Below, one piece after another: positions 1-64,000 of a stretch of 64,000 bases of DNA (positions are counted from its first letter, which is position 1; each line of letters starts with the position of its first letter). Below the pieces are notes generated by a model that was not told the DNA's origin, searched no databases, and saw nothing but the letters and a program-made list of their open reading frames with translations. The position numbers were made by a program, and so were the translations under genes. The stretch lies in the IMG/VR virus record IMGVR_UViG_3300032307_000369, positions 124,001 through 188,000 of that record; one strand, 5' to 3'.

Positions 1-2
1 AA

Positions 3-158
3 GGATGGACATGGCCCGTTGCTCCAATCCTAGCAATTTTAAAAATTGCTGATGTAAACAATACTAAGATGAGTTTTAGTAACGAAGTTGGTGCTGTTAT
101 GATTACTCTTGATAGTGGTATTGCAACTTACAAATATATTGTTCCAGCGCAAGCCTAA
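3..158 (+). CDS. C-terminal end of a gene truncated by the window edge; possibly sliding clamp (gp45-like)
   Basis: Frame 3 reads GWTWPVAPILAILKIADVNNTKMSFSNEVGAVMITLDSGIATYKYIVPAQA*. The ending resembles clamp C-termini. Confidence 0.45.
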   Translation, partial: GWTWPVAPILAILKIADVNNTKMSFSNEVGAVMITLDSGIATYKYIVPAQA

Positions 159-162
159 ATAA

Positions 163-522
163 ATGATTAAAAACATCACTCCTTCTGGTAGATATATACA
201 GGTAACTGGTGGCAACGCCAGTACCTATATAAATGGTTATCCTGGAGCACAAGGTGTTGGCAATATGCGTTTTAATACTTCTAATCAAAACATGGAAGTA
301 TTTGATGGCAGTAATTGGATTATGCTCAACATGGATTATGTTAGTGTAGGTTTAAATGGAGAAGCAGAATCATTGTTAGACTGGGCACGTAAAAAGCGTG
401 ATGAAGAGATGGAAATACAAGCTCTTGCCCAAACTAATCCTGCTGTTAAAAATGCATTAGAAGCTGTTGAACGAGCAAAAGAACAATTAAAAATAATAAA
501 GGAATTATCAATTGAGCACTAA
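163..522 (+). CDS. hypothetical protein
   Basis: 119-aa ORF preceded by CTAAATA; contains GNMRFNTSNQNMEVFDGSNW. Confidence 0.75.
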   Translation: MIKNITPSGRYIQVTGGNASTYINGYPGAQGVGNMRFNTSNQNMEVFDGSNWIMLNMDYVSVGLNGEAESLLDWARKKRDEEMEIQALAQTNPAVKNALEAVERAKEQLKIIKELSIEH

Positions 523-2041
523 TCGTATCAATTATACAGAAACACAAAGAGACTATGCTGTGTACTTGCCAGCTATTAGTAGCTTCTATACTAAAATGGT
601 TAGTGACACACGTCATAATCACAAAAGTGGTGTAGAGCCAGCAAGGATGCCTAAAGGGTTTGAGCATGGTATTGAATCTATGAACTTTTTAGATGCTGAA
701 CGTGGAGCATTTACATACAAATATGGATTGTATTCAGCAGGTCATGCGCAACTTGATTTAGATAAAACTATGCTTCGAGATGCTATGGTGCAAGAGCGTG
801 ACCGAGACAACACAATTATTTTAGGTGACTCAGGCGGTTTCCAAATTGGTAAAGGTGTATTAAAGTTTGATTGGCAAGATTTTAAAGGCAAAGGTGCTAA
901 TAAAACTCGTGATCAAATTTTAAATTGGTTAGAGCTTACTGCTAACTGGAGTATGGTACTCGACGTGCCCACATGGGCAAGTAATGATTTACATCGTGAA
1001 AAAACTGGTTTGAATAATTTTCAAGATTGCTTAGATGCAACTATTTGGAATAATAATTATTTCGCACAGAATCGTCTAGGTAATACAAAATTTTTAAACG
1101 TGTTACAAGGTAACAGTTTAGAAGAAGCTGACATTTGGTATGATGCTGTTAAACATTTGCCATTTGAAGGTTGGGCAATGGGCTCACAGAACATGTGTAA
1201 TATGCCAATTATTTTGCATAGACTAATAACAATGCGTGATGAAGGCATGCTAGAAGGCAAAGATTGGATACACTTCTTAGGTACTGCTCCATTAGACTGG
1301 GCTTGCTACTTAACAAGTATACAACGTCAATTGCGTAAGCATTGCAATCCTAACATCACTGTTAGTTTTGACTGTGCAAGTCCTTACATTGCAGTAGCAT
1401 ATGGTCTTTCATATACAGACCCAAGTTTCCGTAGAGATAAATGGTCAATTTTGATGGAAAAAGCTCCAGATAATAAAATTTGGGCAGGTGATACCATACC
1501 ATTCCCATGGCGCAGTGCTATTGGCAATCGTTTGACTATGGGAGATGTTTGTTATTATAAACCTGGCGACTTAAACAAAGTTGGCAAAGAAGGTAAAACT
1601 AGTTGGGATAGTTTTAGTTATGGCTTGTACATGGCACATAATACTGAAGTACACATCCAAGCTGTGCAACGTGCTAATCAACTGATGGATATGGAAGTGG
1701 CACGTTATAAACCAGATTGGAGATACTGGCGTAAACTTAACGAACGAGAAGAAAAAAGTGATAGCCCAAGTGAATGGGTTCCTCGAAATATTCTATACTT
1801 TGATCGTTTTGTTCAAGAATTATTTGAAAGCGACGATCCACGCACAATGTTAAAACATGCACACAATTTCTTAACCGAATTGCAAGGCGGATTACAGCGT
1901 GGCAAAACTGGCAACGATGTTAAAAATCGTGTTATTAATGCAGTGTTTGATTTTGGTGAAGACACAATCCCATCAAATGAAGAATTAACTGACATGAACG
2001 ATGAAAAAATTGTTGCTCTTGAATCTACTTTGGATGATTGA
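512..2041 (+). CDS. dpdA: TGT-family guanine transglycosylase, DpdA-like (inserts 7-deazaguanine into DNA)
   Basis: DSGGFQ catalytic motif, MVLDVP, NVLQG, IHFLG and SFDCAS motifs of the TGT barrel. Clustered with folE, queE and a queD-like gene. TTG start. Confidence 0.8.
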   Translation: MSTNRINYTETQRDYAVYLPAISSFYTKMVSDTRHNHKSGVEPARMPKGFEHGIESMNFLDAERGAFTYKYGLYSAGHAQLDLDKTMLRDAMVQERDRDNTIILGDSGGFQIGKGVLKFDWQDFKGKGANKTRDQILNWLELTANWSMVLDVPTWASNDLHREKTGLNNFQDCLDATIWNNNYFAQNRLGNTKFLNVLQGNSLEEADIWYDAVKHLPFEGWAMGSQNMCNMPIILHRLITMRDEGMLEGKDWIHFLGTAPLDWACYLTSIQRQLRKHCNPNITVSFDCASPYIAVAYGLSYTDPSFRRDKWSILMEKAPDNKIWAGDTIPFPWRSAIGNRLTMGDVCYYKPGDLNKVGKEGKTSWDSFSYGLYMAHNTEVHIQAVQRANQLMDMEVARYKPDWRYWRKLNEREEKSDSPSEWVPRNILYFDRFVQELFESDDPRTMLKHAHNFLTELQGGLQRGKTGNDVKNRVINAVFDFGEDTIPSNEELTDMNDEKIVALESTLDD

Positions 2042-2056
2042 TTTATCCAATTTCCA

Positions 2057-2085
2057 TTGACTTTATCAAAGGTATAGTTTATACT
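2057..2085 (+). promoter_or_regulatory. sigma70-type promoter
   Basis: TTGACT-N17-TATACT; ATG at 2092. Confidence 0.7.
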
Positions 2086-2091
2086 AGTTTT

Positions 2092-2604
2092 ATGCTTAAC
2101 ACACAAGAACGTCAAGAAGTAACATATTTTACTGGGTACGAAGTTGAACATACCATTTGTCATGGTATGAAAACTTTGTTTGTGGTAGGAACTCCGCCAC
2201 TTGAAGATATCCTGTACAAAGCAATTCAAACTGATTGCAAACATATCTATTTTGGTACTAGTCAGAGTTTTAATCCAAAAGCTATCAGTCATGAAGAATA
2301 CAAAGCATGGGATGATGTTATTGTGGGCTGTTTGAAAGCAGACTACTGGGTTACATTAGACTTTGGTGTTGAACACATTGAAGGTGTATTGGAATCCTGT
2401 TACAGTGAATATCCTCGCTTTGTTCCTATGATTAGTGTTAAGTTACCTTACATTAATCAACTCAACTACAATGCCACACTTAAATTGGATGATAGAACTT
2501 GGGGTGCTACTAATCCAGGTGTGTGGACACATCAACTACATGACCTAATGAGTAAAGACAAGTATACTTATTGGGATCAATACACTCAAGATACACCAAC
2601 ATGA
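2092..2604 (+). CDS. hypothetical protein of the deazaguanine cluster
   Basis: Open frame. Start moved to ATG 2092, downstream of the promoter. Stop overlaps the next start (ATGA). Confidence 0.7.
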   Translation: MLNTQERQEVTYFTGYEVEHTICHGMKTLFVVGTPPLEDILYKAIQTDCKHIYFGTSQSFNPKAISHEEYKAWDDVIVGCLKADYWVTLDFGVEHIEGVLESCYSEYPRFVPMISVKLPYINQLNYNATLKLDDRTWGATNPGVWTHQLHDLMSKDKYTYWDQYTQDTPT

Positions 2605-2990
2605 AAATTAAACATGACATCCGTCCTAATAAAATGATTTGGGTTACTTTTCGCAAAGAAGGTATTCACAAATATCCTGCCGCACTTACAGATCCATCAC
2701 TTGCAACAGGTGATGAATATGATGTAAGTTTCCTAGGCTATCCGCATCGTCACATCTTCCACTTTAAAGTATGGATTGGTGTTACACACGATGATCGCGA
2801 TATTGAATTTATCCAGTTTAAACGCTGGTTGGAAAAACTGTATGCAGAAGGTACACTCCAACTAGACTACAAGAGTTGCGAAATGATGTCAGGTGATTTA
2901 TATGACGTCATTAGCAAGAAGTATCCTAATCGTGAGATTTGGATTGAGGTCTCCGAAGATGGAGAAAATGGTTCTTTTATCAAGTATTAA
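2601..2990 (+). CDS. QueD/PTPS-like T-fold protein (DpdL-like)
   Basis: LGYPHRHIFHF (LxxxHRHxF) metal-binding motif, SCEMM and IEVSEDGENG; next to dpdA. Confidence 0.75.
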   Translation: MKIKHDIRPNKMIWVTFRKEGIHKYPAALTDPSLATGDEYDVSFLGYPHRHIFHFKVWIGVTHDDRDIEFIQFKRWLEKLYAEGTLQLDYKSCEMMSGDLYDVISKKYPNREIWIEVSEDGENGSFIKY

Positions 2991-3010
2991 CATTTTAAGG
3001 AAATTATAAA

Positions 3011-3250
3011 ATGGCGCAACCTGCATGGCTTAACAAATATCTAACTATGAAGCCTGAAGTAACTAAGATCTTTGATGATCTTGAAGCCTGGCACGATCAT
3101 TGCCGATTGGAGCTAATCAATTTTAACCCAGCAGACATGTATAAGTCTGATGTTTATCGCGACTGGAATCGTCGTAAAAATAGCAAACCACGTCATTTTA
3201 AAAATGACTTTAATCGTAACAACAATTATAAAAAGCCATATCGTCAATGA
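3011..3250 (+). CDS. hypothetical protein with basic C-terminus
   Basis: 79-aa ORF with AAGGA SD. Confidence 0.7.
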   Translation: MAQPAWLNKYLTMKPEVTKIFDDLEAWHDHCRLELINFNPADMYKSDVYRDWNRRKNSKPRHFKNDFNRNNNYKKPYRQ

Positions 3251-4332
3251 TATACATTGTTGATTTAGAAGCAGTTGAAACAAGGTACACGGGGCAATGG
3301 AAGCACCATGTACCTGAACTCTTACGAAAGGCAGGACACAATGTTCAAATTATATCTGGCCCTACGGATATCCCTTCTGCAACCACTCCTGGCGCTTTTC
3401 TTAATTTTGGTGGTACCAATATATACAAAGCTAGTCAAGTGGAGCAATTGGGCCGTTTATTTTGTAGCGGAGCCATTCATCCCGGTGATCACTTTATTTT
3501 TACTGATGCTTGGCATCCGGGCATTATAAACTTAAAGTACATGAGTGAGTTACTGGGTATTCCAGTAACAACACATGGCTTGTGGCATGCAGGTAGTTAT
3601 GATCCGCAAGACTTCTTAGGTCGTCTTGTCGGTGACAAGCCTTGGGTCAGACATGCTGAGAAAAGTTTTTTCCATTCGTTTGATCACAATTACTTTGCTA
3701 CAGACTTTCACATTGACTTGTTTATTAAAAATCTGTTTGAGATTAAACGTGAAGTATTTGTCAAACATCAAATTGATGAATATGTAGCAAGTGGAAAGAT
3801 AGTACGCTCAGGATGGCCCATGGAATATATGGACGGAACATTAACAATGTATAAGAATATGCCCAAGCGTGATCTTATCCTGTTCCCTCATCGAATTGCT
3901 CCAGAGAAGCAGGTTGAAATCTTTAGAGATCTAAAAGAACACTTGCCACAATATGAATTTGTAGTATGCCAAGATCAGCAATTAACAAAAAATGAATATC
4001 ATAATTTGTTAGGCGAAGCAAAGATGGTATTCAGTGCTAACCTACAAGAAACACTGGGTATTAGTTGTTACGAAGGCGCAGTAGTAGACGCTATTCCCAT
4101 GGTGCCTGATAGACTAAGCTATAGTGAAATGTACTATGACATTTTCAAATATCCAAGTATATGGACTGAAAGTTTTGAATCTTATCAAGCACATCGTCCA
4201 AATTTGTGTTTTGCAATTATGCAACACATGGATCATTATGAAACTAGATTGCCAAAACTAAAAAGTCAAACTATTGATTTAACTAACAACTTCTTCAGTG
4301 CAGGTAAATTAATTGAGCAACTCAAACAATAG
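3247..4332 (+). CDS. GT-B fold glycosyltransferase (GT4-like)
   Basis: FPHRIAPEKQ and SANLQETLGISCYEG (ExxGxxxxE) motifs. Confidence 0.8.
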   Translation: MIYIVDLEAVETRYTGQWKHHVPELLRKAGHNVQIISGPTDIPSATTPGAFLNFGGTNIYKASQVEQLGRLFCSGAIHPGDHFIFTDAWHPGIINLKYMSELLGIPVTTHGLWHAGSYDPQDFLGRLVGDKPWVRHAEKSFFHSFDHNYFATDFHIDLFIKNLFEIKREVFVKHQIDEYVASGKIVRSGWPMEYMDGTLTMYKNMPKRDLILFPHRIAPEKQVEIFRDLKEHLPQYEFVVCQDQQLTKNEYHNLLGEAKMVFSANLQETLGISCYEGAVVDAIPMVPDRLSYSEMYYDIFKYPSIWTESFESYQAHRPNLCFAIMQHMDHYETRLPKLKSQTIDLTNNFFSAGKLIEQLKQ

Positions 4333-4891
4333 AACGATTGTAGAAGAAAATGACGTATTTAAAAAATATAATTTTTCTTCTATAATATCTCCGCAAGATG
4401 AATCACTTGCAAAACAAGACATCAAAAATATAATTGAAAGTGGAAACTATTTTAAAAATAGTCCAAAGTTTCAAACCTCTGAAAATGTGTTTGCTAGAAC
4501 TGAACAACATTGGCTTAAACTTCGAATGAGTTTTATTTTTAGTTGTTTTATGTATTTGGGCAAAGAAGTTCAAATTAAAAATATGCAAGCATGGAGTTTC
4601 ATGACCAATAATGACATTGTTGAAGATCGTGATGATCTTTGGCACACCCATCATTTGACCAAAGAAAATAATTCTTTATCTGCAATTTATTATTTGCATA
4701 TACCAAATGATGCTGTATATATGCTAAGTGGTACTGAGTTTGCTCCTAACGGAGTTAAAGAGCAGGAACGTTTGGTAGTAACCCCCGCTAGTCAAAGTTG
4801 GCTAGTTTATCCCAGTGACCAATGGCACAGACCGATGCCACCTCAATCAAAAGAGTATCGGTTTATTGTTGCCGCAGATATGGAGTATTAA
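4313..4891 (+). CDS. putative 2OG-Fe(II) oxygenase
   Basis: WHTH...SAIYYLHIP...GTEF...YPSDQWH...RFIVAAD pattern of a DSBH oxygenase. Confidence 0.6.
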   Translation: MSNSNNRTIVEENDVFKKYNFSSIISPQDESLAKQDIKNIIESGNYFKNSPKFQTSENVFARTEQHWLKLRMSFIFSCFMYLGKEVQIKNMQAWSFMTNNDIVEDRDDLWHTHHLTKENNSLSAIYYLHIPNDAVYMLSGTEFAPNGVKEQERLVVTPASQSWLVYPSDQWHRPMPPQSKEYRFIVAADMEY

Positions 4892-4892
4892 T

Positions 4893-5207
4893 ATGAAATG
4901 GTTTGATAAATGGATTATGAAAAAAGCAGAGAACATTATGCGAAAGGACAGGGAAGTTGATAGTGGGCTTGTACCATATAACCTAGCTTCTACTAAACAA
5001 ATTAGACCTATAGAAGTTTCTGATTCATTGGACACTAGGGCTGTAAAATTCAAAATGTACAAAGCCAGTGGCGGTACCATTATTGAAACAGCTATGTACG
5101 ATGATAGAAAAGACAGACACAATATTAGTTTATATGTTATTACCAATGACAAGGATTTAGGCAGTGAAATTGGTAAAATCATAACTATGGAAAGTTTAAA
5201 AGTTTGA
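4893..5207 (+). CDS. hypothetical protein
   Basis: ATG 4893 directly follows the upstream stop, with GGAG SD. Confidence 0.7.
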   Translation: MKWFDKWIMKKAENIMRKDREVDSGLVPYNLASTKQIRPIEVSDSLDTRAVKFKMYKASGGTIIETAMYDDRKDRHNISLYVITNDKDLGSEIGKIITMESLKV

Positions 5208-5233
5208 CATATGATCCTAAATAATGTTATAAT
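5204..5233 (+). promoter_or_regulatory. sigma70 promoter with embedded late-type TAAATA box (folE)
   Basis: TTGACA-N18-TATAAT with extended TG; CCTAAATAAT lies in the spacer. Confidence 0.7.
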
Positions 5234-5259
5234 TAACTTGTTTAGTATAGGAATCAATA

Positions 5260-6009
5260 ATGACATCAAAAAATAATGAAACAGGCTTAGACGCAATGGC
5301 AGGCGATGGCGGATATAAAGAAGCATATCTAGCAGATGTAATTCGCTTTAAAATGAAACGTGATCAAAAACGTTTTTGGGCAGGTGACAATGTATCAGAT
5401 TATGTCACTGAAGAAATGAAACACAAGCTCATTGACGAAGCAACTGAAGCATTTGAACTAGTACTAGATCGATTGCTTATTGATCGAGAAAATGATCCTA
5501 ACTCGCATGGTACAGCCCGCCGACTGGCTAAAATGTACTTTAATGAAATAATGGCAGGAAGATATGAACCAGCACCAGATTGTACAGCATTTCCAAATGA
5601 CTCGGCGGACCGTTATGAGGGTATGTTGGTTGTTCGTAGTGAGCTTCGCAGTATGTGTAGCCATCATCACCAACCCGTTGCTGGCGTTGCTTATATTGGC
5701 ATTATTGCTGCCGAGAAACTCATTGGACTCAGCAAATACACACGCATCGCACAGTGGTGTGCAAGACGAGGTACTCTCCAGGAGGAACTTTGTAATGACA
5801 TTGCTAGGGAGATCCAAAAAGCAACAAACTCCCAAAACGTAGCAGTCTACATTCAAGCCACACATGGTTGCTGTGAGAATCGCGGCATTATGGCTCACAG
5901 TTCATTAACACAAACAACTGTACTAACTGGTACGTTTAAAACTGATCCAGGAGCGAAAAAAGAATTTTTTGATAACATTAAATTACAACAAGAGTTTGCT
6001 CCTAGATGA
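5260..6009 (+). CDS. folE: GTP cyclohydrolase I
   Basis: SMCSHH, IGLSKYTR, LQEE and HGCCENRG motifs. Confidence 0.95.
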   Translation: MTSKNNETGLDAMAGDGGYKEAYLADVIRFKMKRDQKRFWAGDNVSDYVTEEMKHKLIDEATEAFELVLDRLLIDRENDPNSHGTARRLAKMYFNEIMAGRYEPAPDCTAFPNDSADRYEGMLVVRSELRSMCSHHHQPVAGVAYIGIIAAEKLIGLSKYTRIAQWCARRGTLQEELCNDIAREIQKATNSQNVAVYIQATHGCCENRGIMAHSSLTQTTVLTGTFKTDPGAKKEFFDNIKLQQEFAPR

Positions 6010-6182
6010 ATTTAGACTTTGAAACACAAAACAAATACTATTTAGAATACAACATCAAAGCAGTAGAGTTAGGTGTAATGTGTAATCAGTATCCTGCGCT
6101 TCAAAAAGCGTGGGATCAATTTAAAACCGTTTACGAACTTTGTAAGGAAGAAAGCGATGAAGATTACCAGTCATTTCCTTAA
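6006..6182 (+). CDS. small hypothetical protein (58 aa, absent from ORF track)
   Basis: ATGA overlap with folE stop. Reads MNLDFETQNKYYLEYNIKAVELGVMCNQYPALQKAWDQFKTVYELCKEESDEDYQSFP. Confidence 0.65.
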   Translation: MNLDFETQNKYYLEYNIKAVELGVMCNQYPALQKAWDQFKTVYELCKEESDEDYQSFP

Positions 6183-6642
6183 TTGGTTAGATAAGAGAGG
6201 AAGAAAGCGTATTGTTATGGATCGTCAAAGTGATGACCCGTATTTAGAACGCTATTATTTGTTTTTAAAAGACAGAGATAATTTTCCTTTTAACGTATTC
6301 TTACACAAGTTTTTAAAAGGTGATCCTGACGATGTTCATGATCATCCATGGCCTTATGCTACACTGATACTCAAAGGTGGATACTACGAATGGATTCCAC
6401 AATTTAACTCAGATGGTACTAAAAGTTGTGAAGTACGCAAATGGCGTGGTCCTGGGCATTTCCGCATTTGTAGTCCAAACAGTTATCATCGCATCGAGCT
6501 AAAAGAAGGTGTAACAGCATGGACACTGTTTATGCCTGGACCTAAAAAACGTGATTGGGGATTTTTAGTTAATAACAAATGGATCCAACACGAACAATAC
6601 CTTAAGGAAAGATATGAGCAAGCGCATAATAACATACACTGA
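6157..6642 (+). CDS. cupin-fold protein
   Basis: HDHPW...LILKGGYYE...HRIEL...WTLF cupin motifs. Confidence 0.75.
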   Translation: MKITSHFLNWLDKRGRKRIVMDRQSDDPYLERYYLFLKDRDNFPFNVFLHKFLKGDPDDVHDHPWPYATLILKGGYYEWIPQFNSDGTKSCEVRKWRGPGHFRICSPNSYHRIELKEGVTAWTLFMPGPKKRDWGFLVNNKWIQHEQYLKERYEQAHNNIH

Positions 6643-7168
6643 ATTTAAAAATTTAGTTAGTAGTCTGTGCAGACAAATAACTCTTAGCGAGTGGAAACCA
6701 GACTACATTGTTGGCATTAGTAGAGGTGGCCTACTACCAGCAGTTATGATCAGTCATTATCTAAATGTTCCAATGCGACCATTGCAAGTAAGTTTACGAG
6801 ATGGTGGCGAATGCGTTAGCGATTTAGGTATGGCTGAAGATGCTTATGGGTATGTTAATATAGAAGACAGAGAATTCAATGATGGCGAATCTAGTAACGT
6901 ATTGTCTAGAAAAAACATACTAATAGTAGACGACATTAATGACCAGGGTAACACAGTCAATTGGATTTTAAATGATTGGCCTAGTGGTTGTATGCCTAAC
7001 GACAAGTCCTGGGAAACTGTTTGGAACAACAATGTAAAATTTGCAGTCTTATTTGATAACTTGGCAAGTAAAGCATCTATTAAAATGGACTTTGCAGGAG
7101 AAGAAATTAATAAATCTGTAAACGATGTATGGATTGAATTTCCTTACGAAGAATGGTGGACAAAATGA
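6614..7168 (+). CDS. purine phosphoribosyltransferase (Gpt/XGPRT-like)
   Basis: IVGISRGGLLPA, PRPP-binding ILIVDDINDQGNT, and WIEFPYE C-terminus. Confidence 0.85.
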   Translation: MSKRIITYTEFKNLVSSLCRQITLSEWKPDYIVGISRGGLLPAVMISHYLNVPMRPLQVSLRDGGECVSDLGMAEDAYGYVNIEDREFNDGESSNVLSRKNILIVDDINDQGNTVNWILNDWPSGCMPNDKSWETVWNNNVKFAVLFDNLASKASIKMDFAGEEINKSVNDVWIEFPYEEWWTK

Positions 7169-7563
7169 CCGACTTATATAAAGTAGTTCTAACTGAACCA
7201 GCATTTATAGAAGATTCAAAAAATGCACCGTGGGATAATTTGATTGAGGAAGACTTTCACGTTAAAGTATTTGCAGACAAATATCCAGTTACAGAAGGAC
7301 ACTTGTTGTTTATACCAAAGTATAATACTACACATGTTTTAGCAGACGCTATGAACGATGCTGTTCAACTAGGAATAAAAAAAGTACAGGCAGGTGAATG
7401 GGATGGATTTAATGTAGGGCTCAATATAGGGTTGGCTGCAGGACAAACTGTAGATTGGCCACACGTACATTTAATCCCAAGACGTAAGGGTGACATGGAA
7501 GATCCAACAGGCGGAGTACGTCACGTCATTCCAGAAAAAGGTAATTATAGGAAAACAAAATGA
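7165..7563 (+). CDS. HIT family nucleotide hydrolase
   Basis: DKYPVTEGHLLFIPK and AGQTVDWPHVHLIPR. Confidence 0.9.
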   Translation: MTDLYKVVLTEPAFIEDSKNAPWDNLIEEDFHVKVFADKYPVTEGHLLFIPKYNTTHVLADAMNDAVQLGIKKVQAGEWDGFNVGLNIGLAAGQTVDWPHVHLIPRRKGDMEDPTGGVRHVIPEKGNYRKTK

Positions 7564-7763
7564 AAAATCAAATCGTTGAAACACTAGAACAACACTTTGA
7601 AGCACACATTCGTAAGCACAAAATGAATGTAGATATTATGTTAGCAAACCCAATGGCTATTCATGATCACACCGATCTAATGGATGCTATTGAAAAAGAA
7701 GTTGCGCAAATTGCAGAGTACATGGATAAACTAGAAGTAATGGAAAAATACTTTAAGGATTAA
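7560..7763 (+). CDS. hypothetical protein
   Basis: 67-aa helical ORF, translationally coupled to the upstream gene. Confidence 0.7.
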   Translation: MKNQIVETLEQHFEAHIRKHKMNVDIMLANPMAIHDHTDLMDAIEKEVAQIAEYMDKLEVMEKYFKD

Positions 7764-7765
7764 TT

Positions 7766-7954
7766 ATGAAGTGTCAAACTTGTGGTAACGAATATAGTAC
7801 AACGTGTGATTATAGGCAAGGAAGATGTCCACATCATGCCTCAATGTCTTCGCAAATATTGGCTAGCCCTTATTACACAAGATACATAAACTTGTTTAAA
7901 TCTATCAAAAACTTTTTTACAAAAGGTGACTGCGATTGCGGTCATAAACACTGA
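7766..7954 (+). CDS. small Cys-rich hypothetical protein
   Basis: CxxC...C...CPHH; AAGGA SD. Confidence 0.6.
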   Translation: MKCQTCGNEYSTTCDYRQGRCPHHASMSSQILASPYYTRYINLFKSIKNFFTKGDCDCGHKH

Positions 7955-7955
7955 C

Positions 7956-8474
7956 ATGGCTCAATTATTTCGAATAACTCCTTTAGAAAAGAAAAACATT
8001 GAATTTTACGTTGATGTTTATGAAACATTACCTAATGGCGATATTAGAGGATTTATTGTTAGTGAGTGGTATCGTTGGGGTCAAGGTTTTCGTGAGCTAG
8101 ATGATCCTGTATTAGACTACGGTAACGGAGTAAATTCTATATATTGTAGCACTAATATTGGTTGGGGTTGTGAGCTTGACGATTTGTGTTCTGTATATGT
8201 TGAATTTCAAGGCGAGTTTACCGACGATGAAAAAGAAGAAATTGAAAAACGATGTCGTGGTGACTTAGAAGATGATGATGGACGTTGGGGTACTTCTTGG
8301 ATATTTGACGGTGATCATAATTGGCAAGTTGAAGATGACGGGGTTTTAATTTATGGTCCAGTAAAAATTGACCTTGTTGATGAAGATGCTTATAACGAAG
8401 TCATTAAAGAAGACATAGGTATGGAAAAATATCAACCTACTGCTTGGCCATTTAGTGACAAAAAAGATGAGTGA
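7956..8474 (+). CDS. acidic hypothetical protein
   Basis: Open frame; ATG 7956. Confidence 0.7.
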   Translation: MAQLFRITPLEKKNIEFYVDVYETLPNGDIRGFIVSEWYRWGQGFRELDDPVLDYGNGVNSIYCSTNIGWGCELDDLCSVYVEFQGEFTDDEKEEIEKRCRGDLEDDDGRWGTSWIFDGDHNWQVEDDGVLIYGPVKIDLVDEDAYNEVIKEDIGMEKYQPTAWPFSDKKDE

Positions 8475-8667
8475 TGCTACCGTAAAAATTGATTGGGACA
8501 ATCAAAATGGCTTTTGGTGGAATGAAACCTGTGCTATGGTATTAGAAGTGTTTGGGTTACCTGGAGATCGATATACAAGTCACCCTAAAGAAGATGCCAT
8601 GTTTTTCATTTTTAATAATGTAAAGGATGCAGACCTATGTCGGATATTACTAAGCGAGAGATTGTAA
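8467..8667 (+). CDS. hypothetical protein
   Basis: Short ORF within the operon. Confidence 0.6.
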   Translation: MSDATVKIDWDNQNGFWWNETCAMVLEVFGLPGDRYTSHPKEDAMFFIFNNVKDADLCRILLSERL

Positions 8668-8855
8668 AAATATCATTATTTGCCTTTATTGCTATTATTG
8701 CGATGTTTGCATCAATATATTACAGTATTCCAAAAAAAGGCGATGTAATCAAAATTGATTGTAGACTATCAGAAATAAGTCCAGATATTCCAATTTGGGC
8801 AAAACAAGAATGTCGTAAAAAACAGTTAGAATTGTTTGACAAACAACCTAAATAA
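8637..8855 (+). CDS. small membrane protein
   Basis: One hydrophobic segment (ISLFAFIAIIAMFASIYY) and a Cys pair. Confidence 0.6.
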   Translation: MSDITKREIVKISLFAFIAIIAMFASIYYSIPKKGDVIKIDCRLSEISPDIPIWAKQECRKKQLELFDKQPK

Positions 8856-8864
8856 TAGTATAAT
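8836..8864 (+). promoter_or_regulatory. consensus sigma70 promoter with embedded late-type TAAATA box (queE)
   Basis: TTGACA-N17-TATAAT; CCTAAATAAT lies in the spacer. Confidence 0.8.
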
Positions 8865-8886
8865 GAAGTATAAATTGGAATCACAT

Positions 8887-9792
8887 ATGGAAAAAATTAG
8901 ATACAGTGAAATGTTTTATAGCGTACAAGGCGAAGGTCGCTTTGTAGGAGTGCCCAGTGTTTTCTTTAGAACGTTTGGTTGCAACTTTGAATGTCGCGGT
9001 TTTGGACAAGAAAGAGGTAACTTTATACCTATTGAACAAATGCCACACAACAATGATCCTAGAGCCAATCCTGATCATCCAGAAGCATATAAGAGTTTTG
9101 AAGAACTGCCAGTTAGTAATATTGGGTGCGATACTAGTGCCAGCTGGAGTGCAAAATATAAACACTTGGCTACTTGGGATACCGTAGATGTTATTGCTGA
9201 CAAGCTAACTGCAATGACTCCAGAAGGAAAATGGACATGTGATAACGGTCAGGATGTACATCTTGTTATTACTGGCGGTGAGCCTTTAATGTGGCAAAAG
9301 CAATTGGCGGCTTTATTAAAACAACCGCAATTTAAAGACATTAAAAATGTAACATTTGAAACAAATACAACACATGAACTAAAACAAGAATTTATCCAAA
9401 TGATGCTGGATCTTGGTTTTGGTCCTACTCGAGATCCAAATTACTTTGTTAAGTTTACTTGGAGTTGCAGTCCTAAATTGACTAGTTCTGGAGAGGCATG
9501 GGACGAAGCAATTAAGCCAGAAGTAGCGGCTCAATACTATGGATTACCTGGTAGGAACTTTTATTTTAAATTTGTTGTAACTGATGAACAAGATGTTTTA
9601 GAAGTTGAAAAGGCCATTGAACTGTATAAAGAAAAAGAAATTTTTTGTGATGTTTATTTGATGCCTTGTGGTGCTACGCAAGAAGGACAAGCTAAAACTG
9701 CACGTCAAGTTGCAGAACTATGTTTACAAAAAGGTTTTAGATTTAGTCCAAGATTGCACGTAGACTTGTTTGGTAATGCATGGGGGACTTAA
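8887..9792 (+). CDS. queE: 7-carboxy-7-deazaguanine synthase (radical SAM)
   Basis: FYSVQGEG, RTFGCNFEC...GCDT, VITGGEP, ETN, SPK and RFSPRLH motifs. Confidence 0.9.
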   Translation: MEKIRYSEMFYSVQGEGRFVGVPSVFFRTFGCNFECRGFGQERGNFIPIEQMPHNNDPRANPDHPEAYKSFEELPVSNIGCDTSASWSAKYKHLATWDTVDVIADKLTAMTPEGKWTCDNGQDVHLVITGGEPLMWQKQLAALLKQPQFKDIKNVTFETNTTHELKQEFIQMMLDLGFGPTRDPNYFVKFTWSCSPKLTSSGEAWDEAIKPEVAAQYYGLPGRNFYFKFVVTDEQDVLEVEKAIELYKEKEIFCDVYLMPCGATQEGQAKTARQVAELCLQKGFRFSPRLHVDLFGNAWGT

Positions 9793-9793
9793 T

Positions 9794-10243
9794 ATGGTAA
9801 CTAGAAAAACAACAGTAAAAAAGGAAGAGCCAGTTAAAAAAACTGTGCCTAGAAAAAGAACAGCGGCGGCTGAAGATAAAGATATTGCTAAATCTTACAA
9901 AGAAAAGCCTGCGGCAAAACCAAGAGCTAAAAAAGAAACTAAGCAATATACTTCCAAAGCAGAAGCTACTAAAAGAAAAGAACCTTGGGTAGCTGTATTA
10001 GAAACACACGTTAATCCTGATAATCCATCTAACGGATTTTTTGAGCTTGACTGGAACGAGTACTTTATAGTACAATTAAAGGGTCATGGTTATGATGGCC
10101 CAACTGAGGAAAGTATTGTTGATGTTTGGTTCCAAAATTTGTGTAGGAACATTGGCAGTGAAGAAGGTGTGAACATGGAACGTCGGGGAAGTGGTTACAT
10201 CAATATAAACAATTTAGGCAACGGCAAATCGGAAGTAAGTTAA
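9794..10243 (+). CDS. hypothetical protein with Lys-rich N-terminus
   Basis: Open frame; GFFELDWNEYF core. Confidence 0.75.
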   Translation: MVTRKTTVKKEEPVKKTVPRKRTAAAEDKDIAKSYKEKPAAKPRAKKETKQYTSKAEATKRKEPWVAVLETHVNPDNPSNGFFELDWNEYFIVQLKGHGYDGPTEESIVDVWFQNLCRNIGSEEGVNMERRGSGYININNLGNGKSEVS

Positions 10244-11227
10244 ATGTCATATATACTCGTAGATACTGCAAACACGTTTTTTCGTGCAAGGCATGCAATT
10301 AAAGGTGATCTTGAAACTAAGATTGGAATGAGTCTTCATGTTACTTTTAATAGCGTTAGAAAGGCATGGAACGACTTTAACGGCAGTCATGTTATCTTCT
10401 GCCTCGAGGGTCGCTCGTGGCGTAAAGATCACTACGGTCCATACAAACGAAATAGGTCTGATGCTAGAGCCGCACATAACGAAAAAGAAGCAGAAGAAGA
10501 AAGAGTCTTTTGGGAGACCTTTGATCAGTTTAAACAATTTGTTACTGAAAAAACAAACTGTACAGTTTTGCAAAATTCTCAACTAGAAGCTGATGATTTA
10601 ATTGCAGGCTTTATTCAAGCACATCCAAATGATAATCATGTTATCATTTCAACAGATGGCGATTTTGCACAATTAATTGCCCCTAATGTAAAACAGTATA
10701 ATGGTGTGAGTGAAGTAACAACTACACACGAAGGCTATTTTGATTCAAAAGGCAAAAGAGTAAAAGATAAAAAAACTGGGGAAGAAAAACCTGCTCCTAA
10801 TCCAGAATGGTTGTTGTTTGAAAAATGTATGCGTGGCGATACAAGTGATAATATCTTTTCAGCATATCCTGGTGTGCGAACTAAAGGAACAAAAAGCAAA
10901 GTAGGACTTATTGAAGCATTTGAAGATCGTACTACTAAAGGGTATGCTTGGAACAATCTGATGCTCCAAAAGTGGGTGGATCATGAAGGCGTAGAACACA
11001 GGGTATTAGACGATTATCAACGTAATAGACTACTTTGTGATTTGTCTGCACAACCTGAAGCTATTAGACAAATAATTGATGAAACAATTAAAACTAATGC
11101 TGTTTCAAAAGAAGTAGGTCAAGTAGGAGTAAAAATGTTAAAATTTTGTGCTAGTTATGAACTTACCAAAATTAGTGAAAACATTCAAACTTATGCTGAC
11201 GCTTTTAATGCTAGATACCAAAAATAA
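10244..11227 (+). CDS. rnh: RNase H / 5'-3' flap exonuclease (T4 rnh-like)
   Basis: ILVD, SWRK..Y..YK.NR, EADD, ISTDGDFAQL and GDTSDNI motifs. Confidence 0.9.
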   Translation: MSYILVDTANTFFRARHAIKGDLETKIGMSLHVTFNSVRKAWNDFNGSHVIFCLEGRSWRKDHYGPYKRNRSDARAAHNEKEAEEERVFWETFDQFKQFVTEKTNCTVLQNSQLEADDLIAGFIQAHPNDNHVIISTDGDFAQLIAPNVKQYNGVSEVTTTHEGYFDSKGKRVKDKKTGEEKPAPNPEWLLFEKCMRGDTSDNIFSAYPGVRTKGTKSKVGLIEAFEDRTTKGYAWNNLMLQKWVDHEGVEHRVLDDYQRNRLLCDLSAQPEAIRQIIDETIKTNAVSKEVGQVGVKMLKFCASYELTKISENIQTYADAFNARYQK

Positions 11228-11241
11228 AAGAAAGGGATTAT

Positions 11242-11715
11242 ATGACATTACCATGTGCTAAACCTTTAATTCCAAATAAAGAATGGATAGTAGAAACTAA
11301 TGGAGTAAAATTAGGAACTTTGAGCAAAGAAAAATCAGGCTATGTATTTTTTGCTAATGGTACTAAAATTGAATTCCATGACTTAAAAGAAGTTGAAGCG
11401 GCAATGGACTTAATTATTGAAACTCCATACTCTGTTAAGGCAAGCAAAACAAAAGATGTTTATGGTTATGAAACTAAAACATTTCCGCATAACCCTTTGT
11501 ATGATGTACAACGCAAACTTCCAATTTATACAAAGAGTGCAAAAAGCATTAGTAAGCACTGTGCCGGACATTACTTGATTAAGTTTCCAAAGGGATGGGT
11601 TAAAAGTCATTGCCCTAAATTAATCACTTTGGAAAGATATCCTTATCGTGGTCCTTTTCATACAGATGCAGAAGTAAGACTTGAACTTTCAAAGGCACAT
11701 CGTGAACGAAATTAA
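11242..11715 (+). CDS. hypothetical protein
   Basis: 157-aa ORF with SD. Confidence 0.75.
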   Translation: MTLPCAKPLIPNKEWIVETNGVKLGTLSKEKSGYVFFANGTKIEFHDLKEVEAAMDLIIETPYSVKASKTKDVYGYETKTFPHNPLYDVQRKLPIYTKSAKSISKHCAGHYLIKFPKGWVKSHCPKLITLERYPYRGPFHTDAEVRLELSKAHRERN

Positions 11716-11923
11716 TAATTATATAATTGAAGATTTTGCTAATAAGGTATTTGCCGCTAAAAAGACAAATCAAAAACAAATTGTTCTAGATATTAAAGAA
11801 GCGCAGATATTAGTAGAAAATCTTACATTGGTACTAGCAAGAGCAGTTGGTAACCTCGATAAAGCAGTCAAAACAAGCGATGACGGGGTAATTTCAGTGT
11901 CTATGGATGGTGGTACTTTTTAA
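11702..11923 (+). CDS. hypothetical protein
   Basis: Open frame; probable GTG start at 11702. Confidence 0.6.
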   Translation: MNEINNYIIEDFANKVFAAKKTNQKQIVLDIKEAQILVENLTLVLARAVGNLDKAVKTSDDGVISVSMDGGTF

Positions 11924-11962
11924 TAAATAAACTACGTATATAAACGAGGATACGTAGTTTAT
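11923..11962 (+). promoter_or_regulatory. late promoter plus start-sequestering hairpin
   Basis: ATAAATA at 11923. A 13-bp perfect stem (11927-11939/11950-11962) covers the start codon, with GAGG in the loop. Confidence 0.7.
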
Positions 11963-12254
11963 GAGTAGACCAAAGCCAAAAATACTGTTGGAAAGTACTA
12001 ACAAAAAGAACTATAAAACTGAGCAAGTTTTAGAGAGTGATGCCATTTGGGCAGTTTTTTATAAGGGTCAACCAGTCAACTTAAAAACCACTAGTTTGGT
12101 TAGTAGTTATCCTGGACCTAAATATAAAAAAGTAAGTTTTAGTAATCCTGGTCATGCACACAATCTTTCTAACAAATTGAATAAGATGTTTGAATGCAAA
12201 GATTTTTGTGTGTATAAATTAACAACTGGTGAACCAGTTAATGAACAAGACTAA
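11961..12254 (+). CDS. hypothetical protein
   Basis: 97-aa ORF with GAGGA SD. Confidence 0.8.
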   Translation: MSRPKPKILLESTNKKNYKTEQVLESDAIWAVFYKGQPVNLKTTSLVSSYPGPKYKKVSFSNPGHAHNLSNKLNKMFECKDFCVYKLTTGEPVNEQD

Positions 12255-12633
12255 CATTACCAAAGCATTAATTTCAAACGACGAAAAATATAGTAGTGAC
12301 CCAAAAAGTTTTAACATGCTATACAGGGCATGGTGGGTAAACTGGCGTTCTGCTGAAGATAGAAGATTTCGTTTATCAGACAGTGGTTACAAATACTTTA
12401 ATACCAACGCTGAAATAAAATTTTACCAAATTAGATTTCCAATTGGGTTAGTGATTACTAACAAAATGATTATTGATTTGGATAGATTTATTGATTGCCC
12501 ATACTATCTAACCAACGAAGAAATTTTGGTAACCCATGAAAAAACTGCACTACAATTGGTGCTGTTTGATGGTGATCTTACCAAATTTGGAAGAGCAAAA
12601 CGAGCAACACGACAAAGAAACTTGCAGAAGTAG
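12241..12633 (+). CDS. hypothetical protein
   Basis: Open frame overlapping the upstream stop. Confidence 0.7.
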   Translation: MNKTNITKALISNDEKYSSDPKSFNMLYRAWWVNWRSAEDRRFRLSDSGYKYFNTNAEIKFYQIRFPIGLVITNKMIIDLDRFIDCPYYLTNEEILVTHEKTALQLVLFDGDLTKFGRAKRATRQRNLQK

Positions 12634-12662
12634 TTGACTTTTTGTCCTAATGGCATTACAAT
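12634..12662 (+). promoter_or_regulatory. sigma70 promoter
   Basis: TTGACT-N17-TACAAT. Confidence 0.7.
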
Positions 12663-12706
12663 ATAAAGACAGTAAACATTTAATTCTGTTTTTAGAAAGG
12701 TAACAA

Positions 12707-13792
12707 ATGGCAAAGAGCGAAATTAGTGCAAATCGTACAGTCACCCCTAACGAGGCTAAAAAGTCACTACGCAAGTGTGTGTCTAAAAAGCGTCCAATTT
12801 TTATGTGGGGAGCGCCTGGTATTGGCAAATCCGACATTGTTCGACAAATTGCAGCCGAAGATGGTCGTGAGGTGATTGACGTTCGACTTCCTCTTTGGGA
12901 GCCTACTGATATCAAAGGTATCCCTTATTACAATGCTACAGAAAACACAATGAGCTGGGCTCCTCCCGCAGAGTTGCCTAGTGATAAAAATAGCACTGCT
13001 ATTTTGTTTTTGGACGAGCTTAATGCGGCTCCGCCAAGCGTACAGGCTGCGGCTTATCAGTTGATTTTGAATCGCCGTGTAGGTACTTATGTACTTCCAG
13101 AAGGTGTTAGCATTGTTGCCGCAGGTAACCGTGAAACTGATAAAGGTGTTACATATCGTATGCCAGCCCCGTTGGCAAATCGTTTTGTTCACTTGGAATT
13201 GCGTGTAGACTTTGATGACTGGAATCAGTGGGCTACTTCAAATAAAGTACACAAAGACGTTGCTGGTTATCTAAACTATGCAAAACAAGACTTGTATGAC
13301 TTTGATCCTAAATCCGCAAGTCGTGCATTTGCTACACCACGTAGCTGGTCTTTTGTTAGTGAGCTTCTTGAAGACGAAGACACTGATGACGGTACTATTA
13401 CTGACTTGGTTGCAGGTGCTGTTGGTGAAGGTCTTGCTGTTAAGTTTATGGCACACCGTAAAATTTCTGGTCAGTTGCCTAATCCATCAGAAATCCTTGA
13501 TGGTAAAGTAAAAGAGTTGAAAATTAAAGAAATTTCAGCAATGTATTCTTTGACCATTGGCATGTGCTATGAGCTTGACGAGCGTCATAACAAGAAAGCT
13601 AAAGATTGGGATGGCATGGCAGACAATTTCTTCCGTTTTATGATGGACAATTTCCCAACAGAAATTGTTGTTATGGGCGCAAAGACTGCTCTTACCAACT
13701 TCCAACTGCCTTTTGATCCTGCTGAAATGAAGAACTTTGATGAGTTCCATGATCGATTTGGCAAGTACGTTATTACTGCCCTTGAAAAATAA
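12707..13792 (+). CDS. MoxR-like AAA+ ATPase
   Basis: Walker A GAPGIGKS, Walker B LFLDE, AAGN, arginine finger LANRF, and TPRSW. Confidence 0.9.
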   Translation: MAKSEISANRTVTPNEAKKSLRKCVSKKRPIFMWGAPGIGKSDIVRQIAAEDGREVIDVRLPLWEPTDIKGIPYYNATENTMSWAPPAELPSDKNSTAILFLDELNAAPPSVQAAAYQLILNRRVGTYVLPEGVSIVAAGNRETDKGVTYRMPAPLANRFVHLELRVDFDDWNQWATSNKVHKDVAGYLNYAKQDLYDFDPKSASRAFATPRSWSFVSELLEDEDTDDGTITDLVAGAVGEGLAVKFMAHRKISGQLPNPSEILDGKVKELKIKEISAMYSLTIGMCYELDERHNKKAKDWDGMADNFFRFMMDNFPTEIVVMGAKTALTNFQLPFDPAEMKNFDEFHDRFGKYVITALEK

Positions 13793-13806
13793 GTGCAAAA
13801 AATAAC

Positions 13807-13835
13807 AAAGAAGGGGCTTAAATGCCCTTTCTTTT
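13807..13835 (+). terminator. intrinsic terminator
   Basis: AAAGAAGGGGC-TTAAAT-GCCCTTTCTTTT. Confidence 0.7.
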
Positions 13836-13836
13836 A

Positions 13837-13865
13837 TAGACTTTTAACAAGATTCGTGCTATAAT
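13837..13865 (+). promoter_or_regulatory. sigma70 promoter
   Basis: TAGACT-N17-TATAAT with extended TG. Confidence 0.7.
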
Positions 13866-13894
13866 ATGCTATATAATTGAAAGAAAGGTTGTAT

Positions 13895-15169
13895 ATGTCC
13901 TCAACTATTATGAAAGACGAAAACAATAAAAAAGTTTTCGAAAAGCGAGAACACAGCACAAAAGAGAAAAATGATGCTGTAGAAAAACTTATTACCGCTA
14001 GAGTTGGACTTTTACTACGACAACCATTTTTTGGTAATTTAGCAACACGCCTGCAACTAATTGATGCTAGCGATTGGTGTCCTACTGCCGCAACTGATGG
14101 TCGTAATTTTTATTACAATATTGACTTTATTAAATCACTGAGTGCAAAACAATGTGAATTCCTTTTTGGTCACGAAACACTACATAATGTGTTTGACCAC
14201 CTAACACGTCGTTTAGATAGAGATCCAAAGTTTTTTAACTATGCTTGTGACTTTGCTGTTAATCAAATTTTGATTGACGAACGCATTGGTGAGAAAATTG
14301 ATCAAGTAAAAATTTGTTATGACTCAAAATATCGAGGTAAGAGCTCTGAAGAAATTTATGACGACTTGATGAAGAATGTCAAATTTATGAGTGCTGAAGA
14401 ACTCCTTAAGCAGTTGGGCGAGTTACTTGACGAACATATGGATTGGGACGAAGACGGTGATCCTAGAGATGGCGAAAGTAATGGCGATAAGGATGGAAAA
14501 GGTGCTCCTAAATATAGCAAAGAAGAACTGAAAAAAATTCGAGATGAATTAAAAGAAGCAATGGTTGCCGCCGCACAGGCAGCTGGCGCTGGTCGAGTCC
14601 CAGTGGGTGTCCAGAGACTCCTTAAAGACCTTACAGAGCCAAAAATGGATTGGCGTCAATTGTTGCGTATGAATATTCAAAGTATTCTTCGTAGCAATTA
14701 TAGCTTTATGCGTCCAAGTCGAAAAGGATGGCATACTGGGGCGGTTTTGCCAGGTATGCTTAATGATGAAACTATTGATATCTGTATTGGTATTGATATG
14801 TCTGGTTCAATTGGTGATGCACAAGCCAAAGACTTCTTAAGTGAAGTTAAAGGAATTATGGACGAATATGTAGACTATAATATCCAACTTTGGTGCTTTG
14901 ATACAGAAGTATATAACTATGCCAAATTTAGTGCCGATAACGGCCAAGATTTAGACTCTTATGAAATTAAGGGCGGTGGCGGTACTGACTTTGACTGCAA
15001 TTATAACTTCATGAAAGATCAAGGAATTGAACCTAAGAAATTTGTAATGTTTACTGACGGATATCCCTGCGGAAGCTGGGGAGATGAAGACTACTGTGAT
15101 ACATTGTTCATTATTCACGGTTCGGAAGATATAAAATCTCCATTCGGTCAGTACGCACATTATAAATAA
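13895..15169 (+). CDS. metallopeptidase-like plus VWA domain protein (DUF2201-like)
   Basis: TAATDG, HETLH (HExxH), MIDAS DMSGS, GGGGTDF and FTDG motifs. Confidence 0.85.
   Translation: MSSTIMKDENNKKVFEKREHSTKEKNDAVEKLITARVGLLLRQPFFGNLATRLQLIDASDWCPTAATDGRNFYYNIDFIKSLSAKQCEFLFGHETLHNVFDHLTRRLDRDPKFFNYACDFAVNQILIDERIGEKIDQVKICYDSKYRGKSSEEIYDDLMKNVKFMSAEELLKQLGELLDEHMDWDEDGDPRDGESNGDKDGKGAPKYSKEELKKIRDELKEAMVAAAQAAGAGRVPVGVQRLLKDLTEPKMDWRQLLRMNIQSILRSNYSFMRPSRKGWHTGAVLPGMLNDETIDICIGIDMSGSIGDAQAKDFLSEVKGIMDEYVDYNIQLWCFDTEVYNYAKFSADNGQDLDSYEIKGGGGTDFDCNYNFMKDQGIEPKKFVMFTDGYPCGSWGDEDYCDTLFIIHGSEDIKSPFGQYAHYK
15161..15168 (+). promoter_or_regulatory. T4-type late promoter
   Basis: Exact TATAAATA upstream of ATG 15185. 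Confidence 0.7.
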
Positions 15170-15184
15170 ACTGCGTAGATTATT

Positions 15185-15475
15185 ATGCCACTGAAAAATG
15201 GTACACTGAATCCTTTAAATGTTTTGGACTATCGAGTAGTACATCGTATTCCAAAACACTTTGAAAGCGTCTATGTTGATGTAGATTGTGATAAACCTAC
15301 ATTGACAAGATGGATTTATACAAACCTAAATAGTAGGTTTTGTGTGCAATCAGAGCTTAATATATCTAATGGAAATTTTATGACAGAGTCAACTAAAATT
15401 GGATTTGAAGATCCAAGAGAATTGACAATGTTCATGCTTACATGCCCATATTTAGAAAATAGGAGAAATAAATGA
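15185..15475 (+). CDS. hypothetical protein
   Basis: 96-aa ORF after the late promoter. Confidence 0.7.
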   Translation: MPLKNGTLNPLNVLDYRVVHRIPKHFESVYVDVDCDKPTLTRWIYTNLNSRFCVQSELNISNGNFMTESTKIGFEDPRELTMFMLTCPYLENRRNK

Positions 15476-15732
15476 GTGAGCAAACTGAAGTACAAGCAAC
15501 AGAAACTGTAGCAACAGCCGCTGAGGCAACACCTGCACAAGCACCAGCACCTGACCTAACTGTCAATGATCTACAAGCATTACGCACAATTATTGACGTT
15601 GCAAGTCAACGCGGTACATTTAAAGCAGGTGAATTAGCTAGTGTTGGCCAAGTGTATAATCGTTTAGAAGCATTTCTAAATCACATTGCACCAGCTAAAA
15701 CTGAAGGTGCCGCAGAAGCACCAAAACAATAA
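15472..15732 (+). CDS. hypothetical protein
   Basis: AGGAG SD; Ala/Pro-rich ends. Confidence 0.8.
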   Translation: MSEQTEVQATETVATAAEATPAQAPAPDLTVNDLQALRTIIDVASQRGTFKAGELASVGQVYNRLEAFLNHIAPAKTEGAAEAPKQ

Positions 15733-15741
15733 GGAAAAAAA

Positions 15742-16326
15742 ATGAAACACGTCGGAAAAATGAAAAATAATGATGCCCCAGTTGTCATTGTTTTTCGAAC
15801 AATTCCGGGTGATCCACACAGTTGTCTTGTGGTGGGTACCCAAGGGCTGGGGCCCACTCACCACGATGCACTGATGACTGAGTTGCAAACTCCTGAATCA
15901 CAAGGTGCATTTGAGTTAGCTACAATCCTTGCAACTCGCAGATTCCCAGATAACAGTGAAATGTTAGCTTGGTTACATTACAATAAAAAACTTAGAAAGA
16001 TTTCAACTAAGGATGTTATTGTAACACCAACACCAAGTCAGTCAATTTCTTTAGATGAGTTGAATAAACTTATTGCGGAACAAAAAGGAATATCTTTAGA
16101 GGAGCTAGCTGGTGGCAAGAAAGGTGAGGTTACTGAAATTGCACAAATTACAGAAACTCCAGTTGCCGATATTGCTAGTATAAATGAAGTATTAGATGAT
16201 ACTAAGTTAGCCAAGAGTCTACGTAGTCAAGCAGATGCATTGTTTAAAGAAGCACAAACTCTGCGTAAACAGGCAGACGACTTAGATCCTCCAAAAAAGA
16301 AAACTGCTAAAGCTGTAGAAGCTTAA
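15742..16326 (+). CDS. hypothetical protein
   Basis: 194-aa ORF, AAGGA SD, C-terminal coiled coil. Confidence 0.8.
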   Translation: MKHVGKMKNNDAPVVIVFRTIPGDPHSCLVVGTQGLGPTHHDALMTELQTPESQGAFELATILATRRFPDNSEMLAWLHYNKKLRKISTKDVIVTPTPSQSISLDELNKLIAEQKGISLEELAGGKKGEVTEIAQITETPVADIASINEVLDDTKLAKSLRSQADALFKEAQTLRKQADDLDPPKKKTAKAVEA

Positions 16327-16379
16327 AGGGGGCAGTTATTTCTAGTACTTTTCCTAGGAGAGTTAGGATAGTATCTGGC

Positions 16380-16691
16380 TTGGATGCAAATTGGCGGGAG
16401 ATTTTGGAAGACGTATCTTTACGTGCTATCCCGATTAAATACATTGCAAGCGTAGAACTTGAACTCAAAAACCAAGACACTTGTTCTATAGATGTGGCAT
16501 CTAAGTTACGTGACGATTGGGCAAGCAACTTAGAAACCGCCTCACTAGAATTAGAAAAACTAATTGGCGATGTCCATGAACTACACGGCGTTAGCATGGT
16601 CGAATACCTGCTAGATTTTGACATGATAAGGAGTGAGGTAAGTTTTACCTCAGCAAAATTAGGAAATGACAACAACAGCAATCGTAATTAG
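16380..16691 (+). CDS. hypothetical protein (start uncertain)
   Basis: Fills the gap before DHFR; the frame is open from 16311. Confidence 0.6.
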   Translation: MDANWREILEDVSLRAIPIKYIASVELELKNQDTCSIDVASKLRDDWASNLETASLELEKLIGDVHELHGVSMVEYLLDFDMIRSEVSFTSAKLGNDNNSNRN

Positions 16692-17166
16692 TACAGAAGT
16701 AGGCGGTATTGGTATCAATGGCCGTATGCCTTGGCTTGAATTATATTCAGCTAAGGATGCCTATCAAGAACTTGCCAAAAATAATATAGTTTTAGTTGGT
16801 CGAAAATCTTTTGACTCGCACCACCATTTGCGTGGAGAAGTAACCTATGTCTACTCTAATAATGTAGATTTAGAAGAAAGCGACAGTGTAAAAAGAGTTT
16901 CAGGATCTGCTGATGACATCATTAGTATGATTAAAGAAACACACCCAGATAAAAACATTATTATTGCAGGTGGTGTAAATGTGTTCAAAGCATTTTGGGA
17001 CCATATTGATGAATGGCGTGTGACCATTATTAAAGAGTTTGTAGTGTACGAAGAAGATATTGATTTAACTTCTATCCAATACCATTGGAACGACAGACGT
17101 CTACTTGGTGAAGGTGTAGATAATAATCAAAATTTTGAAATTTGGCATTACCGTAAGAAGGTCTAA
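16666..17166 (+). CDS. frd: dihydrofolate reductase-like protein (divergent)
   Basis: IGINGRMPW, VLVGRKSF and IIAGG motifs; coupled to thyA. Confidence 0.75.
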   Translation: MTTTAIVISTEVGGIGINGRMPWLELYSAKDAYQELAKNNIVLVGRKSFDSHHHLRGEVTYVYSNNVDLEESDSVKRVSGSADDIISMIKETHPDKNIIIAGGVNVFKAFWDHIDEWRVTIIKEFVVYEEDIDLTSIQYHWNDRRLLGEGVDNNQNFEIWHYRKKV

Positions 17167-18038
17167 TGGATAATTATCACAATCTCATATCAAAAATAAT
17201 TAACGAAGGTTCATTAAAAGAAGATCGAACTGGAGTAGGCACAATTAGTTTATTTGGGGAGCAACTTAGATTTGATTTAAGCAAAGGCTTCCCCGCAATC
17301 ACAACCAAAAAGTTAGCATGGAAAGCTGTAGTTAGTGAACTGCTTTGGTTTATTTTAGGCAGTGGCGACGAACGCAAACTTAAAGAAATTTTGCACGGTG
17401 ATGCGAACAGTGATAAAAAGACCATATGGTCTGAAAATGCCAATGCAGATTATTGGGTCAATAAGCATCAGAAAAAACATAAAGATGACTTAGGTCGAAT
17501 TTATGGAGTTCAGTGGCGTACTTGGAGAGCTCCAGTATTTGGTGTCAACAAGATGGGTGTGCGCCATGTGGACCAACTGCAACAATTACTCAAGGGCATT
17601 AAAGAAGACCCTAACGGTCGCAGACATATTATTACAGCGTGGAATCCAGGAGAGCTTGATTCTATGGCGTTGCCACCATGTCATTGTTTTGCACAATTTT
17701 ATGTAAACAACGGCAAACTAAGTTGTCAAATGTATCAACGTAGTGCAGACATATTTTTGGGAGTGCCTTTTAATATTGCTTCTTATGCATTATTCACACA
17801 TATGATTGCACAATGCTGTGATTTAGATGTGGGTGAACTAATCATTACTTTTGGCGATGTTCATCTGTATAACAACCATTTGGAACAAGCTCAAGAGCAA
17901 TTAGAAAGAGAAGCATTTGATTGCCCCAAGTTGGTATTAAACCCAGAAATAAAGGACATTACAAAATTTGCAATGTCCGATATTAGTTTAGAAAATTATC
18001 AAAGTCACGGTGCAATTTCAGCACCTATGGCAGTTTAA
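17166..18038 (+). CDS. thyA: thymidylate synthase
   Basis: DRTGVGT, ELLWF, YGVQWR, MALPPCH and YQRSADIFLGVPFNIASY motifs. Confidence 0.97.
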   Translation: MDNYHNLISKIINEGSLKEDRTGVGTISLFGEQLRFDLSKGFPAITTKKLAWKAVVSELLWFILGSGDERKLKEILHGDANSDKKTIWSENANADYWVNKHQKKHKDDLGRIYGVQWRTWRAPVFGVNKMGVRHVDQLQQLLKGIKEDPNGRRHIITAWNPGELDSMALPPCHCFAQFYVNNGKLSCQMYQRSADIFLGVPFNIASYALFTHMIAQCCDLDVGELIITFGDVHLYNNHLEQAQEQLEREAFDCPKLVLNPEIKDITKFAMSDISLENYQSHGAISAPMAV

Positions 18039-20089
18039 AGAATTAATGCTTCAATTACTTTAGGACCTTCATCATCGGAGGTTTCTAAAGCCACTGCAAA
18101 TACTCTACTAGCATGAGGCACTGCCATTACAGCATATCCGTTGTCTGATGCAATTAAGTCTTCGCCCTTCTTAATACGTCCAATGACCTTAACTGGTACA
18201 CGACCTTTTAATGCAATGTATGTTCCACCTTCTAATCCACTGTTCATCATGTAAGCAGGATTAGCAGACACTACACCAATTGCACGACAGCCCCAAGTAC
18301 TTGCTGTAACTTCTTTTTCACCACCAATTTTAACAACTGTGCCAACATCGTATTCAGCATCTGTAAGATACTTTTCAGCCAAGTCAGCATAGTTAGCACT
18401 AGTCGCAGTTCCATGTACAATATTGACAAATATATCTGCGGCTGCATCACGTGCAACAATTGTACTTGGTGTGTTTAAAACAGAAGGAACTAGACCGCCA
18501 AGTCTGTCTGAGTTAGTAGCAGTACCTGCAATGTTTCCAACTTGAATAGAACCGTTGGAATCTCTAACTACAATTGTAAAAGGCGTATTGCTTATTGAAG
18601 CGACTCTAGGAACTTGGTTTTGATCTAAAATGGAAATAGACTGTTGTGCAGTTCCTAAAAATTGAACTGCTGACAAGTTGCCATCTGCATCACGAACTGC
18701 TACAGTATTTCTATATGGAGTTGGATTGACACTAGATACCAAACCTGCATAGTCAGTGTTACCAATTCTTATCTTAGAAGCAGTCTCTGATACTCCAGAA
18801 AAAGCACCTCTAAACACAGTACTTGTGCCACTAACGTCAACTGCTATTTGTTGATCAACTGGAGCATTTAAATTAACTACGTTACCATAGTGACTACCAT
18901 TAGTTCTTCCATTAAATACTGGAGTTAATCCACTGATAGTCAATACTTCAGTATTGTCATTTTTTACAATATTACCATTGACATTCCCCACTAGTCTACC
19001 AACAAATCCAGCACTGGCAGATACAGTTGTTCCTTCTACCTTTCCTCTAAATGCCGCATTACCAACTGGCAGACTAGGATCATCAACTGCAACAAAATTA
19101 CTTGCAATAACATTTTTAATTTTTCTAGTGTTTGTGCCAAGACTAAATGTACTATCTGTTTCTGGAATTATGCCAGTGTTATCAATTGCAATAACTTTTC
19201 TAAGTGTTCCAGAAACAGTTACGCCTAAACTAAAATTAGACCCAGTTATATTATTAAGATATGCTGTTCCAGCATTGTAACCTAAAAAGAAATTATCCGA
19301 GCTTCCTAAGAATAAACCCTTAACATTTGAAAATGTTCCATTATTATTAAGAGACGGTTCTACTCTAATAGATAAACTGGTATTCATAATTTGATTACCA
19401 GTTCCTGTATTTTGTACAAAATTTGCCGCAGGAATTTCTACATTGTTCACTAGCAACGATTCTGAAGTTTTAGCCATGCCCCCAAATTTAATATTTGGGT
19501 AATTTGTTCTTGAAGGTAATGTAACACCTTTAAAAATTTTACCAAATCCTGTTATAGGAGTTTGTGTTGAATCAATATCAAACTCGTCTTTAGAAAATAT
19601 AGTAGTAATAGTGTCTTCAAACTGTGAAGCTAACACTGTATGGCGATTTCCGCCAGTATCAATCAATATCTTAGACACTAATTGTGCCGCATTTGGATTA
19701 ACCAACAACGGTCCAATTAATTTATGTTCAGTACCATTATAAGCAAACAGTTGGCTTGTTGTAGTGTTAAACCACAAATCCCCTGCTAGTTGACCTGTTG
19801 GAGCTGTTGCGCTATGTTCAATAGTGCCCAACGGCTTAAATTCAACTCCGTTATAAATTTTAATTTTTTTAACACTGGTATCAAACCAAAGTTGTCCAGT
19901 AATTTTATTTGTTGGTTCTACAGAATTAGCAAAATTTTCTAATAGATATACTAAACTCTCGTTTAATGATTTTCCGTATCCAGAATAGTTTTTTCCAGGC
20001 AAATTGAGATCTGTAGAAATGTTATCTACAGAACCATCCTGTATTATAGCTATTGTTTGACCGTTAAATTTCTTTATTGTATATGGCAT
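18035..20089 (-). CDS. tail fibre protein with probable C-terminal autocleaving chaperone domain
   Basis: Shared fibre N-module (GKNY.GYG...LLENFA...GQLWFD) and a YADLAEKY...ALKGRVPVKV C-terminal domain. Confidence 0.75.
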   Translation of the reverse strand: MPYTIKKFNGQTIAIIQDGSVDNISTDLNLPGKNYSGYGKSLNESLVYLLENFANSVEPTNKITGQLWFDTSVKKIKIYNGVEFKPLGTIEHSATAPTGQLAGDLWFNTTTSQLFAYNGTEHKLIGPLLVNPNAAQLVSKILIDTGGNRHTVLASQFEDTITTIFSKDEFDIDSTQTPITGFGKIFKGVTLPSRTNYPNIKFGGMAKTSESLLVNNVEIPAANFVQNTGTGNQIMNTSLSIRVEPSLNNNGTFSNVKGLFLGSSDNFFLGYNAGTAYLNNITGSNFSLGVTVSGTLRKVIAIDNTGIIPETDSTFSLGTNTRKIKNVIASNFVAVDDPSLPVGNAAFRGKVEGTTVSASAGFVGRLVGNVNGNIVKNDNTEVLTISGLTPVFNGRTNGSHYGNVVNLNAPVDQQIAVDVSGTSTVFRGAFSGVSETASKIRIGNTDYAGLVSSVNPTPYRNTVAVRDADGNLSAVQFLGTAQQSISILDQNQVPRVASISNTPFTIVVRDSNGSIQVGNIAGTATNSDRLGGLVPSVLNTPSTIVARDAAADIFVNIVHGTATSANYADLAEKYLTDAEYDVGTVVKIGGEKEVTASTWGCRAIGVVSANPAYMMNSGLEGGTYIALKGRVPVKVIGRIKKGEDLIASDNGYAVMAVPHASRVFAVALETSDDEGPKVIEALIL

Positions 20090-20120
20090 GTCAACTCTCA
20101 GTTATTTCTAATATTTACCA

Positions 20121-20585
20121 TTAAACTACTTTCTTAGAAAGCATGGCATTTTCTTGTTCTTTTGATACCCAAGTGTATGCTTCTGAATTACTTGAGTATG
20201 CTTGTACCTTTTGTAAATGTTCTTGTCTAACTGCTTTCAAAAAGTCCCTCATAGCCACAAATTCTGGTGTCTTTTCAGTGGCATTTTTATCCAGCATGTC
20301 CACTAAAATATTCAGTTGCTTGTGTATTGAATAGGTCTCTAAAACTTTTAAATTGGTAGCGTAATTTAACGTAGATTCAGTAACAACTGGTTTATCAAGT
20401 CTAGACATTACTCGTCCAGTTGCATAGTCACCACTCCAGTATTCTTGATTCGCAGTGTCAATACTTACGTCTCTAACGTAAAATTTAGACAGGTCCAACA
20501 CTGATTCGTCAGTGTCAGCAGTAACCTCACCAATAAGAATTCCTGTAGATTTTAAAAACAATAATTTTCTATTTTCTTTTGCCAT
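20121..20585 (-). CDS. hypothetical protein, possible tail fibre assembly chaperone
   Basis: Lies between fibre genes; YSIHKQLNIL helical C-terminus. Confidence 0.5.
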   Translation of the reverse strand: MAKENRKLLFLKSTGILIGEVTADTDESVLDLSKFYVRDVSIDTANQEYWSGDYATGRVMSRLDKPVVTESTLNYATNLKVLETYSIHKQLNILVDMLDKNATEKTPEFVAMRDFLKAVRQEHLQKVQAYSSNSEAYTWVSKEQENAMLSKKVV

Positions 20586-21076
20586 TATATTCCCCAACTT
20601 AATACAAGACTATATTTTGGTTGTTCGTCCTGTCCAATCTCTGTTACTTCGTGTTCAATATGAATAGGCATTTCTAAATACGCTCCAGGTTCTTCTTCAA
20701 CAAAGTTCCTGTTGCCTTCTTTATCATACCAAACAAAATGAGGCTTATCACTTCTTAAAAATATCAACTTAAACTTCCAATATGCTCCTTGAGAATCTTT
20801 GTGTCTTTTTAAAAAATCTCCTGAATCATATCTGTTAATCACAAAACCTGTAGCAGTTTTATCTTCATCACTTAACGTTTTAAAAATAGCTGCCTTTAAT
20901 TCTTCACTCATATTAAAATAAAAAAGAGATTTCATTTGACTATCTCCATATGTTGTAGAAAAATTATATTTTTCATTTGGCTGTCTTAAAGAAAAATTAT
21001 GTTTTTCTTTTTCTGCCAATTCTATAATTTCGCTAGCATTAGTCAAATAATTCTTAATTAAATTAACCTGATACAT
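20585..21076 (-). CDS. 2OG-Fe(II) oxygenase
   Basis: INRYDSGDFLKRHKD (HxD)...HEVT...KYSLV motifs. Confidence 0.75.
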   Translation of the reverse strand: MYQVNLIKNYLTNASEIIELAEKEKHNFSLRQPNEKYNFSTTYGDSQMKSLFYFNMSEELKAAIFKTLSDEDKTATGFVINRYDSGDFLKRHKDSQGAYWKFKLIFLRSDKPHFVWYDKEGNRNFVEEEPGAYLEMPIHIEHEVTEIGQDEQPKYSLVLSWGI

Positions 21077-22979
21077 ATTCCCAACTTGTTCTTCCTGCAT
21101 TGACTCTGTAGACTAAATCGTTATTTCTTGTAGGATTGTTAACTGTTGTGACTACGTTTACACTACTCACATAGTGTATACTAATAAAACTTCCATATGA
21201 CGCACTTGTTGTAGTAGAAATGTTTTGTATTGTTGAAGCAACTCTGCACACTGTTAGTGGAATCAAATTTGTAACTGGTGCTAGTGAATTCAAAAGTTCA
21301 ACAACTGAACCTGCTCCTGACCCTGTCTCATTTAATCCTCTAGTATCTAAACTAAAAAATAAAGGTTTACTTTGTACCAAAGTATCAACATATTCTTTTG
21401 TAACAGCATGTCTTGAATCAATTGGATCAGCTGCCAATGTCAATGGTCCAGCAAGTGTTCCGCCTAGCAATGACAATCTAGTAGAATCTGTTATCACAAT
21501 ACTTTCACTACCATCAAATGACACACCGTTTATGGTTCTTGGAACTGATAGTGTTGATGCTGAACTTGCATTTCCAGTTAATGTACCAATAAACTCTCTG
21601 GTAACATTATTAATTACTACTTGCCCATTTGATGCAAGTACATTTCCAGTTATATTACCGGTTACGTTGCCTGTAACATTGCCAGTTACGTTGCCCGTAA
21701 CGTTGCCAGTTACGTTTCCTGTAACATCGCCAGTCACATCACCAGTCAAGTTACCAATTACGTTTCCTGTAACATCACCAGTTGTATTACCTTGCAGACT
21801 ACCAACAAGTTTACCGTAAAATTCAGTAGTAGACTTTGTTAAATCAACTACTGTTGTAAGACCGTCTCTAGTATAAACTTTGTCTAGTTTAGCATTATCA
21901 CCATTTATATTGCCAATAACGTTTCCTGTCACTGTACCAGTTAAGTTACCGTTTAAACTAGTAGAATATACTGCGTTAAAAGGCCCTGCTGCCGAACCAA
22001 TATCAACAGTGCTCAATGGTTTAACAACTGTTTTGTTAGTTAATCCACTGTCAAAAGATATTACATCTCTAATTGGTTCAAAAGGTTCTGCGCAAGTAAT
22101 TACTAACCGTGTGCCAGTATAAACAATATGGCCATCTAAATCTTCGTCAGCATTTGATCCTGTGTAATTTCCAATCTTAACTAGATATTGTGCATTATCG
22201 TTGTCTCTAATACCTGCATGTACGTGTTCCTTAGTCCAAATGCTAGATTGCATTTCCTGTACTAACGAACTATCAGTTCTAACAAAACTTTCTGATGTAA
22301 GTGGACCATCTGTTGGATCTATTAATGCATAAGTTTGATCTACCTTACCATTAATTAAAGATGATCCAACCAAATTTAAACCTGGTAGTACACTGCCAGG
22401 ATTATCAATATTATCATGTAAGTCTACAATTGGTGTTGTGGGGACAAATGCATATTTTGATACTATCCCAATTAACAAATCATCAACAAATAATTTTAAA
22501 ACTGGATTATTTGATTCAATTGATTCACCATCTTTGATCCCTGGAATGATACTTCCTTCTAATCTACTAGTGCCAAAACCTGGAATACTAGTAGTGACTA
22601 AATCATAATCTGTTCCATCAAACACTTTTAATTCGTTTGAAGTGGTGTTGTACCAAAAGTCGCCCTTCTTAGATGACAGTAATGCAGGTTTAGTTGATGC
22701 TAGTTCAATTCTACCAACCCCTTGCCAAATTTCTGAAGAACTATAAAGTTTTAATTGATTTGTTAAGGTATCATACCATAATTGTCCAACTAAAGGACTG
22801 TCAGGAGGAGTATTTTTAGAAAAGTTTTCTAATAAATGTACAAAATTTTCATTTTGATAAAACCCATAACCAGCAACGTTTCTTCCAACCAAGTTTAAAG
22901 ATACGGTTGAACTGTCTATTGCACCGTCTGGTACATCGACTAATACGCTGTTGTTTGAAAGTTTAATTGAATATGTCAT
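21063..22979 (-). CDS. tail fibre protein
   Basis: Shared fibre N-module, GNVT repeats, PRTINGVSFDGS and HAVTKEYVD fibre motifs. Confidence 0.8.
   Translation of the reverse strand: MTYSIKLSNNSVLVDVPDGAIDSSTVSLNLVGRNVAGYGFYQNENFVHLLENFSKNTPPDSPLVGQLWYDTLTNQLKLYSSSEIWQGVGRIELASTKPALLSSKKGDFWYNTTSNELKVFDGTDYDLVTTSIPGFGTSRLEGSIIPGIKDGESIESNNPVLKLFVDDLLIGIVSKYAFVPTTPIVDLHDNIDNPGSVLPGLNLVGSSLINGKVDQTYALIDPTDGPLTSESFVRTDSSLVQEMQSSIWTKEHVHAGIRDNDNAQYLVKIGNYTGSNADEDLDGHIVYTGTRLVITCAEPFEPIRDVISFDSGLTNKTVVKPLSTVDIGSAAGPFNAVYSTSLNGNLTGTVTGNVIGNINGDNAKLDKVYTRDGLTTVVDLTKSTTEFYGKLVGSLQGNTTGDVTGNVIGNLTGDVTGDVTGNVTGNVTGNVTGNVTGNVTGNITGNVLASNGQVVINNVTREFIGTLTGNASSASTLSVPRTINGVSFDGSESIVITDSTRLSLLGGTLAGPLTLAADPIDSRHAVTKEYVDTLVQSKPLFFSLDTRGLNETGSGAGSVVELLNSLAPVTNLIPLTVCRVASTIQNISTTTSASYGSFISIHYVSSVNVVTTVNNPTRNNDLVYRVNAGRTSWEYVSG
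21640..21790 (-). repeat. 12-bp coding tandem repeat (G-N/D-V-T)n
   Basis: About 12 degenerate units, e.g. gttacgttgcct gtaacattgcca gttacgttgccc on the + strand. Confidence 0.9.
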
Positions 22980-22991
22980 CTAATCGCTCCG

Positions 22992-24761
22992 TTATACTGC
23001 AATGTCTTGTCCAGTTTGGTATACCCATGTTCTTGTTCCTATAACAAGATCACACTGATAAATTCTTACTACTCGTGTTACAGTTGGTGTTGTTGATCCG
23101 TTTGTATAAGATAGACATAATGCTCTAACAACATCGCCAACATTGACCGATAGTGCAGGTATTAGTGCGTCAATTTGTGCAATGGCATCAGTTGCAGGAG
23201 TTGCAAGACCTGTTGTATCAACTGTTACGTAATTTAGAGACGTTTTAACATCATCAACATATTCCTTGTTCGCCGCATCAAACTGTAACGACGGGGCATC
23301 TACGTTTGCAATTCTAGCTCTAGTAGTAAGTTCAATTATTCTACCAGTTCCTAAAGTAATAACAAGATTAGAAGCTGGATCTACTGTTATTTCATTATCA
23401 GTAAATGTAAATTCGGCTGCTTGTAGGTCTGATAAATGTCCAACATTTGTTAAACTACTGTTTACTACATTACTGCCTAATGTTGTGGAACTTAAAACTT
23501 GATTATTTCCAATATACAAACTGTTTGTTGAAGGAATTTTAAAATTGTCATTGACTTCCCATGCTGGTAAAGTTACTAAAGGTGATACTGTAACTGTAAT
23601 TCCAGACTTCATCCATCTTAATAATTTAGTTGTAGCTCCGTAGACAGTTAATCCTGCGCCATCTGCTGTAGTATCTGAAGGTGTTGAAACTACTGCAAGC
23701 TCAATATTTTTATCAGTAATCTGTAATGTAGTAGAATTAGTAAACTGTGTTTCACCTACTACAAGTAAATTGCCTTCAATAGTAACATCTCCATTGACAT
23801 TTAACTGTGGAGTATCTCCTGGAAGAGTATTCCAAGTGTCGTTAGGATAAATGTTGATTGACTTGTTTATTGGGTCAATCATTAATGAATTTTGAAATCC
23901 ATTAGATGTTCGAGTTTGGATTGTTAACTTGTTGTTAACCCCGTTATTTGTCAAATAGGTGTGATAATTGCCGCTTTCTGGCTCTATATATAGTGCTACA
24001 CCAGTGTCTGTTGCTGAAATTATTAATCCATCAAGACTTGTTAGCGTTAAACTTCCATCAATACTAGAATTTTTATCACTTCTAACAAACTTAGTAGATA
24101 TCAAGTTCCCATCAACTGGGTCGATTAAAGCTGTTGCTGACTGTGAAGGTGCATTTATGTTGTTATCTACAACACTAGTACTGAAAGATAATCCTGCTTT
24201 GAGTTCCTCAATGCCTGTCGTAAAACCTGAAATTGCAATTAGGGGCACAAAAGCACTAGGGTTTAGTATAGCCATTTTTACATTTGACACATACATGACT
24301 GCTACTACTCTAGAATTTCCCCTAGTATCAATAATTTCTTCTACTATCCAACCTGTTTTACCTTGACTTGATGTATAAATTGGTCCAGCAGTTACTAAAT
24401 TAGATCCATCAAAAAACTTTAACTGTTGGCTAGCATTGTCAATCCATAGATCGCCTTCAACCAAGTTAGCTGGTCTACTTGTACCAACAAATGGACTACC
24501 AACAGGTCTCCAATTTGTTCCATCAAAAACATTTAATTTACTTGTGTTAGAATTAAACCACAACTGCCCTTTAATTTGATTATTTGGTGGACTTGAATTT
24601 GAAAAATTTTCTAATAAGTGTACCAAGTTGGAATTATAAATTTCTCCAATACCTTTGAAATTTTTACCAATCAGTTTTAAAGAGGTGCTAGAACTATCAA
24701 CTGTACCATCTGTTACAGTTGCTACTATATTACCGTCTGTTTTTTTTATTACGTATGGCAT
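22992..24761 (-). CDS. tail fibre protein
   Basis: Shared fibre N-module; DAANKEYVD motif. Confidence 0.8.
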   Translation of the reverse strand: MPYVIKKTDGNIVATVTDGTVDSSSTSLKLIGKNFKGIGEIYNSNLVHLLENFSNSSPPNNQIKGQLWFNSNTSKLNVFDGTNWRPVGSPFVGTSRPANLVEGDLWIDNASQQLKFFDGSNLVTAGPIYTSSQGKTGWIVEEIIDTRGNSRVVAVMYVSNVKMAILNPSAFVPLIAISGFTTGIEELKAGLSFSTSVVDNNINAPSQSATALIDPVDGNLISTKFVRSDKNSSIDGSLTLTSLDGLIISATDTGVALYIEPESGNYHTYLTNNGVNNKLTIQTRTSNGFQNSLMIDPINKSINIYPNDTWNTLPGDTPQLNVNGDVTIEGNLLVVGETQFTNSTTLQITDKNIELAVVSTPSDTTADGAGLTVYGATTKLLRWMKSGITVTVSPLVTLPAWEVNDNFKIPSTNSLYIGNNQVLSSTTLGSNVVNSSLTNVGHLSDLQAAEFTFTDNEITVDPASNLVITLGTGRIIELTTRARIANVDAPSLQFDAANKEYVDDVKTSLNYVTVDTTGLATPATDAIAQIDALIPALSVNVGDVVRALCLSYTNGSTTPTVTRVVRIYQCDLVIGTRTWVYQTGQDIAV

Positions 24762-24770
24762 CGTCTATCC

Positions 24771-27020
24771 TTAACCTATTTGAGATGAACCAACACCCGC
24801 CCTAATAATATAGTTAATTGTTAAGTATGGGTTAGTGATAGGAATGTTAAAGTTCCTGTTTAAAGTTTGTCCTGAACCTGGTGAAAATTGAATTTGATCA
24901 GATCCGCTAGAGAATGTATTAAGAGTATGCTGACTTGCACCACCTTCACCACCATTTGTAGATGCTGTAAAGTTTCCAGTTCTGTTTGAAATTCTATCTG
25001 TAGAATTTAATGGAACACTTTCTCTTAGAACAACTAGTGTAAATGTCAGTGTTGCATTGGCTCCAGCAGTAAGTTGATTGTTCAAAACTACTGTGTTTGA
25101 ATTTGGTATACTTGTAACAATTGTTCCTGCTGGAACAGTTGCTTCAGTACTAGTAACTTGCATACCAATAGAAATATTATCAGTATTGGAAACTGTAACA
25201 GATGTTTGACTAGTTTGTCCAACAACAACAGTTTTCTGTACCACAGGATTAGCAAACGAATTTGCCATACCAGCATTACCAAGAGGGAATCTGCCACGTA
25301 AATCAGGAAGTCTAAAATATGTGCCGCCGGCGCCGCTACCGTAAGTAGTTCCAATAGTTTGATAAAGAATAGGATATTCTGTTCTGCTAATTAGAGAACC
25401 ATCACACAGTAAGTATCCTAAAGGAACATTTGAAGCCGCAAATGGGAAAATACTACCAATTGGAACAAATGCCTCTCCTAATAAGAAACTTGTACGGGTC
25501 ACTCTACGTAAACCTACGTTGGATCTATGTATTAAAATAGTATCGTCTGTTCTATTGTCTAGTACTTCTGGTTTTCCTCGTATTGCAGAATCTGCAAGTG
25601 TAGCCCCAATAGTCAATGTCCCGCCTGTTCCATTGAAACTTACTGGAGCAGGACTAGTTAAGTCGCCACCAAGTTGGAAATTAGTTGATACTGCTAGAGA
25701 ACTGGCTGCACCAATTACTGTACCAGTAACTGTTCCAGTGAATGCTCCGCTAAATGCTCCGCTAAATGTATCTGCGTACACTGTTTTAAATCTATTAGTT
25801 GGTGTTCCAATATCATAAAGAGCATTTACTTGTGGTATAATTGCTGGCCCTGCAATTGATCCGCCAAATTCATCTAATTCACCTACACGCAAGTGACCGC
25901 TGGAAGTAATGTTTTTCCCAACATATAAATTCTTTGCAATACCTGCGCCGCCTCTTATTTGCAATGATCCGCTAGTAGCACTTGTGCTATCTAGTATACC
26001 AGTTGTAATTAGATGCCCACTAATAAATGCATCACCATTAACATCTAATTCTGCATTAGGCAATGGATGATTAATACCAACTCGTTTATTTTTTCCGTCA
26101 ATTTTTAAAATAACGTTGTTAGCTCCTTGATATGCAATTACCATATCAATTGAGCCGCCATCTGACGTGTTTTTAATTACTCCAGATCCTTGAACAACTG
26201 CTAGACTTAAATTGTTTGCAGTTCCAATTGTAAGACCTGCGTCATTTAATATAGACTGTTGTCCATAAAATAAGTTCAAAGTGTCTCTTCGAGCAAAATT
26301 ATCAGCTGATACAGTTTCAACACTTGGTGTTAGAACGTTTAAAGCATCTGCTGATGTTGATGATCCGTGAATTTTTGCGCTTGTTGTAGGAACTATAGTG
26401 TCGCCAGGTCCTATAAATTTTTTGCTAGTAATATTAATACCTGGATTTAATTGATTAAATCCTTCAATTGTTTTTTGAGGAATGAAACTTTCTGTTGCAA
26501 TAATTTTTATTGCGCTGTCATTATTGTATTCAATAGTTACAAAATGTTCAATTCCTGAGCTATCTAAAATAGCTTCAACGTATACACCAGACTTTTTACC
26601 AGACAATGCTGATGGACCGACTAATACCCAGTCTGTGCCGTTATATAAATTTAATTGCTGAGTTAATGTATCAACCCAAAGGTCACCTAGCAATGCATTT
26701 GTTGGTCTACCTAATGTAGGAGCAACGTGAGTGCCACCTGCTGGTCTCCAATTATTCGTTCCGCCAGTAGAATCATTAATATACAATCTCTTAGTGCTGT
26801 TATTGTACCATAACTGTCCTTCAATACTGTTGTTTGGGGACAATGGACTAGCAAAATTTTCTAAAAGATGTACAAAACTTTTTGCAACAGCAACACCGTA
26901 ATTAGAATAATTTCTACCAACAAGACTTAGACTGGTACTGGTATTATTTTCAGTTAAATCATTAACGGTTATAGGGTTAGAACTTTTCCCTGGATCACTA
27001 AAAGAAATTGAATACGGCAT
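24771..27020 (-). CDS. tail fibre protein with tail collar domain (short fibre-like)
   Basis: VPIGSIFPFA...YLLCDGS...IGTTYG...FRLPDLRGRFPLG collar motif and NPYLTINYII end. Confidence 0.85.
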   Translation of the reverse strand: MPYSISFSDPGKSSNPITVNDLTENNTSTSLSLVGRNYSNYGVAVAKSFVHLLENFASPLSPNNSIEGQLWYNNSTKRLYINDSTGGTNNWRPAGGTHVAPTLGRPTNALLGDLWVDTLTQQLNLYNGTDWVLVGPSALSGKKSGVYVEAILDSSGIEHFVTIEYNNDSAIKIIATESFIPQKTIEGFNQLNPGINITSKKFIGPGDTIVPTTSAKIHGSSTSADALNVLTPSVETVSADNFARRDTLNLFYGQQSILNDAGLTIGTANNLSLAVVQGSGVIKNTSDGGSIDMVIAYQGANNVILKIDGKNKRVGINHPLPNAELDVNGDAFISGHLITTGILDSTSATSGSLQIRGGAGIAKNLYVGKNITSSGHLRVGELDEFGGSIAGPAIIPQVNALYDIGTPTNRFKTVYADTFSGAFSGAFTGTVTGTVIGAASSLAVSTNFQLGGDLTSPAPVSFNGTGGTLTIGATLADSAIRGKPEVLDNRTDDTILIHRSNVGLRRVTRTSFLLGEAFVPIGSIFPFAASNVPLGYLLCDGSLISRTEYPILYQTIGTTYGSGAGGTYFRLPDLRGRFPLGNAGMANSFANPVVQKTVVVGQTSQTSVTVSNTDNISIGMQVTSTEATVPAGTIVTSIPNSNTVVLNNQLTAGANATLTFTLVVLRESVPLNSTDRISNRTGNFTASTNGGEGGASQHTLNTFSSGSDQIQFSPGSGQTLNRNFNIPITNPYLTINYIIRAGVGSSQIG

Positions 27021-27021
27021 C

Positions 27022-27696
27022 TTAAGTCTCGCTAAATGTTGTTAGTGTCTGGATCCTAACTGTATAATCAATTTGGATCAATCTATTCAGACTCTTTTGA
27101 ACTGGGTGAAAAATAACATGAGTTAGTAATCTACCGTTTCCTGCGATCCCGTCTTCGCTACTGGCTCTAAGACCAATTTCATCAAACACAAAATCACTAT
27201 TCATATCTTGTGCATTATCATAGGCAGCTTGACCATTTGGTTCGCCGTAATCTAATAATACACTACAAAAAATATCAGTATAAACTGTACCGCGCACATG
27301 GCGTATTTCTAAGAAATTTCTAGTAGGATCAATGTTTGACAAGTTCTTTGGGTCAATAATCTTATAATATGTTTGACTATAAAGTCCTGAATTTACCCCA
27401 ATATTATTAGGAGTAAGATATGTTATAAGTCCATTAGGATCTACAGTACTTCCGCCGTTACCAAAGCTCATGCCTTCAATAATTCCATAGCCTTGATTTG
27501 CTAGGCTAGCGGCAAGAGCAACACTCATATTTTCATAATGAATGGCGTTTCTTCTGTCCTCAAATACTTCGTTTGTTTCAGGATCAAAAATTTTAATATG
27601 ACCTTCAATATGGAAGCCTGCATTTTCTTTTATGCCTGATTCTTGAGCATTTTCTTGGGTATTTTCGTTCATTTCCTCAACCTTATTATTTTCCAT
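27022..27696 (-). CDS. virion structural protein (baseplate/fibre attachment region)
   Basis: Within the late structural block; FDEIGL...LLTHVIFHPVQKS. Confidence 0.65.
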   Translation of the reverse strand: MENNKVEEMNENTQENAQESGIKENAGFHIEGHIKIFDPETNEVFEDRRNAIHYENMSVALAASLANQGYGIIEGMSFGNGGSTVDPNGLITYLTPNNIGVNSGLYSQTYYKIIDPKNLSNIDPTRNFLEIRHVRGTVYTDIFCSVLLDYGEPNGQAAYDNAQDMNSDFVFDEIGLRASSEDGIAGNGRLLTHVIFHPVQKSLNRLIQIDYTVRIQTLTTFSET

Positions 27697-27701
27697 AGTA
27701 A

Positions 27702-27708
27702 TATTTAT
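27702..27708 (-). promoter_or_regulatory. late promoter
   Basis: ATAAATA 5 nt before the ATG at 27696. Confidence 0.6.
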
Positions 27709-27719
27709 CCAGTGCTTAA

Positions 27720-30700
27720 TTAAGACAGTTTGCCATAGTAATACTTATCGGGCAATTCTGAAGTGAACTCTTGTAAGAATCTAGCTTGTGGAGTTGACTC
27801 CTGCTGTATAGTAGTTGTTCCACCAAGGGTATACCAAATCTTACCAATTTTTTGTACTACTTTGATATCAACATTTGATATCACTGTAGAATCGCTGTTT
27901 AAAGACAATACACTAGGGTTAACTGTCAACACGTAGTTATTCCCAACTTTTTCAATAACAAAGTCTGGTGCCGCTGTTAAATCACCTGATTGCCCTTGAC
28001 TGTTAACTTCGTCTGAGTTATGGGTTATGCTAAAATCGTGTTTGATTAACTGGTTACTTCCCCTAACTGGTTTAGTTAGTACCTTGCCAGCCATGTACAC
28101 TGTAACTTGATCTTCAAGACCAATCGTATCATTGAATGTAAAATCAGTCAAGGTATAAGAAGCCACAGTGGTTACATTTACCCAGTTACCGTTTACATAC
28201 TGTTGATACCTGTTGGTAGTTTGATTAAATTTGTAATTTTCAGGAGTTTTATACGTTTTTATAGTATATCCTTCTCTGTACGGAATAGTTTCATTGTTTC
28301 CAACGTTAAACACTTTGGTACCAACAGGATAGCTATCAGCTACGCCAGTTCCAAGTGTTCCTCGAGTTAAGTTTGTTAGCTTATTGCCAACAATAGACCT
28401 AAATTCAATTCTTTCTCCAGCAATAAAAATTGAGCTTGGTTTTGGATTATTGACATTAACTACTCCAAATATACTTGTGTCACTAACTTCAATCTCTCTG
28501 TCAGTTGACATCAGTGCCTTTGTCAAAGTCACAGTGCTGTTCTTTGATAATCTCTTGAACTGCACAGCATTTGTCATATCTTTAAACATTCTATAAGAAA
28601 CTGCTTCGCTTGATACAATATCGCTAATACTTGTTACAACTACTCTGTCGTTGTTACCTAGATTAAATCTATTTGATATTTGAATATAATCTTTGTCAAC
28701 CACTTGATAATCATAGTTTGGAATTAATGGACGACCATTTACGTCAACCCAAACATTGTTGATATTATAAACAGGTCTGCTAAGTTTATACTCGTTTCTA
28801 TTAGGATTAGTTTTGAATACTTCTCTTCTAATTAGATTTTCATCATGATTTGTATAGGTGACCACTGATACTCGTTGACCTACTTGTATTTTAGCTGGAC
28901 TTCTAAATGTTATTTGATTGCCAAAAATTACGTAGTCTGAATCACGTAGTACACATACTGCAACTACATCGCCAACTTGTGCTACTCCTGAACTCATAGT
29001 AATTGTATTATTGACCGTGTTAAATTCATAGTCTCTGCCTACTACTATAATTTTTCCATTTTTGTACACTTCAATATCAGATATTGACAAAGTACGTGTT
29101 AAGTAAGGAATGTTTTCACCTAATCTAAATGTTTGAGAGTTTTGTGTAACTTCATAATATTCAGTTTCAGGTGGCATCATTCTTTGCGTTGGAGTAAGAC
29201 CCCAATAAATTCTAGAAGTATCTTCGTCAGGACGATTAGTAATATGCACTCCCCAATATATTATATTATCAGGTGTCAAAGTAGTTGTATTTGAAGTGTG
29301 TGCAACTTTACAAATATGATATTGTCCACTGAAAGAAACAATATCATTAACATCATAAGAAACTGTACTTGCCCAAGCAGGGAATACCAATTCAGAATTG
29401 GTCTGTGTGCTAGTGTGTCCAATTTTACAAATATATGAAACATTGTTGTATAGAACAGTGTCATTTATTGTGTAATAAACATTTTCTAGCCATGGGCCCT
29501 TCCAATCTTCTGTAGAAGATGTTAATCTAGTTACTGCTGCCATAACGTGCAACGGTGCAATATTTCCAGGCGGTTTAGTTAATGTATAAGTTGTATTATT
29601 ATCAATTACAATTTCTTGATTATAAATTTCACTATAAGTTTTAACTGTTGACCCAAATAGCAATATATTAATAACTGTGCCTGCTGTCAAAGTAGGAGTG
29701 TTAGTAATAATAATTTTAGCACGTTTAGATCTGCCTGCTGCCTTGGTTATAGAACTAGTATTTGAAATTGAAATATAGTAACTACCAATATCTTGATAAT
29801 TAATATCTGACAAAATTTCAAAAGAAGTTGCACTAGCATTGGCACTAGTCACAGTATAACTAAATCTACTTAAAATATTACTTCCACCAATTGTTGTCTT
29901 TTGTACAGTAAGTGCAAGTGTATTTGTAGCTGACAGCTGATCAATTCCATATTCATTTGTAATAATGGTAACAGTTGTTGTTCCATTTACATTTGATGTT
30001 AGTGTATAATCAGTATTTTCTTTAGCAACAAAATTACCAATCAATACAAATATTTCTTGTCCACTGCCAATTGTGTCTTGGATCACAAATTGCATTGTTG
30101 ATCCATCCATTATAAATTGTTTAGTAGAAATTAAATTACTTCCTGCACCTGGGCTGTTGAACACAGTCATTGATAGTGTGTCAAATATCTCACCCTTGAC
30201 TAGTTCTTCTGTTGAAGGACTATGTTCAACTGATAAAAATTCACCACCATCTAAACTTATGTCAGTGGCACTTAATCCAGTAGCAGTTCTAAATCTTATT
30301 TCGCCAGCGTCCAAAATTGTTGAAAAATCTCCGCCAGTAATATTTGTATCAAGAACAATATCATCAGTTGGTAAATTTACGCCATCACTTAATTCTTGAC
30401 GAATCTCAATCTTTATACCTGATGATGGAACCTGTGGAAGTGTCAATGTACTTGTAGAACCACTAGTTGTAATTGTTTTAAACAATGCATCACTATTTGT
30501 TTGATCCACTGTGCCATAATTTTCATCATCAACTCTAACACCATCAAAGTAAACGTTGATTTTTGTACCTAATAAAGGTGTATATCCTAAATCATATGTA
30601 GTAGTAGTTCCGTCTGAAATTACCAACAAGTCCTTGTAGCTGTTGACAAATGTGTCCCAGCCCTGTGTAAACCAAGGCAATCCATCCCAGCCTGAACTAA

Positions 30701-33700
30701 CTGTAAAATTAAGACCCTGTATCTCTACTCCGCCAAATTCTACACCTTTTATTAATTGAGTAACGTCCTTACCTGGCATGTTTGCAGTTGGGTAATAACT
30801 TGTAATAATTCTGTCAACCGCATTTTGAATATTAATATTCTTAGCATACTGAACTGTAATAGTTGATCCTGGATTTGGAATATTTTTAAATTTAATATAC
30901 CCAACATACTTTGTGAATCCATTTTCAATAATTTGTTTTAATTGAATCAAATAGTCACTAGTTATAATCTCTGATCCAGTATTGGTGCTTGCATTTAATT
31001 CACGCACAATAATTTTATCAGTATCTAAATCTGGTGGGAATGTTAGTTTAAATGTGTCAGTGTAACTTTCTCCAGAAGATTGTGTAAACGTATCAACGGT
31101 GTACAGTGTATTTTTAATATACTGTATTCTTAAATTTTGTCTTGCAGGTAAAGCAAGATTAAATGTAATCACTGTTGACAAATCGTTTCTAAAAGTTATT
31201 CTATAGTTGTCAGCACTAATCTCTGCATCGTTTAAAAACAACTTAATAGTTGATTCGTCTTGTAATGCAGGGTAATTTGTGTCTGTATTAGTAGATGGAT
31301 ATGTTAATACATAATTTAATGTTACTCCATCAGTATCAACGTTTCTATTAAGAATTTCTCCAGTATATAGACCTGTGTCAGAAGTTCTATCAAATTTCAT
31401 CTGTATTTGATTACTTCGAACTTTGCTATTTGATAATACCGCATACGCAGACCCATTTACAAAATCTGCTAGATAATTTGACCCTCCAGTTAAAATAACT
31501 TTAGGAGTCGTCAAATATCCTCTACCTGGATTTGTAACAATAATACTTGACAATTTACCATTACTAATTTTAGCAATAGCTGTTGCGCCAGTGCCTGGAT
31601 CTCCGCCAACTGGAACTATTGTTACTATTGGTGGGGTAATATAATTTTGACCTGTTAGACCAATTCTAATATCTGACACCGTGAAACCGTAGTTTTCACC
31701 CCAATGCTTATAAGGGTAAACATTATTAATCATCGACGTAGTTGGTAATTTAATCGCACCAGTAATACTGTCAACATACGCAGGCAAGTCAAAATCAGTT
31801 ACACCAACACCTATTTTTTCAATAGTATTATAACCAACTGTTGATTCTCTAAATTTAGATTTGTATGGTTTAATTTCTTTGATAAAATCTTCAACATAAC
31901 TAAAGTCATTGAATCGATAAACATCATCTTGGTCTAGTGTTCCAGCATCTACAAACGGTGTAATAAAACTAGTCTTATATACCCAGTCCACAAATAGTTG
32001 TTCACTTAGCACGTGTCTTATGGCAACAAATACAAACTTTTTCCAATAGGATGCTAAATCGCCTACAAAAATATTGTCTTTAATTGCATTTAAAATAATA
32101 CGTAGTTCAGTAGTATTTGTTTCATCAAACCCACCTTGGTCGTATCTAGTTACGTTGTCAAATCCAAGACCGGCAGCAATTTTATCATATAACTTATTAT
32201 TGAACTGTACTGTTCCGTTTTCTCTAAAAACTAGATCGTAATCATCAAGATAGTTGCCTGTACCAGCAGTTGTTTTACGCACAATAATTCTTCTACCGTC
32301 TCCTGGTGTTCTAATTTCAACTGTTGATCCTGTTTCAAAGATAAAGGATTCTAAATCAGAAATGAAATTAGTTGCGTATGTGGCTGGCACATCAACTGCG
32401 TATGAAGGATCGACCCAATCAACATAACTCCAATATTTAGGCACGTTAATTGTTTGCGTAGATTCTCTAACAAACGATTTATTTTTATACTGATAAATTG
32501 CCCACTTATCAATTTCTGTATCAAGTACAGTAAGCACTGAGTATGGTCTAGCAATTAGCTTTGGTGTTTCAGTATATCCATAACCTTGATTTACAATTCT
32601 AACTGATACAACACGGCCATTTAAATCAATAGCAGTTTGTATGTTGGCTCCTTGACCAGTACCATAAATTTGAACTGTTGGAGCAACTTTGTATCCATTA
32701 CCAGGATCATCAATGTTCACTCTAACAATTTTACCGTTAACTACAGTAGCACTTAATTTAGTTTGTACTTTTCCGTTAGTTCCTATTGAAGAGATTTCAT
32801 CACTTAATTCAATAACTTCATCATAATGACCTAAACTAATGGATGGATAATCTTCGACCTTTTCTAGTTCGGCTAAGTTAGCCTTACCAACAATATCGTG
32901 TTTAAGTAATATTTCATTAACATATTCGATCATTATTTTTAATGCCAAATCTCTGTCTTTGAACCACGACTGTCTTGGTCTGTAAGATGTTCCATAACGC
33001 AACTTTGGAGATACCTCAGGATCAGGTACAGGATTGCCAGCAACATCTTGTCCAACAAGACTGTCAATGAGCTTGTTCTCAATACTAGGATCTAGATTCA
33101 AATAGGTAACATTTTCATTGACTAACTGCCAATGACTATGACGATTAATTTCTTTGTCAGAGGTTTGATAGTATACATCAATATTAATTTTATTACCATT
33201 CAAAGACTTTTTGGCATTAGTCAAACTTAAAGAGTTCGTTGCTAAAAAGCTAGCAAATTTAATACCTTGACCTTTAGGATCTTCAATTATTCTTGCACAA
33301 TCAAAAGAAGTCATATTTCTAAATTCTAAGTCTGGAAGAGTAATTTTATTTCTAACCCAGAAATAATAAACGTTAACAAAATCATTGACTACTGGGTCAA
33401 AGTATTGATTAATTGATAGTACTGTATTGTCTGGGTTTAATGGTTGTCCGCTAACTCCCAGTGCTAGTCCGTCAGTTGTATCAGCTAGTTGCGCCCACTC
33501 ACTTGGTCTAAAATCACTCTTAACCCACTCATAAACATCAACTGTTGATCCTGGGAATAATTTACCCCAGTTGTTCGCTCTAAACTCATTGTCGCCTTGC
33601 TCATACCAAACAAATCTTAAGGTGCTTGTGTCTAGCCAAACTTCACCAACGTGATCATCTAACCAAGTTGTTTTGTTATCAACTCTTACTTTGGCTGATG

Positions 33701-36700
33701 TTTCTAATGCAACTGTGTAAATTGCTGGATCAAAAGGTTGAATATATTTGATTTCATTTAATACTTTAGAAGGCAATTTACCCTTTACTGGGTCATAAAT
33801 TTCATAGTAGTCAACGATCTCTAATGTATTATTATCATAGCTAATAACTTTTTTAATTTTATCAGTATCGATTATTGGCTCTTGTACTCTAACCTTTGAC
33901 CAAGACCAAGAAGACCCACATCCGCATGCTTGTTCTATATCTCGTTTTTTATCAAAAATTACAACAGTTCCAGAGTCTGTATATGTTGTTAATTGATTAG
34001 AATCCTCTAAGGTTCCTATTACTTTTAAATCATATCTTGGAGCACCAACAAGAATAAATTCTCCATCAGTTGCAATTCCAGTTCCATATCCATCAAAGGA
34101 TGCGCTGTCTCCGCTAATTAATGACTCGCCAAATACATATTTGGTTCCTAATCTTTGATACAAATAAACTGCACCGCTGGCAACTGCCTTGCTTACAAAT
34201 CTAGTACTGCCACTATCAAAAGTTGTTCTTAGAGCGGCTGCTGTAGAAGTTGGATTAAGCGTATACTCTGAGCCATATCGTTCTTCTGAATCTACATATC
34301 TTTCAGTATACGTGTCAAATGCAACAGGTGTTGCTTGACCTCCGCCAATCGCAGTAACTAATAAAGTATTACCGTCTTCGCTTAATGCTAAATTACTTCC
34401 AAACAGCTCGCCTGTTTCAGTTGCAGGTGACGTAATTTTTTGATCTAGAGCGTATGAAGAGTTTAGTTGTAATTTTAATACATATACCAAACCTGCATCT
34501 AATTTTTCTGTAGAAGAATGATCACTAGATATTAGTAATGTTGTGCCGTCTGCTGACATTGATAGTTTGTCACCAAATCTATCATTTCTAATGGTTCCTT
34601 GACCAGTGATAGTAATAGTTGTTGTAGCAGTTTCATCATTAAGCAAACGTAAAGGTTTGAACGCCATACGCAAGACACTTAACTCACTAATTACAAATTC
34701 ACCATTATTGCTAGCATTAGTTGATCCGTTAATAATCACTGCTTGACCAATTCTAAAACCATCTGCAATAAAACTACCAGTATTTCTAACTAAAGAATTG
34801 TCTGAAGCTTGGAATGAAATAATTTGTGCAACAGTATTGTATGACTTGATCACTCCCTTTAATAACAAGTCGTCTGATTCTAAATAATCGTCAGCATATA
34901 TTGTTTGGGACAGTTGATAGCTATAAGATCCAGCATCTTTTCTAAAGATAAAGACTGCGCCAGAATGTACTTGTGTTCTGTCTTTTACATGATCAGGTGC
35001 AGATACTGCAAGTATTGTTCCATCTTTATTACATACAATATCACTACCAAAATTAGATTTTGAATTAATATTAGTAACTTCAGAACGTATGTTATAAGGA
35101 TTTCCGCCAACAGTGTAAACTTGCCACAAGTTATTGCTGTCTAAATAATAAACAAAAATTGCACCAAGACCGCCGTCTTGTCCTGGAGCTGACACCAATA
35201 AAGTTGGTTTATCAGATCCTACAAATTTTACTTTGTGTCCAAATTTAGCTTCAGCTTGTGCTATTGGACTGGCTAATACTGCCTCAGTTCTATATGCATC
35301 AAGTTCGTTGTTAAATTTAACAATCTTAATTGCGCCTTCCTCAAATAGCTCTGATGAGGACTTGTTAAATTCTAAAACTTTTCTAATTGGTTCTACTGAT
35401 TGTCCTAAAACTTTCCATTTTGCATTAGAAGAATTAGGAGCACCCGAAACAATATAACGTATGGTCAGTGCGGTGTTTTCCCAGCAGTCTAAACTTGCAC
35501 CGTGTAGTCGTTGCATTTCTGGAACGCCGACTCCATTTTTTACATCTTGTATAGTTAAGATATCGCTGAAGTTTTCTTCTAACAAATAACTTTGATGCAA
35601 AATAATATCTTCAGATCCAAGTGCATTTCTTTCATATACATAAACTCGACCACGTTCTAATTCTGTAGCAGAAACAATAATGTTTTTAGACACTGGTGCA
35701 ATAATTGTAGTATTACCAAATTTTTGTCCAGATTGATTAATTCTTGGTCGTATTGGTAAAGCCTTTGTGTTTGCTTCTTTTTCTAAAACTGCCCAAGTAC
35801 CATCACCTACATCATCTACCCAAACAAATTCACAATTTTGCCATCTTGCAAGTCCTGGAATGGATGCTAGGTCGTCTAATTTACTAAATCTTGATGTTGC
35901 AAAATAATACATTGAACCAGTTAGTATTTCACCAGCGGCTGGAATATCATTGAACGCTGTCTTAACAACAAATGTTGTTCCGTCAGGAATTCCTATTACT
36001 TCGTAAACTCCATTTAGTGGATCATCTAGTCGAGAAATTGATACAAAATCTCGCAGTTTTAATTTGTGGGCAACGTCTGTATTGAAGCTAATTAGATTAT
36101 TTGCATTATCAACTGTGTAATTTATAATTGTTACTGGTGACAATGTATATCGTTTAACTCCCCAGTTTCCTGAATTATCAATAGCTAGCCAAACAGTGTC
36201 GCCTTCTCTCAAAGATGAAGAAGATGACAATGTTAATATATTGTTTTCATATAGCCCAGTGAATACAACATCATCTAATCTTACATAGCCTGCACTTGGT
36301 ATTTTTTGATATTGACTATATCCGTTACCATTGACCGGTGACACATCAAGTGTTGGCCAAGGTCTACCATTATAATCAGCTGGATGAATTTGCATGTCAG
36401 ACAATGGCACTTTATATGCTTTATCCAAAGATGATTTTAGATCGTTATATTCAAATTCAAAAATTTGAGGATCTTGATTAAGTTTATTTTGATCTAACGT
36501 AAATTCTATTTCTTCATAAGAATTTTCACCACCAAATGTTCCTAATCTAATTGCCCATTCTTCTTGTAAACTAATGTGCGCACCAGTAGCTGAGTTATTA
36601 GCAACTGCAAATTTTTCTAAAGGAAGTGTGGTTCCTTTTTCTCGAATAAAACCTTGATAAAATTTATACTGGCTTGACTCATCAGGTATTAAAGAATTTA

Positions 36701-39700
36701 AGTAAGTTCTTGGAACATACCCAATTAACTTTTGTGCGTATTTTTGTTGACTGTTATCAAAATTGACACTATCTAAACTATAAAATTCTTCAAATTGACT
36801 AATTTTATATTCAAAGTTAGGTAACAACTGTGCAACTGGCTGTTTACCTAGTAAGGTCCAGTCTTCATAATTGAAAATTTCTCTAGCCAGTGTTCTAGCT
36901 TTTGCTTGATAATATTTTGTTTGATATCTAACAACATTTCCAATTTCATAATCAATGTTAGGTTCCCAATCATTAATTTTTGCACTGTCATATACAAATC
37001 CTGGAATGTAGAAATCACCTTTCCAACCGTCTGTCATAAACCCTTTGATTTTAAATCTTTTTTGTCTATAACCTGACGTTGGTTCATAAATTAAATCATT
37101 AAAAATTGTTTTATTATCAAAAACAACAACATGTTCTTTTTGTACTAGACTAATTTTTACAAAATAAACACCCTCAGTTGTTCCAGCAGTATCAATAATA
37201 AAGGAACCTTCTTGTCTAGAAATGCTTACTTTGTTTCTGTCAATAGATGTGCCATCAGCTTTGAGCAGTGTGTAATCATAGAAACTATCGTACAAATCAT
37301 CAACAACAGAATTTTCACTAGTAAAATAAATCTTTTCTGCAAACGGTGAAAGACTTATTACTGAGCTTGTTGACCAATTTTGTAAACTCCAAAATAAAAA
37401 TTCTTTACCTGCTAGTTTCCAGTCTGCAATCACATCTAGCTCTGGTAAAAGATTTTCAAACTTAAACCCTTCAGATTTAACATATTCTCCGTAGCCAAGG
37501 ATAAAATCAAACACATCTTGTATAGAGTTGTATTTTGTTCCATAAGGAACTATTGTAGTAACGTCTTCAAAAGAATTTGCCACAAATGCTTCTACACCGC
37601 CAACAGATGGCAAATAAGGCAGTGGATAATATAACCCTGGCTCAAATGTTTGCTTGGTCAAATGAGTAGAAATTGCTCTATAATACTGTTGGCCATTTGC
37701 AACTACTAACCCTGCATTCACTGTAGCATTTGAAGACCAATATATAAATGGTTCAGTAACTCCGCCAACAGAAATTACAGGATCGTTAGTAGCATGGATT
37801 GCTTTTTTAATTGCAAAATATGGAGAGTTAGAATCATACCCTCTCACCATATAGCCAGCTTCTGTTCTTTCAACAATAATACCTGACATTGTTAATGTCT
37901 TTGTAGGCGATCCAGTAGAAAGAACTAATTGATAGTTTTCTTCTGGAACATATACTTTGTCCACAGTTTTGTAAGATGTTACTGTTTCTAACGCAACTCT
38001 AAATTTATCCTTGCTTGTGAATCCACCAACTTTATAAATTAGATTTGATTGAATTCTATTTAGATAATCCTGTAATCTAACTGCTGGATTAGAAAAACGT
38101 TGTCTTAAATTTTCAACAATGTAAGGATGATAACCTGTTGCATAAACAAAATTATTATCTATTGTATTTGAAAAAACTTTCAATGCTGCCGGACTCAATC
38201 TTTCTAAAGAATCTTTATACACAATTTGATTAGCAATGTTAAAGACATTTCTTGAAGTGTCAAATCCTAAAGTTGCATACTTGGCTGGCATTATTAATGC
38301 CATGGCGATTTGAACTGCAAACGGATAAATGTCACTTCTTCTCCAAGCAGTTTCTGCAGGACCCATATCACCAAATGACCACTCAGTGTATCTTGCAGAA
38401 TAATCAAAATCTTTTACAGTGTTTGCTTGAATAGGATCTTTTAAGATTCCGTAAGAATCTACAGGAATAATATTAGACAATCCTGGTCTTGCATATTTTT
38501 CATCATACCCTTTTCTAACGCCAGCTCGAATATATCCTTGTTCTAAATCTTTCCACATGACATCGTTTCCAGACGTATATGGAGCAGGACCATATTCAGC
38601 TTCCCACCAAGTTGGCTTTTTGTAAAACCCTAACATTTCCCATGGATGAGAGTGAGGACGATCAGTATCATAATAATGTTTGTAAACTTTTCTCCAAGAG
38701 CCAGTAATGAATGAATTTCTGTCAATTATTCCAGTTGAATTCAAATATTTGAATCCAAAATTGTTTAGATAAATTTCATTTTCATTTGCTCTATAATCAA
38801 TGCTATAAATGCCAATCCATTTTAAGAATTCATCTTCAATAGCATTATCAAATTGTTTTGATGTATAACCAGTTTTTCTAAAGATACTAGGTAAAATTTC
38901 ATTTACATCTAAAATTCGTGGATCATATTCTACTTTTAAGTTATTAAAAATTCGTTTTTCTAACTCTAGTAATAATTGATCTCTGTCATCGCCAAAGCAA
39001 ACTGTTACTGAACCATCATGTCCTTGTATAACTTGAGTTGGTTCAATATAAGTGTCATCTAAATAGATTGATGGCTCAAAACTAGGATATAGCCCTAATT
39101 TTGTGGGAGACATTGGCATTACTGCGCCGTGAATGTTGTTAAACACTCTAATTAAAATTTTATCGTTTACAGACAGTGTATTAACAAATCTAACTAATGG
39201 GTTATCTAAGTCAAAAGAGTAGTCTTTATCAATAATTAATTGTTCGCCATTAACGTATACTAATATTGCTTTTTTGCCAAAAGCAAATCTGTCATAAATT
39301 TCTGACCCGTATGCATAAGCTCTAATATTTGTATCATTTACAGTGTATGTATAATCTCGTTTGTTTAACCCATAAGGCAACATGTCACTGTAATAAAACA
39401 TAGATGCTGGAGTTTTATCCTTAGCAATGCTCAAAATTATTTTATCTAGTGCATCTGGGATGTCAGCATATTCTGCTAATTCTATAAATTTTTGTAGTAT
39501 TAAAGTTTTGTAACGTTGGTATTCCAAAGCAGACCAACGAAGAGAATGTATTAGATTATATTCTTTATTAGCTATTACTGCTCCAGCCATTGAAACTAAT
39601 CCATCATGTTGAACAAATCTTCTTCCGTACTTGTCTAAATTTGCTAAATCACGTAAATTGTTTCTATCAATTACAGTGTTTAAATCCTTTGAAGCATTTA

Positions 39701-41963
39701 AAATAATTGAATTTAAATGGTCGTTGATTTCAGCATAGCTCAAAAATTCAGGAAAATCGTTCGTAGGATTGTTTACCAAGTTAATTGGTGTTTCGTAATA
39801 GCCTTCTTCTTTTTTATCGTAAGTTGGTAATACTCTAATTACTATTACATCGTTTTTAACTAGCACTGATGATAGCGTAATAAAAAACGAATCAAATGCT
39901 GAATCAATTCTAACGTCAAATTCTGTTGCTGTTAATTGTTTTCCATTTTTAAAAACTCTTACGTGTTCTTTAGGAGTTCTAATATCAATACTGTCAAACT
40001 CAAACGCATCTTCACCACCAAGCGCAATACGTTGGTCAATAATTTCTTGGATTGATAACTTATTGCACTTTACCCAGCCATTAACATAATTGTTGTTTTC
40101 TTTTAAAAATCCATTTTTTGTACTGCCTAATACAATTTGACCATTGACAAAATATTCAAATGTGTCTTCTGATAAACAATTCTCAAAAGTATAACCACCA
40201 ACGTTAGAAACAGTTTTGTAAACTAAAGGAAATCCCAAAATGCTGTCGTTGCTTCCAACACCAATTTGATAACCAAATACTCTAGACCCAGAGAAATTTG
40301 TATCTGTGTAGACATCACTGTTAGAAAAACTTATGCCGTTAGAATCAAATATGTCAAACAAAGGAGATTGATTAATCTGTTCTTTTTGTTGTGACTTTAT
40401 CCATTCTCCATTCTTATAAACCCAAGATGTTCTGCCATTCTTAATACCATTGATGACTAACAATCCATCATCTAAATTTGGTAGTGCATCTTCTGTTTCT
40501 TCTAGGTGTAGCTTCTTAACTCCGTTGATATCAATAAATTGCACTTGGAATATTTTATTTTTTACATCTAAGTCAGTATCTGATAGAAACACAATTCTGT
40601 TTCCATCTTCTAACGCTTTTCCGTCAATATAATATCCCAATGATCCTTCAATACTACTAAATGCATCTGTAACTGTATCATCTAAAAAATTAACATACTT
40701 TGTTATTTTAGAAAAATTAAACAGTTGCATATTTGGTCTAAACTCAATGATAGGACGTTGTGCCCTATCAAATGAAGTGAATGTTGGATCAGTACTGTTC
40801 AACAAAGCACTAGTGTTTACCACATCAATATGGAACCATCTATTATATCTGCTCCAAGGATTTTTGTCTTCGCTTGCTCGGTTAATTAAGATATAATCAG
40901 GATTAACAGGATATTCTGAAACTTCATCAAACGGTAACTCATCAAATGATGTTTCATCAAATGATGTTTCAACAATGGTTGAATACCCTTCTATTGTAAG
41001 AAGACTATTGTAATCAACTAAAGTAATACTGTTACCTACTCCTTCAACAATATAAGTTTTGTCTCGATATTTTTCAGGAAACACGGTATCTGAAAATACA
41101 ATTTTCATTCCGTTTGACAAGTGTATACCGTCTTTAATTTCGTAGGTCTTTTTACCTATAATTTCATTTTCAACATCTAACTCTGTATTATCTTTTTGAT
41201 CTCTAATCAAAAATCTACCAAAAAGCGTATTGTCATTTCCGTTAACATAGAACAATGTGCTTGGGGTGCTTTCTACTACGTTAAAAATAACAGATCCAGA
41301 TGTTGTCCCGTTATTTTGTACACCGTCCCAAGAATCAACATCGCCACTACTTCTTTTATTTTTAATATAGAAAGGCTGATCTACAGTATCAACTTCAAAT
41401 ATGTAAGTAAACCCTCTGTACAATGTAATTGTTGGGTTAACAGCAACCTCATTAGTACTAAAATTCCAATTGTCATCAACAATTTTTACTTTAATTGTAC
41501 TAGTTACTTCTTTTTCTTTTCCGCTAATTCTAACGGTTGAAGGCCCGTTAGGCAACCAAACATAGTTTCTAAAATTAACAAATTTATCTAAATCAATAAA
41601 GGTATTCCAAGCATAGCTTTGCTGTCTAAACAACTTGTCTTGATTGCTAGTATCTGCATTAAAATACTTTAAACTATTAATGATGTCTTCAAAAGTTTTA
41701 TTAAATTCGACCTGATCAGTAACTGCATTTTTTGTTACAATCCCTGGTTCCAACTCATAGCGAGTTCTTAGATCAGATCCATCATTAATATATGAATCTG
41801 TTCCAGGCTTATAATTGCCAACTATTTTGTCACCAATAAACCCATCAACTTTCTTTAACGTTGGTTTTTCAATTAATTGGTCTATCGTCCCAGTTAAGAA
41901 CTTTTCATTTGCATCTGTTCTAAAAATTACTGGAAGTAAGTCTACTGATTTTCTTTTACTCAT
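27720..41963 (-). CDS. giant (4747 aa) virion/baseplate protein, gp7-like position
   Basis: Uninterrupted ORF next to gp6. Contains FG-GAP-like propeller repeats, PGxGY repeats and CBM5/12-like W...Y...D.V...Y.C...HTS modules. Confidence 0.75.
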   Translation of the reverse strand: MSKRKSVDLLPVIFRTDANEKFLTGTIDQLIEKPTLKKVDGFIGDKIVGNYKPGTDSYINDGSDLRTRYELEPGIVTKNAVTDQVEFNKTFEDIINSLKYFNADTSNQDKLFRQQSYAWNTFIDLDKFVNFRNYVWLPNGPSTVRISGKEKEVTSTIKVKIVDDNWNFSTNEVAVNPTITLYRGFTYIFEVDTVDQPFYIKNKRSSGDVDSWDGVQNNGTTSGSVIFNVVESTPSTLFYVNGNDNTLFGRFLIRDQKDNTELDVENEIIGKKTYEIKDGIHLSNGMKIVFSDTVFPEKYRDKTYIVEGVGNSITLVDYNSLLTIEGYSTIVETSFDETSFDELPFDEVSEYPVNPDYILINRASEDKNPWSRYNRWFHIDVVNTSALLNSTDPTFTSFDRAQRPIIEFRPNMQLFNFSKITKYVNFLDDTVTDAFSSIEGSLGYYIDGKALEDGNRIVFLSDTDLDVKNKIFQVQFIDINGVKKLHLEETEDALPNLDDGLLVINGIKNGRTSWVYKNGEWIKSQQKEQINQSPLFDIFDSNGISFSNSDVYTDTNFSGSRVFGYQIGVGSNDSILGFPLVYKTVSNVGGYTFENCLSEDTFEYFVNGQIVLGSTKNGFLKENNNYVNGWVKCNKLSIQEIIDQRIALGGEDAFEFDSIDIRTPKEHVRVFKNGKQLTATEFDVRIDSAFDSFFITLSSVLVKNDVIVIRVLPTYDKKEEGYYETPINLVNNPTNDFPEFLSYAEINDHLNSIILNASKDLNTVIDRNNLRDLANLDKYGRRFVQHDGLVSMAGAVIANKEYNLIHSLRWSALEYQRYKTLILQKFIELAEYADIPDALDKIILSIAKDKTPASMFYYSDMLPYGLNKRDYTYTVNDTNIRAYAYGSEIYDRFAFGKKAILVYVNGEQLIIDKDYSFDLDNPLVRFVNTLSVNDKILIRVFNNIHGAVMPMSPTKLGLYPSFEPSIYLDDTYIEPTQVIQGHDGSVTVCFGDDRDQLLLELEKRIFNNLKVEYDPRILDVNEILPSIFRKTGYTSKQFDNAIEDEFLKWIGIYSIDYRANENEIYLNNFGFKYLNSTGIIDRNSFITGSWRKVYKHYYDTDRPHSHPWEMLGFYKKPTWWEAEYGPAPYTSGNDVMWKDLEQGYIRAGVRKGYDEKYARPGLSNIIPVDSYGILKDPIQANTVKDFDYSARYTEWSFGDMGPAETAWRRSDIYPFAVQIAMALIMPAKYATLGFDTSRNVFNIANQIVYKDSLERLSPAALKVFSNTIDNNFVYATGYHPYIVENLRQRFSNPAVRLQDYLNRIQSNLIYKVGGFTSKDKFRVALETVTSYKTVDKVYVPEENYQLVLSTGSPTKTLTMSGIIVERTEAGYMVRGYDSNSPYFAIKKAIHATNDPVISVGGVTEPFIYWSSNATVNAGLVVANGQQYYRAISTHLTKQTFEPGLYYPLPYLPSVGGVEAFVANSFEDVTTIVPYGTKYNSIQDVFDFILGYGEYVKSEGFKFENLLPELDVIADWKLAGKEFLFWSLQNWSTSSVISLSPFAEKIYFTSENSVVDDLYDSFYDYTLLKADGTSIDRNKVSISRQEGSFIIDTAGTTEGVYFVKISLVQKEHVVVFDNKTIFNDLIYEPTSGYRQKRFKIKGFMTDGWKGDFYIPGFVYDSAKINDWEPNIDYEIGNVVRYQTKYYQAKARTLAREIFNYEDWTLLGKQPVAQLLPNFEYKISQFEEFYSLDSVNFDNSQQKYAQKLIGYVPRTYLNSLIPDESSQYKFYQGFIREKGTTLPLEKFAVANNSATGAHISLQEEWAIRLGTFGGENSYEEIEFTLDQNKLNQDPQIFEFEYNDLKSSLDKAYKVPLSDMQIHPADYNGRPWPTLDVSPVNGNGYSQYQKIPSAGYVRLDDVVFTGLYENNILTLSSSSSLREGDTVWLAIDNSGNWGVKRYTLSPVTIINYTVDNANNLISFNTDVAHKLKLRDFVSISRLDDPLNGVYEVIGIPDGTTFVVKTAFNDIPAAGEILTGSMYYFATSRFSKLDDLASIPGLARWQNCEFVWVDDVGDGTWAVLEKEANTKALPIRPRINQSGQKFGNTTIIAPVSKNIIVSATELERGRVYVYERNALGSEDIILHQSYLLEENFSDILTIQDVKNGVGVPEMQRLHGASLDCWENTALTIRYIVSGAPNSSNAKWKVLGQSVEPIRKVLEFNKSSSELFEEGAIKIVKFNNELDAYRTEAVLASPIAQAEAKFGHKVKFVGSDKPTLLVSAPGQDGGLGAIFVYYLDSNNLWQVYTVGGNPYNIRSEVTNINSKSNFGSDIVCNKDGTILAVSAPDHVKDRTQVHSGAVFIFRKDAGSYSYQLSQTIYADDYLESDDLLLKGVIKSYNTVAQIISFQASDNSLVRNTGSFIADGFRIGQAVIINGSTNASNNGEFVISELSVLRMAFKPLRLLNDETATTTITITGQGTIRNDRFGDKLSMSADGTTLLISSDHSSTEKLDAGLVYVLKLQLNSSYALDQKITSPATETGELFGSNLALSEDGNTLLVTAIGGGQATPVAFDTYTERYVDSEERYGSEYTLNPTSTAAALRTTFDSGSTRFVSKAVASGAVYLYQRLGTKYVFGESLISGDSASFDGYGTGIATDGEFILVGAPRYDLKVIGTLEDSNQLTTYTDSGTVVIFDKKRDIEQACGCGSSWSWSKVRVQEPIIDTDKIKKVISYDNNTLEIVDYYEIYDPVKGKLPSKVLNEIKYIQPFDPAIYTVALETSAKVRVDNKTTWLDDHVGEVWLDTSTLRFVWYEQGDNEFRANNWGKLFPGSTVDVYEWVKSDFRPSEWAQLADTTDGLALGVSGQPLNPDNTVLSINQYFDPVVNDFVNVYYFWVRNKITLPDLEFRNMTSFDCARIIEDPKGQGIKFASFLATNSLSLTNAKKSLNGNKINIDVYYQTSDKEINRHSHWQLVNENVTYLNLDPSIENKLIDSLVGQDVAGNPVPDPEVSPKLRYGTSYRPRQSWFKDRDLALKIMIEYVNEILLKHDIVGKANLAELEKVEDYPSISLGHYDEVIELSDEISSIGTNGKVQTKLSATVVNGKIVRVNIDDPGNGYKVAPTVQIYGTGQGANIQTAIDLNGRVVSVRIVNQGYGYTETPKLIARPYSVLTVLDTEIDKWAIYQYKNKSFVRESTQTINVPKYWSYVDWVDPSYAVDVPATYATNFISDLESFIFETGSTVEIRTPGDGRRIIVRKTTAGTGNYLDDYDLVFRENGTVQFNNKLYDKIAAGLGFDNVTRYDQGGFDETNTTELRIILNAIKDNIFVGDLASYWKKFVFVAIRHVLSEQLFVDWVYKTSFITPFVDAGTLDQDDVYRFNDFSYVEDFIKEIKPYKSKFRESTVGYNTIEKIGVGVTDFDLPAYVDSITGAIKLPTTSMINNVYPYKHWGENYGFTVSDIRIGLTGQNYITPPIVTIVPVGGDPGTGATAIAKISNGKLSSIIVTNPGRGYLTTPKVILTGGSNYLADFVNGSAYAVLSNSKVRSNQIQMKFDRTSDTGLYTGEILNRNVDTDGVTLNYVLTYPSTNTDTNYPALQDESTIKLFLNDAEISADNYRITFRNDLSTVITFNLALPARQNLRIQYIKNTLYTVDTFTQSSGESYTDTFKLTFPPDLDTDKIIVRELNASTNTGSEIITSDYLIQLKQIIENGFTKYVGYIKFKNIPNPGSTITVQYAKNINIQNAVDRIITSYYPTANMPGKDVTQLIKGVEFGGVEIQGLNFTVSSGWDGLPWFTQGWDTFVNSYKDLLVISDGTTTTYDLGYTPLLGTKINVYFDGVRVDDENYGTVDQTNSDALFKTITTSGSTSTLTLPQVPSSGIKIEIRQELSDGVNLPTDDIVLDTNITGGDFSTILDAGEIRFRTATGLSATDISLDGGEFLSVEHSPSTEELVKGEIFDTLSMTVFNSPGAGSNLISTKQFIMDGSTMQFVIQDTIGSGQEIFVLIGNFVAKENTDYTLTSNVNGTTTVTIITNEYGIDQLSATNTLALTVQKTTIGGSNILSRFSYTVTSANASATSFEILSDINYQDIGSYYISISNTSSITKAAGRSKRAKIIITNTPTLTAGTVINILLFGSTVKTYSEIYNQEIVIDNNTTYTLTKPPGNIAPLHVMAAVTRLTSSTEDWKGPWLENVYYTINDTVLYNNVSYICKIGHTSTQTNSELVFPAWASTVSYDVNDIVSFSGQYHICKVAHTSNTTTLTPDNIIYWGVHITNRPDEDTSRIYWGLTPTQRMMPPETEYYEVTQNSQTFRLGENIPYLTRTLSISDIEVYKNGKIIVVGRDYEFNTVNNTITMSSGVAQVGDVVAVCVLRDSDYVIFGNQITFRSPAKIQVGQRVSVVTYTNHDENLIRREVFKTNPNRNEYKLSRPVYNINNVWVDVNGRPLIPNYDYQVVDKDYIQISNRFNLGNNDRVVVTSISDIVSSEAVSYRMFKDMTNAVQFKRLSKNSTVTLTKALMSTDREIEVSDTSIFGVVNVNNPKPSSIFIAGERIEFRSIVGNKLTNLTRGTLGTGVADSYPVGTKVFNVGNNETIPYREGYTIKTYKTPENYKFNQTTNRYQQYVNGNWVNVTTVASYTLTDFTFNDTIGLEDQVTVYMAGKVLTKPVRGSNQLIKHDFSITHNSDEVNSQGQSGDLTAAPDFVIEKVGNNYVLTVNPSVLSLNSDSTVISNVDIKVVQKIGKIWYTLGGTTTIQQESTPQARFLQEFTSELPDKYYYGKLS

Positions 41964-41966
41964 TTT

Positions 41967-44900
41967 TTATCCATTACTAGAAACGACAATTGGGCCATTA
42001 GTTTTAATAAGTCCTGATGTTACTGTATTAATTATTTCTAAGTCACCTACGTCAGCTGTACTTAAGAAGATTTCATCAGCTTGACAAAACACTTGGAATA
42101 AACTACCAAAATATTTTTCTGGAGCACTTGGTACTATTAAAAAGTTTACTATGTCTGGGCTTAGTTGTTTTATAACATAAGCACTCAATTCTCCAAAATT
42201 AAACGTATCTCCAAAGTCCCAGTTATCTAAACTGAAGTATTCATTGATAGCAACAATAACTCTAGATTTTATATCATTATCATTGGTTACAGATTTTGAA
42301 TTTTTAACAATGAAAAACTTTGCTTGCAAATCAACATTAGCTCCTGTACCAAATAATAACTTATATTTGGCAGGATGGTAAACTATTTCATCACTAATCG
42401 ATTTAACTGAATTTAACCCAGAACTAAATTGTTCAAATAATTCATTTGAGCTAGGGGCCTTAGGTGGCTCACCGTTTTGTGTTAGTAACCAAGAACGTAA
42501 TTGGTCGTCATAATTTTTTGTTAACAAATAAACATCAATAATATTAGTCTTGCAAGGATCAATTCGATAATCTTGGCTTGCTGTATGTACATATTGGAAT
42601 GTTAATCCAGATCGTCCTGGATATGCAACTATACTGTTATCCAGCACTAAGCTAAAAGAACTATCTAACACCTTAATGACGTTTTCTGTAGGGGCATAGA
42701 AGTAAAAAAGCTGCCCTGGAAGATAATTGTTTAGGTTAGACACATCTAATTCACTGTTAAAAGTTGCAACTAAAGAGCTGTCAACAATTTTTTTATAAAT
42801 TTGATCATTAAGCTGTACACTTTGTACAAACACAAACGAACGCTTAGTGCCAAGTATTGGATCTAGTAAATTAGGTTTAACAACATTTTCAAAAGAATCA
42901 GGATCATCAACAATTCCGTCACCTGTTTCATCAGAAAAAGAAATATTAATTCTGTTGTTGTCTAAGTACCCGTCAACATTTGAAATCATGTTAGTAATTT
43001 CAAATTTAAAATCTGACCCTAACGCTAGCCCTGTTTCAAGGTCTTCATTGATTGAAAGCACTGTTACATAGTCAGTTGCTGTGCCGCCCAACTTACTGGT
43101 GTATTTTTTGTCTTGTTCATTAAAGTAAAAACTTATTTCTTTTTCACTTTGGAATATATACTCTAAACCACGATAGTAAACAATCACATTATCGCCATCA
43201 TTCTTAAACGCAATTAGCCAGCTAGCATCTAATCCTAAATTACTGATGTCGCCTGAATAAGTCGTGCTAAAAGTATCAGTATAGTCAAGATTGTTAGAGT
43301 TAATAATCTTCCACTCGCCGCTATTTCTATCATATCTTAAACCAAAATCTCTTCTTAAAGAAATTTGATTAACAATCTCAGTCTCAAAAGCAAACGGAAT
43401 GTCTGTAACAAATACTGGTATAACTTCTGATGGGATAGCTCCACTTGGGACTGATGTAGAAATTCCAACAAGTCCCACTCCAAGATCATCAGTGCCCGTA
43501 CCTAAATTACTACCATCACCAGACGTATAAGAAACTTCTGTCCAAATATAATCTTTAGTATTCTTAGTCTTAGTTGAAGTTAATGTATTATTTGGAGCAA
43601 AATACTTGCCTGCTGGAGGTACAAATTTTACCAGTGCTTCTGATTTAATAAATCGTAATGTTGACTGAGTATATTGTCCAATGCCAACTGCTTGAAGAGT
43701 TGCATTACTTTTAAAATAGCCTGTTGAAAGATTTGGCAACACTGACACATTTTGCCAACTAGCACCAATCTCACCAATTGACAATCTGTCAAATTGTTGA
43801 TAATAGAAATCTCTTGTTGACTCTTTTGCAAGTAAAGGTTCAATTAGGGTTTTCATAATACCGTAAACTTCATTCTTAGTATTAAATTTAAAATTAAAGC
43901 TGGTTGTATAGTCGTTTCTATAAAGTGCGCCGTCTGTACCAAATAAATTAATTGAACTAGAACGCCCAGTTGGGTCAGTCAATTCAAAATATCTACTGAT
44001 ACCAGAACTTGTTCTGTTGATTGCTTTAACTTTTACAACTTGCTGATTACTAGTTAAAGGAACAATATTATAATCTTCCCCAGTAATCATTCTATTTTGT
44101 GTATAATAGACTTGCGGGGCTTTTTGTTTAATACTGTCATTAGTTTCTGATGCGGCACTATTTGAAACACTGCCTTTTAGGCCCAGATTCATAGTCAAGG
44201 TTTGTGCCTGACCGGCTCTGTTTAAAAACGGAAATCTAATTTGTACGTTGTCTAAGTCTTGTGGGGTAATCACATAACTTAGGCCATTACTGGTTCTGTA
44301 GTAGAGTCTAAAATTTCCATTAGGAAGTTTACCAAAAACACCGTCACTAAAGTTTAAATCAATTTGATCATTTTCTCTTGTGTTAACACTATAGAAACTT
44401 TTAACTTTATTTTTTACACTGTTATAAATTGCATTAGTGCCTGTAACGCTGTCCAACTTTGTCCATAGATTTGACATTGTATTATTAGCGTCAATTTCAT
44501 AAAGCCAAACATCTGTATCATTAATATTTTGAATATCAACGCCAACAATTTCGTTAGCCACAGGGTTAGTCAAAGAAAAATCTGAATTTTGTAGTGTTCC
44601 TTCCTTAAACATAACAAACCAACCACTGTTAGTACTAGAACTTCCTTTGTTGTCGTTTCTGTACATTACCCCAAATGTTCCGCCAAGAGTTGGTGCTTCT
44701 TCGCCAATATCAGTTCTATCAATAATGCTAGAACTCACAAGTTCAAATGACATTGGGATTCCGCCAATTGTTTTGCTGAAAGAGAACAATGGGACATCTG
44801 TTGTATTTGTTCTTAAGTTATATTGTTCTGTAGGGATACTATTAATTGATCTGCTGGCATTTGGTTTGCCAAAGACCGCAGTGTCCATTGCAGAATTCAT

Positions 44901-45377
44901 CACTAGAGTGAACTGTGAGTACCAGTCCCTGTTGGTAGAGTCATTCCAAGAAATTACTCTATTAGCAAGGTTTGTTCCATTAGCGTCTGTTAGGTTATCT
45001 GTTGTACTTACAGAATTAACTTTTAATAAACCTTTAGCAGATTGTGTTCTTTTAGGATTGTAACTGATCAACTTGGCTAGTTTTAAAATACTGTCTCTTC
45101 TTTGAGCCGTATCTAAAAAGTTTTCACGTGCATTTAAATCAATACGGAAGCTCAAACTTTGCGCCAAGAACGCAATCATGTCTATTAACGCAACATATTC
45201 ACTGCTGTCAATATAGTCGTTAAAACTCTCAGGGAAGTTTTGACGAAGGTACTCAATCATACTACGACGAATCGTCTCAAAATCGTAGGATTTAAAGTCG
45301 GCATTTTGGAACGTTTGATAAATCTTGGTCCAATCCTCGCCAACTAATAAATTATTTTGTCTTTCTGTGCTAGCCAT
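41967..45377 (-). CDS. baseplate wedge protein gp6-like
   Basis: DFETIR...FNDY...ENFLDTAQRRDSILKLAKLISYNPKR and QNRMITGEDY motifs. Confidence 0.85.
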   Translation of the reverse strand: MASTERQNNLLVGEDWTKIYQTFQNADFKSYDFETIRRSMIEYLRQNFPESFNDYIDSSEYVALIDMIAFLAQSLSFRIDLNARENFLDTAQRRDSILKLAKLISYNPKRTQSAKGLLKVNSVSTTDNLTDANGTNLANRVISWNDSTNRDWYSQFTLVMNSAMDTAVFGKPNASRSINSIPTEQYNLRTNTTDVPLFSFSKTIGGIPMSFELVSSSIIDRTDIGEEAPTLGGTFGVMYRNDNKGSSSTNSGWFVMFKEGTLQNSDFSLTNPVANEIVGVDIQNINDTDVWLYEIDANNTMSNLWTKLDSVTGTNAIYNSVKNKVKSFYSVNTRENDQIDLNFSDGVFGKLPNGNFRLYYRTSNGLSYVITPQDLDNVQIRFPFLNRAGQAQTLTMNLGLKGSVSNSAASETNDSIKQKAPQVYYTQNRMITGEDYNIVPLTSNQQVVKVKAINRTSSGISRYFELTDPTGRSSSINLFGTDGALYRNDYTTSFNFKFNTKNEVYGIMKTLIEPLLAKESTRDFYYQQFDRLSIGEIGASWQNVSVLPNLSTGYFKSNATLQAVGIGQYTQSTLRFIKSEALVKFVPPAGKYFAPNNTLTSTKTKNTKDYIWTEVSYTSGDGSNLGTGTDDLGVGLVGISTSVPSGAIPSEVIPVFVTDIPFAFETEIVNQISLRRDFGLRYDRNSGEWKIINSNNLDYTDTFSTTYSGDISNLGLDASWLIAFKNDGDNVIVYYRGLEYIFQSEKEISFYFNEQDKKYTSKLGGTATDYVTVLSINEDLETGLALGSDFKFEITNMISNVDGYLDNNRINISFSDETGDGIVDDPDSFENVVKPNLLDPILGTKRSFVFVQSVQLNDQIYKKIVDSSLVATFNSELDVSNLNNYLPGQLFYFYAPTENVIKVLDSSFSLVLDNSIVAYPGRSGLTFQYVHTASQDYRIDPCKTNIIDVYLLTKNYDDQLRSWLLTQNGEPPKAPSSNELFEQFSSGLNSVKSISDEIVYHPAKYKLLFGTGANVDLQAKFFIVKNSKSVTNDNDIKSRVIVAINEYFSLDNWDFGDTFNFGELSAYVIKQLSPDIVNFLIVPSAPEKYFGSLFQVFCQADEIFLSTADVGDLEIINTVTSGLIKTNGPIVVSSNG

Positions 45378-45400
45378 TCTTCGTCAATCTCCGATATTCA

Positions 45401-45407
45401 TATTTAT
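45401..45407 (-). promoter_or_regulatory. late promoter
   Basis: ATAAATA upstream of a GGAG SD and the gp6 start. Confidence 0.6.
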
Positions 45408-45431
45408 CGTAATTAAAATATGCTTACTTAA

Positions 45432-45866
45432 TTACTCAGTGATCAAACCTAACTCTTTGTCAAATGTCAACTTAAGGACAGATGACAAATTTTCTGTTTG
45501 ATATCTTAATGTTATTTCTAATAATATGCCACTTTGGAATTCATCAACCTTGATATCTTCAGCGATAACTCGTGGATCATTTTGTATGATCTGTTTGATA
45601 TCATCAGATATTGCGTTTCTTAGATCTTCAGTCAATGGTTCAAATATAGCGTCCCATATAATGGTACCATAGGTTGGGTTCATTACTCTTTCGCCCTTCC
45701 TTGTACTAAAATGATTTATGATATCCTGTTTGATACACTCAATATCATATATTTTAAAATTTTGTGAAGCTTTTGAGCTACTAAATCCTTTATAGACATG
45801 CGCAGTACGCACTCCATAATTCATAGTGGTAGCAGTTGGTTTTATTACTAATTTTTTAATAGCCAT
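45432..45866 (-). CDS. baseplate wedge protein gp25-like
   Basis: TRKGERVMNPTYGT...FEP...DPRV motif. Confidence 0.9.
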   Translation of the reverse strand: MAIKKLVIKPTATTMNYGVRTAHVYKGFSSSKASQNFKIYDIECIKQDIINHFSTRKGERVMNPTYGTIIWDAIFEPLTEDLRNAISDDIKQIIQNDPRVIAEDIKVDEFQSGILLEITLRYQTENLSSVLKLTFDKELGLITE

Positions 45867-47635
45867 TATATTGGTCCGTCCCTTCCTGTTTTTTCAGGCT
45901 TGTAAGCCGTTGGGTTAATGTTTTCATGATCGTCCCATGGTTCATGTGTTGGAACTCGACGCATTATACTACTAATTTTTGTGGCAGCGTAGAAATTATT
46001 GTTTTCCCAACCTTTTTGCATGTCACTTGTTGCATTTTTATCTGCTGTTCTTCCTGAAAGAGAGAATCTATCTAGTGTAACTACACTTGTTGCCGCTTCA
46101 GGAAGTATTGAAAGTGCATCTAACGCCAACGCCAAATTTGTTCCAGCAGTAGTATTTGGTGGGAAAGGAGCAGGTCCGTTCATATCAATTAACGTAGCTC
46201 TTTCGTAGTGGGTAGTGCCAGAAAATAGTACATTGGACGCAAGTGCTGTGATATAATTATTCAATCCTGAAGTTATTGATGTTGTACCAACAGTGTCAAT
46301 TGTTGTTGCGGCGCCTGATAATACTGTTAGTCCTTTGCCAGATTTTAAATTAATCTCTCCCAATGCTTGTTGTTTAATTTGTGTAGTAGCATACATGTTG
46401 ATGTTGCCAAGCGCAGAATATAAATCAATTCCTGACAACGGTCCAGCTTGCGTTGGGTTAGTACTTGCTCCAGTCGATGTTAAACGTATGCGACCTAATG
46501 CACTGGCATTAAAGTGATTGGCAGCAGTCCAGTTACAATCTAATCCAGCAAAACCCTCAATTAGTCCAGATGCTTCAAAATGCATGGATCCTTGTGCGGC
46601 AACTATATTAACATTACTGCCTGCTTCAAAGTTAATATCTCTGTCAGCTCTAAAATTGAAATCATTTTCACTGTGTATGCTTATACTGTCAGCGGCATAG
46701 ATATCAATTTTTCCATCACTTGTGAATTCTAACCAAGCAGTTCCTCTACTGTTACAAATATAAATTAAATCACTCGAATTATGTAAAAGTATTTGGTGAC
46801 CAGTACGTGTGCGTAATCGTACTAGCTCATCTAAAATACCTTCTTTTTTAGATTTTTCATCTTTGCCAACGTAACCATCATCCATTACAAACTGTGTTCC
46901 GCCTTCACGTTCAACGTAGGCAGGCTTTGGTTCTTTTTGTGTTCCAAATTGATATTGTTTGCCACCTACTACAACAGGCCCAGGTGTTGAAATTCCGTAA
47001 ACATTACTGATCGTACTACGTCTTGCACTACTGGTAGTAGTTCCTCTTATAGGATCTTTTAACAAACCCTGCGTTGCAAGTCGCAATGTAAAAGGATGCA
47101 TGGCCTTTTTTACAATGTCAGGTTTAGAATTGTCTCTGCCTTGAACTCTCTTGTTAACTTCAACAACAGGAACAACAGCAGTGTCGCTAGTAAATCCTAA
47201 CTTAGTTTTTTCTTGTGGGGTTAGTTCTGCATATTGACTTGCGGCAATGCCTGGAACCATTTGATTAATTCCTGGTTCAGGAACACACGCTAGCCAAAAA
47301 CATTGTTCCCTATCACCCTCAATAAAAATAATGATAACTTTTGTACCAATATCTGGAGGGACAAACCACATGCCATAGCTTTGTTGTGAACTAGATGCAT
47401 TACGTAAATTTGCATCAGTTGCTTCATACGCAGTATATCCAAAAAAGTGCGGAGCATATCTTGGATATACTCTAACAGCGTCTGCTACTTCTTGTCCGTC
47501 TCCGCCTTTTCGTAAAATTACACACTCCAATGTTCCCATTCTAGTACTGTCGTTATGACCTACTACTCGAGCAATGTATGGTCCACTGTTATTAGTAGTT
47601 ATTGAAGGGTGTTGCGTACTATTTTTTAGTTCCAT
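45866..47635 (-). CDS. baseplate central spike gp5/VgrG-like (no lysozyme domain)
   Basis: OB-fold (D..RMG...PPDIGTKV..F..GD), RTRTGHQI, then beta-helix repeats. Confidence 0.8.
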   Translation of the reverse strand: MELKNSTQHPSITTNNSGPYIARVVGHNDSTRMGTLECVILRKGGDGQEVADAVRVYPRYAPHFFGYTAYEATDANLRNASSSQQSYGMWFVPPDIGTKVIIIFIEGDREQCFWLACVPEPGINQMVPGIAASQYAELTPQEKTKLGFTSDTAVVPVVEVNKRVQGRDNSKPDIVKKAMHPFTLRLATQGLLKDPIRGTTTSSARRSTISNVYGISTPGPVVVGGKQYQFGTQKEPKPAYVEREGGTQFVMDDGYVGKDEKSKKEGILDELVRLRTRTGHQILLHNSSDLIYICNSRGTAWLEFTSDGKIDIYAADSISIHSENDFNFRADRDINFEAGSNVNIVAAQGSMHFEASGLIEGFAGLDCNWTAANHFNASALGRIRLTSTGASTNPTQAGPLSGIDLYSALGNINMYATTQIKQQALGEINLKSGKGLTVLSGAATTIDTVGTTSITSGLNNYITALASNVLFSGTTHYERATLIDMNGPAPFPPNTTAGTNLALALDALSILPEAATSVVTLDRFSLSGRTADKNATSDMQKGWENNNFYAATKISSIMRRVPTHEPWDDHENINPTAYKPEKTGRDGPI

Positions 47636-48750
47636 TATCTACCACTTTCTCCTGGAGCACATAATAAGTCATCTAATGGACTAGGTCTTGGTATAAACCC
47701 TGCTCTAGATAAATCTTTGTTTAATACTGTAATATCATTTGCAACTTTGTTGCTTGCAGAAATTAACTGATCCTGTACTTGTCTTGTAGCAGAATTATTT
47801 GAAGTCTGCGTTGGAAAGTTTACCACATTCAAACTCGAGTCAAGTTCAACTGCTGGTATACCTGCTGTGAACAAGTTATAAGGATCGTATCCGCTTAATA
47901 AGTTTTGTACTTGATCATCCGTCAATGCTAGATCTGGGTTACCGCCAGGCCCAATATCAAGTGGGAAGGTAGGGACATTTAAATTAATCTTAGATGTAAA
48001 TCCATTTGGTGTAGTGATTGTTTGTGGTTGCACCTGCTGTTCAATTGGTTCCTGATTTAATAATGACAACGGTGGTCTTCCTGAATAAAATGCAGGACTA
48101 CACCCTGGTATAAAAGGAATAAAAGGCAACAGTATTGGTGGAGGAAATTTAAATTTTAAATACTCAACTAATCGTTTTATGTATTCAGCTAAAGGATTGT
48201 AAATTATTAAATTTAATCCTAAGATTTTATTAATAGCATCTCTTGCCGCAATCAATGCTTTCTTAATTGGTTCAGGGAAGGGTATCCATCCTTGTCTAAT
48301 AATTTTTGCTAGCAATGCCGCAGCCAATAAAGGATTTTTTAAAACACACTGTATTAAATTTTGTATACTAGTAACTGCTGATTCAACATAATTTTTAATT
48401 GCCTGTATTTTGCCTTTTAAAATTTGTACAAGAATATTAACTCCTTGACTTGCTCCAAAAAGTGTTGCTAATGTTACGCCTGGGTCAATTGTGATAGTTT
48501 TTAATTGTGGTGCTGGTTCTGGTCTGTCTGTTTCTAAACCAAATATGCCTAATATACCTTGTATAATTGCCGCAACTTGTGCCAACTGTGGAACGATTGC
48601 TGCCGTACCATTAACATTAATTGCAAAGTTTCCATCTGCCTGTATAGAAAAATTTAAAAATTTTCCTACGTTTGCTCGTTGATATGATGCAGAGTATAAT
48701 GATACTCTGTCATCAATTCTCCATTCATATAATTTATTTGGACCTACCAT
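47635..48750 (-). CDS. hypothetical protein in baseplate operon
   Basis: 371-aa ORF with hydrophobic/amphipathic and Pro-rich segments. Confidence 0.7.
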   Translation of the reverse strand: MVGPNKLYEWRIDDRVSLYSASYQRANVGKFLNFSIQADGNFAINVNGTAAIVPQLAQVAAIIQGILGIFGLETDRPEPAPQLKTITIDPGVTLATLFGASQGVNILVQILKGKIQAIKNYVESAVTSIQNLIQCVLKNPLLAAALLAKIIRQGWIPFPEPIKKALIAARDAINKILGLNLIIYNPLAEYIKRLVEYLKFKFPPPILLPFIPFIPGCSPAFYSGRPPLSLLNQEPIEQQVQPQTITTPNGFTSKINLNVPTFPLDIGPGGNPDLALTDDQVQNLLSGYDPYNLFTAGIPAVELDSSLNVVNFPTQTSNNSATRQVQDQLISASNKVANDITVLNKDLSRAGFIPRPSPLDDLLCAPGESGR

Positions 48751-48759
48751 TATATTTCC

Positions 48760-50763
48760 TTATGTCAAATTAATTTGATTTAACGTAAATCTATCTGAAA
48801 AGGACTGTATTTTTTGTGATGCAGCCAAATCTTGTGACACATTTCGTGTACCAATTAATTTTTGTTTAAACGTTCCGTTTGAGAATGAACTTTCTACTTC
48901 TCGAACAGTATAATATGCACTGATTTTTGACAATGCTTTGTCTTCATTAGCTTCGCCAGATGTTAAAAATCCTTGAGAGTTAATGTCAGTTGGTGCATAG
49001 GCAACAACTCTCATAACTGGGTCAACAGATCGTAATGCGATTCCACCATCAACAGTGAACAAAGTACTCGTGCTGTCTACTTTATTTCCATCATCAATAT
49101 ACTGTGTTCCTAACCACATTGGATCTCCCAGTATTTCCATATTAAGTTCTATATTTTCATAAGGATTGTTCATCAATGAGTTTATATCTCTAGCTAGCGT
49201 AAACAATGGATCAGGTTGATTTGCACCTTTGACTGCTATCTCTTGTTTTTCATTGCTTGGATTTGGTGTTACATTGCCGGTAGTCAAATCGCCAGGTGTT
49301 GCTGTAGGCACACTGCTACTTGCTTTAACCCCTGCAATTTGTTTTTCAGTCATTTGTCCGCCAGAAGCGCCAGGCATATCAGTACTCACACCAAAATTTC
49401 CTGTAATAATCTTAGTCCACATTTGATTAAAATTTAAATTAAAAGATAAGATGTCTTTGTTTTTTCCAGTATACTGCCATTCGTACCTCCTAGCAGTCAT
49501 TCCTTCATAATCAGATGCAGGAGGTTTATATGTTGGTACAAAAATAGATGATAGTTTAGTGTAGTGAACCTTTCTAGGAACAATTTGAAATGTTATCAAC
49601 TTAGGAGTAACATTCCTAGCATTGTCATGTATTGGCAAGTTTTCTGTTTTAGTCACAACCCTCCACCAATTGATCCAACCTCCCTTGTTGAAGTCACCTT
49701 GAAATTGTGTTTTAATTTTTTCAGTAACATACAAACTGTCTTGAATAATTGCATCAATTACTTTTGTCAATCCTAACTTTCCTGATACTGTCAGTGTTGG
49801 CTTCACATCTTCGGGCCGTTCGCCTGCCTGTACAGTGCCAGTAATATATGAAGTTTTGGTGAATTCTTTATTTGAAGCGTCTTTAAATGGATCAAACATT
49901 GCAGACTTAGCAAACTCGCTACCATCTGTAACATTACCTTTTTCATCATGGAACACAATCTTATAACGGTTAAGTTTATGTCCAGTTTTATCTTCTGCAT
50001 TTTTTTGAATGGTATCTAATGTAAGTTCCAAATCTTTCATAACTTCGCCAACAGTTCTTCCTGCAACGTTTAACTCTTGATTTATTATATTAGCATCGTC
50101 ATACGTTCCTGCTTGATTAACTGGTACTCCTTTGATTTCCCATGTTGTGCCTTGCTGTGTCAGCTTTGCTTCCATGTTCGTTATAATCATTGGATAATAT
50201 CTTGTTGTATAGGGTATTAATTCTGGTGTCGTAGAGTCTTCGTGATATCCAACGAAATCAATTTTTAAAACAAAAGCATTTGACTTGTCAAAGTTTTTAT
50301 AACCTTTAACTGTTAATGCTGAAATAATATTTGTTAAAAAAGTATCAATACTATATGGCTCAATAACCTTTAAGCGTATTTCAGTAGTCCAATCTCTTGA
50401 CTTGCCTAAAAAGTTTTTAATGTACAGATCTTCCAAATAGTAATCATAATTTGCTCTAGCAGATTGATTAAGAGTGTTAACAATACTTTGTAATTTGTTA
50501 AGTGATTGAGAGTTTGTGTTTTTTGGAGACCCTGTTCCCTTACCATGGCTTACAAAAATAGGATTACTAAATCCAGCAGTTTTATAAGATCCAGATTTTA
50601 ATTCTTCTGGACTTACTACTGCAAGGGTTACTCTGTAATTAAAAGTTCTGTAGTCGTGTAGAATATTTTCACCTGGATAGGCGGCGCTTCTAATTATGTT
50701 TTTTAAAAGATTAACACCAACTTCTTTTAAGGTTGCACCCGTAGTCACTCGTTGAACAGACAT
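48760..50763 (-). CDS. baseplate hub protein (gp27-like)
   Basis: Position between gp53 and gp5; C-terminal ILGDP...Y.V..VES.FSNG.F.Q.L pattern. Confidence 0.6.
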   Translation of the reverse strand: MSVQRVTTGATLKEVGVNLLKNIIRSAAYPGENILHDYRTFNYRVTLAVVSPEELKSGSYKTAGFSNPIFVSHGKGTGSPKNTNSQSLNKLQSIVNTLNQSARANYDYYLEDLYIKNFLGKSRDWTTEIRLKVIEPYSIDTFLTNIISALTVKGYKNFDKSNAFVLKIDFVGYHEDSTTPELIPYTTRYYPMIITNMEAKLTQQGTTWEIKGVPVNQAGTYDDANIINQELNVAGRTVGEVMKDLELTLDTIQKNAEDKTGHKLNRYKIVFHDEKGNVTDGSEFAKSAMFDPFKDASNKEFTKTSYITGTVQAGERPEDVKPTLTVSGKLGLTKVIDAIIQDSLYVTEKIKTQFQGDFNKGGWINWWRVVTKTENLPIHDNARNVTPKLITFQIVPRKVHYTKLSSIFVPTYKPPASDYEGMTARRYEWQYTGKNKDILSFNLNFNQMWTKIITGNFGVSTDMPGASGGQMTEKQIAGVKASSSVPTATPGDLTTGNVTPNPSNEKQEIAVKGANQPDPLFTLARDINSLMNNPYENIELNMEILGDPMWLGTQYIDDGNKVDSTSTLFTVDGGIALRSVDPVMRVVAYAPTDINSQGFLTSGEANEDKALSKISAYYTVREVESSFSNGTFKQKLIGTRNVSQDLAASQKIQSFSDRFTLNQINLT

Positions 50764-51071
50764 TATACAACTCCTAAATCTGCAAACAACCTTGATCTCT
50801 GTGGGATATAAATTTTTACTCCAGCAATTAAATCATAAATTGGATCTTTAATTACTTCTGGATTACGCATGGCAAACACCCACCATAATTTAGGATCTCC
50901 ATATGCGTCATTAGCCAATAAATCTGGACGATGTTCATACTGTGACGGTAATTCAACTAAGGTGTCGTCAACTGACAACGTTATTTCTCTTGGTGTCCAA
51001 ACATCAAGATAAAAATCAGTCAGCTGTGTATTTTTATATGGTGAATATTCGCCATATTTGTATTCACTCAT
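50763..51071 (-). CDS. baseplate wedge protein gp53-like (LysM-like)
   Basis: RPDLLANDAYGDPKLWWVFAMRN motif. Confidence 0.85.
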   Translation of the reverse strand: MSEYKYGEYSPYKNTQLTDFYLDVWTPREITLSVDDTLVELPSQYEHRPDLLANDAYGDPKLWWVFAMRNPEVIKDPIYDLIAGVKIYIPQRSRLFADLGVV

Positions 51072-51844
51072 TATAGATATCCTCTTCCATCTAATGTTCC
51101 AGATATAAATTGATCAACACTAAAGTTAGACATTTCGCGTCTACTGTAAACAGGAACTAATGTCATTGATATTGTACTCAATGTTGGAACTTTATTAACT
51201 CTATTACCAAAATTAAATCCAGTAATGTAGTCTACATCATTAGGCAAATCAATACTAAACCCACCTACTACCACAGGAATGTTTTCATAAACATTTGCAC
51301 CGTAGGCATTAAAACGGCAAACTGGTGGAGGTGATCCAGATAGTGTGTCATTGCCTGTTCTCATTTTTGTAATTGCTCTTAAGGCATGCACTGTTGCTAG
51401 CCAATAAACTGCTTCCTGTCTATTTTGTACTGGAAACTGTCCTGACACGCTTATGGTTCCAACATCTGTATTCTGATAAGAATAAACTGCATAATTACTA
51501 TGTTGTATGTTTGCAGGATTCCAGTTTACTTTAGTGTCTTGCTTTACTGTGGGAGTTACTGGGAAGTAAATTCCTGCCCATGCGCCTGGATTTGACCCTG
51601 TTGGGTTACTATCCAAAACTTGAGTAATAGATCCAACGGGCCAGTACTGATTAGGAATTTTCAAATATACTCTGCTTTCTAAACTCGCCTGTCTTTCTTG
51701 GGAGGTAAAACTAACTTTAACCGTAGAGTTTAGCACCTTATCTGCCGCGGCAGTCCTAATTATAGACTGTCCGTTAGTAAGCTGTCCGGAACCCCATACT
51801 TCTTGGGCCGATGCCGCAAGATTTGTAAAACTGAAATCACTCAT
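51071..51844 (-). CDS. tail tube initiator / baseplate-tube junction protein (gp48/gp54-like)
   Basis: FPVTP...ISVSGQF...PPPVCRFNAYG...VPT pattern; position at the head of the baseplate operon. Confidence 0.6.
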   Translation of the reverse strand: MSDFSFTNLAASAQEVWGSGQLTNGQSIIRTAAADKVLNSTVKVSFTSQERQASLESRVYLKIPNQYWPVGSITQVLDSNPTGSNPGAWAGIYFPVTPTVKQDTKVNWNPANIQHSNYAVYSYQNTDVGTISVSGQFPVQNRQEAVYWLATVHALRAITKMRTGNDTLSGSPPPVCRFNAYGANVYENIPVVVGGFSIDLPNDVDYITGFNFGNRVNKVPTLSTISMTLVPVYSRREMSNFSVDQFISGTLDGRGYL

Positions 51845-51862
51845 TTGAATATTCTCCCTACA

Positions 51863-51870
51863 TATTTATT
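51863..51870 (-). promoter_or_regulatory. late promoter of baseplate operon
   Basis: AATAAATA on the - strand, upstream of an AGGGAG SD. Confidence 0.65.
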
Positions 51871-51898
51871 TGACAAAATTATGTAGGTAGTTTATAAT
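51870..51898 (+). promoter_or_regulatory. consensus sigma70 promoter of gp55 operon
   Basis: TTGACA-N17-TATAAT. Confidence 0.85.
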
Positions 51899-51924
51899 AT
51901 AGTTATTAGGAGTATATAACAATA

Positions 51925-52815
51925 ATGATAATAACGACTGTAAAGAGAAACAAATATCTTAACAACAAAGACCTACTGTTACAGATACACAAGAGCAAGA
52001 ACACATATGGATCATTTATGGGTCCTGAATATGAGGACTATGATCTAATCCTTCCATCTGTTGATAAAATCAATGTAAGAACTATCGCAGAAGCTAAACG
52101 TAATAGAGCTAAACGGCTAGGAACTAGGTTATATCAACAAAATAAAGCTCAAGGCATTAAGGATGTCAAGCTAGTTGACTGCATAATTGACTACAAAAAG
52201 GTACCAAAAACTGATTTAGTGTTTAGGATTATGACACATGAACACGTGCCACTTGCTCCTGGACGTAAGAAAACAGTGAAAAGCACAGCTGACGCTCATG
52301 AAAGATGTAACTTTCCTCCCTATCAACATTGGGCATTTGATGCTAATGATGTACTAATGTGTGTAGGAAAAAGTCACTGGAAGGGCACTTTGCAAAACGG
52401 TACCTTTTCTAAAGAACACGGAAGAATTACTGAAGAGCTTGGCAAAATGTATCTAATGCTAGCTGAACGATATGCACAAAGAAGCAATTGGCGAGGTTAT
52501 ACTTACGTTGAAGAAATGAAAGGACAAGCAATTTTACAATTAAGTCAGATTGGTCTACAGTTTGATGAAAGTAAATCTGAAAATCCTTTTGCTTATTATA
52601 CTGCCGCCGTTACTAACAGTTTTACTCGTGTGCTTAATATTGAAAAGCGTATGCAAAATATTCGTGATGACATGTTAGAAGAAAGCGGACTAACTCCTAG
52701 CTTTACAAGACAAAACCAACAAGAATACGCAGAGGAAACTGCACGTCAAGCTGCCTTGTACAAGGGCATGAGACAAGCAAAAAGTGAAGATACTCCAGAG
52801 GAAGAAGCTGAATGA
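51925..52815 (+). CDS. late transcription sigma factor gp55-like
   Basis: YLNNKDLL, RSNWRGYTY.EEM and FDESKSENPFAYYT motifs; upstream of gp47/gp46. Confidence 0.85.
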   Translation: MIITTVKRNKYLNNKDLLLQIHKSKNTYGSFMGPEYEDYDLILPSVDKINVRTIAEAKRNRAKRLGTRLYQQNKAQGIKDVKLVDCIIDYKKVPKTDLVFRIMTHEHVPLAPGRKKTVKSTADAHERCNFPPYQHWAFDANDVLMCVGKSHWKGTLQNGTFSKEHGRITEELGKMYLMLAERYAQRSNWRGYTYVEEMKGQAILQLSQIGLQFDESKSENPFAYYTAAVTNSFTRVLNIEKRMQNIRDDMLEESGLTPSFTRQNQQEYAEETARQAALYKGMRQAKSEDTPEEEAE

Positions 52816-53834
52816 CAAATCTTTTTAAGAAAGCAGCCTGTTTTACTGATATCCATTTTGGATTGAAGAGTAATAGTCGTACACACAATGAAGATTGTGC
52901 TGATTTTGTTGATTGGTTTATTGCTACTGCTAAAGAAAAAGGTGCAGAAACTTGCATTTTCTTAGGAGATTGGCATCATAATCGCTCAACAACTGACGTT
53001 AGTACAATGAATTATACAGTAAATGCGTTAGAAAAACTTAACAGCGCATTTGACACTGTACATATTATTACAGGTAATCATGACCAGTATTATAAGGACA
53101 AAAGAGATCTACATAGTTTAGAATATGGCAGATTATTTCCAAATATTAACATGGTCAATAATGCTTTTACAGAAGGAAATGTCACTATTCTTCCTTGGCT
53201 AGTAGGCGATGAATGGAAGACTATTGAAAAGATCAAGAGCAAATACATATTTGGTCACTTTGAACTTCCGCTGTTTTATATGAACGCCATGGTGCAAATG
53301 CCTGATCATGGCGAACTACAGCCCACTCACTTCAAACATCAAGATTATGTTTTTAGTGGTCACTTTCATAAGAGACAGAGCAAGGACAAAGTTCATTACA
53401 TTGGCAATGCCTTCCCACACAACTATGCTGACAGCTGGGATGACATGAGAGGAATGATGTTATTGGAATGGGACAAGCCGCCTGAATATATTGATTGGCC
53501 TGACTGTCCTAAATATCGTTCTGTAAAATTAAGTAGACTTCTTGATGAGAAAGATAGTATAATGAAGAGTAAGATGTACTTACGTGTTACTCTTGACATT
53601 GATATTACCTTTGAAGAGGCTAATTTCATTAAGGAAACCTTTATGAAAGAGTACGACATCCGAGAATTAAGTTTGATTACGGAGAAAGATAACTTGGAAG
53701 GACTAGTTGATGAAAATACTGATGTTAAGTTTGAAAGCGTAGATCAAATCGTAGCTGAACAAATCGTTGCCTTAGAGACTGGCACATATAATAACAATAC
53801 TCTATTAAGCATTTATAACGGACTTCATGTTTAA
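52812..53834 (+). CDS. recombination nuclease gp47 (Mre11/SbcD-like)
   Basis: DIHFG, GD, GNHD, GHFE and SGHFH phosphoesterase motifs. Confidence 0.92.
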   Translation: MTNLFKKAACFTDIHFGLKSNSRTHNEDCADFVDWFIATAKEKGAETCIFLGDWHHNRSTTDVSTMNYTVNALEKLNSAFDTVHIITGNHDQYYKDKRDLHSLEYGRLFPNINMVNNAFTEGNVTILPWLVGDEWKTIEKIKSKYIFGHFELPLFYMNAMVQMPDHGELQPTHFKHQDYVFSGHFHKRQSKDKVHYIGNAFPHNYADSWDDMRGMMLLEWDKPPEYIDWPDCPKYRSVKLSRLLDEKDSIMKSKMYLRVTLDIDITFEEANFIKETFMKEYDIRELSLITEKDNLEGLVDENTDVKFESVDQIVAEQIVALETGTYNNNTLLSIYNGLHV

Positions 53835-55620
53835 ACTAAAAACAATAACAGTAAAAAACTTTATGAGTGTGGGGAACCAGACTCAAGCCGTAGATTTTGA
53901 CAAGAATCATTTGACTTTGGTGTTGGGTGAAAACGTAGACTTAGGCGGAGATGACAGCGGTAGTCGTAATGGTACTGGTAAAACAACTATCATCAATGCT
54001 TTGTGCTATGCTTTATATGGCGAAGCCTTAACTAAGATTAAAAAAGAAAATTTAATTAACAAGACAAACGGTAAAAACCTAATTGTTACTTGTGAATTTG
54101 AAATTAATGGCAGACAGTATAAGATTGAAAGAGGAAGAAGACCAAACTTCTTAAAATTTTACGTTGATCATGTTCAAATAAAAGATGATTCACAGGGCGA
54201 TGACGATGCTCAAGGAGACAGTAGAGAAACACAAAAGGCTATTGAATCTTTATTAGGCATGAGTCAAACAATGTTCAAGCATTTGGTTGCATTGAACACA
54301 TATACCGAACCGTTTCTAAGCATGCGGGCAAATGATCAACGAGAAGTCATTGAACAGTTGCTTGGTATAACCTTGTTAAGTGAGAAAGCAGAATTACTTA
54401 AAGTTCAAGTAAAAGAAATTAAAGATCAAATTCAAGCAGAAACTTTTAAAATCGACAGCATAAGGACTAGTAATGAAAAAGTACAACAATCAATTGACAG
54501 CCTCTCTACTAAAAGTAAAGCCTGGGAATCCAAGCGAGAACAAGACTGCGCCGGTTACCAATCAGCGATTGCCGAGTTGCGCTCTGTTGATATCGACGGA
54601 GAAATTGAAAAACATGCTAGACTCAAGGTGTACAACGAACTAACAGCAAAAATTAGTTCATTAAACAAGCAGAAGGCCACTCTTGAAACTGCTATTGGTC
54701 AAGCTGAAAAGACCGTTAGCAAGTATACTAGAGAGTTAGAACAACTTGATAATAAAAAATGTCCTGCTTGCGAACAAGAACTGCATGATCATAAACACGA
54801 CGAGATGAAAGACACTGCTGTAAAGCATTTGTCTGATTCAATTGCGTATCAAGACAAGGTGTTAGCTGACCTTAATCTAGTGTTAAAAGAATTGTCTGAC
54901 ATTGGCGATATCAATGGAAGACCGTCTACTTACTATGACAGTGCTGAACAAGCCTACAATCATAGAAATAACGTTGAAAGTTTGAGTAAGGCTCTTGCTG
55001 ACAAGCAAGTAGAGTTGAATCCTTACACTGAACAAGTGGACGAATTACGAAAAACAGCATTACAAGAAATCAGTTGGGACACAGTTAATGAGTTGACTAG
55101 TGTAAAAGACCATATGGAGTTCTTACACAAACTATTAACCAGCAAAGATAGTTTTATACGTAAGAAAATTATTGATCAAAATCTTGCATATCTAAACAAA
55201 CGTCTAAGTTATTACTTGAATAAGGCAGGGTTGCCACATCAAGTCAAGTTCTTAAACGATTTGAACGTTGAGATTACACAGCTAGGCCAAGACTTAGACT
55301 TTGATAACTTGAGTCGCGGTGAACGCAACCGACTTATTTTAAGTTTAAGTTGGGCGTTCCGTGATGTTTGGGAAAGTTTATATCATCCTATTAACTTATT
55401 GTTCATTGATGAACTTATTGATGCAGGCATGGATAGTGCAGGTGTTGAAGGTGCATTGGCGATTCTTAAGAAGATGGCTAGAGAAAGAGATAAAAATATC
55501 TATTTGATCAGTCACAAGGATGAACTTGCGGGTCGAGTAAACAGTATTTTACGAGTGATTAAAGAAAACGGGTTTACCAGCTACTCAACTGACACAGATG
55601 TTATTGAAGCTCCGGTATAA
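53827..55620 (+). CDS. recombination ATPase gp46 (Rad50/SbcC-like)
   Basis: NGTGKT Walker A, CPAC zinc hook, LSRGE signature, LFIDE and ISH motifs. Confidence 0.93.
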   Translation: MFKLKTITVKNFMSVGNQTQAVDFDKNHLTLVLGENVDLGGDDSGSRNGTGKTTIINALCYALYGEALTKIKKENLINKTNGKNLIVTCEFEINGRQYKIERGRRPNFLKFYVDHVQIKDDSQGDDDAQGDSRETQKAIESLLGMSQTMFKHLVALNTYTEPFLSMRANDQREVIEQLLGITLLSEKAELLKVQVKEIKDQIQAETFKIDSIRTSNEKVQQSIDSLSTKSKAWESKREQDCAGYQSAIAELRSVDIDGEIEKHARLKVYNELTAKISSLNKQKATLETAIGQAEKTVSKYTRELEQLDNKKCPACEQELHDHKHDEMKDTAVKHLSDSIAYQDKVLADLNLVLKELSDIGDINGRPSTYYDSAEQAYNHRNNVESLSKALADKQVELNPYTEQVDELRKTALQEISWDTVNELTSVKDHMEFLHKLLTSKDSFIRKKIIDQNLAYLNKRLSYYLNKAGLPHQVKFLNDLNVEITQLGQDLDFDNLSRGERNRLILSLSWAFRDVWESLYHPINLLFIDELIDAGMDSAGVEGALAILKKMARERDKNIYLISHKDELAGRVNSILRVIKENGFTSYSTDTDVIEAPV

Positions 55621-55622
55621 TT

Positions 55623-55871
55623 ATGTTTAAAGAAAAGCATGAACGATTTCTAGAGCTCATAATTGCATATTACAACTGCAAAGAGAACTGGTTAGAAAAC
55701 GGAACACGCGAACGCACCATTGCTTATCGAAAAGTTTTAAAAGAACTAAGCAGGTTAACCAAAGAGATGTCTGATATCGTGATGGAAGCACAGCACGAAA
55801 GATGGCGAGAAAATAAAGAAATGCGCAAAAATACTGGCACTTATGTTACAAAAAGAAGGCCAAAAGTATAA
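55623..55871 (+). CDS. small helical basic protein
   Basis: 82-aa ORF; weak similarity to the downstream Hc1-like ORF. Confidence 0.65.
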   Translation: MFKEKHERFLELIIAYYNCKENWLENGTRERTIAYRKVLKELSRLTKEMSDIVMEAQHERWRENKEMRKNTGTYVTKRRPKV

Positions 55872-55946
55872 GAATCAATTTCTTCACAAATACTGCGTAT
55901 TAGAATTAAGTAATACGCACTTCAGCTTATAAAAAGGAAAATTAAA

Positions 55947-56141
55947 ATGACAGATACTATTAAATTAATCGAAGATTCACTAGCACAATGGAAGGCTGAA
56001 GACGAGAAATTCGTCAAAGGTAACAGCGCCGCTGGCACAAGAGCTCGCAAGGCATTGGCAGAACTAGCCAAGGCAGTAAAAATTCGCCGTAACGAAATTA
56101 CAGCAGAGAAGAACGCTCGTAAAGAAGCCAAGGCAGCTTAA
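55947..56141 (+). CDS. histone H1-like (Hc1 family) protein
   Basis: EKFVKGNSAAGTRARKALAEL motif; AAGGA SD. Confidence 0.75.
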   Translation: MTDTIKLIEDSLAQWKAEDEKFVKGNSAAGTRARKALAELAKAVKIRRNEITAEKNARKEAKAA

Positions 56142-56305
56142 TGTCAGACGTTGACGTTAAGCGATTACTTCAGCTTGAGCAAACTGTAAAAAGATTAGAG
56201 TTCCAAGTTGCACAACTAACTCAAAGAGTCAATTACTTTGAGCGTGAACGTCAACGAATTAAAACTGATATCAATCATATTGCAGGGATCCTTAGAAAGC
56301 AATGA
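56141..56305 (+). CDS. small coiled-coil protein (54 aa, absent from ORF track)
   Basis: TAATG and ATGA coupling at both ends. Reads MSDVDVKRLLQLEQTVKRLEFQVAQLTQRVNYFERERQRIKTDINHIAGILRKQ. Confidence 0.7.
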   Translation: MSDVDVKRLLQLEQTVKRLEFQVAQLTQRVNYFERERQRIKTDINHIAGILRKQ

Positions 56306-56748
56306 CATGGTTGTACGAAGGGATCACTGTTGAACAACTTCCAGAGGAGTGTGTTGGTTTTGTTTATATCATTACCAACACACTTACTGGTCGCAAATAT
56401 ATAGGCAAAAAACTAGCAAAATTTAGTCGAACTACTTACAGAGTACAAAAATTAAAAAACGGTACTAAGAAGAAAAAAAGAATTAAAAGTAAAGTAGATA
56501 GCGACTGGCAAGAATATTATGGCTCAAGTGACGAACTGAACAAAGACATAGAGACATTAGGCAAAGAAAACTTCAAACGTGAAATTCTCCACTATTGCAC
56601 GAGTAAGGCAGAAACTTCATATCTAGAAGCTAAAGAGCAATTTGAACGTAAGGTATTGGAAACTGATGAGTATTACAATGGCCACATTCAAGTTCGCGTC
56701 CACGGCTCACACATAATCAAAAAATTTAAGGCTCAATTAAACAGTTAA
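56302..56748 (+). CDS. single-domain GIY-YIG endonuclease
   Basis: GFVYIITN...RKYIGKK, YYGSS, F.REIL, E and YYN motifs. Confidence 0.88.
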   Translation: MTWLYEGITVEQLPEECVGFVYIITNTLTGRKYIGKKLAKFSRTTYRVQKLKNGTKKKKRIKSKVDSDWQEYYGSSDELNKDIETLGKENFKREILHYCTSKAETSYLEAKEQFERKVLETDEYYNGHIQVRVHGSHIIKKFKAQLNS

Positions 56749-57105
56749 TGACTCGCACAGGTTAATATCATGTGCCTAGAGACAACCCGATAATAAGGGG
56801 GACGGAAGTCTTGCCGCTGTAGCAAGCACTCAACTAGTATCCTTAACAGGACCACGATAGCAAGCATGCCTGCTGTTTAGTTGTTTGAATAGAGTCAAAA
56901 AAGGCAAAAAGAAGGGAGAAAAACCCTACGTTTGTGTGTATGTTAGCGTATGTACACAAACCGCCGTCATAATGAAGACGCAACTCGAGGTACCGGATGA
57001 CCGCCTCTGTAATGTTGTAACGCTAAGTGGTTGTGCTACTCGGATAATGTAGATCATTTCACTTCGCCCGCCAGGGCGAAGTGTGGCTGATTAATCTGGA
57101 TAATA
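56749..57105 (+). ncRNA. candidate structured non-coding RNA of unrecognised family
   Basis: ORF-free and GC-richer than its flanks; many nested stems with G-U pairs on the + strand (see findings). Confidence 0.55.
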
Positions 57106-57242
57106 TCGTAAACACTTCGTGTTTTATAATTGTTCTTATTATTAAATGAAATAAAACTGTGAGTTATGAAATAACGAACAAGTGAGCGTTAGCTCACTGA
57201 TAGAACATGCTACTGTTATCAACTTTACTACTTAAGGGTAAC

Positions 57243-57461
57243 TCAGATTAAAGGCATACCGGAATCTTTAGTCCATTCCATATTTTCTTTTACGATTTCA
57301 TTGATAGCTTGTTTTTGCTCGTAGGTCAACTGAAATGCCTCATCAGTGGTAAGGCCTCCACGCATGTACCATGCTAACCTGAATGTGTCTTTTTCGATGG
57401 CTTTTGCTTCTTTGTCGAGTCCTGCTGATATCTCAACAATTTCAGGCAGAGTTTTAGACAA
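57243..57461 (-). CDS. gp51-like small ORF; probable -1 frameshift extension of the upstream gene
   Basis: TTG start without an SD; lies in the -1 frame of the upstream gene across AAATTTTTTC. Confidence 0.65.
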   Translation of the reverse strand: MSKTLPEIVEISAGLDKEAKAIEKDTFRLAWYMRGGLTTDEAFQLTYEQKQAINEIVKENMEWTKDSGMPLI

Positions 57462-57466
57462 AAGCC

Positions 57467-58330
57467 TTAGACGAAAAAATTTGAGTAATCAAACTCAAAG
57501 GGCACTTCCATCTGTGCGGGAGCTCCTTGATCCACATACTGCTGTGGAGTCTGTATGGTCATGAAGCGTTTGTTGTTCCTATCGTTAAGTTCTCTAAATG
57601 CTTTAGCCACTACATCAAAAAACTCTTTATCACAATTTTCTAAAAACTCTTTAATTTGTAATGGGTCAGTGGTGTTGCCTTCTGTAGTGTCAATACGCTT
57701 AATTCCGTTTAACATCTGCATGAGAGTAGCATCTGCTAGACGTCCCATGGCGTTTGCTGCCATGTCAATACGCTGTTCTTCACTGAGATCTTCGTTTTGT
57801 ATAATGGCTTGTAGCACACGATTACTGTCAAAACTTAGTAGGCTATAGTCAGTTAATACCTTGTAGGTCACTGGCTCAATGTATATGGTCATATCGTTGT
57901 TGACTTTGACTTCTTCTTCCCAAAAGGTATTTTCCACAATTTGATCTAACAACGGTCTCAAGTCAATTTCAAAAGGTTCTTTTTCATTGGTGCCTGGAAT
58001 ACTCACATCCATGGTCATTTTTTCGCCGTATGTGGCAATGCGTATGGCAATTAATATTGCATCTAAATCTAAACTTGGACACTTCCAAGGATCTAAAATA
58101 TTTGGCACACAGCTTTTAATCACGTCCACAGTGGTACGTCCGTTGAACAATGCATCTGGAGTTCTGATCAACAGCTCGTCTTTAACGGTCAGTCCATATA
58201 CAGGGAACTCTCCGTTAGCTGGTATTTCTAAACTGCCTTCAGGCCAAAAGCGTCCTTGGCTGGGCAATTTAAGAAATAGTTTGGGTCTTCTCATAAAAGA
58301 AGACAGGGGATTTTTACGTGGACTTTCCAT
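57467..58330 (-). CDS. baseplate hub / tail assembly chaperone gp26-like
   Basis: LKLPSQG...TVKDEL...DLDAILIAIRIATYGE...IDL...FF end. Confidence 0.8.
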   Translation of the reverse strand: MESPRKNPLSSFMRRPKLFLKLPSQGRFWPEGSLEIPANGEFPVYGLTVKDELLIRTPDALFNGRTTVDVIKSCVPNILDPWKCPSLDLDAILIAIRIATYGEKMTMDVSIPGTNEKEPFEIDLRPLLDQIVENTFWEEEVKVNNDMTIYIEPVTYKVLTDYSLLSFDSNRVLQAIIQNEDLSEEQRIDMAANAMGRLADATLMQMLNGIKRIDTTEGNTTDPLQIKEFLENCDKEFFDVVAKAFRELNDRNNKRFMTIQTPQQYVDQGAPAQMEVPFEFDYSNFFV

Positions 58331-58341
58331 TTTTTAACTCC

Positions 58342-58368
58342 GATAAATAATATACTGCATTATTTATA
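58342..58368. promoter_or_regulatory. face-to-face late promoters
   Basis: GATAAATA (+, 58342-58349) and TATAAATA (-, 58361-58368). Confidence 0.65.
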
Positions 58369-58392
58369 TGCGTATATTTCTGGGAAAATTAA

Positions 58393-60786
58393 ATGTCTGA
58401 AGTAACTGGTACACTGGGAAGCGAAAGTATTAGACTGCGTGGTATGGCGCTGGAAGAAACACAGCGTGAACTATTGCTGACCTTGCAAAAAATAGCTAAA
58501 ATAGACTCTAAGAGTGTGGGTGGATTCTTTGGAGCAATTGGTGATGCTTCCAAAGATACTAGCGGAAAACTAGGAGTGCTTGGCGGAGCCGTGTCTAAAT
58601 TTAGCGGTGTTGTTGGAGTTATTACTGGTGCTGGCAAAGTATTAGGCAGTATTTTAACTGATCTAACTGGTGGATTTGAAGGAGTGTCGCAACAAATTAG
58701 AACTTCTAGTGGAGCCATAAGAGATCAAACTAACAACTTGCGCATATTAGGATCACGCACTACTGGAGCTACTAGTGCCATTTACAAGTTTGCCGCTGAA
58801 GGGATTGGTCAATTAGAAGAACAATTTGATGTTTACAAGCGACTGAGCAATATTGGCGGGGTAGTTGCAGGGGACTTTGACAATCTAAGAATTAATGCTA
58901 GTACACTAGGCGTTACTATGCAAGAGTACGCTGGATTAATGGAAGAAAACTTCCTTAATTTACGATTAAACGGCACTAGTGCAAGAAATGGCATGAGAGA
59001 TTTGCGTCTATCTGCACAAAGTATGCGTGATAGCGGTGAAGCATTCAACGATCAATTCATGCGATTAGGCATTGGAGCAAATGATTACGGAAAAGTTATA
59101 TTACAAAATTCCATGTTGTTTGGTGGTTTGACTAAAGCACAACAGACTTATGGTTCCATGTTTAATGACAAGATGTTGCAGACTACAAAAACTGTAACTC
59201 AATTGGGAGATGCATTTGGCTTCAACAGAGAAGTCATTATGAAAGCTGCCAACGAAGCATTGCAAGATGCTCGCAATAGAACAATCTTTAATAACATTAG
59301 AGAAGAAGGTAAGCAACAGATGCTATCTCTAATGACTGGCATGTTTGGCGGAGATGCACAAAAAGGCATGCGAGCAACCATTGCGGCTTACACAGGGCGT
59401 TTTGATGAACAAAGTGCCGTGCTTGCTGGCATGGCTCCTGACCTAATGCAAAAAATGAAAGCTCTATCGGCAGCAGTGGCCAAAGGTGTGCCAGTAATGG
59501 ATGCTATCAAACAAGTTGATTTAGGTCCTACGTTCGCAAGGATAGAAAGTCAGTCAAATGATTTAGCACAAGGATTTTTAGATAATGCTGGCGCTCCTGG
59601 TATTGCTGCCAATGCATTGTTAAACTTACAGCAAATGTTTGGCGATATGCCAGCTGTTCAGAAAAGATTAGAAGATTCCACAAACAGTTTGACAAGTCAG
59701 CAAGGTAAGAATTTAGATGCATTAGGCACATTTCAAAGAGAAAATATTAGAATAGCTGTTAGCATGGGTGAAGCAAATAAAGTATTAAACACATTTGGTT
59801 TAGGAGTTGCTCTCAGTTCACAAATTATTACTTCAGCTGTTGGAGAAATTGCAAAAGGTATAGGAAAATTAGGGGATGACGCATTTTTAAAAAGTAATAT
59901 AGATGCTGTTACAAGATTAAAAGAGTTGAATATATCAGCAACAAAAGAAATACGCGAGTTTAGTAAAACAAGCAGTGAAGGAATTGACAAGATAATTGAT
60001 CGTGCTGTGAATAAGTTTAACGAATTGACAGGCGGTACTAATACACAAAGTGGTAATCAAAATCAATCAAGAAATGGATCCCAAGCACAAGGCTCTCCAC
60101 AAACGCCAAATAATGGCAACGCACAACAAGCATCTGCACAGTCTGCACCAGCGGCAAACGCAGGAGCTCCTGCAAGACAAGCATTAGGACCTGCGGCTAA
60201 TGCATTGTTAGGAGCTATTGAAGGTGTTCAAAGAACCAATAGCACTCTTCCAGATACTGAAAAACTTCGTGGTGGTGTAAAATTTGATTACAAGATTAAT
60301 AAAGGTCAAGAAGTATCTAGAGAAGTTGACCAGATTAAAAACTTAATGGCACAGGCTAACTTAAAAGAAGGAACTGATTTTAAGTTGTCTAGTCAGTATG
60401 ATGGTACTACTGGTAAAGTTGGAGTTGAATTTATGTCAACTGAGGCCGCAGATAAATTTGCACAAGTGGCTTCAAAAATTAAAAATCCACCACCGGCACC
60501 TCCTGCACCAACCGCATCCGCTCCAAGACCAGAAACGAGTGCGGTGGTACAACCTAGAGCTGCCACTCCTACTACCAATACTGCTGAAAGACCTGTGCAA
60601 GTATCCACTTCTGCTCAGGAAGCATCACAAAATCAGTTAAATAATAGCAGAACACAAGTGGCTACATTAGGAACAGACTCTGACATGCTTGCTAGATTAA
60701 TTCAGAACGATAATGAAAATACCACAAGAGTTATTGACAAATTAGAATCGTTGACTCAATCTGTTATGAGATCAATACCAGCGTAA
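58393..60786 (+). CDS. tape-measure-like protein (gp29-like)
   Basis: Long helical Ala/Gly/Gln-rich protein adjacent to the gp26-like chaperone. Confidence 0.6.
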   Translation: MSEVTGTLGSESIRLRGMALEETQRELLLTLQKIAKIDSKSVGGFFGAIGDASKDTSGKLGVLGGAVSKFSGVVGVITGAGKVLGSILTDLTGGFEGVSQQIRTSSGAIRDQTNNLRILGSRTTGATSAIYKFAAEGIGQLEEQFDVYKRLSNIGGVVAGDFDNLRINASTLGVTMQEYAGLMEENFLNLRLNGTSARNGMRDLRLSAQSMRDSGEAFNDQFMRLGIGANDYGKVILQNSMLFGGLTKAQQTYGSMFNDKMLQTTKTVTQLGDAFGFNREVIMKAANEALQDARNRTIFNNIREEGKQQMLSLMTGMFGGDAQKGMRATIAAYTGRFDEQSAVLAGMAPDLMQKMKALSAAVAKGVPVMDAIKQVDLGPTFARIESQSNDLAQGFLDNAGAPGIAANALLNLQQMFGDMPAVQKRLEDSTNSLTSQQGKNLDALGTFQRENIRIAVSMGEANKVLNTFGLGVALSSQIITSAVGEIAKGIGKLGDDAFLKSNIDAVTRLKELNISATKEIREFSKTSSEGIDKIIDRAVNKFNELTGGTNTQSGNQNQSRNGSQAQGSPQTPNNGNAQQASAQSAPAANAGAPARQALGPAANALLGAIEGVQRTNSTLPDTEKLRGGVKFDYKINKGQEVSREVDQIKNLMAQANLKEGTDFKLSSQYDGTTGKVGVEFMSTEAADKFAQVASKIKNPPPAPPAPTASAPRPETSAVVQPRAATPTTNTAERPVQVSTSAQEASQNQLNNSRTQVATLGTDSDMLARLIQNDNENTTRVIDKLESLTQSVMRSIPA

Positions 60787-60795
60787 GGATTAAGA

Positions 60796-62532
60796 ATGGC
60801 TTGGAAAAAGTTTTTTACACCAGTTAAAGTTAACAATGATGGAGGCTCAAAGAGTCTTATATCAGGATCGGGCGGTTCAAATTATAACGCATTCAGAAGC
60901 AACTATTCCAGTTTCCTTCCTGATGTATATTCAGGGCATCCAAATAGATTAGAACGATATCAGCAGTATAATACTATGGATGCTGACAGCGAGGTCAATG
61001 CGGCATTAGACATTTTAGCTGAATTTTGCACACAAAAGAACAAGGACAACGGTACTGCGTTCAACATTGATTATAGAGAACAAGCAACAAATACCGAAGT
61101 TAAACTATTAAAGAAATGTTTACAACAGTGGCACAAACTGAATCAATTTGATGTAAGAATTTTTAAAACAATCCGTAATCTTTTTAAGTTTGGTGATTGT
61201 TTCTTTGTACGTGATCCAGAAACTCAAAAATGGGTTTACATTGATCCTAGTAAAGTTGACAAAATTATTGTTAACGAAAGTGAAGGCAAAGAGCCTGAGC
61301 AATATGTTATTCGAGACCTAAACGTTAACTTACAAAGTTTAACAGTAACACAAATCAATCCAAATGCTCCTAATGCAACTCCAGGCAACGCGGCATACGT
61401 TACTGGTGGTGGCTTTCAGCGTGGTATGGTTGGTGGTTACCCTCAACTAACAGGCAGCAGATTCAGTAACAGTCAAGAACAAGTGGCTATTGATGCTAAC
61501 CATGTGATACATTTGAGTCTAAGTGAAGGACTTGACAGTAACTTCCCATTTGGTAATAGCTTGCTTGAAATGTGTTTTAAAGTATACAAGCAAAAAGAAT
61601 TGCTAGAAGATGCGATCATTATCTATCGTGTGATGAGAGCTCCAGAAAGACGTGTGTTCTATGTTGACGTGGGTAACATGCCTAGTCACTTGGCCATGAG
61701 CTTTGTTGAACGTGTTAAAAACGAAGTAAATCAAAGACGTATTCCTAGTGTTACTGGTGGCGGACAAAGTGTTATTGACAGTGGATTTAACCCACTAGCC
61801 ATTAACGAAGATTACTTTTTCCCACAAACTGCTGAAGGTCGTGGCAGTAAAGTTGAAGTACTTCCAGGCGGTAGTAACTTAGGTGAAATTGAAGATTTAC
61901 GCTTCTTTACTAACAAATTATTCCGTGCATTACGTATACCAAGTAGCTACTTGCCTACAGGTCCAGACGATTCAAATGCAAGTTTTAGTGATGGTCGTGT
62001 AGGCACTGCCTACATACAAGAGCTACGTTTTAACTTTTATTGTGAACGTTTACAAAGTTTATTCACAGAAGCATTTGATTTAGAATTTAAATTATATCTC
62101 AAAAACTGCGGAATTAACATTGATCCAAACTTATTTGATTTAAAATTCAATCCTCCACAAAACTTTGCGTCTTATAGACAAGCAGAGATGGATGGACAAC
62201 GTGTTAGCACGTTCCAGGCAGTTGCAGAAGTTCCATATATGAGTAAACGTTTTGCTCTAAAACGCTTCTTAGGTCTCAGTGCAGAAGAAATGCAAGAGAA
62301 CGAAATGCTATGGCGTCAAGAAAACATTGTTGGTAACACTGGCAGTGGACAGAATCCAGGACAAGAAATGCGTGGAGCGGGTATAACTCCAGGCGGTATT
62401 CAAGGTGACTTGGATGAGTTTACTGACAATGAAGGTGACTCAGGAGTACCACCACCAGGTGCAGAACCCACAGGAGAAGCGGGTGGCACAGGCGGAGCAG
62501 GCGCCCCACCAAGTCCTGCACAATCGCAATAA
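60796..62532 (+). CDS. portal protein gp20
   Basis: EDAIIIYRVMRAPERRVFYVDVGNMP, EDYFFP...GRGSKVEVLPGG and LRIPSSYL motifs. Confidence 0.95.
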   Translation: MAWKKFFTPVKVNNDGGSKSLISGSGGSNYNAFRSNYSSFLPDVYSGHPNRLERYQQYNTMDADSEVNAALDILAEFCTQKNKDNGTAFNIDYREQATNTEVKLLKKCLQQWHKLNQFDVRIFKTIRNLFKFGDCFFVRDPETQKWVYIDPSKVDKIIVNESEGKEPEQYVIRDLNVNLQSLTVTQINPNAPNATPGNAAYVTGGGFQRGMVGGYPQLTGSRFSNSQEQVAIDANHVIHLSLSEGLDSNFPFGNSLLEMCFKVYKQKELLEDAIIIYRVMRAPERRVFYVDVGNMPSHLAMSFVERVKNEVNQRRIPSVTGGGQSVIDSGFNPLAINEDYFFPQTAEGRGSKVEVLPGGSNLGEIEDLRFFTNKLFRALRIPSSYLPTGPDDSNASFSDGRVGTAYIQELRFNFYCERLQSLFTEAFDLEFKLYLKNCGINIDPNLFDLKFNPPQNFASYRQAEMDGQRVSTFQAVAEVPYMSKRFALKRFLGLSAEEMQENEMLWRQENIVGNTGSGQNPGQEMRGAGITPGGIQGDLDEFTDNEGDSGVPPPGAEPTGEAGGTGGAGAPPSPAQSQ

Positions 62533-62542
62533 ATACATTACT

Positions 62543-62803
62543 ATGTTCTTACGCGAATTCATTTACTTCAATAAAGATTCACTTGGTCAAGATGACTACG
62601 ATAATCAACCTTTGGAAGACAAAAGGTATAACTCTGATGATGACAAAGATGTTCTTAAATTGTCAGATACAAGAAAAACTAGATTGTCGTTGAAGCAAAT
62701 TAATCAAATGCGCAAGAATCATGAAGCACATGTTTCTGAAATGGCTGAAGAGTCTGAGCTAATACAAGCTCAGTATGCTACTCCAGTTCAGGCTCCTGCT
62801 TAA
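62543..62803 (+). CDS. hypothetical head-region protein
   Basis: ATG 7 nt after ATAAATA; DTRKTRLSLKQIN motif. Confidence 0.7.
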   Translation: MFLREFIYFNKDSLGQDDYDNQPLEDKRYNSDDDKDVLKLSDTRKTRLSLKQINQMRKNHEAHVSEMAEESELIQAQYATPVQAPA

Positions 62804-62932
62804 TAAAATTCTTAACATTTAAATAAAAAATTGTCAAAAAGACGTCTTTTTGGCATATTTTCGCTATATATATTATCTACGCTGTAAATATACTCGACAG
62901 CCTTGCCTATACTATCAAAGGAGAATTTCGCA

Positions 62933-63775
62933 ATGCAAAATAAATTTGAACAATTATTAGATTATCTAATTAACGAAGAAACACAAAAAGCCAACGAACT
63001 GTTTCATCAGATCGTTGTTGAAAAAAGCCGCGGTATCTACGAGAGTTTAATTTCTGAAGAAGAAAAGAAAGAAGACGACGAAGATAACAGCGAAGACAAA
63101 GCTGAAAAAACTGATGAGAATTTTGGTTTTGACAGTGGTGAACAAGTTATTGAAATCGGCGGTGATCCATCAGACGACCTAATGAAGGATGTTGAAATGG
63201 ATGGCGACGATGAAGGTGCAGAAGATGACATGGCCATGGACGCAGAGTTTGGCGATGATTCAGAAATGGGCGGTGACGGTGATGTAGAAGATCGTGTTCA
63301 AGATTTAGAAGACGAACTAGAGTCACTTAAAGCAGAATTTGAAGCTCTTATCGCAGGTGAAGGTTCTGATATGGGATCTGAAGAAGGCGAAGAAGAAGGT
63401 GAAGAAGGCGAAGAAGAAGGTGAAGATGAAGAAGACATGCTTCGCGAATATACAGAACAAGTTGGTGGAAAGCAGTACAACCAATTTGGTAAAATGGGTG
63501 ACGACGGACAGAACACTAAGTCAATCGTTGCTGGAAAGAACGACATGGGTGGCACAGCAAGCAACATTGCACAAGGCGGTGAAGCTAAAGGCGAAGGCAC
63601 AAAAGGTGGTTTATTGAACCCAAGTGCTAAAGAAGAAAATGCTGGCAACATTAATGTTCCAGGCGGCAATGCTGGTAAAACAGCGTTCAAGAAGAAAGAA
63701 CCTGGTCATGGCGCAGAGAAGAAAGGCGCTGGTGAGCAAGCAGGTAATACTAAGAGCCCACTAGGTTCTAAGTAA
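62933..63775 (+). CDS. acidic prohead core/scaffold protein
   Basis: AAGGAG SD; highly acidic; lies between portal and protease; GTAAATA box upstream at 62884. Confidence 0.7.
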   Translation: MQNKFEQLLDYLINEETQKANELFHQIVVEKSRGIYESLISEEEKKEDDEDNSEDKAEKTDENFGFDSGEQVIEIGGDPSDDLMKDVEMDGDDEGAEDDMAMDAEFGDDSEMGGDGDVEDRVQDLEDELESLKAEFEALIAGEGSDMGSEEGEEEGEEGEEEGEDEEDMLREYTEQVGGKQYNQFGKMGDDGQNTKSIVAGKNDMGGTASNIAQGGEAKGEGTKGGLLNPSAKEENAGNINVPGGNAGKTAFKKKEPGHGAEKKGAGEQAGNTKSPLGSK

Positions 63776-63790
63776 TTTTAGGATAAGTTA

Positions 63791-64000
63791 ATGAGCTTTT
63801 TATTGCGCGAAAGTTTGTCGTTTGATCAAGCACGTTGTGTTGTTGAATCAGACGACAAAGACGGCAAGAACCTTTATATGAAGGGGATTTGTATCCAAGG
63901 CGGGATTCGTAATGCGAATCAGCGTGTATATCCTGTTGATCAAATAGGCAACGCTGTCAACACGTTAATTGATCAAATTAAAAACGGATACAGCGTATTA
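63791..64000 (+). CDS. prohead protease gp21 (5' part, truncated)
   Basis: Reads MSFLLRESLSFDQ...LYMKGICIQGGIRNANQRVYP. Confidence 0.88.
   Translation, partial: MSFLLRESLSFDQARCVVESDDKDGKNLYMKGICIQGGIRNANQRVYPVDQIGNAVNTLIDQIKNGYSVL

What the first reader, a model, noticed from the sequence alone, without database searches (positions are those of the whole stretch)
56749..57105. Candidate ~350-nt multi-domain structured RNA starting right at the GIY-YIG stop codon
Seen: the largest ORF-free gap in the window. Domain 1 is closed by TGACTC/GAGTCA (56749-56754/56892-56897). It contains GCACA/TGTGC, CTTGC/GCAAG, and CAACTAG/TTAGTTG, which encloses TCCT/AGGA and ATAGCA/TGCTGT. Next come AGGG/CCCT, a 14-bp stem (56930-56961) with four G-U pairs favouring + strand RNA, CGTC/GACG, nested GCAAC-GAGG-CGG/CCG-CCTC-GTTGT, and a perfect 10-bp stem CACTTCGCCC/GGGCGAAGTG (57060-57083). 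Possible pseudoknots: ACCAC 56851 with GTGGT 57027, and GCAC 56826 with GTGC 57033. GATAAT recurs three times. I do not recognise it as tRNA, tmRNA, RNase P or an intron. Inference: a new phage ncRNA, perhaps a nuclease-associated RNA, a ribozyme or a replication primer.
Basis: partly seen in the sequence, partly recalled or inferred. Interest (0 to 1): 0.8.

Follow-up and report, generated by a model that had tools for sequence, protein, structure and literature searches.

The report
Large structured RNA beside phage nuclease
The gap holds a real, strongly conserved folded RNA of about 355 bases from freshwater jumbo phages: its first 140 bases are an already catalogued orphan RNA motif (Polynucleobacter-1), the larger pseudoknotted remainder is undescribed, and its function is still unknown.

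Summary
The RNA is real. Window 56749-57105 (+) is conserved over its whole length in more than 90 related phage loci, while flanking proteins fall to 37% identity.

- **5' domain (56750-56886).** It matches Rfam RF01718, Polynucleobacter-1, at 85.7 bits against a gathering score of 37. This orphan motif was already reported in 2010 as lying downstream of this gene family.
- **3' domain (about 56909-57105).** It reaches no Rfam gathering score. On 90 distinct sequences 86.9% of cells pair against 64.8% in shuffles. 37 of 46 pairs change on both sides.
Both proposed pseudoknots and the outer closing helix fail.
- **Modularity.** The 3' domain also occurs behind a second, uncatalogued 5' domain.
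- **Twin 7-mers.** GGAUAAU at 57042 and 57098 changes in concert about 20 times. No complement was found within the 1.5 kb upstream or 0.8 kb downstream.
- **Nuclease link.** The upstream gene is a Seg-type GIY-YIG nuclease with no DNA-binding domain. The RNA follows it in 67 of 73 loci, but gene order is conserved throughout, so a functional link is unproven.

Verdict: a new variant of a known orphan RNA family, function unknown.

The parts
56302..56748 (+). Gene for a 148-aa Seg-type GIY-YIG nuclease domain with no DNA-binding domain; the RNA starts right after its stop codon
   Evidence: Pfam PF19835 SegE_GIY-YIG, E 1.4e-33. AlphaFold2 pLDDT 92.7. BFVD fold matches to Seg-like homing endonucleases, E 8e-18 to 1e-5. 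Y22, Y33, G35, K37, E109 and N126 are invariant in 62 homologues.
56749..57105 (+). The whole structured RNA, about 357 nt in two domains
   Evidence: Conserved end to end in distant relatives. Conservation stops after 57105.
56750..56886 (+). 5' domain, Rfam RF01718 Polynucleobacter-1. Helices P1 56755-59/56771-75, P3 56810-14/56822-26, P4 56831-37/56877-83, P5 56840-43/56848-51, P6 56857-62/56871-76
   Evidence: cmscan 85.7 bits against gathering 37, E 8.5e-17, model positions 1-141 of 141. Pair counts.
56887..56912 (+). A-rich linker with the conserved AAGGCNAAAAAG
   Evidence: Alignments A1 and A2.
56913..56927 (+). P7 hairpin, AGGG/CCCU
   Evidence: All 4 pairs change on both sides; 73% paired.
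56930..56961 (+). P8 long hairpin, 56930-41 with 56950-61; its loop forms the pseudoknot
   Evidence: All 12 pairs change on both sides; 83-92% paired.
56943..56949 (+). Pseudoknot 5' strand, UUAGCGU, in the P8 loop
   Evidence: Pairs with 57020-57026. 6 of 7 pairs change on both sides; 88% paired.
57020..57026 (+). Pseudoknot 3' strand, ACGCUAA
56964..56981 (+). P9 hairpin, (C)CGUC/GACG(G)
   Evidence: All 5 pairs change on both sides; 79% paired.
56982..57016 (+). P10: outer AAC/GUU (56982-84 with 57014-16), inner GAGGU/GCCUC (56987-91 with 57003-07), and the near-invariant 11-nt loop ACCGGAUGACC (56992-57002)
   Evidence: Inner helix 100% paired, including a U-G pair invariant in 88 of 88. 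Outer helix 86% paired, all 3 pairs covary. The loop resembles the cow-rumen-2 consensus.
57042..57048 (+). Repeat R1, GGAUAAU, predicted single-stranded
   Evidence: Identical to R2 in 73 of 89 distinct sequences, with at least 11 variants. Changes in concert with R2.
57060..57083 (+). P11, a 10-bp hairpin CACUUCGCCC/GGGCGAAGUG
   Evidence: 91% paired; 5 pairs change on both sides.
57098..57104 (+). Repeat R2, GGAUAAU, at the last conserved positions of the RNA
57111..57123 (+). Weak terminator-like hairpin AACAC-UUC-GUGUU followed by a U/A-rich tail; a possible 3' end in this phage only
   Evidence: Own scan. Found in 21 of 89 relatives against 43 of 279 control windows, so it is not a family feature.
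57181..57198 (-). Terminator-like hairpin for the converging minus-strand genes

Best explanation
Shown:
- Window 56749-57105 (+) is the gene for a folded RNA of about 357 nt in a freshwater jumbo phage with a T4-type gene core. The closest cultured relative by gp46 is Pseudomonas phage PA5oct, at 49% identity.
- The 5' 140 nt are a member of Rfam family Polynucleobacter-1.
- The 3' 200 nt are an uncatalogued domain: five covarying helices, one hairpin-loop pseudoknot, an invariant 11-nt loop, and two identical 7-nt elements flanking the last hairpin.
- The RNA lies at the end of the rightward gene block gp47-gp46-...-GIY-YIG, usually facing converging baseplate genes.
- Contigs from RNA libraries cross the nuclease stop codon into the RNA.

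Inferred:
- It is a free-standing, trans-acting folded RNA made from the tail of that transcript. It is not a 5'-UTR switch, a coding region or an intron.
- The 3' domain is the functional core, because it persists when the 5' domain is exchanged for an unrelated one.
- The twin 7-mers are its contact surface. They either read two copies of one partner sequence in trans or pair with each other base-for-base in parallel.
- The neighbouring nuclease, which has no DNA-binding domain, is the best candidate protein partner, but only a candidate.

My probabilities: real structured RNA and RF01718 member 0.95; trans-acting folded RNA rather than a cis element 0.65; works together with the nuclease about 0.25. 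The confidence value given for this explanation (0.55) is for the whole statement, inferred trans-acting mode included.
For: - Rfam hit at 85.7 bits against a gathering score of 37. The same hit sits at the same syntenic place in relatives whose hub protein is only 37-38% identical.
- Full-length conservation in 32 distinct loci found through the 5' motif.
- A covariance model of the 3' domain finds it in 67 of 80 loci chosen only by the protein. Of those 80, 73 have room downstream. Three more give weak hits that carry the twin repeats.
- Covariation on 90 distinct sequences: 86.9% of cells paired against 64.8% in shuffles (0 of 500 reach it). The covariation score is 0.525, against 0.176 in shuffles and 0.05-0.12 for slid partners. 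37 of 46 pairs change on both sides.
- The strand is fixed by an invariant U-G pair and by the one-strand Rfam and model hits.
- In a sample of 20 loci, 9 have the 3' domain without any RF01718 hit. Fourteen listed loci carry a different conserved 5' domain.
- The next ORF downstream is on the opposite strand in 56 of 76 loci.
- Metatranscriptome contigs span 56655-56829 and 56685-56835, across the stop codon.
- The twin 7-mers change 19 and 21 times separately but only 22 times jointly on a tree built from the rest of the domain. No cis complement lies within -1500 to +800 nt.
- The nuclease has intact GIY-YIG residues and no DNA-binding domain. It is more conserved than gp46: 69-73% against 56%.
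Against: - No experiment and no read-level RNA data. The RNA-library evidence is a few short, low-depth contigs, and DNA carry-over cannot be excluded.
- The RNA's ends are not mapped. A terminator-like hairpin follows it in only 24% of relatives.
- Single-sequence folding energy is unremarkable, z = -1.8.
- No trans partner for the twin 7-mers was found. Their complement is not enriched in the 64-kb window.
- A U-rich stretch at 56882-56887 could pair with any variant by wobble. That explains why purines can interchange, but not why the two copies stay identical.
- Against a tie to the nuclease: the gene order gp46, GIY-YIG, RNA, hub is the same in nearly all of the 16 loci with long flanks, apart from L113, so adjacency may be inheritance only.
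- L113 and L062 have no GIY-YIG gene next to the RNA; in L113 a PD-(D/E)XK nuclease lies directly upstream.
- L178 and L160 have an extra ORF between nuclease and RNA.
- Homologues of the nuclease occur in 502 cultured-phage records. The four checked show no such RNA.
Confidence: 0.55

Rival explanations
1. The RNA is the obligatory partner of the GIY-YIG nuclease, forming a ribonucleoprotein. It supplies the nucleic-acid recognition or anchoring that this nuclease lacks for want of a DNA-binding domain. The twin identical 7-mers would read the two strands of a symmetric site or two identical sites.
For: - Same strand, with the RNA starting 0-150 nt after the stop in most loci.
- RNA present in 67-70 of 73 loci chosen by the protein alone.
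- Contigs bridge the stop codon.
- The protein is the catalytic domain only, whereas fold relatives of 170-350 aa carry extra DNA-binding modules.
- The protein has a Lys-rich beta-hairpin at residues 40-66.
- It is more conserved than gp46.
- The twin 7-mers have no complement in cis.
Against: - Synteny confounds the association.
- An unrelated PD-(D/E)XK nuclease replaces GIY-YIG upstream of the same RNA in L113.
- Extra ORFs separate the two in L178 and L160.
- Homologous nucleases of 130-150 aa occur in 502 cultured-phage records. The four checked show no such RNA.
- No hypervariable guide-like segment and no target were found.
- A full-text search found no report of an RNA-guided GIY-YIG enzyme.
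Confidence: 0.25
2. The RNA is a cis-acting 3' UTR element of the nuclease mRNA. It would act as a protective or processing structure, or as an autoregulatory binding site that limits expression of a potentially toxic nuclease.
For: - The RNA begins at the stop codon and is co-transcribed.
- From established knowledge, not tested here: T4 homing-endonuclease genes are known to be tightly controlled at the RNA level.
Against: - About 350 nt, with at least 10 covarying helices, a pseudoknot and invariant loops, is far more than a 3' stabiliser needs.
- The RNA is retained when another ORF or another nuclease lies upstream.
- The 5' domain is exchanged while the 3' domain stays.
Confidence: 0.1
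3. The nuclease genes are free-standing homing endonucleases parked next to a conserved RNA gene that holds their cleavage site. This would resemble SegB in the T4 tRNA region. The adjacency would then say something about the nuclease's mobility and nothing about what the RNA does.
For: - Two unrelated nuclease families occupy the same position upstream of the RNA.
- Extra ORFs are inserted there in some phages.
- The fold is Seg-like.
- From established knowledge: conserved structured-RNA genes are classic homing targets.
Against: - The nuclease has no DNA-binding domain.
- It is present in more than 90% of RNA-bearing loci rather than sporadically.
- It is more conserved than a core recombination protein.
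Confidence: 0.1
4. The region is not an RNA gene. It would instead be a protein-coding or DNA-level element: a small ORF, an origin, or protein-binding iterons flanking a palindrome.
For: - Small ORFs of 40-55 aa overlap the region.
- The twin 7-mers flanking a GC-rich palindrome look like iterons.
- A weak minus-strand model hit lies at 57041-57225.
Against: - Compensatory changes keep the pairing, not the codons. Indels are not in threes.
- G-U pairs and an invariant U-G pair work on one strand only.
- A curated RNA model matches at 85.7 bits.
Confidence: 0.03

Closest known systems
Polynucleobacter-1 RNA motif (Rfam RF01718; Weinberg et al. 2010, PMC2864571)
   Same: The 5' 137 nt match the full model far above threshold. 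The freshwater setting matches.
   Different: - The catalogued motif is 141 nt, built from 16 representatives. It was rated a likely cis-regulator and was 'not detected in any sequenced purified phage'.
- Here it is only the first 40% of a 357-nt RNA. It sits on phage contigs of up to 355 kb, mostly at the end of a transcription unit.
- It is one of at least two interchangeable 5' domains in front of a more widespread 3' domain.
cow-rumen-2 RNA motif (Rfam RF02947)
   Same: Window 56930-57029 aligns to the whole model. Shared features are a hairpin with a UUAGC loop, GCCGNCAU, a stem capped by ACNGGAUGACC, and GUAA.
   Different: The score is 25.6 bits against a gathering score of 66, with E 0.022 in an 800-nt search. 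The hit is not seen at E <= 1 in a 68-kb search of 20 relatives. This is a resemblance of one module, not membership.
Nuclease-linked scaffold or guide RNAs (HEARO/omega RNA of IscB, reRNA of TnpB)
   Same: A structured RNA of a few hundred nt lies directly beside, and in the same orientation as, a small nuclease gene. HEARO too was first catalogued as an orphan 'endonuclease-associated' motif in the same 2010 survey.
   Different: No transposon ends and no variable guide segment were found. The nuclease is GIY-YIG, not RuvC or HNH. The adjacency is confounded by synteny, and the nuclease is replaceable.
Large ornate orphan RNAs that are often phage-borne (GOLLD, ROOL)
   Same: A large, elaborately structured, strongly covarying RNA of unknown function carried by phages.
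   Different: No sequence or structure match to those Rfam families. It is much smaller. It sits next to a nuclease gene, and no tRNA gene was found in the window.
T4 stable-RNA region with seg genes (tRNA cluster, species 1 and 2 RNAs, segB); from general knowledge, not tested here
   Same: A Seg-type GIY-YIG gene lies next to genes for stable structured RNAs in a phage with a T4-type core.
   Different: No homology was shown. The RNA here is not tRNA-like, and this nuclease lacks the DNA-binding part of the Seg proteins.

Membership tests
Rfam RF01718 Polynucleobacter-1 | Covariance-model score at or above the curated gathering score (37 bits) over the full model | tested here: met
   85.7 bits, E 8.5e-17, model positions 1-141 of 141, + strand. 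Relatives score 80-121 bits.
Rfam RF01718 Polynucleobacter-1 | The consensus helices are present and supported by compensatory changes | tested here: met
   P1 100% paired and P3 96% paired, with 4-5 covarying pairs each. P4 and P6 covary. P5 is invariant.
Rfam RF01718 Polynucleobacter-1 | Location downstream of the GOS11034 / PSSM2_218-like gene family (Weinberg 2010, Additional file 1) | tested here: inconclusive
   The RNA lies downstream of a GIY-YIG gene whose homologues occur in 22 Prochlorococcus-phage and 339 Synechococcus-phage records. I did not check that PSSM2_218 itself is that homologue.
Rfam RF02947 cow-rumen-2 | Score at or above the gathering score (66 bits) | tested here: not met
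   25.6 bits, E 0.022.
Group I / group II intron with an embedded homing-endonuclease ORF | Match to the intron models, an intron 5' part upstream of the ORF, and flanking exons of a host gene | tested here: not met
   No intron family at E <= 10. The ORF is preceded by overlapping small genes here and directly by gp46 in L009. The gene downstream converges.
tRNA / tmRNA / RNase P RNA | ARAGORN or Rfam detection | tested here: not met
   No tRNA or tmRNA in the window. No such Rfam hit.
Guide or scaffold RNA of an RNA-guided nuclease (omega RNA / reRNA type) | Constant linkage to the nuclease gene across different genomic contexts | tested here: inconclusive
   Linked in 67-70 of 73 loci, but all contexts are syntenic. 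The nuclease is replaced or separated from the RNA in some loci.
Guide or scaffold RNA of an RNA-guided nuclease (omega RNA / reRNA type) | A hypervariable unpaired guide segment matching a target | tested here: not met
   The only variable unpaired pieces are about 10 nt before P11 and the tail after R2. The twin 7-mers have no complement nearby and none enriched in the window.
Guide or scaffold RNA of an RNA-guided nuclease (omega RNA / reRNA type) | Physical binding of RNA and protein, and RNA-dependent cleavage | not testable with these tools
   Needs biochemistry.
GIY-YIG nuclease superfamily, Seg type (the upstream protein) | Pfam match above threshold, conserved Tyr/Tyr/Glu/Asn core, and the GIY-YIG fold | tested here: met
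   PF19835 at 116 bits against a cut-off of 25. Y22, Y33, E109 and N126 are invariant. BFVD fold matches to Seg-like enzymes. Caveat: no PDB match by sequence or by fold, with best E 0.13.
5'-UTR cis-regulatory RNA / riboswitch (the 2010 rating 'cis-reg: y') | Consistently upstream of, and on the same strand as, a regulated gene | tested here: not met
   The next ORF downstream is convergent in 56 of 76 loci, including the window.

The most novel reading that the evidence does not exclude
The RNA and the GIY-YIG nuclease, which has no DNA-binding domain, form a ribonucleoprotein. The two identical, concertedly evolving 7-nt elements would specify the substrate, for example the two strands of a symmetric site. 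This would be the first RNA-directed enzyme of the GIY-YIG class. A second, purely structural novelty is also open: the twin 7-mers may form a parallel, base-for-base homoduplex, which would explain identity covariation instead of complementary covariation.
Probability: 0.12. Interest if true: 0.9.

Novelty: new variant of a known kind. Interest (0 to 1): 0.55.

Why it matters
- **It revises a catalogued RNA.** Polynucleobacter-1 has sat in Rfam since 2010 as a 141-nt orphan, rated a likely cis-regulator of bacteria and fresh water. Here it is the front end of a modular RNA of about 355 nt in jumbo phages with a T4-type core. That changes what should be synthesised, probed and imaged.
- **It points to the functional core.** The uncatalogued 3' domain is more widespread than the catalogued motif and is the better handle for finding function.
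- **The twin 7-mers are unusual.** They mutate together about 20 times. RNA covariation is normally complementary, not identical, so they mark a concrete, mutable site for experiments.
- **A nuclease link would be new.** If the nuclease proves to be the partner, it would open a new class of RNA-dependent nucleases.
- **An independent RNA is also worth having.** If not, the RNA joins the short list of large, ornate phage RNAs whose roles in infection are unknown.

Tried and rejected
- **DNA search of cultured phages** with window 56200-57500: no match. No cultured phage examined carries the RNA (Melnitz, S-SRM01, phiN3, P-RSM4, PA5oct).
- **Folding energy against shuffles**: z = -1.8 and -1.6 on the two strands, not discriminating.
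rejected by pair counts.
- **RNAalifold on the raw MAFFT alignment of full-length RNAs**: found only part of the structure, because the variable hairpins were misaligned. Replaced by a hand-set structure and a covariance model.
- **Complement of the twin 7-mers**: none within -1500 to +800 nt in 73 loci. No enrichment in the window. No inverted-repeat target. No complementary partner by mutual information over the full RNA and flanks. The one consistent candidate, UUGUUU at 56882-87, pairs equally well with shuffled variants.
- **R1-R2 antiparallel pairing**: worked through by hand. It does not explain the changes at 57046/57102 and 57048/57104.
- **Metagenome pattern scan for relatives of the cow-rumen-2-like module**: nearly all 120 hits were chance. 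Only 2 of the first 100 loci were family members. The pattern was too weak for that collection.
- **Terminator after the RNA**: only slightly enriched.
- **PDB searches with the nuclease**: no hit by sequence or by fold.
- **Literature**: no paper beyond the 2010 survey mentions Polynucleobacter-1. No report of an RNA-guided GIY-YIG enzyme.
- **Minus-strand model hit at 57041-57225** (28.8 bits): not checked; I attribute it to the palindromic P11 stem.
Full report
**What is there**

Window 56749-57242 is the largest stretch of the window without an ORF of at least 60 aa. To its left lies a rightward gene block:
- gp47- and gp46-like SbcD/SbcC (52812-55620);
- small ORFs, including an Hc1 histone-like protein;
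- a 148-aa protein (56302-56748) matching Pfam PF19835, SegE_GIY-YIG, at E 1.4e-33.

To its right two minus-strand genes converge on it: a 72-aa ORF and a gp26-type baseplate hub gene. The window is 100% identical, over the hub-gene locus retrieved, to a 245-kb IMG/VR contig. By gp46 the closest cultured phage is the Pseudomonas jumbo phage PA5oct, at 49% identity. DNA and RNA runs that hold the sequence are mostly labelled freshwater, lake or river.

**A known family covers the first domain**

Rfam's covariance models place 56750-56886 (+) in RF01718, Polynucleobacter-1. The score is 85.7 bits against a gathering score of 37, covering the full model. This was the only family above threshold in the 64 kb.

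A permissive scan of the gap adds one sub-threshold alignment of 56930-57029 to cow-rumen-2, at 25.6 bits against 66, E 0.022. There is no tRNA or tmRNA, and no intron or RNase P model hit.

The only paper in the library that names the motif is the 2010 survey.
- It lists the motif as a probable RNA and a possible cis-regulator from Burkholderiales and fresh or estuarine water.
- It says most copies lie downstream of gene family GOS11034, with possible homology to PSSM2_218 of cyanophage P-SSM2.
- It says none was found in a sequenced purified phage.

**The RNA is longer than the catalogued motif**

Relatives found through the hub protein carry the same Rfam hit at the same place, although their hub proteins are only 37-38% identical. 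Aligning the whole gap shows conservation from the nuclease stop codon to about 57105, then none.

A profile of that alignment found 32 distinct full-length copies, 49-97% identical, among loci fished with a short 5'-domain pattern.

**Structure of the 3' domain**

I set helices P7-P11 on the window sequence and built a covariance model of 199 positions and 39 pairs. I then aligned 93 matches to it. On 90 distinct rows:

| Measure | Observed | Control |
|---|---|---|
| Cells forming a standard pair | 86.9% | 64.8% in shuffles (0 of 500 reach it) |
| Covariation score | 0.525 | 0.176 shuffled; 0.05-0.12 with partners slid by 1-3 columns |
| Pairs changing on both sides | 37 of 46 | 34.5 mean in shuffles (5 of 500 reach it); 16-23 when slid |

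Because the alignment was fitted to the model, these figures lean somewhat towards the structure. The pseudoknot was not part of the model. It first emerged from RNAalifold on an independent MAFFT alignment and from mutual information. UUAGCGU in the P8 loop (56943-49) pairs with ACGCUAA (57020-26), at 88% paired with 6 of 7 pairs covarying.

The helix GAGGU/GCCUC is paired in every sequence. It includes a U-G pair invariant in 88 of 88, which would be an A-C mismatch on the other strand. It caps a near-invariant loop, ACNGNNNNACC. This loop, with its flanks, is what resembles cow-rumen-2.

The hairpins of domain 1 are those of the Rfam consensus, and they covary. Four proposals fail or lack support.
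- The outer helix TGACTC/GAGTCA is 56-62% paired.
- The pseudoknot ACCAC/GTGGT is 34% paired.
- The pseudoknot GCAC/GTGC is 43% paired.
- The inner CGG/CCG was not counted as a pair, and some relatives (ACAGCGUAACC in clade B) cannot form it.

Minimum free energy is not distinctive, at z = -1.8 on the + strand and -1.6 on the - strand.

**Modularity**

Twenty of the loci picked by the protein alone were scanned against Rfam. All twenty have the 3' domain. Eleven have an RF01718 5' domain. Nine have nothing from Rfam even at E <= 1.

Fourteen of the loci without a recognisable RF01718 domain, including most of those nine, share a different conserved 5' domain of similar size. Within RF01718 itself there are two architectures that differ around P6. 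The 3' domain is thus the constant part.

**Twin 7-mers**

GGAUAAU occurs at 57042-48 and again at 57098-104, on either side of P11.
- In 73 of 89 distinct sequences the two copies are identical. The 7-mer itself takes at least 11 forms: GGAUAAU, AGAUAAU, GGAUGAU, AGAUGAU, GGAUGAA, AGAUGAA, AGAUGAG, GCAUAAU, AGAUAAA, AGACGAA and ACAUGAA. A second clade has other forms.
- Mutual information between matching positions is 1.14, 0.87 and 0.91, and it reflects identity, not complementarity.
- I built a tree from the rest of the domain. Position 1 changes at least 19 times in one copy and 21 in the other, but the joint state changes only 22 times. Positions 5 and 7 give 13 and 10 against 14, and 14 and 13 against 16. 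The two copies therefore change together, many times.

I found no complement within -1500 to +800 nt, no enrichment or inverted-repeat target in the window, and no complementary partner by mutual information. A U-rich stretch (56882-87) can wobble-pair with every variant, but equally with shuffled ones.

This feature remains unexplained. The readings I can offer are a common trans partner read twice, or a parallel base-for-base contact between the two strands.

**The neighbouring nuclease**

The protein family is very large.
- More than 8000 close sequences, nearly all 141-148 aa.
- 2302 clusters at 50% identity.
- 502 cultured-phage records, mostly cyanomyoviruses, where it is often mislabelled 'NAD synthetase'.

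The model is confident, with pLDDT 92.7. It has the beta-beta-alpha-beta-alpha core and an inserted Lys-rich beta-hairpin. It matches predicted structures of Seg-like GIY-YIG homing endonucleases; the longer ones carry DNA-binding modules that this protein lacks. It matches nothing in the PDB. Y22, Y33, G35, K37, E109 and N126 are invariant. Between the window and L009 or L010 it is 69-73% identical, against 56% for gp46 and 37-38% for the hub protein.

**How strong is the link?**

Evidence for a link:
- 80 viral loci were chosen only by similarity to the protein (68-97% identity), and 73 have room downstream. Of those, 67 have the 3' domain on the same strand. Three more give weak hits that carry the twin repeats.
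- Among the 34 distinct hits found through the RNA, 30 have the nuclease gene upstream; one of the other four is cut off by its contig end.

Evidence that adjacency is not proof of partnership:
- Nearly all 16 loci with long flanks show the same order: gp46, nuclease, RNA, then the 72-aa ORF and hub gene on the other strand. L113 has a different nuclease, and in a few loci gp46 or the hub gene fell outside the flank or below the threshold. Inheritance alone could explain the adjacency.
- L113 and L062 have no GIY-YIG gene next to the RNA. In L113 the gene directly upstream is a PD-(D/E)XK nuclease, PF24608, E 9.7e-28.
- In L178 and L160 an ORF of 275 or 356 aa lies between nuclease and RNA.
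- More distant homologues in cultured phages (Melnitz, S-SRM01, phiN3, P-RSM4) sit elsewhere in the genome with no such RNA.
- PA5oct has the PD-(D/E)XK gene in this region, but neither the RNA nor the GIY-YIG gene.

**Expression**

Four metatranscriptome runs hold parts of the stretch. Two contigs (56655-56829 at depth 16, and 56685-56835) cross the stop codon into the RNA with 3 mismatches each. Coverage lies between 56043 and 57024, with none over the converging late genes.

The depth is low, contigs have no strand, and DNA carry-over cannot be ruled out. The next ORF downstream is convergent in 56 of 76 loci, which argues against a 5'-UTR role. A terminator-like hairpin follows the RNA here (57111-23), but in only 24% of relatives against 15% of control windows.

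**Conclusion**

The finding is a genuine, strongly supported structured RNA. The tools show four things the 2010 description did not have:
- its phage origin and fixed place in the genome;
- the identity of the neighbouring gene;
- the 200-nt pseudoknotted 3' domain, and its independence from the catalogued 5' motif;
- the concertedly evolving twin 7-mers.

Function is not shown. I rate a free-standing, trans-acting folded RNA as most likely (about 0.65 against cis-acting). Partnership with the nuclease is the most interesting but unproven option (about 0.25).

Noticed in passing
window 57467-57479 (- strand), with ORFs 57467-58330 (-) and 57243-57461 (-): The baseplate-hub gene ends ...AAU UUU UUC GUC UAA, and the 72-aa ORF follows in the -1 frame. 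The heptamer U_UUU_UUC (57479 down to 57473) sits one codon before the stop. A -1 slip there reads straight into the 72-aa ORF. The same heptamer and geometry occur in L009 and L010, whose hub proteins are only 37-38% identical. This is probably a conserved programmed -1 frameshift giving a C-terminally extended hub protein.
   Followed up: partly
L154:1932-2092, L173:1926-2059, L184, L187, L208, L214, L219, L222, L167, L191, L180, L230, L136:3426-3581, L138:3441-3560: A second conserved 5' domain precedes the same 3' domain. It reads ...GACUCUGUG-hairpin-CCCCAUUGAGGAACGGUGAGAUACCCGGUCUGG...CAAAGGCAAUUGCUAACUUAAGGCAACAAAUGG. It has no Rfam match at E <= 1 and looks like an uncatalogued RNA module.
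   Followed up: partly
L113:8259-8777 (and L062): A PD-(D/E)XK nuclease (PF24608 PDDEXK_15, E 9.7e-28) lies directly upstream of the RNA in L113, where the other loci have the GIY-YIG gene; L062 also lacks a GIY-YIG gene there, and its upstream ORF was not examined. PA5oct carries a homologue of the PD-(D/E)XK gene in the same genome region on the other strand (L351:7520-8017).
   Followed up: partly
window 55947-56141 (+): A 64-aa protein matching the chlamydial-type histone H1-like protein Hc1 (PF07432, E 3e-13), encoded between gp46 and the nuclease gene. It is also present in L169 and L113.
   Followed up: no
window 57041-57225 (-); also L151/L152 2240-2423 (-): Weak minus-strand matches of the 3'-domain model (24-29 bits), overlapping the palindromic P11 stem and the hairpin at 57181-57198. 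I read them as an artefact of the palindrome but did not test this.
   Followed up: no
GenBank phage records hit (e.g. P-RSM4 PRSM4_212, phiN3 gp310, S-SSM7): The homologues of this GIY-YIG protein are widely annotated as 'NAD synthetase', as is PHROG 447. Pfam and fold searches give no support for that name; it looks like a propagated misannotation.
   Followed up: partly
L058:9318-9567, L137:3622-3853, L066:11939-12148: Some family members carry an extra AT-rich insert of 15-45 nt, probably an added hairpin, between the GAGGU/GCCUC helix and the 3' strand of the outer P10 helix. This shows where the fold tolerates expansion.
   Followed up: no
L010:6461-8373 (- strand of the locus): Two ORFs of 342 and 303 aa with CxxxCxxC-type cysteine motifs, radical-SAM-like by eye only, are inserted between gp46 and the nuclease gene in this relative. 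An ORF of 178 aa lies between the RNA and the 72-aa ORF.
   Followed up: no

Follow-up and report, generated by a model that had tools for sequence, protein, structure and literature searches.

A freshwater jumbo phage very probably makes a short and a long form of its T4-type baseplate-hub assembly protein from a single gene by a programmed -1 ribosomal frameshift, although, in the absence of protein, ribosome-profiling or RNA evidence, the slippage itself is inferred. By contrast, phage T4, the textbook exception to tail-chaperone frameshifting, encodes the same two forms as separate paralogous genes, namely, 26 and 51. The gene in question was found in a window of 64,000 nucleotides (positions 124,001 to 188,000 of IMG/VR virus record IMGVR_UViG_3300032307_000369), this being the whole stretch of DNA analyzed. 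No such frameshift is annotated in the 13 GenBank/RefSeq records read, and no paper linking gp26/gp51 or the jumbo-phage "baseplate hub" gene to frameshifting was found in the literature that could be searched, which did not cover subscription-journal papers. The features considered in what follows are these:

57467..58330, minus strand: ORF1, the short form (287 aa plus stop), a T4_baseplate (gp26/gp51 family) hub-assembly protein and the zero-frame product.
57473..57479, minus strand: slippery heptamer T_TTT_TTC in the zero-frame register (AAT TTT TTC).
57467..57472, minus strand: 6-nt spacer GTCTAA, which includes the zero-frame stop TAA.
57458..57466, minus strand: 5' arm (GGCTTTTGT) of the predicted frameshift-stimulating stem, containing the TTG "start" of ORF2.
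57399..57407, minus strand: 3' arm (GCAAAAGCC) of the stem, closing a loop of about 50 nt that holds an inner hairpin.
57246..57473, minus strand: -1 frame extension of 76 codons (RLRLLSK...GMPLI), a helical, apparently Gp51_C-like tail that with ORF1 residues 1-286 gives the 362-aa long form.
57243..57461, minus strand: ORF2 as a mechanical ORF call (TTG start, 72 aa plus stop), probably not an independent gene.
57181..57198, minus strand: terminator-like hairpin after the stop of the extension, seen in a consensus scan only.
58338..58368, minus strand: upstream signals of ORF1, namely TATAAATA (58368..58361, the T4 late-promoter consensus) and GGAG (58341..58338, 7 nt before the ATG), both based on sequence match only.
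58393..60786, plus strand: divergently transcribed 797-aa protein, a probable tail tape measure and the presumed client of the chaperone.

Examination of the sequence confirmed that ORF1 ends AAT TTT TTC GTC TAA and that ORF2 is offset from it by 869 nt, placing ORF2 in the -1 frame. A -1 slip on T_TTT_TTC would lead to reading on from CGT CTA AGG, giving the junction ...SNFF-RLRLLSK. An earlier note, which had proposed a programmed -1 frameshift on this T run fusing ORF1 to the downstream ORF, is supported in its central claim. Three corrections are, however, needed. First, the note had listed A-AAT-TTT as a second, overlapping heptamer, yet this is not an X_XXY_YYZ motif and the codons before the NNT codon vary among relatives, such that only T_TTT_TTC counts. 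Second, the note had described the two ORFs as gp26-like and gp51-like, yet ORF2 is not gp51-like as a whole gene. Rather, T4 gp26 and gp51 are paralogues that share the PF12322 domain, with ORF1 alone corresponding to gp26 and ORF1 plus the extension corresponding to gp51, while ORF2 resembles only the C-terminal tail of gp51. Third, the label of G/GT-type tail chaperone holds as a functional analogy only.

To determine whether the putative slip site is conserved, related loci with a complete ORF1 were compared. This revealed the heptamer in the same register in all 95 relatives that could be evaluated, covering 89 distinct proteins in 21 clusters at about 50% identity and including Atu_ph07, Phosso, PA5oct, GAP32, CBB, XaC1, EJP2 and BF17. 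Of the 89 distinct proteins, 88 have TTTTTTC and one, that of RsoM2USA, has TTTTTTT. The preceding codon is always NNT, although the amino acid encoded varies (N, D, S, H, Y, V, T). From the codon usage of the genes themselves, NNT-TTT-TTC has a probability of about 0.105 per lineage, such that the pattern is far beyond chance. Part of the conservation of the heptamer is nonetheless forced by dual coding (F-F in frame 0 and Arg CGN in frame -1). In relatives, the zero-frame stop lies 1, 2, 3, 4, 6 or 11 codons after the heptamer and the relative frame is -1 in every case. The -1 frame is open for 75-76 codons in 77 of 77 environmental loci and for 69-82 codons in 13 other loci (11 named phages), whereas the +1 frame closes after a median of 9 codons.

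The possibility that RNA structure stimulates slippage was next considered. When all lineages were considered together, RNAalifold gave no consensus structure, as the 3' arm sits at different distances (+36, +54, +66 and +73-76) in different lineages. The stem became clear only when each class was considered separately. A stem of about 8-16 bp was seen usually to start 3-9 nt after the heptamer. The uninterrupted stem has a median length of 10 bp, as compared to 6 bp at 395 control positions chosen at random within the genes (p = 3e-24), with a mean folding energy of -19.7 against -11.6 kcal/mol. For the sequence studied here, a 6-nt spacer is followed by a 9-bp basal stem (window fold -20 kcal/mol, z = -2.2). 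Covariation was assessed on one alignment, where 86% of cells were paired, against at most 59% when slid, with changes on both sides in 5 pairs and 25 cells and with 0 of 500 shuffles scoring as high. In the group comprising GAP32, CBB, EJP2 and BF17, however, the downstream structure is weak. No known RNA family was found at the site in Rfam.

To address whether the fused polypeptide exists in nature, single-ORF proteins were sought. About 20 of the top 150 profile hits are proteins of 319-351 aa with the extension at their C-terminus. In one of these, P0116, residues 1-270 align to ORF1 residues 13-286 (E 6e-32) and residues 271-346 align to residues 1-76 of the extension without a gap and with 41% identity (E 1e-18), such that the two segments meet at exactly the predicted junction. 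When used as a tblastn query, P0116 hit Atu_ph07 as two pieces in two frames that cover 97% of it. Such fusions show only that the fused polypeptide is a viable protein. As an internal control, six natural long-form genes were examined and found to have a different junction (one Phe, no T run), with no heptamer and only background stems (5-6 bp; -0.6 to -8.5 kcal/mol). In 6 of 6 contexts read, a separate short PF12322 gene lies directly upstream, keeping a relic T_TTT_TTC in 2 of 6 cases. These environmental phages also make a short and a long form, albeit from tandem genes.

ORF1 was assigned to Pfam PF12322 (T4_baseplate; E 4.8e-7; 30.1 bits against a cut-off of 24.5) and to phrog_150 ("baseplate hub"). 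Relatives score 74-98 bits, with the end of the profile coinciding with the end of ORF1. An AlphaFold model of ORF1 (pLDDT 93.6) matches T4-like baseplate hub assembly proteins in BFVD. Single-sequence comparisons of the ORF1 profile with T4 gp26 and gp51 gave only weak or partial matches, such that homology rests on the Pfam hits. T4 has two PF12322 genes, 26 and 51, which are divergently transcribed and lack a slippery site, whereas Atu_ph07, GAP32, PA5oct, Phosso and the present genome have one each. T4 gp26 ends ...EFFELL, at the position of the slip site and with the same F-F motif, but encoded by the non-slippery TTC TTT. The protein is longer here (287 against 208 aa) and, in the clade that includes the window, the four zinc-ribbon cysteines are lost.

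In T4 gp51, the PF12322 profile ends at residue 201 of 249, the remainder being a C-terminal tail (Pfam PF28602, Gp51_C). A profile of the fused proteins aligns to the gp51 family through the junction to its C-terminus (90%, E 1.7e-6). Comparison of the extension with the gp51 tail gave P values of about 4-7e-5, with controls at 0.02-0.2, while Gp51_C is the only Pfam family among the ESM Atlas feature hits for the extension (score 0.91; 176 shared features). This evidence is indirect and the link is moderate rather than conclusive, given that hhalign probability is 62-71% on the tails alone. Moreover, comparison of the natural long forms with the gp51 family gave a probability of only 49%, although that alignment is collinear end to end at a low mact setting, while a RaK2-like extension profile matched the gp51 tail in the same register but weakly (P = 0.009). 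None of the top 120 extension relatives (of 6964 found) carries a precomputed Pfam hit.

Taken together, these findings are best explained by one late gene giving rise to two proteins, a reading held here with high confidence. Most ribosomes would translate ORF1 to its stop, generating the 287-aa gp26-type short form. A fraction would pause with tRNA-Phe on TTT (P site) and TTC (A site) of the heptamer, held by the stem that begins 6 nt downstream, and slip back one base, with both tRNAs re-pairing to TTT and translation continuing in the -1 frame for 76 codons to yield the 362-aa long form. The two forms correspond to T4 gp26 and gp51, listed in the literature as hub-assembly chaperones, and probably act on the neighboring tape-measure-like protein during hub and tail-tube initiation, as do lambda gpG and gpGT. 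This chaperone role and the tape-measure client rest on T4 literature and synteny, prediction of a complex of ORF1 with residues 1-700 of the tape-measure-like protein having given no answer either way. Syntenic homologues of the 797-aa neighbor are virion structural proteins in PA5oct (ESI-MS/MS note), GAP32, CBB and XaC1. Its Atlas feature hits include the TMP_3, PhageMin_Tail and TMP_2 families at 0.91-0.93, although this is a lead only; BLASTP against T4 gp29 is not significant.

Of the alternatives, that in which no frameshift occurs and ORF2 is a separate small gene, translated by termination-reinitiation or from TTG/GTG/ATG codons, with the T run merely encoding a conserved Phe-Phe, survives best, yet is unlikely. 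In its favor, 12 of 77 loci (about 16%) have an ATG at codon 1 of the extension that overlaps the stop (ATGA) and 13 of 77 (about 17%) have a TTG at codon 4, such that separate initiation is possible in some lineages. Separate small CDSs are annotated in GenBank for Phosso, Atu_ph07, GAP32, CBB, XaC1, EJP2, BF17 and the Vibrio phage, and a conserved AAGG/GAGG that follows the heptamer could be read as a weak Shine-Dalgarno sequence. In about two thirds of loci, however, the first start codon lies 6 to 36 codons into the extension, such that there is no conserved initiation site, even though the residues before it (R-x-R/K-L/I-L...E-I) are conserved. The TTG of the window (57461..57459) is buried in the 5' arm of the predicted stem, only 3 nt after AAGG. 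The third base of the codon before F-F is T in 89 of 89 distinct genes, and the F-F pair is TTT TTC in 88 of 89, as compared to 4 of 32 for F-F dipeptides elsewhere in the same genes. Furthermore, natural proteins carry the extension fused in frame at exactly this junction in genes that lose both the heptamer and the stem. Gene callers give ORF2 lengths ranging from 40 to 98 aa, and PA5oct has no annotated ORF2. Against a frameshift, the PA5oct paper does not mention one.

Transcriptional slippage, in which RNA polymerase adds one U on the T6 run, is less likely still. A homopolymeric run is present and invariant, and such slippage is used by some bacterial and phage genes (PMC5009743). Nevertheless, six T is short for productive polymerase slippage, which would usually seem to need about 8-9 or more, and a conserved, covarying stem 3-9 nt downstream is the signature of a ribosomal stimulator. 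No DNA-level length variation of the run appears in 95 assemblies or in the contigs of four metagenome runs, although the latter add little. Finally, an assembly error or pseudogene derived from a continuous ORF with a 7-T run can be all but dismissed, despite homopolymers being error-prone and continuous long-form genes existing in nature, as the same 6-T run and frame relation occur in 95 independent loci, including finished genomes from many laboratories and platforms, across relatives down to 25% protein identity, while the continuous genes have a different junction and a separate short paralogue.

As in the lambda gpG/gpGT and P2 E/E+E' tail assembly chaperones (PMC5009743), two nested products would here arise from one start, with the longer generated by a -1 slip on a heptamer a few codons before the stop of the shorter, from a gene next to a tape-measure(-like) gene. 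In addition, the T4 counterparts are assembly chaperones and gp51 is absent from the particle (PMC3004832), although the CBB homologue is annotated as a "structural protein." The system is analogous but not homologous to that of lambda, in that no sequence or fold relation was found: there is no Phage_TAC Pfam hit or corresponding PHROG hit, and confident models (pLDDT 93.6 and 90) have no PDB analogue, with Foldseek against the PDB, VIA wide and the ESM Atlas finding no solved analogue. The protein is also much larger (287/362 aa), the heptamer is U_UUU_UUC with a long-range stem as stimulator, and the gene is transcribed divergently from the tape-measure-like gene rather than lying between the tube and tape-measure genes. 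Downstream lie small ORFs and a gp46-like nuclease, not a tube gene, and the synteny is the same in GAP32 and PA5oct. The E. coli dnaX tau/gamma frameshift likewise involves a heptamer, a short spacer and a downstream stem-loop that gives two forms of one protein in a set ratio, yet there the shifted product is the shorter one and an upstream Shine-Dalgarno-like stimulator is used. No conserved upstream element of this type was seen here.

It is about as likely as not that the T4_baseplate family is the T4-lineage counterpart of the G/GT tail-assembly chaperone pair. In that case, T4 would not be a true exception to the conserved tail-chaperone frameshift rule. Its relatives would use a -1 frameshift in this family, while T4 and, independently, a clade of environmental phages would have replaced the frameshift with a pair of short and long paralogous genes. 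This would be a natural experiment showing that a frameshift and a gene duplication are interchangeable ways of making a short and a long form of the same assembly protein. The finding gives a concrete, testable model in which gp26 and gp51 are the short and long forms of one chaperone, with jumbo relatives such as RaK2/GAP32-like phages, PA5oct and Atu_ph07 making both from a single gene by -1 frameshifting. In the 13 jumbo-phage records read, and in thousands of metagenomic gene calls, the 3' part is annotated as an arbitrary small hypothetical ORF or not at all, and those entries should be a joined CDS. The three natural states, namely, frameshift, tandem paralogues and divergent paralogues, offer a clean system for asking why phages keep a set short-to-long ratio.

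The window belongs to a 245.5-kb IMG/VR virus record, with near-identical DNA occurring in freshwater and subsurface metagenomes. Examination of the region of interest revealed the following features.

58330..57467, minus strand: ORF1, 287 aa, a member of Pfam PF12322 T4_baseplate and of phrog_150 'baseplate hub', ending AAT TTT TTC GTC TAA
57461..57243, minus strand: ORF2, 72 aa, with a TTG start, lying in the -1 frame and followed by a terminator-like hairpin
58361-58368, minus strand: TATAAATA, the T4 late-promoter consensus, 31 nt upstream of the ORF1 start, with GGAG also preceding ORF1
57466..57458 pairing with 57407..57399, minus strand: a predicted 9-bp stem beginning 6 nt after the heptamer T_TTT_TTC
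58393-60786, plus strand: a divergently transcribed 797-aa protein, followed by a T4-type portal
53827-55620 and 56302-56748, plus strand: nearby genes, namely a gp46/SbcC-like recombination nuclease subunit (phrog_77, E 6e-112) and several small ORFs

The late-promoter motif occurs only twice in the 64-kb window, the second time at 15161-15168 on the plus strand, against about 7 occurrences expected by chance, and so is depleted elsewhere. The 797-aa divergent neighbor contains a long low-complexity Q/N/G/S/P/A-rich stretch (about residues 545-600 and 695-740) and no Pfam family, while its syntenic homologues are virion structural proteins. Its length would fit a tape measure for a tail of about 120-135 nm; however, only language-model features place it near tape-measure families, such that this assignment is a lead only. 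The synteny of nuclease, small ORFs, hub chaperone, tape-measure-like gene and portal is shared with GAP32 and Atu_ph07.

To determine whether the putative frameshift signal is conserved, related loci were next considered. The closest isolated relatives are jumbo myoviruses at 25-32% protein identity, namely, Phosso, Atu_ph07, PA5oct, GAP32, CBB, XaC1, EJP2, BF17, RsoM2USA and a Vibrio phage, to which two scans of IMG/VR added 92 environmental loci. All 95 loci with a complete ORF1 contain the heptamer in the same register. Of the 89 distinct proteins, 88 present T_TTT_TTC and one (RsoM2USA) presents T_TTT_TTT. The preceding codon is AAT, GAT, AGT, CAT, TAT, GTT, TCT or ACT, meaning that although the amino acid varies, the third base is always T. 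By contrast, Phe-Phe elsewhere in these genes is encoded by TTT TTC in only 4 of 32 cases. Based on the codon usage of the genes themselves, the chance of NNT-TTT-TTC is about 0.105 per lineage, with the sequences falling into 21 clusters at about 50% identity. The zero-frame stop lies 1, 2, 3, 4, 6 or 11 codons after the heptamer, while the -1 frame is open for 69-82 codons in every complete locus and the +1 frame closes after a median of 9 codons.

No conserved start codon was seen in the -1 frame, where the first ATG, GTG or TTG lies anywhere from codon 1 to codon 36 of the extension. Even so, the residues immediately following the slip site (R-x-R/K-L/I-L ... E-I) are conserved. PA5oct has no annotated ORF2, and gene callers assign ORF2 relatives lengths ranging from 40 to 98 aa.

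The RNA downstream of the heptamer was next addressed. In the window, the 9-bp stem closes a loop of about 50 nt that holds an inner hairpin (-20 kcal/mol, z = -2.2), with the TTG 'start' of ORF2 lying in the 5' arm. Across 79 distinct sequences, the longest uninterrupted stem with a 5' arm starting 3-9 nt after the heptamer has a median length of 10 bp, as compared to a median of 6 bp at 395 random in-gene positions (p = 3e-24), while mean folding energy is -19.7 against -11.6 kcal/mol. The structure is, however, weak in the group comprising GAP32, CBB, EJP2 and BF17, and no Rfam family matches. Whereas the 5' arm is fixed in position, the 3' arm lies at about +36, +54, +66 or +73-76 in different lineages, which is why prediction of a single consensus fold failed. 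In the long-range class (an alignment of 22 sequences), 86% of cells pair, against at most 59% when the partner is slid. Moreover, five pairs and 25 cells carry changes on both sides, and no shuffle of 500 reaches the observed covariation.

In seeking natural versions of the predicted fusion, a profile of the extension was used to search 1.84 billion representatives, revealing 494 proteins. Most are small ORF2 calls, yet about 20 of the top 150 are proteins of 319-351 aa with the extension at the very C-terminus. In one such protein, termed P0116, residues 1-270 align to ORF1 residues 13-286 (E 6e-32) and residues 271-346 align without a gap to extension residues 1-76 (41% identity, E 1e-18). 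This single-ORF protein is therefore collinear with ORF1 plus the extension exactly at the predicted junction. When used as a tblastn query, P0116 hits Atu_ph07 as two pieces in two frames that cover 97% of it.

Six long-form genes were read in context, and each is directly preceded by a separate short PF12322 gene of 276-312 aa. The junctions of the long-form genes contain no slippery heptamer and only background stems (5-6 bp, -0.6 to -8.5 kcal/mol). The short genes end at the same F-F or F-x motif and, in 2 of 6 cases (positions 1689-1704 of locus L107 and about 1274-1295 of locus L108), still carry T_TTT_TTC before their stop, although the -1 frame closes after one codon. This looks like a relic of an ancestral frameshift site. 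As such, where no frameshift is needed, the RNA signals are gone but the protein motif stays.

The relation of these proteins to those of T4 was then considered. T4 gp26 (208 aa) and gp51 (249 aa) both match the whole PF12322 profile and so are paralogues. T4 has two PF12322 genes, while Atu_ph07, GAP32, PA5oct, Phosso and the genome considered here have one each. gp26 ends ...EFFELL at the position of the slip site, encoded by the non-slippery TTC TTT, while gp51 continues for 48 residues, a region that newer Pfam releases call PF28602 Gp51_C. The T4 record also annotates a second product of gene 26, called 26' (positions 5803-6090, minus strand, of locus L016), corresponding to the C-terminal 95 aa and generated from an internal start, such that T4 gene 26 also gives nested products, albeit by a different route. 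A profile of the fused jumbo-phage proteins aligns to the gp51 family through the junction to the C-terminus (90%, E 1.7e-6), and the extension alone against the last 62 residues of gp51 gives P = 4e-5 to 7e-5, with reversed and off-target controls at 0.02-0.2. Gp51_C is, moreover, the only Pfam family among 100 Atlas feature hits for the extension (score 0.91, 176 shared features). The link between the extension and the gp51 tail is regarded as probable, although not proven. In an alternative hhalign alignment against the gp51 family, the second half of the T4_baseplate domain (about residues 125-321 of P0116, with the second CxxC ribbon) aligns to the first half of gp51 (9-162) at E 4.5e-4, suggesting that the domain is itself an internal duplication.

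In a maximum-likelihood tree, T4 gp26 groups with the T4-like gp51 N-domains (99/98), apart from all jumbo-phage forms. While the tree contains a single, long-branched gp26 and its root is arbitrary, this suggests that the T4 duplication and the tandem duplication were independent. It was also noted that ORF1 (57470-58330, minus strand) and its close clade have lost all four cysteines of the two CxxC zinc-ribbon motifs that are nearly invariant in Atu_ph07, PA5oct, GAP32, the natural long forms and T4 gp26/gp51. At those positions, the window instead presents SIPGTNEKE and QQYVDQGAPAQ. The short genes of the tandem clade share the Cys-less 'GAP' version.

The predicted structure of ORF1 is confident (pLDDT 93.6) and matches T4-like baseplate hub assembly proteins across many myoviruses in BFVD, yet matches nothing solved. 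In the model of a natural long form (pLDDT 90), the extension forms four helices, and this model similarly has no PDB analogue. There is thus no evidence of homology to lambda-type chaperones. In terms of function, gp26 and gp51 are described in the literature as hub-assembly chaperones, with gp51 being absent from the particle (PMC3004832), while G-T frameshifting is stated to be conserved among long-tailed phages 'except T4' (PMC5009743). It is inferred, although unproven, that slippage occurs and that the two forms considered here act like gpG and gpGT on the neighboring tape-measure-like protein. In CBB, the homologue of ORF1 (positions 695-1552 of locus L110) is annotated as 'structural protein'. 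If that annotation rests on virion mass spectrometry, then the short form may be present in particles, unlike a pure chaperone.

Alternative explanations were also considered. Separate initiation of ORF2 is possible in the minority of lineages with an ATGA overlap or a TTG at codon 4, but explains neither the invariant NNT T-run, nor the covarying stem, nor the fusions. Transcriptional slippage on six T is unlikely and would not need the stem. Assembly error is excluded by 95 independent loci.

None of the 13 GenBank/RefSeq records read annotates a joined CDS, nor did seven literature searches find any description, within the limits of open-access publications. The mechanism itself is classical. 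What is new is the gene family, the phage group, and the link to T4 genes 26 and 51.
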